DNA of 12,676 bases from Fibrobacterota bacterium (GTDB lineage: Bacteria > Fibrobacterota > Fibrobacteria > UBA11236), in contig JAYUVP010000005.1 of the NCBI GenBank assembly GCA_043753995.1, positions 1 to 12,676 of the forward strand, given 5' to 3'. Under the pieces are notes generated by a model. It ran no database searches. It saw only the letters and a list, made by a program, of their open reading frames with translations, and was not told where the DNA came from. Shown here piece after piece: positions 1-12,676 of this stretch; position 1 is the stretch's first letter; each line of letters starts with the position of its first letter. A program made the position numbers and the translations under genes.

Positions 1-1
1 C

Positions 2-631
2 AATGCCCGCCACATTCTCGAATCGACCGATTCCTTCATGGTGCACAATGCCGACTTGATACACACCATCGATCTCGTCGAATTGCTCGCGGCCCACCGG
101 GCCTCGGGAAATATCGCCACCCTGGCCGGACTCTTTCGCTCGACGCACAATACTTTGGGTGTGGATCAAAATGGACGCTTGCTCGGCGTGCATGGCTATT
201 CACCGGTGGATTCCCAAAGAGAAATGACGCGCCTCACCTTTGCCGGCATCGCCTTTTACCGCAAAGACTTTTTGAATTATGTGGCCATGGGCCCGCATGA
301 TATCAAGCTCGACTGGCACTCTGCCCTGCAAAACGGCGAAACCATCGGCGTGGTGAATTGCTCTCATGACGCCGACTGGTTTGATTTCGGCACTCCGCAA
401 GGCTTGTGGGAAGCGTCACGATTCGTGATGGATCGCTCCGCGCAATTCAGCTATCAATATCATCCGGTGATGGCCGAGGCGCGGCCTTATGTGAGCAATG
501 AAGCGGGGCAAGAAGGCCTGCCCGATCATTTGCGCAATGTGGTGCTTCTGGAAGAGACGCATCGCCCGGTTTCCGAAAGCACTCACGATTGCATTTTAGG
601 GCGCAATTTCAGGTGGAATATTCAGCCTTAA
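2..631 (+). CDS. Sugar-phosphate nucleotidyltransferase family protein (NTP_transferase, MurU/GDP-mannose pyrophosphorylase-like), 5'-truncated by the window edge
   Basis: The frame is open from position 2 (NARHILESTDSFMVHNADL...), so ATG 38 is probably internal. Family-like motifs: FMVHNAD, LLAAHRASGNIATL, LTFAGIAFY and WFDFGTPQGLWEA (cf. W.D.GTP..Y..A). Stop TAA at 629-631. Confidence 0.8.
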   Translation, partial: NARHILESTDSFMVHNADLIHTIDLVELLAAHRASGNIATLAGLFRSTHNTLGVDQNGRLLGVHGYSPVDSQREMTRLTFAGIAFYRKDFLNYVAMGPHDIKLDWHSALQNGETIGVVNCSHDADWFDFGTPQGLWEASRFVMDRSAQFSYQYHPVMAEARPYVSNEAGQEGLPDHLRNVVLLEETHRPVSESTHDCILGRNFRWNIQP

Positions 632-641
632 AAAAGGCTGA
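622..641. terminator. Perfect 8-bp hairpin between convergent genes (possible bidirectional terminator or pause site)
   Basis: TCAGCCTT-AAAA-AAGGCTGA overlaps the nucleotidyltransferase stop and ends 8 nt before the opposing stop at 650-652. There is no clear U-tract on either strand. Confidence 0.4.
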
Positions 642-649
642 CCAGAGAC

Positions 650-2272
650 TTAGAACGGGGCGTTCACCAGCAATTGAGCCTCGGTGGAATCGCCGACCTC
701 CTGGATGCGGAGCTTGTCATTGTATACCCGGCCCGCCGCGACCATGGGCGAGGCGTACATCCCGAAATGGGCGAAAGCCATCTTGCTTTTATGGCCGGTG
801 ATATCCGCATACTGGACCAGGGTGCCGTTCTGCCAGACCTTCGCCTTTCCCACCGTCGGATCTGTGTCCATATACATATCCAGCCGCACCCATTGGTTCT
901 GGCTGAAGGTCACTGAGCAGTTACCGCCCGGGCAGGTTCCCGGGCCTTGGCCGTGCACGGGAACATGGTAAAGAAGAACTTTGCTGGTTGTATTCAAGTT
1001 GACTCCAACCAAAGGATTCCAGGCAGTATCGGAGGAGAGGGTCGCGAAGCTGAACCAATCGTCGGTGCCGGCCCGGTCCTGCAAGTTCAGGTTTTCAATT
1101 CTCACCCACATGCTGGTAAGCGTTCGCCGCCCCAGGGCCCCGCCCGGAAGCTGGTATATCCGGATATAAGGATAGGCTCGGTGGGCGTGATAGGACGTAT
1201 CGTCGTTGGTGGGTCCCGAAGCGCTATCTACCTGCCCCCAATGCGATTTCCTGCCATGCTTGAAGACGGTGGTGGACGTGTCCTGTGACACCGTGCCTGT
1301 CGGCTCATGGCTGAAATTCCAGGTGCCGACGTCGTTGAAGTCCTCGAATGAAGTCTCGAAGCTCCGATTGGCGGAACCGCGAAAGATGACATTGGCGCTG
1401 CTCACCCCCCATAGCGTCATTCCATGGCAAGCGATATGGGAACCCGTTGCCATTTTCAAGAAATTATTGGTCCCCTGCTTGTAGGCGATGGTATCCCCGC
1501 CCGCAGGGGAATTCTTCAGGGTAATCCAGATCCGGCCATAGATGCCGCTGGCGATTTCCCGGGTCGGAATGCTGTCCACGTAATTCCAGGTGCTGGTGCC
1601 GCTCAAGCTGTCGATCCTGCCAGTGGAGTCGGCCTTGAGCAGCCGTCCGCCTTGGCCGGCGGCGAAAGCCACTGCCCGAGCACCCACGGAATCCCAGGAA
1701 CCGGAGGTGGAAGCCGAGGCGATGTCGCCCGACCACTTGTAGATCTTGCCTTCGCTCTGGCTGCCCCCGCGGACAAGGGCGTAAAGAGTGCCGCTCTCGG
1801 TGATGGCTATGTCGCGCACCGTGTCCGGCGGGTTGGTGGCAGTGGCCGACCAAACCTTGGGGCCTCCTGAGCCCGTCCATTTCATCACCGTATTTCGCTT
1901 GGCCCCCCAGGGGCGGCCACTGGTATCGATACCGAGAGCCGAGGCCGCCGTATCGCCATAATTGACCCAAGAGAGGGAATTGAGATTGGGGACATACTGG
2001 TACACGGTGCCCAGTTTTCCCGAAGCGCTCTTCGCCTTCTTCAGCGTGAAAACGGACCCATCGGCCCCCATGGCCAAATCGAGAATGGTATCCGTTCCCG
2101 CGGCGGTATAGATGGCCGTCCAGTTGAGGCTGACGCCCCAAGACAAAGCTCCATAAGCAAGCTCCGGCTTATCCGATTGTCCGGAGATTTCCGGGCGTAT
2201 GCAATGCTGTAATCCGAAAGCGAGGCCCAGCAGGGCGGCGCTTTCCAGGGTTTTCTTGATCCGGTTTTCCAT
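650..2272 (-). CDS. Secreted protein, possibly a lipoprotein: N-terminal tectonin-like six-repeat beta-propeller plus C-terminal polysaccharide-lyase/ConA-like beta-jelly-roll domain
   Basis: Signal peptide MENRIKK-TLESAALLGLAFGLQH-C. The start is placed at 2272 because AAGGA lies 6 nt upstream, whereas ATG 2278 abuts it. Six repeats: ILDLAMGADGSVFTL, ASALGIDTSGRPWGA, VRDIAITESGTLYAL, AVAFAAGQGGRLLKA, TREIASGIYGRIWIT, GSHIACHGMTLWGVS. The C-terminal domain reads FETSFE...NQWVRLDMYM...GKAKVWQNGTLV...HFGMY...VYNDKLRI. Confidence 0.7.
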   Translation of the reverse strand: MENRIKKTLESAALLGLAFGLQHCIRPEISGQSDKPELAYGALSWGVSLNWTAIYTAAGTDTILDLAMGADGSVFTLKKAKSASGKLGTVYQYVPNLNSLSWVNYGDTAASALGIDTSGRPWGAKRNTVMKWTGSGGPKVWSATATNPPDTVRDIAITESGTLYALVRGGSQSEGKIYKWSGDIASASTSGSWDSVGARAVAFAAGQGGRLLKADSTGRIDSLSGTSTWNYVDSIPTREIASGIYGRIWITLKNSPAGGDTIAYKQGTNNFLKMATGSHIACHGMTLWGVSSANVIFRGSANRSFETSFEDFNDVGTWNFSHEPTGTVSQDTSTTVFKHGRKSHWGQVDSASGPTNDDTSYHAHRAYPYIRIYQLPGGALGRRTLTSMWVRIENLNLQDRAGTDDWFSFATLSSDTAWNPLVGVNLNTTSKVLLYHVPVHGQGPGTCPGGNCSVTFSQNQWVRLDMYMDTDPTVGKAKVWQNGTLVQYADITGHKSKMAFAHFGMYASPMVAAGRVYNDKLRIQEVGDSTEAQLLVNAPF

Positions 2273-2581
2273 ACCCATTCCTTGGTTTGAGAAATGAGAC
2301 GACTTAAATGAATCATTTCATGTCGTCACGGATATGAAATACGTATCTGTCATTGCCGGAGCATTGCCGACTGAAATCGGTATGGATGAAAAGGCATGTC
2401 GGGCCGGTTATCATCCGAAGTCTAGGCCCGTTTCGCAGCTCATTTGGGAGCTGATATCGGAGTATTCAGCGCAAGTGGCGATCAGGTCGGCCACCGAGTG
2501 GTTGCCTTAAAGCGCCAAGGCGGGCATGAGTAAATAAATCCCTGGGCAGTGACACCGTATTTTTGCGCTCGATTTTGAGGC

Positions 2582-2617
2582 AAAAAAAACCAGCCGGCTC
2601 GAAACGAGCCGACTGGT
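2582..2617 (-). terminator. Rho-independent terminator of the small secreted-protein gene
   Basis: The minus strand reads ACCAGTCGGCTCG-TTT-CGAGCCGGCTGGT-TTTTTTT: a 13-bp stem with one U:G pair, then a U-run. It starts 14 nt after the TAA at 2632-2634. Confidence 0.9.
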
Positions 2618-2631
2618 ATTGACGAAATGGA

Positions 2632-2991
2632 TTAACGATCCATGCTCACGCCATAGGCGCGGCGGGTTTCTTGGCGCGAATTCACATCAGCAAGGGGAAA
2701 ATAGACATAGTTCGTATAGAGGTTGGTGTTGTTATTCGGGTGCTGCACAAGAATTTGCACCGTGAAATTCAACTGTTCGGCCAATTGCAGGGTGCTGTAC
2801 ATCTGCAATGCGCCGGGTTCGCTCAAGGGAAAGCTATAAACGGTGTTATCGGCAAGGCGAATTTGGCCCACGGGAGCATTTTGGCCTTGAATGGTTTGCA
2901 CTTGCAAAACCTTGCCCGAACGCCAGCCGGAAGAGGCCATGGCCATGGCCGAAAGTGCGAGAGTGGTGAGCGCCATTTTAATGAAATTCAT
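2632..2991 (-). CDS. Small secreted protein (119 aa), possible OB-fold resembling AB5-toxin B subunits
   Basis: Sec signal MNFIKMALTTLALSAMAMA/SS and a GGAG RBS 5 nt before the ATG. It has its own promoter and terminator. The mature pattern is GKV...IRLADNTVY...MYSTLQLAEQLNFTVQI. The CDS is well supported, but the fold call is tentative. Confidence 0.8.
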   Translation of the reverse strand: MNFIKMALTTLALSAMAMASSGWRSGKVLQVQTIQGQNAPVGQIRLADNTVYSFPLSEPGALQMYSTLQLAEQLNFTVQILVQHPNNNTNLYTNYVYFPLADVNSRQETRRAYGVSMDR

Positions 2992-3043
2992 ACGGACTCC
3001 GAAATTTTTAATTGCCGCGCAAATTGGCGGTAGACATCGTTAA

Positions 3044-3060
3044 TGCAATCGGCATGCCCA
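3044..3060 (-). promoter_or_regulatory. Sigma-54 (RpoN) -24/-12 promoter for the 2632-2991 gene
   Basis: Minus strand TGGGCATGCCGATTGCA versus consensus TGGCACG-N4-TTGCW. GG (3058-3057) and GC (3046-3045) are separated by exactly 10 nt. Predicted +1 is near 3033, about 40 nt before the ATG. Confidence 0.8.
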
Positions 3061-3073
3061 GATTTGACCCTGA

Positions 3074-3087
3074 TTTGAGGCCTCAAA
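3074..3087. promoter_or_regulatory. Perfect 14-bp palindrome between the sigma-54 promoter and the enhancer sites
   Basis: TTTGAGG-CCTCAAA. It overlaps a GATTTGA direct repeat (3061 and 3072, 11-bp period). Function unknown. Confidence 0.35.
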
Positions 3088-3104
3088 AAAGCCAAATGAG
3101 TCGA

Positions 3105-3145
3105 TTCTGTCGCAAGTCTGAGATTTCTGTCGCAAGCTTGCGATA
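3105..3145. promoter_or_regulatory. Tandem palindromic upstream activator sequences (candidate binding sites for the sigma-54 activator)
   Basis: TTCTGTCGCAAG is repeated exactly at 3105-3116 and 3125-3136 (20-bp period). Each copy begins a dyad: TGTCGCA-agtc-TGAGATT (3108-3125) and TGTCGCA-agct-TGCGATA (3128-3145, with perfect core TCGCAAGCTTGCGA). They lie at about -75 to -112 from the predicted sigma-54 start. Confidence 0.7.
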
Positions 3146-3278
3146 AAAGTCAAAGAAAAGTCATTTGCTAAGGAACCCTTGCCCTGCCCTTTCTACTTTT
3201 CTGAAACACCCTGCTAAAGCGATGAGAAACCTTTTTCCACGCTTATTTGCCGTTCGAGAATAACACCGGAGCTTGGAA

Positions 3279-4922
3279 GTGTTGACCCTGTCAGCGCGTT
3301 ACGAAATCATTCGTGAAATCGGCTCCGGGGCCAGCGCCGTCGTTTATTTGGCTCAGGACACTTTATTGCGGCGCCAGGTGGCTCTCAAAAAGCTTCATCC
3401 GCACTTGCTCGACCTAGAAGAATCGCAGCTTCGCTTCGAGAAAGAGGCCGTGGCGGTGGCCTCGCTTTCCCATGAAAATATTGTTCGACTGCACGATGTG
3501 ATCCAAGAAGAGCGTCGCTGGTCCCTGGCTTTGGAATTTATTTCCGGCCCTAGCCTTGAGGCCTTGATTGCCCAAGCGGGGGGAAGCCTGGGTCCGCTGG
3601 CGACGGTAGCCCTGGCCAGGCAGGCTTTGGAAGGCTTGTCCGAGGCCCATCGCAAAGGCGTCATTCACCGCGACATCAAGCCTTCGAATTTGCTGGTGAA
3701 TGAGGAGGGCGTAGTCAAGCTCACCGATTTCGGCATTGCTTTTTTAGCCGATGACGCCAGCGTGACGCGCACGGGATATATTCTCGGCACCCCGCAATTC
3801 ATGTCTCCTGAACAGGCCAGCGGAGAGGCGATCACGGATAAAGCCGATGTTTTTGCTCTCGGCGTGATTGTCTTTCGCTGCCTCTGCGGCCGATTTCCCG
3901 TGGCCGGACGCACGGCCAAAGAAATTTTCATCGCCATGGCTCATGGGCAGATCACGCCGATTCATGCGATACAACCTCGATTGATTCCAGGCATGGGCGA
4001 TTGGGTCATGCGACTTTTATCTGCCAAGCCTCTGTCTCGGCCCTCGGCCTTGGAAGCCCTCAACCAACTCAATCAATTGTTGTCACAAGTGAATTTACAG
4101 GCTGAGAAAAAGGACTTGGCGGCTTATCTCTCTGATGCCAAAGCGGCGAAGGCCGACGAAGAAGCTCGTCTTTCCAGGCATTTTCATGCCCTGGCGGTCT
4201 TGAAGCGGACGGCGGGCCAGGGTGCCATTGCCATTCGCTATGCGGGTTTGGCCCAACTCTTCGAGGTGACCCAGGCTATCGCTGGGTGGAAGGAATCAGT
4301 CGAGCCAGAGATTTGGAAAAAGCCCGAGCCCACCAAGACTTCGCGTCCTCTATTGGGGAGAGTTGCAATCTTAGGATCGGCAATCCTGGCCTTAGGGCTT
4401 TTTGCTGGGTGGCATACCAGCCGGTCGAAGATCGAGAGGGAAAGACATCCGTCGACTGCCAATGCCAGTTCCATCCTCTCCTCGAATCGCATGACGGTTC
4501 CACCTATTTCCATGGCCAATGTCTCGTATTCCCCCTCCCAAGCATTGCAGGAGATGCCTCCCAAGGGCTCCGGCGTAAATAGGGCGGCCAATACGGAAGA
4601 CGGAGAGCGGCCCGAACGCCAAACCCCGGCTTCGATTCAGCCCATCGAAGGTGTCGCAAATCACACCCAGGTCGAATCCCTGGAGCTCATTCCGGCCATA
4701 ATCCCTCCGGCCGCAGCGATGCGCATTCGCACTTTTCCCGCCTTCATGACGGTTTGGTTGGGGGATAGCCTCTGGGGGCAAACCCCGATTACGGCATGGC
4801 GAAATGCGAGTTTCGGAAACCACCGCTTAAGGCTGATCCGCGATGAAAAAACCTATCTCGATACCAACTTGTTTTTAAACCCAGGCGATTCACTCGATAT
4901 GAAATTGCGTTTGAGTCCATAA
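3279..4922 (+). CDS. Membrane Hanks-type Ser/Thr protein kinase with one TM helix and a C-terminal PEGA-like domain
   Basis: Intact motifs: IGSGASAVVY, VALK, FEKEA, HRDIKPSN, DFG, activation loop SVTRTGYILGTPQFMSPEQ, DVFALG. TM segment VAILGSAILALGLFAGW, then a Pro/Ser-rich linker and a PEGA-like tail IRTFP...VWLGDSLWGQTP...GNHRLRL. GTG 3279 is preferred over TTG 3273 because GGAG (3268-3271) is 7 nt upstream. Confidence 0.93.
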   Translation: MLTLSARYEIIREIGSGASAVVYLAQDTLLRRQVALKKLHPHLLDLEESQLRFEKEAVAVASLSHENIVRLHDVIQEERRWSLALEFISGPSLEALIAQAGGSLGPLATVALARQALEGLSEAHRKGVIHRDIKPSNLLVNEEGVVKLTDFGIAFLADDASVTRTGYILGTPQFMSPEQASGEAITDKADVFALGVIVFRCLCGRFPVAGRTAKEIFIAMAHGQITPIHAIQPRLIPGMGDWVMRLLSAKPLSRPSALEALNQLNQLLSQVNLQAEKKDLAAYLSDAKAAKADEEARLSRHFHALAVLKRTAGQGAIAIRYAGLAQLFEVTQAIAGWKESVEPEIWKKPEPTKTSRPLLGRVAILGSAILALGLFAGWHTSRSKIERERHPSTANASSILSSNRMTVPPISMANVSYSPSQALQEMPPKGSGVNRAANTEDGERPERQTPASIQPIEGVANHTQVESLELIPAIIPPAAAMRIRTFPAFMTVWLGDSLWGQTPITAWRNASFGNHRLRLIRDEKTYLDTNLFLNPGDSLDMKLRLSP

Positions 4923-4927
4923 GCAAT

Positions 4928-5641
4928 ATGCCCAATCTCTCCCATTCGCGCTCGCTTCGCGGGAATTTCACTGCGGCACGTGGCTTGCTTTTCTTTTTCC
5001 TCGCTATGACGGGACTCGCTTTTGCCAACCAAGATGCCGATACCCGGATTCACGATTGGTTGGGTTGGGGAGAATTCGACAGCGCCGTGGTCGCCCTGGA
5101 AAAGAGGGTGCAAGATTCCGGCTTATCCCAGAGCCTGGCCGCGACTCAGGCTAAATACTGGAGCTGGCTGGGCATCGCCTTTCATGGTCGCATGCAATCC
5201 CAGGCCGGTGATTCCGCTTTTCGCCGCACCTTGGCGATCAAGGCCGATTATGAGATCGAAGCGAATTTGGTGACCCGGGATTTGGCACGCCGCTTTCATG
5301 ATCTGGCGGAAAGCCAAAAGCAGGCTAACCAATTGCGCGATTCCGTTGTCCTCGCCAAATTGCGCGAGGCCGCCTTGATGCCAAGAACTATTGAGCTAAT
5401 AGACGAGCCAAAAGAAGACGCATTAGCCGAGCAAAAAAACGATCCAAAAGAAGAGCTGGAAAAAGAAGTCGCGCCAAAACCACGTCCATCGCGCAATACC
5501 GCCATTTGGTGGAAGTCGGCCGCGGGTGCCGGCGCAGCTGGAGTTTTGATTGCAGGGGGCATATTCGCTTATCTCACCTTGAATTCCACCTCAGAAAAAG
5601 CTCCCGCCGAGAAAATCTGGGATATTCCCTCACCGAAATAA
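4928..5641 (+). CDS. Exported TPR-like protein with a C-terminal hydrophobic anchor
   Basis: Starts 5 nt after the kinase stop. Signal peptide ...RGLLFFFLAMTGLAFA/NQD, TPR-like helices (YWSWLGIAFHG...GDSAFRRTLAIKADYEI), a charged linker, then WWKSAAGAGAAGVLIAGGIFAYLTL. Confidence 0.75.
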   Translation: MPNLSHSRSLRGNFTAARGLLFFFLAMTGLAFANQDADTRIHDWLGWGEFDSAVVALEKRVQDSGLSQSLAATQAKYWSWLGIAFHGRMQSQAGDSAFRRTLAIKADYEIEANLVTRDLARRFHDLAESQKQANQLRDSVVLAKLREAALMPRTIELIDEPKEDALAEQKNDPKEELEKEVAPKPRPSRNTAIWWKSAAGAGAAGVLIAGGIFAYLTLNSTSEKAPAEKIWDIPSPK

Positions 5642-5647
5642 AGCCAA

Positions 5648-8224
5648 ATGAAAAACGTGTCCGGTCCAATGCGCTTCGTTCTCGGCACGGGCTTGTTTTG
5701 CCTCTCAAGTCTTTTATTCCTCGCGGGCTGTTTAAATCAAGAGCCGGATATTGAAACCACCGCCCATTATTTGCGTTTGCATTTGCCTGACTCGTTGACG
5801 AAGAGCGACTCCATCCACATCGAAGTTCTCAATGCTAAGAATGACAGCTCAGTAGAACTCATTTTTCACGGTAAGCTCCTCGATAAAGCGCAATTGGAGA
5901 AAATCAAGGTTACCCATTATGATGGGGGCGAACTGAGATTGCGCGTGACCCAATTTAATGCCTTGTATACGGTAGTCATCATGGTTTATGACTATCAAGG
6001 CGATGGCGAAACCACGATCTTGAGTCATGTGATTATTCGCACCCTCCCACCTGCACGCGATTCGGTTCTGCCAACCATGACCTTGCGCGGAAAAAATACG
6101 GTGGAAAGCTATGTCGGTATTCCTTATGAAGACAGCGGGGCAGCCTGTCGCGACAAACAGGGCAATGCCTTCGAGGCCACCCTGTCGGGCTATGTCGATT
6201 CAAGGCAACTCGGCGTTTACACCCTGACCCTCCTATGTCGCACCTCCGATGGTTTGGTCTCGCTTCCCGCCAAACGAGTGATTCGCATTGTCCCCCTGCC
6301 CACCTCCCCGGACACCGTCGCGCCCAGCCTATCCCTGCTCGGCAAGGACATTATTCGTTTAGGCTTAGGGGAGCCCTATGTCGATAGTGGCGCGACCTGC
6401 GTCGACGATCGGGAAGGTTCGCTCTTGCCCCAATCCTCAGGCGTGGTGAAAATCACGCAGCCTGGCACCTATGTCGTCGAATATATCTGTCAAGACAAGG
6501 CCGGAAACTCGTCAGCGCGCTTGAAGCGTTATGTCGTGATTCAAAGCCCTATCCTTTCTGCCGATTCCCTGGCGCCATTATTGACGTTGAGAGGACGGGA
6601 TACTTTGGAATTGCTGAAAAAACAGACTTATCGTGATAGCGGCGCGATTTGCCTGGATGATCGAGATGGCCCCATCCCTGTGACCGGAGACGGCGTGGTG
6701 GACCCCGAAAATGTCGGCACCTATCGCCTTCGCTATGATTGCCAGGATAAGGCGGGTCATAAAGCCATCACCGTGATGCGGGTCATTTTTGTGCGCGATC
6801 CCGTCACTCCGCCAGACACCTTATCTCCGACCTTGGCGCTAAACGGTCGCGATACGGTCCTCTTGAGCTTATACCAAGCCTTTGCCGATCCGGGCGCCAC
6901 GTGCACCGACAATCGTGACGGCATTTTTGCGGCGCTCATTGAAGATCAAGTCAAAACCGGAAGCGCTGGAATTTTTACCGTCCACTACTTATGCCAGGAT
7001 CGAGCGGGCAATAGCGCCAATCGCGGCTTACGCATGGTCCAGGTTTTGGAGCCGGTCGATGCGACACCTCCTTTCACTTATTTGGTAGGCCGCGCGGATA
7101 CCACTATCATGCAAGGGAAGCCTTACAAGGACCCTGGGGCGCATTGCGAAGACAATCGCGACGGATCTTTCGAGCCCATCATACTCGGTAGCGTGGACGT
7201 CACTTCGATAGGTGTGCACACCTTAATTCTACGCTGTGAGGACAAAGCTGGAAATAGCAGCCAAGCCACTCGCAAAGTCACGGTAACCTTGGGCCCAGAT
7301 ACCCTGGCTCCCGTCATCACCATGCGTGGCCCGGAGACGGACAGTCTTCCGCTAGGGGGTTTATTCGTTGACGACGGCGCGACTTGCCAAGACGACCGGG
7401 ACGGTCGATTCGAGGCGCAGCATCTTGGTAAAATCGAGCCGGGAGTGATCGGACCCCATTCCTTGCGTTATCTCTGCCTGGATGGTGCCGGCAATCTTTC
7501 CGACACTTTAACTCGCGTCGTGAATGTCCTAGCGGTCACCGACACCCAGAAAACGGTGATTCTCAAGGTGACCAAGGATGCAGCCATGAATCTGAATAGC
7601 AGCCTATCGGATAATGGTTTTTCTCCCGTGCAGGGCTTCGTGCAGGCGGGCAGTGGTTTCGCATCGGTCCTGGCCTACGATTTCACGGGCATCAACCAAG
7701 CGACTATCAAGCGAGCGGTGATTCGTAGTCCGACCTTCATGTTTCCGCGAGCTTATTCTATTGGCGAACTGAATCTGGGCGTGCGCATTCGCGCTCTCAC
7801 CCAGAGTTGGGTGGAGGGGACGGGGAATTGGTATTGGCATGATGGAGGCTGGCGCAATAATGGCGCGACCTTGCTCAAATATTATGGGATGCCCGACAGC
7901 CTAAAGGCCCGCAGCACCAATCCTGCCATCAAGACGGGAATCAATAATATGGAAGCCGCCTATTTTAACGACGACAACTTGACCGCGGTCGCCACCACGA
8001 CACTCCAGGTGACCTATACCAATTCCGAATATTTCGTGGTGCCGCGACAAGAGGAAATGGTGCCTATCGAATTCGATATCACGGATTATATGAAAACCGC
8101 CGATCTCAGTGCCAACCAGGGTTTTTTCATTCAAGTGAATACTCCCACCGGCTATCAAGTCTGCATGCTGGCTCGGCAAATTGGCAGTGGCGATTACTCG
8201 CCTCAATTGATTATTGAATACTGA
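5648..8224 (+). CDS. Large lipoprotein with six DUF5011/HYR-like Ig repeats and a C-terminal DNRLRE/CBM96-like domain
   Basis: Lipobox LAGC (Cys28), starting 6 nt after the previous stop. Repeat consensus D..P.L.L.G...Y.D.GA.C.D.RDG...G.Y...Y.C.D.AGN...R.V.V. The C-terminal domain has VTKDA...VLAYDF...QSWVEGTG...FDITDYM...NQGFFI...PQLIIEY. Confidence 0.85.
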   Translation: MKNVSGPMRFVLGTGLFCLSSLLFLAGCLNQEPDIETTAHYLRLHLPDSLTKSDSIHIEVLNAKNDSSVELIFHGKLLDKAQLEKIKVTHYDGGELRLRVTQFNALYTVVIMVYDYQGDGETTILSHVIIRTLPPARDSVLPTMTLRGKNTVESYVGIPYEDSGAACRDKQGNAFEATLSGYVDSRQLGVYTLTLLCRTSDGLVSLPAKRVIRIVPLPTSPDTVAPSLSLLGKDIIRLGLGEPYVDSGATCVDDREGSLLPQSSGVVKITQPGTYVVEYICQDKAGNSSARLKRYVVIQSPILSADSLAPLLTLRGRDTLELLKKQTYRDSGAICLDDRDGPIPVTGDGVVDPENVGTYRLRYDCQDKAGHKAITVMRVIFVRDPVTPPDTLSPTLALNGRDTVLLSLYQAFADPGATCTDNRDGIFAALIEDQVKTGSAGIFTVHYLCQDRAGNSANRGLRMVQVLEPVDATPPFTYLVGRADTTIMQGKPYKDPGAHCEDNRDGSFEPIILGSVDVTSIGVHTLILRCEDKAGNSSQATRKVTVTLGPDTLAPVITMRGPETDSLPLGGLFVDDGATCQDDRDGRFEAQHLGKIEPGVIGPHSLRYLCLDGAGNLSDTLTRVVNVLAVTDTQKTVILKVTKDAAMNLNSSLSDNGFSPVQGFVQAGSGFASVLAYDFTGINQATIKRAVIRSPTFMFPRAYSIGELNLGVRIRALTQSWVEGTGNWYWHDGGWRNNGATLLKYYGMPDSLKARSTNPAIKTGINNMEAAYFNDDNLTAVATTTLQVTYTNSEYFVVPRQEEMVPIEFDITDYMKTADLSANQGFFIQVNTPTGYQVCMLARQIGSGDYSPQLIIEY
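6059..7531 (+). repeat. Six tandem Ig-like protein repeats of about 82 aa, diverged at DNA level
   Basis: Repeats begin DSVLP, DTVAP, DSLAP, DTLSP, DATPP and DTLAP (residues about 138-628). Each has exactly two Cys at equivalent positions. Confidence 0.9.
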
Positions 8225-8230
8225 GACTCC

Positions 8231-10021
8231 CTAATCGCCGCCTTTCGCCAACCGTCGAAACAAGGTGGCGCGGCTCACGCTTAATACTTGCGCCGCTTTA
8301 TCCTTGTCGCCCGAGCACAAGGACAAGGCCTTGGCTACATATTCGTTTTGAAAATTCGTGGTGGCTTCTTCTAGGCTGAGCCAACTCGTGGCAGGCGAGG
8401 GAAAGTCCAAAGTCACCAAGGCGCTACGGGACAAAATCGCGCCCTTGAGTACGGCGTTTTGCAATTCGCGCACATTGCCCGGCCAGCGATAGGCCAGCAT
8501 TTGCGACAAAGAATCGGGGTGAAAGTCGCTCAAGGTTTTGCTTGGGTTTTGGGCTTTCGCTTTTTCCAGGAAATGATAGGCCAGGAGAATCACGTCGGAG
8601 CCGCGCTCGCGCAAGGGCGGCAAGGTCAGGGTATGCTGAGCTATCCGGAAATAAAGGTCTTCGCGAAAAAGCCCTTTAGCCACGGCTTCGGACAAATCGC
8701 GATGGGTCGCGCAGAGAATGCGGGCATCGGCTTCTTCTTCGGTGACCTGGCCGAGCGGCCTCACCCTGCGGGTTTCGAGCACACGTAGAAGGCTGGCTTG
8801 CAGGGATAGGTCGAGCTCGCCGATTTCGTCGAGAAAAAGCGTGCCGCCATGCGCCGAAGCGAATAGACCGCGATGGTCGCGCACGGCTCCCGTAAAGGCC
8901 CCGCGTTTATAGCCGAACAATTCTCCCGCCAGCATTTCACCGCGCAAGGTCGAGCAATTGAGCGCCAAAAAAGGTTTGTTTCGGCGCAGGCTTTTGCGAT
9001 GCAGCAATTGCGCGAATAATTCCTTGCCTGATCCGGTCTCCCCTTGGATGAGCAGGTTCAGCTGCGAGGGTGCCAATAAGACGGCATCCTGGATGGCAGC
9101 GTGCAAAGCCGCACTATTGCCCAGCAAGCCCACTTCGCCGGCCTCCTCGTGGACGGCGCGTAGCAGGCGGCTTTGTTGATCGATGAAGGCGGCATGATGC
9201 ACCAAGGAACCCGCTAAAGTCGCGAAAAGGGAAAGCGTATCGCGATCTTCGGGAGTGAAGGCATGCACCGTGGAATTCGATCCGACATAAAACAGACCCA
9301 AAACCCGCCCCGCTACCTGGATGGGACAGCAAATCACCGATCGCAAGCGCAAAGACGAAATGCTTTCCGAGGCCGAAAAGAGAGGGTCCTCCAGGCCGCT
9401 GCTCAAAAGCAAGGGCTGCCCGCTTTTCAAGGTGGCTTGAACTATGGTGTCAGAGAAAAGCTTTCCGGTATCCCGTTCGCGCGTGCCCACTAGGACATCT
9501 GGGCGGCCCGTGGCGTCGATATTGAACACGAAGCCGTCCGAAGCTCCCAGCAATTTCACCAAGGCCTTCAATAGTCCATTTAACAAAGCCCGCAAGTCGG
9601 TTTCCGCCCCGAGCGAAACATGAAAATCCCGGAGCGCCGACAAAACGCGTTCGCTTTGTCCGTGGCCCGTGGACGTGGACACCTCGCGATAGGGTGGAGC
9701 CGATTTCGTTTCAACGACAATCATCGAGGGCTCTAAAACCCAGGTTTCCCCACTCAAGCAAAGTCGGTCGCCCGATCGCAAGCTGGCTTCCGCAACGCGC
9801 TGGCCATTGCATTCGAAAGTCCAGCCAGGCACAAGGCTTTCCGCATGCCAACCCTGGGTGCGCCAAGTGAATTGCAAGGCATAGGCCGGGGCCTCGGCGG
9901 GAAGCAGCCAATCATTGTCAGGGGCCGATCCTGCGACATGTACGGGACCGGTCAAGGAATAAAGTTCGGTACTTGTGGCAGCAAATCGGCGAAGCGACCA
10001 TGTCGCGGTAGGAAAAGACAT
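8231..10021 (-). CDS. Sigma-54-dependent enhancer-binding protein: degenerate FHA-like, GAF, AAA+ and Fis-type HTH domains
   Basis: Walker A GETGSGKE, ELFGYKRGAFTGA, Walker B LFLDEIGEL, FREDLYFRI, WPGNVRELQN, and HTH KAAQVLSVSRATLFRRL. GAF segment SESISSLRLRSVICCPI...VLGLFYV...FTPED. FHA-like N-terminus GSAPDND...NGQRVAEASLRSGDRL. No receiver domain. Start ATG 10021 is preferred, with TTG 10039 as the alternative. Confidence 0.93.
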   Translation of the reverse strand: MSFPTATWSLRRFAATSTELYSLTGPVHVAGSAPDNDWLLPAEAPAYALQFTWRTQGWHAESLVPGWTFECNGQRVAEASLRSGDRLCLSGETWVLEPSMIVVETKSAPPYREVSTSTGHGQSERVLSALRDFHVSLGAETDLRALLNGLLKALVKLLGASDGFVFNIDATGRPDVLVGTRERDTGKLFSDTIVQATLKSGQPLLLSSGLEDPLFSASESISSLRLRSVICCPIQVAGRVLGLFYVGSNSTVHAFTPEDRDTLSLFATLAGSLVHHAAFIDQQSRLLRAVHEEAGEVGLLGNSAALHAAIQDAVLLAPSQLNLLIQGETGSGKELFAQLLHRKSLRRNKPFLALNCSTLRGEMLAGELFGYKRGAFTGAVRDHRGLFASAHGGTLFLDEIGELDLSLQASLLRVLETRRVRPLGQVTEEEADARILCATHRDLSEAVAKGLFREDLYFRIAQHTLTLPPLRERGSDVILLAYHFLEKAKAQNPSKTLSDFHPDSLSQMLAYRWPGNVRELQNAVLKGAILSRSALVTLDFPSPATSWLSLEEATTNFQNEYVAKALSLCSGDKDKAAQVLSVSRATLFRRLAKGGD

Positions 10022-10028
10022 GCGGGGC

Positions 10029-10034
10029 AATATA
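10029..10034 (-). promoter_or_regulatory. Putative sigma-70 -10 element of a leaderless transcript for the activator gene
   Basis: The minus strand reads TATATT-gccccgc-ATG: the hexamer is 7 nt before ATG 10021 and there is no SD. A weak -35-like CTGCCA lies 16 nt further upstream. Confidence 0.5.
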
Positions 10035-10128
10035 CGCAAGTGGGGGACGCTGGCAGAGTAGGTTAATGTCTAGGCTGGCTGGCGATAGCCAGGAAAACAG
10101 AGCCGTCGAAAACTTATCGTGTGAGGGT

Positions 10129-10168
10129 GGAGTCGGTGGATACCCCACTTTTTTATCCGCCTGACTCC
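10129..10168. other. Long imperfect inverted repeat (14-bp stem) in the divergent intergenic region
   Basis: GGAGTC-GGTGGATA-(ccccacttttt)-TATCCGCC-t-GACTCC, with one G:U pair on the + strand and a 1-nt bulge. Confidence 0.55.
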
Positions 10169-10210
10169 GATGCGCCTGGGGCAATACAAAGTTTACCTCT
10201 TTTAGTTTTT

Positions 10211-10232
10211 GCTCGTCTTGGACGAGCGTTTT
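10211..10232 (+). terminator. Terminator-like hairpin upstream of the TIGR02147 gene
   Basis: GCTCGTC-TTG-GACGAGC-GTTTT. The U-tract is short, and no + strand CDS ends immediately upstream. Confidence 0.35.
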
Positions 10233-10282
10233 GGGGCTAGGTTCTGGACGCCTACCCCCTGGCCCCGATTAACTTTCCAATT

Positions 10283-11110
10283 ATGTCTGCCGCGCCCGAC
10301 GTGAACATCTTCAGTTATACAGATTTCCGGAAATTTCTAGAGGATTACTACCACACGCGCAAGCGGTCCGAGAAGAAATTCTCCCACCGCTTTATACAGG
10401 AAAAGGTCGGAGCCAGTTCGGCTGGATGGTTTGCCGACGTCACCAAAGGCCGGACCAACATTCCCGGCGGATTCATCATCAAACTGGCCAAGCTCCTCCA
10501 GCTCAAGTCCACGGAGACCGATTATTTCGAATCCATGGTCCTGTTCGGGCAATCTGCGTCCCTCGAAGAACGCACCCGCTACTTTCAGAAGATGGTGGCC
10601 TTCAAGGAGGTGCGCGCTGACATGGTGGGGATGGACCGCCTCGAGTTCTATTCGAAGTGGTACCACGGCGCCATACGCGAGTTGCTTTTCTTTCATCCCT
10701 TCCGCGGCGATTACGCCGATCTAGCGCGAAAGCTGAGCCCGCCCATCCGCCAGGCAGAGGCGCGCGATAGTGTGGCCCTGCTTGAACGTCTCGGGATGGT
10801 GGAGCCCAACAACATCGGCGGCTTCAAATCAAAGGAAGCCGTGCTCAAGCGTGATCCCACATTTCCTTCGGTGGTGATGGCCAACTTCCTGAAGAATAAC
10901 ATGGAGCTGGCGATCGAGGCGCTCGACCGCTATTCAAAGGAGGAGCGCGACGTGTCGGCCCTGACCGTGTCGCTCTCCGAGAAGGCATTCTTGCAGGTGA
11001 AGGAAGATATCCGCGCAATGCGAAAAAAGATCCTGGCAATGACCGAGATCGACCTGGCACCCTCGAAGGTCTACCAGTGCAATTTTCAATTCTTTCCGCT
11101 GTCCCTCTGA
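10283..11110 (+). CDS. TIGR02147 family protein (DUF4423; N-terminal HTH-like domain)
   Basis: Family hallmarks: IFSYTDFRKFLEDYY...FSHRFIQEKVG.SSAGW..DV.KG, FYSKWYHGAIRELL, LLERLGMV, EERDVSALTVSLS, and the terminal VYQCNFQFFPLS. Length 275 aa. Confidence 0.92.
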   Translation: MSAAPDVNIFSYTDFRKFLEDYYHTRKRSEKKFSHRFIQEKVGASSAGWFADVTKGRTNIPGGFIIKLAKLLQLKSTETDYFESMVLFGQSASLEERTRYFQKMVAFKEVRADMVGMDRLEFYSKWYHGAIRELLFFHPFRGDYADLARKLSPPIRQAEARDSVALLERLGMVEPNNIGGFKSKEAVLKRDPTFPSVVMANFLKNNMELAIEALDRYSKEERDVSALTVSLSEKAFLQVKEDIRAMRKKILAMTEIDLAPSKVYQCNFQFFPLSL

Positions 11111-11111
11111 G

Positions 11112-12676
11112 ATGAAGATCCCCACCCCGGTCGCGATGTTTGCGGCACTAATCGTGATGCAGTTCATCGGGTGCATTCTCGACGGACGTCATGCGGGCCG
11201 TGGTTCAGAAGTGGAGAACGAACTGAGCGTGTACGGCGTGCTTGTCGATGAAAGGGGCAAACCCATATCAGGCGCGACGGTTATGGCGAATCCCTCAGCC
11301 GTGGGTGTGGGCAAGCGCGCGCGTGCGTCTGCGGACGACGCGTACGATTCGGTCGTCACCGATGGGAAGGGCCGGTATGACTTCGGAAAATTGCGGGTAG
11401 GCGCGTACGATTTCTTCGGGTCCGCGTCAGCGGGCGATCTTGTTGTACTCATCCCCTCGGTGGAGGTCCTTGATCCGTCCCTGCCCATGAATGTCGGGAC
11501 CGATACTTTGCGGGCTCCGGGCCGTATCCGCGGTCGTGTGCTGGTGGGTACCTCCGGCAAGCCTGCGGTCCTCTGTTACGTGCCAGGCACCTCGTTCCTG
11601 GCGGCTACGGATGATTCCGGCCGTTTCGAACTCAGCGGTATCCCCCAAGGGAGGTACCGCTTAAGTTACTCAACGCCGGGATTTCTGATCGTCTCGGATA
11701 CGGGAGTGGCTGTGCGCGCAGGTGAAACCTCCATGCTGTCCGATAAATACCTGGCTTACGATCCAGCCTTACCCCCTCCGCCGCCGGTGGAAGTACGCGC
11801 GTCCTACGATACGTTGAGGGAGAGCGTCAGCCTCATGTGGGACAGGATACCCGTGTCGGATCTGGATGGCTACGTGGTATATCGCGATGATCCGTCCTTC
11901 CTGGATCCGAAACCGATCGTGGACGGTTTTACGGAAGGGGAGGCATTTATCGATTCCACACTCAATAACTTGCTGCCTGGGGAAACCCGGAATCTCGTCT
12001 ATCGGATCAAGGCTCGCGACCGTGAAGCCAATCTTAGCGTCAGCTATTCAACCCCCACCTATGTCGTGGCGGTTTCCAGATCGTACGTCTCCACAACACT
12101 GTTCTCCCGGACACCTGATGCGCGGAACGGGGTAGTTAGCATCGGGGATTCCGCACGGATTGTTCTGGAGTACGCGAATCCGACCCGGCCCATCGTGGAG
12201 ATAGAGTGGCACATACAAGGCCAGGACGTGATCCTCCGGTCGGCCACTGTATCCGTTCTGAGAGGCACGGATACCCTACGATGGAAAGCCGCTGGGGCGG
12301 GGTCGGTAGTATTCAAGGCAAGGGCGCGCGACGAGGCTGGGATGGACTGGACGGACAGCCTCTCCCTTACCGTTGTCTCAGATCGACCGAGCGCCTGGGC
12401 GGGCCAGGATACGATCGTGACTTTGGGAGATAGAGTCTATCTGCACGGGTCCGGCGGCGACGGATACGGATCGATTCGGCTTTGGGAATGGGATATCGGC
12501 GGCAAGGGAATATTCCGTTCCGGATCGCCGGACACTGCTTTTTCCGCGCTAACCTCCGGTCCCCGGCAATACCCCTGCATCCTGCGCGTTACCGATGACG
12601 ACGGCATGATGGATACCGATACCATTATTGTAAACATCATCACGGATCCCCCTAAGGCCTTGGCTGGCAACGATAC
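11112..12676 (+). CDS. Large lipoprotein (two carboxypeptidase-regulatory-like/CnaB beta-sandwiches, FN3, Ig-like and PKD repeats), 3'-truncated by the window edge; not in the ORF track
   Basis: ATG is 1 nt after the TIGR02147 TGA, and hand translation is open to the window end (over 520 codons). Sequence: MKIPTPVAMFAALIVMQFIGC (lipobox FIGC), HAGRGSEVEN, GVLVDERGKPISGATV...TDGKGRYDF, YVPGTSFLAATDDSGRFELSGIPQGRY, LMWD..PVSDLDGYVVYR...YRIKARD (FN3), PSAWAGQD...WEWDIGG...LRVTDDDG (PKD). A second PKD repeat begins at DPPKALAGND. Confidence 0.88.
   Translation, partial: MKIPTPVAMFAALIVMQFIGCILDGRHAGRGSEVENELSVYGVLVDERGKPISGATVMANPSAVGVGKRARASADDAYDSVVTDGKGRYDFGKLRVGAYDFFGSASAGDLVVLIPSVEVLDPSLPMNVGTDTLRAPGRIRGRVLVGTSGKPAVLCYVPGTSFLAATDDSGRFELSGIPQGRYRLSYSTPGFLIVSDTGVAVRAGETSMLSDKYLAYDPALPPPPPVEVRASYDTLRESVSLMWDRIPVSDLDGYVVYRDDPSFLDPKPIVDGFTEGEAFIDSTLNNLLPGETRNLVYRIKARDREANLSVSYSTPTYVVAVSRSYVSTTLFSRTPDARNGVVSIGDSARIVLEYANPTRPIVEIEWHIQGQDVILRSATVSVLRGTDTLRWKAAGAGSVVFKARARDEAGMDWTDSLSLTVVSDRPSAWAGQDTIVTLGDRVYLHGSGGDGYGSIRLWEWDIGGKGIFRSGSPDTAFSALTSGPRQYPCILRVTDDDGMMDTDTIIVNIITDPPKALAGND

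Follow-up and report, generated by a model that had tools for sequence, protein, structure and literature searches.

The locus raises the question of whether a few neighbouring genes in a Fibrobacterota genome form a single signalling system that crosses the cell envelope and ends at a sigma-54 promoter beside it. Within the window (the whole stretch of 12,676 nt analysed here), open reading frames were called on the forward strand for a Ser/Thr kinase (3273-4922), a TPR-like adaptor (4928-5641), and a lipoprotein (5648-8224). A sigma-54 activator gene on the reverse strand converges on them (8231-10021 from an ATG start; the longest reading frame begins at TTG 10039). The gaps are 5 nt between kinase and adaptor, 6 nt between adaptor and lipoprotein, and 6 nt between lipoprotein and activator, confirming the tight, convergent arrangement given in the first-pass annotation. 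A small secreted-protein gene of 119 aa was called on the reverse strand at 2632-2991. Our main reading, to which we give a rough probability of 55%, is that the module is a trans-envelope relay running from surface lipoprotein to adaptor, kinase, sigma-54 activator, and secreted-protein gene. The glycan-binding-like tip of the lipoprotein would pass a signal via the TPR adaptor to the periplasmic PEGA domain of the kinase; the kinase would switch on the activator, which would bind tandem dyads and drive the adjacent secreted-protein gene.

The association of the four genes was evaluated by synteny across the phylum. In loci of other classes chosen by the adaptor (TPR) gene only, a kinase was found in 20/20, a lipoprotein in 18/20, and an activator in 17/20, counts that represent related genomes and not independent samples; the three loci without an activator are misses at contig ends. 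The core is thus co-located across the phylum, while at least four gene orders occur among these 20 loci. Wherever a fetched locus had both a Trp-motif TPR and a PEGA domain, the two lay within 3.5 kb of each other (33/33). One extra Trp-motif locus stops at a contig edge. More distant kinase-TPR-activator blocks were seen in L092 and L095-L098. The named genome collection, scanned by the activator pattern, returned only one Myxococcota locus, which is unrelated, and a search of one Myxococcota genome gave weak generic TPR matches only. Based on this comparison, the four genes very probably constitute one system. Across the phylum loci the core is constant, and what varies is the tip of the lipoprotein and the identity of the target gene, the pattern that the first-pass annotation had proposed to look for. 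Because no lipoprotein is adjacent to the kinase, adaptor, and activator in two cassettes (L022 and L053), the lipoprotein may be an input and not an obligatory part.

The kinase shows the features of a Hanks-type membrane kinase: a catalytic domain (Pfam Pkinase, E 6e-47) with intact Gly-loop, VALK, HRD, and DFG motifs, one predicted transmembrane helix (about aa 364-382), and an extracytoplasmic domain. The helix is followed by a low-complexity linker of about 95 aa and a C-terminal PEGA domain (4704-4919, forward strand). The Pfam match of this PEGA domain is weak in the window kinase (E 0.009) and over the cut-off in 4/4 homologous kinases scanned, which bears out the PEGA-like tail proposed earlier. 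Sequence and profile comparisons also delimit a cassette-specific helical segment at aa 273-334. A profile of this juxtamembrane segment, built from other-class kinases only, ranked the three cassette kinases of the genome first among 19,557 genome ORFs (E 0.002-0.05) and missed the two free PEGA kinases.

The activator has the composition of a sigma-54 enhancer-binding protein, with an AAA+ domain (Sigma54_activat, PF00158, E 2e-60) in which Walker A/B and GAFTGA (8885-8902, reverse strand) were located, a GAF domain, and a C-terminal Fis-type HTH (HTH_8, PF02954). Its model matches the structures of NtrC1, PspF, and DmpR. A Pfam scan found no receiver domain in it, and no HisKA, HATPase, or receiver match in any of the four module proteins. 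The N-terminal domain (about 9722-10003, reverse strand) has a degenerate FHA fold by profile and model: a profile of 20 orthologues matches the FHA structures of Rv1747, GarA, and EmbR (E 1e-8 to 5e-7), PF16697 passes its cut-off in this domain of 3/3 homologues, and the model is all-beta. Phosphothreonine binding by FHA domains is described as depending critically on the GR, SxxH, and NG motifs (PMC3162421). Among the 20 orthologues, GR occurs in 2/20 and SxxH in 0/20, and the first NG of solved FHA domains aligns to a gap or a non-Asn residue in the activator family. Of the receiver-less FHA-like/GAF activator described at first, the fold, the GAF domain, the GAFTGA motif, and the lack of a receiver therefore stand, whereas the phosphothreonine-binding motifs are missing. 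Judged by these motifs, the domain cannot be a canonical phospho-reader, and because the fold lacks GR (18/20) and SxxH (20/20), the usual kinase-to-FHA route is unavailable.

We infer that the kinase probably acts on the activator without an intermediary; docking would use the helical juxtamembrane segment of the kinase, and phosphorylation would lie outside a canonical FHA pocket. The sign of this control could be the reverse, for which the inhibition of PspF by PspA offers a model. The kinase would then hold the activator inactive at the membrane via the degenerate FHA domain, or inhibit it by phosphorylation, until a signal releases it. Such a role would suit a domain that has lost its phosphate pocket but whose fold is conserved and which has invariant residues of its own, and a kinase with a cassette-specific, docking-like helical segment. 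Nevertheless, we consider it very unlikely, as the catalytic motifs and the activation-loop threonines are kept in the cassette kinases, an arrangement consistent with activation following dimerisation, as described for PpkA, although it does not by itself fix the sign.

At the transcriptional end of the proposed relay, the 119-aa gene is very likely driven by the activator, since the dyads upstream of that gene rank first genome-wide and sit at the training spacing from the sigma-54 site. The elements ascribed to a monocistronic gene were all present: a GG-N10-GC sigma-54 (-24/-12) promoter motif (3060-3044, reverse strand), two tandem 16-bp dyads (3109-3124 and 3129-3144) with a 20-bp period, and an intrinsic terminator (2617-2589, reverse strand) with a 13-bp stem and U tract (z -6.4; 0/200 shuffles fold as well). 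The consensus of the dyad family is GTCTCA-N4-TGAGAC, and 84 nt separate the start of the distal dyad from the promoter element. Scored with a tandem-dyad matrix whose training set comprised 12 promoters in 11 loci, all of them in other classes, the window dyads are the top tandem site in the 5.2-Mb genome, with a score of 27.0 reached by 0/200 local shuffles. For held-out promoters, 11/12 reach a tandem score matched by at most 1/200 shuffles. The best five tandems of the genome have a sigma-54-like site scoring at least 11 nearby, while the next six have none. Held-out cassette loci contained 12 tandems in 252 kb (9/24 loci), compared with 0 in 359 kb from 24 control loci; the other 15/24 cassette loci, some of them on long contigs (L018, L060, L065), had no tandem. 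We consider this strong comparative evidence, and together the dyads and the sigma-54 site appear to be a conserved target signature of the activator family, the dyads being its likely binding sites. By itself, a sigma-54-like site is no rarity: an approximate consensus-based matrix gave 897 sites scoring at least 11 in 10.4 million positions. One such site, L062:13767, was not counted as a target because it has no dyads; 150/200 shuffles reach its score. A NifA-/NtrC-type pattern (TGT-N10-ACA) was also tried upstream of the targets and gave no match, and a sigma-70 promoter scan stayed at chance level (10 found, 7.2 expected). An RpoN-box protein is encoded on genome contig C210.

The 119-aa protein has a signal peptide and no Pfam or PDB sequence match, and a shallow protein database search returned 2 matches. 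Its Atlas feature score to PF02918 clusters is 0.88, with 176/256 features shared. It is possibly an OB-fold lectin like the B subunits of AB5 toxins, which we offer as a lead only; no AB5 A-subunit gene was recognised in the window. In the paralogous cassette on C313, the sigma-54 site is followed by a gene for a distantly similar protein (17% identity). Targets elsewhere encode LamG-cohesin-dockerin-CTD proteins, in seven other-class loci and on C313, and VIT/VWA, tectonin, or astacin-tectonin proteins in other loci. The likely output is surface lectin, adhesin, and scaffold proteins. Next to the small gene, a gene at 650-2278 (reverse strand) encodes a 542-aa secreted protein. Its N-terminal half is tectonin-like (24% identity over 234 aa, E 6e-6), and its C-terminal half has no PDB sequence match. 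Homologues of this protein are sigma-54 targets in relatives; here its gene lies behind the terminator with no dyads of its own, and is possibly a displaced former target.

On the input side, the adaptor consists of a signal peptide, a short TPR domain with an invariant Trp (W-G/A-E-Y/F motif), and, after a linker, a weakly hydrophobic Gly/Ala-rich helix (about 5507-5581, forward strand) with a short C-terminal tail. The original TPR-like call is supported by matches of the adaptor profile to TPR structures; a shallow protein database search with the adaptor alignment gave 4 matches. The suggested complex modelling was run for PEGA with TPR and gave weak support, scoring 0.34 compared with 0.00 for the best control, with contacts agreeing at 96% or more and a partner pLDDT of 87. 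The mark used for this score is reached by 116/157 solved and 2/215 mismatched pairs; at values of 0.60 or below it covers 18 solved pairs only, plus both mismatches. Taking co-inheritance and the model together, the TPR domain seems likely to bind PEGA.

The adaptor also occurs apart from the kinase. About 21 adaptor genes of this genome have no kinase beside them, and at least 17 of these are directly followed by a lipoprotein gene, so the adaptor-lipoprotein pair has a role of its own. Among adaptor loci of the same family or order, 15/20 are likewise without a kinase. The pair might thus be a sorting or anchoring device that rides along with the cassette, with the kinase and activator reading another periplasmic cue via PEGA, and the two cassettes that have no lipoprotein would agree with this. 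We regard it as distinctly unlikely, given that the adaptors linked to a kinase form a sequence group apart, marked by an invariant Trp, that they stay with the kinase despite changes in gene order and a swapped C-terminal half and lipoprotein, and that the model gives some weight to a PEGA-TPR contact. In the TPR tree, the kinase-less sequences grouped in a clade of their own (20 rows, bootstrap 100).

Within the relay reading, the two ends of the adaptor appear to answer to different partners. In the TPR half, the kinase-linked profile outscores the kinase-less profile in 8/8 window-type adaptors, while at the C-terminal end the kinase-less profile outscores the kinase-linked one in 7/8; this second signal is weak in the window adaptor (8.3 vs 1.8 bits), negligible for L022, and reversed for C313. 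The type of helix plus tail co-varies with the lipoprotein type. By sequence comparison, the TPR half follows the kinase and the C-terminal half follows the lipoprotein type, which is a natural domain swap. From this swap, we find it somewhat more plausible than otherwise that the C-terminal helix and tail engage the N-terminal domain of the lipoprotein. On an approximate scale, insertion of the helix into the inner membrane is unfavourable in 21/21 kinase-less and 8/8 window-type adaptors, compared with 5/30 kinase helices. The more positive flank of the helix is on the TPR side in 16/21 and 7/8, respectively. A sorting signal of the GlyGly-CTERM/PEP-CTERM type was rejected for the adaptor C-terminal end because the basic residues precede the helix and do not follow it. 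A more specific proposal, which is doubtful at present, is that the adaptor is an alpha-helical transducer whose Gly/Ala-rich helix spans the outer membrane, with its short outer tail adding a beta-strand to the N-domain of a surface lipoprotein and its periplasmic TPR gripping PEGA at the end of the long kinase linker. If true, this would give a surface receptor of two chains, connected to a eukaryote-like kinase and to sigma-54 without a beta-barrel transporter, and the 20-odd kinase-less pairs of the genome would be a repertoire of interchangeable receptor ectodomains.

The lipoprotein has a lipobox (Cys28), an N-terminal domain common to the partners of kinase-less adaptors, six Ig repeats (PF16403), and a DNRLRE/CBM96-like C-terminal tip (7541-8221, forward strand). 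Lipobox and repeats agree with the Ig-stalk lipoprotein first described; three scanned window-type lipoproteins have 6, 9, and 11 repeats. The best structural matches of the tip are the CBM96/DNRLRE module 7VBO, as described in PMC9971899 (Z 12.8, rmsd 3.6, 165 residues aligned; Foldseek E 1e-5), and the chondroitin-sulfate-binding module 8WAB (Z 12.7, rmsd 3.3, 164 residues aligned), with an identity of only 11-20% and a poorly modelled insertion of ~50 residues in the tip. Unlike the CBM96/DNRLRE module, the tip here is not joined to a lyase. The match to NF033679 (E 2e-4, 21 bits) is below the cut-off of 34, the tip profile reaches E 0.15 against the PDB, and the model is of moderate quality (mean pLDDT 65; 72 residues below 50). 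The tip looks like modules that bind anionic glycans (alginate, chondroitin sulfate). Taken from the fold, an extracellular ligand, probably an anionic polysaccharide, is a tentative suggestion at somewhat under even odds.

The window lipoprotein has an acidic +1 to +6 stretch after the Cys, and this stretch is net negative in 30/37 paired lipoproteins compared with 42/110 crudely predicted lipoproteins genome-wide. In Bacteroidota, the lipoprotein export signal is defined by net negative charge there, as stated in 10.64898/2026.10.03.756453. The lipoprotein might instead face the periplasm, in the pattern of QseG or TagQ/TagR, with the adaptor as an inner-membrane or periplasmic partner. The signal would then be envelope damage, lipoprotein mislocalisation, or a periplasmic glycan, with the downstream chain unchanged. 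Both known lipoprotein-to-kinase systems are described as working so (PMC6075780, PMC13713981), the type of lipoprotein seen most often in cassettes of the phylum is short, at about 340 aa, and lacks a long stalk, and the targets are envelope and surface proteins. The long Ig stalks and glycan-module tip of the window-type lipoproteins, the enriched acidic stretches, and the poor fit of the adaptor helix to the inner membrane all run against a periplasm-facing sensor, which we judge unlikely.

The relay had been likened to FecA/FecR/FecI, in which a ligand outside the cell induces adjacent genes across both membranes. This is only a loose analogy because its parts are absent from the module: no TonB-dependent transporter, anti-sigma, or ECF sigma factor was found in the window or the scanned cassette proteins, and the module has no regulated proteolysis. 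By analogy, QseG-QseE-QseF and TagQ-TagR-PpkA-Fha1 are closer models. In the former (GlrK/GlrR, Escherichia coli), a lipoprotein of the operon activates a membrane kinase from the periplasm, and QseE governs an activator that binds upstream activating sequences and acts at sigma-54 promoters, as outlined in PMC6075780. However, QseE is a histidine kinase and QseF has a receiver, whereas here a Hanks-type kinase with PEGA is paired with a degenerate FHA plus GAF activator, and the module adds a TPR adaptor and a lipoprotein with a stalk and glycan-module tip. In the H1-T6SS of Pseudomonas aeruginosa, TagQ-TagR-PpkA-Fha1 is outlined as a lipoprotein, an exported adaptor, a membrane Ser/Thr kinase, and an FHA-fold substrate (PMC13713981). 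Its output is post-translational T6SS assembly, whereas transcription is predicted here, where the FHA pocket is lost. Pfam and PDB searches gave no TagQ/TagR homology for the lipoprotein or adaptor, and no T6SS family was found among the window's 9 scanned proteins. FHA-domain sigma-54 activators of Myxococcus xanthus, for which Jelsbak, Givskov and Kaiser reportedly proposed a link to Ser/Thr kinases in 2005, are like the present one receiver-less with an N-terminal FHA fold. They differ in that the phosphothreonine motifs are absent here, and that kinase, adaptor, lipoprotein, motif, and targets are readable from synteny.

In the literature searched, we found no worked-out Ser/Thr kinase-FHA-sigma-54 pathway and no description of the module's wiring of kinase, adaptor, lipoprotein, and sigma-54 activator. 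The locus supplies the kinase, the activator, the GTCTCA-N4-TGAGAC tandem, the promoter, and the target with which kinase-sigma-54 control can be tested. If surface sensing holds, it would be an outer-membrane signalling route without a TonB-dependent transporter or histidine kinase, in a group of free-living relatives of major polysaccharide degraders. The cassette had been called self-contained, which does not hold because there are three such cassettes in the genome and the same dyads recur at further promoters, several of them shared, in addition to the ~21 kinase-less adaptor genes. With its many copies, the adaptor-lipoprotein pair itself represents a large and uncharacterised family of genes. 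The genome also has 30 TIGR02147-like paralogues.

All sequence features named in the first-pass annotation were found in the window, which is contig C5 in its entirety, from a genome of 5.2 Mb; its DNA was also found in two sediment metagenome runs from one study. Gaps of 5, 6 and 6 nt separate the PEGA Ser/Thr kinase (3273–4922, forward), TPR adaptor (4928–5641, forward), lipoprotein (5648–8224, forward) and sigma-54 activator (8231–10021, reverse). Among the 11 best of 40 relatives in an activator search, the window layout was complete in two loci (L016 and L017) and interrupted by contig ends in two (L018 and L020). Module genes were rearranged in L019 and L021, L022 has the module without the lipoprotein, and the matches in L023–L026 lie on short contigs.

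An origin in Fibrobacterota is supported by 30 TIGR02147-like paralogues in the genome and by the top Atlas cluster for the adaptor. Of the 296 genomes of the phylum, 70 gave a match to an adaptor profile. In the 20 top-scoring genomes outside the class, for which the adaptor was the sole selection criterion, the PEGA kinase or its end was present at all 20 loci, a lipoprotein of ~340 aa at 18, and the activator at 17, the three misses all being at contig ends. The gene orders seen included kinase-activator-adaptor-lipoprotein, kinase-adaptor-lipoprotein-activator, and kinase-adaptor-activator-lipoprotein. These counts uphold the earlier proposal that the four genes belong together: they form one real, conserved module, in which the activator convergent on the operon is a trait local to the window's family. 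The activator N-domain profile matched 74/296 genomes, in many cases weakly and by way of other FHA proteins; the largest family, with 151 genomes, gave no match. More distant blocks with a kinase, a TPR protein and an activator were observed in five loci (L092, L095–L098). The window's own genome has three cassettes, on C5, C313+C321, and probably C177+C337, the latter two each broken by a contig boundary. Locus L017, from the unpublished genome G021, is one of two same-order loci that are complete. It also contributes a held-out promoter, one of eight adaptors like the window's own, and an alignment row; every conclusion stands on more than this locus. Positions 1–631 of the window hold the end of a nucleotidyltransferase (MurU-like) gene, and in L017, L019 and L065 a similar gene borders the cassette region.

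The transcriptional half of the module is well supported. Sigma-54-like sites, scanned with an approximate consensus matrix, were found upstream of secreted-protein genes beside many cassettes (30 in 67 kb of intergenic DNA; in control loci, 5 in 25 kb). Upstream of these sites lies a tandem dyad with the consensus GTCTCA-N4-TGAGAC and a period of 20–22 bp, for which a matrix was trained on 12 promoters from 11 loci of other classes only. With this matrix, the window dyads (3109–3144) ranked first of the 11 tandems in the genome scoring at least 15. Their start lies 84 nt from this gene's promoter element (GG-N10-GC, 3060–3044, reverse), and 9 of the 12 training sites begin at 84–88 nt. For 11 of 12 held-out promoters, two of which, on C313, have one site in common, no more than 1 in 200 shuffles equalled the score. 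Held-out cassette loci contained 12 tandems in 9 of 24 loci (252 kb) and control loci none in 24 (359 kb); because related genomes are not independent, the promoter and tandem counts overstate significance. In 16 further loci, a tandem with promoter was present in four (L085, L088, L090, L093), while four with an orthologous activator (L086, L087, L089, L091) had none in the sequence covered. Further dyad and promoter sites occur on seven other contigs of the genome (C62, C356, C149, C337, C313, C68, C157), indicating a regulon of more than one gene that is probably common to the paralogous activators. Downstream of three sites with dyads and a sigma-54 site (L053:8295, C356:3589, C62:5881), no secreted-protein gene could be clearly recognised; candidate readings are loss of the target, a small RNA, or divergent enhancer use. 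A short HisKA-like ORF follows a dyad-controlled promoter at L021:9217 and L023:2806, from two genomes of a single genus; through it the output may feed into two-component signalling.

The usual target in other classes is a secreted LamG-cohesin-dockerin-CTD protein (seven loci scanned, and C313 too). VIT or VIT/VWA proteins are among the other targets, as are tectonin and astacin-tectonin lipoproteins. The window target, a 119-aa secreted protein (2632–2991, reverse), has one close relative in the database; the sole lead is that it resembles the OB folds of AB5 B subunits (score 0.88), which, if true, would make it a lectin. Behind the terminator (2617–2589, reverse), the gene for a 542-aa tectonin-like protein (650–2278, reverse) is homologous to the L019 targets and may be a displaced earlier target. 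A 32%-identical homologue of its C-terminal half lies at C133:7346–8173 among small ORFs that give a virus-like impression. In nine loci (L045:5387–8197, L048, L049, L051, L054, L055, L058, L062, L037:2870–5110), the target has cohesin and dockerin in a single chain with 1–3 LamG domains and a CTD-like end, a combination that could let it self-polymerise on the surface as a lattice bearing lectins.

The activator's description as FHA-like held for the fold and not for the phosphothreonine motifs. Its N-domain profile matches solved FHA domains, yet GR was found in 2/20 orthologues and SxxH in 0/20. In PMC3162421, these motifs are named as crucial for FHA phosphothreonine binding, and FHA folds functioning without them are also described. 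Cassette kinases have a helical segment N-terminal of the TM helix, absent from free PEGA kinases, that is proposed as the docking site for the activator. A second family of kinase plus FHA/GAF sigma-54 activator, present at C208:10278–16669 of this genome and conserved in many relatives (L028–L035, L094, L099), comes with a TPR lipoprotein and without the module's dyads.

Kinase-linked adaptors have an invariant Trp. A second adaptor group, without this Trp and with no kinase nearby, accounted for 15 of 20 loci from the same family or order. In the window's genome, about 21 such genes were among the matches listed, at least 17 followed by a lipoprotein gene. These kinase-less adaptors (for example on C7, C58, C61, C90, C94, C98, C127, C139, C153, and also C159, C178, C243, C249, C302, C304, C310, C326) have a signal peptide, TPR, a Gly-rich helix and a short tail, lie mostly immediately 5' of an 800–1600-aa lipoprotein, and are an expanded, uncharacterised family. 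All eight window-type adaptors have the kinase-type TPR domain, and kinase-less rows form their own clade in the TPR tree (bootstrap 100). In 7/8, the C-end is the single helix plus tail of the kinase-less group, a signal that is weak for the window adaptor, negligible for L022 and reversed for C313. The window-type lipoprotein N-domain is likewise common to partners of kinase-less adaptors, unlike the family in other cassettes. The adaptor is modular, its TPR half probably turned toward the kinase and its C-terminal half toward the lipoprotein. Candidate partners for the kinase-less adaptors are two free PEGA kinases (C175:3801–5507 and C229:12542–14476), both lacking the helical segment of the cassette kinases.

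The trans-envelope half of the module is plausible and weakly tested. The first-pass annotation had the PEGA and TPR domains relay the signal, and a complex model of the pair weakly supports their contact (0.34 versus 0.00 for the best control, contacts agreeing in at least 96%, partner pLDDT 87). The mark used was reached by 116/157 solved pairs and 2/215 mismatched pairs, with 18 of the solved pairs and both mismatches reaching it at 0.60 or below. The PEGA profile matched one PDB chain, weakly, making recall of a solved complex unlikely. The Gly/Ala-rich adaptor helix was unfavourable for inner-membrane insertion, on an approximate scale, in 21/21 kinase-less and 8/8 window-type adaptors versus 5/30 kinase helices, and its more positive flank was toward the exported TPR side in 16/21 and 7/8, respectively. 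Together these argue against an ordinary inner-membrane anchor and would allow an outer-membrane helix. For Bacteroidota, a passage of 10.64898/2026.10.03.756453 gives net negative charge of the post-Cys +1 to +6 stretch as the export signal; here such a charge was present in 30/37 paired lipoproteins versus 42/110 lipoproteins crudely predicted across the genome. The model of the lipoprotein tip (7541–8221, pLDDT 65) best matched an alginate-binding CBM96 (Z 12.8) and a chondroitin-sulfate-binding module (Z 12.7), then TGF-beta prodomains (10.9).

The closest known systems are QseG-QseE-QseF (PMC6075780) and TagQ-TagR-PpkA-Fha1 (PMC13713981); the module operates like both, but is a member of neither. 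No description of the four-gene module, its dyad motif or the adaptor-lipoprotein pairs was found in the mainly open-access literature searched, nor in passages of PMC6213207, PMC7159879 and PMC2875238, and the module is apparently undescribed. Beside the cassette, at 10283–12676, a TIGR02147-family gene comes immediately before a lipoprotein-like gene whose product carries carboxypeptidase-regulatory-like and PKD domains. These have 30 and 20 BLAST relatives in the genome, respectively, often adjacent, and are another repeated two-gene module.
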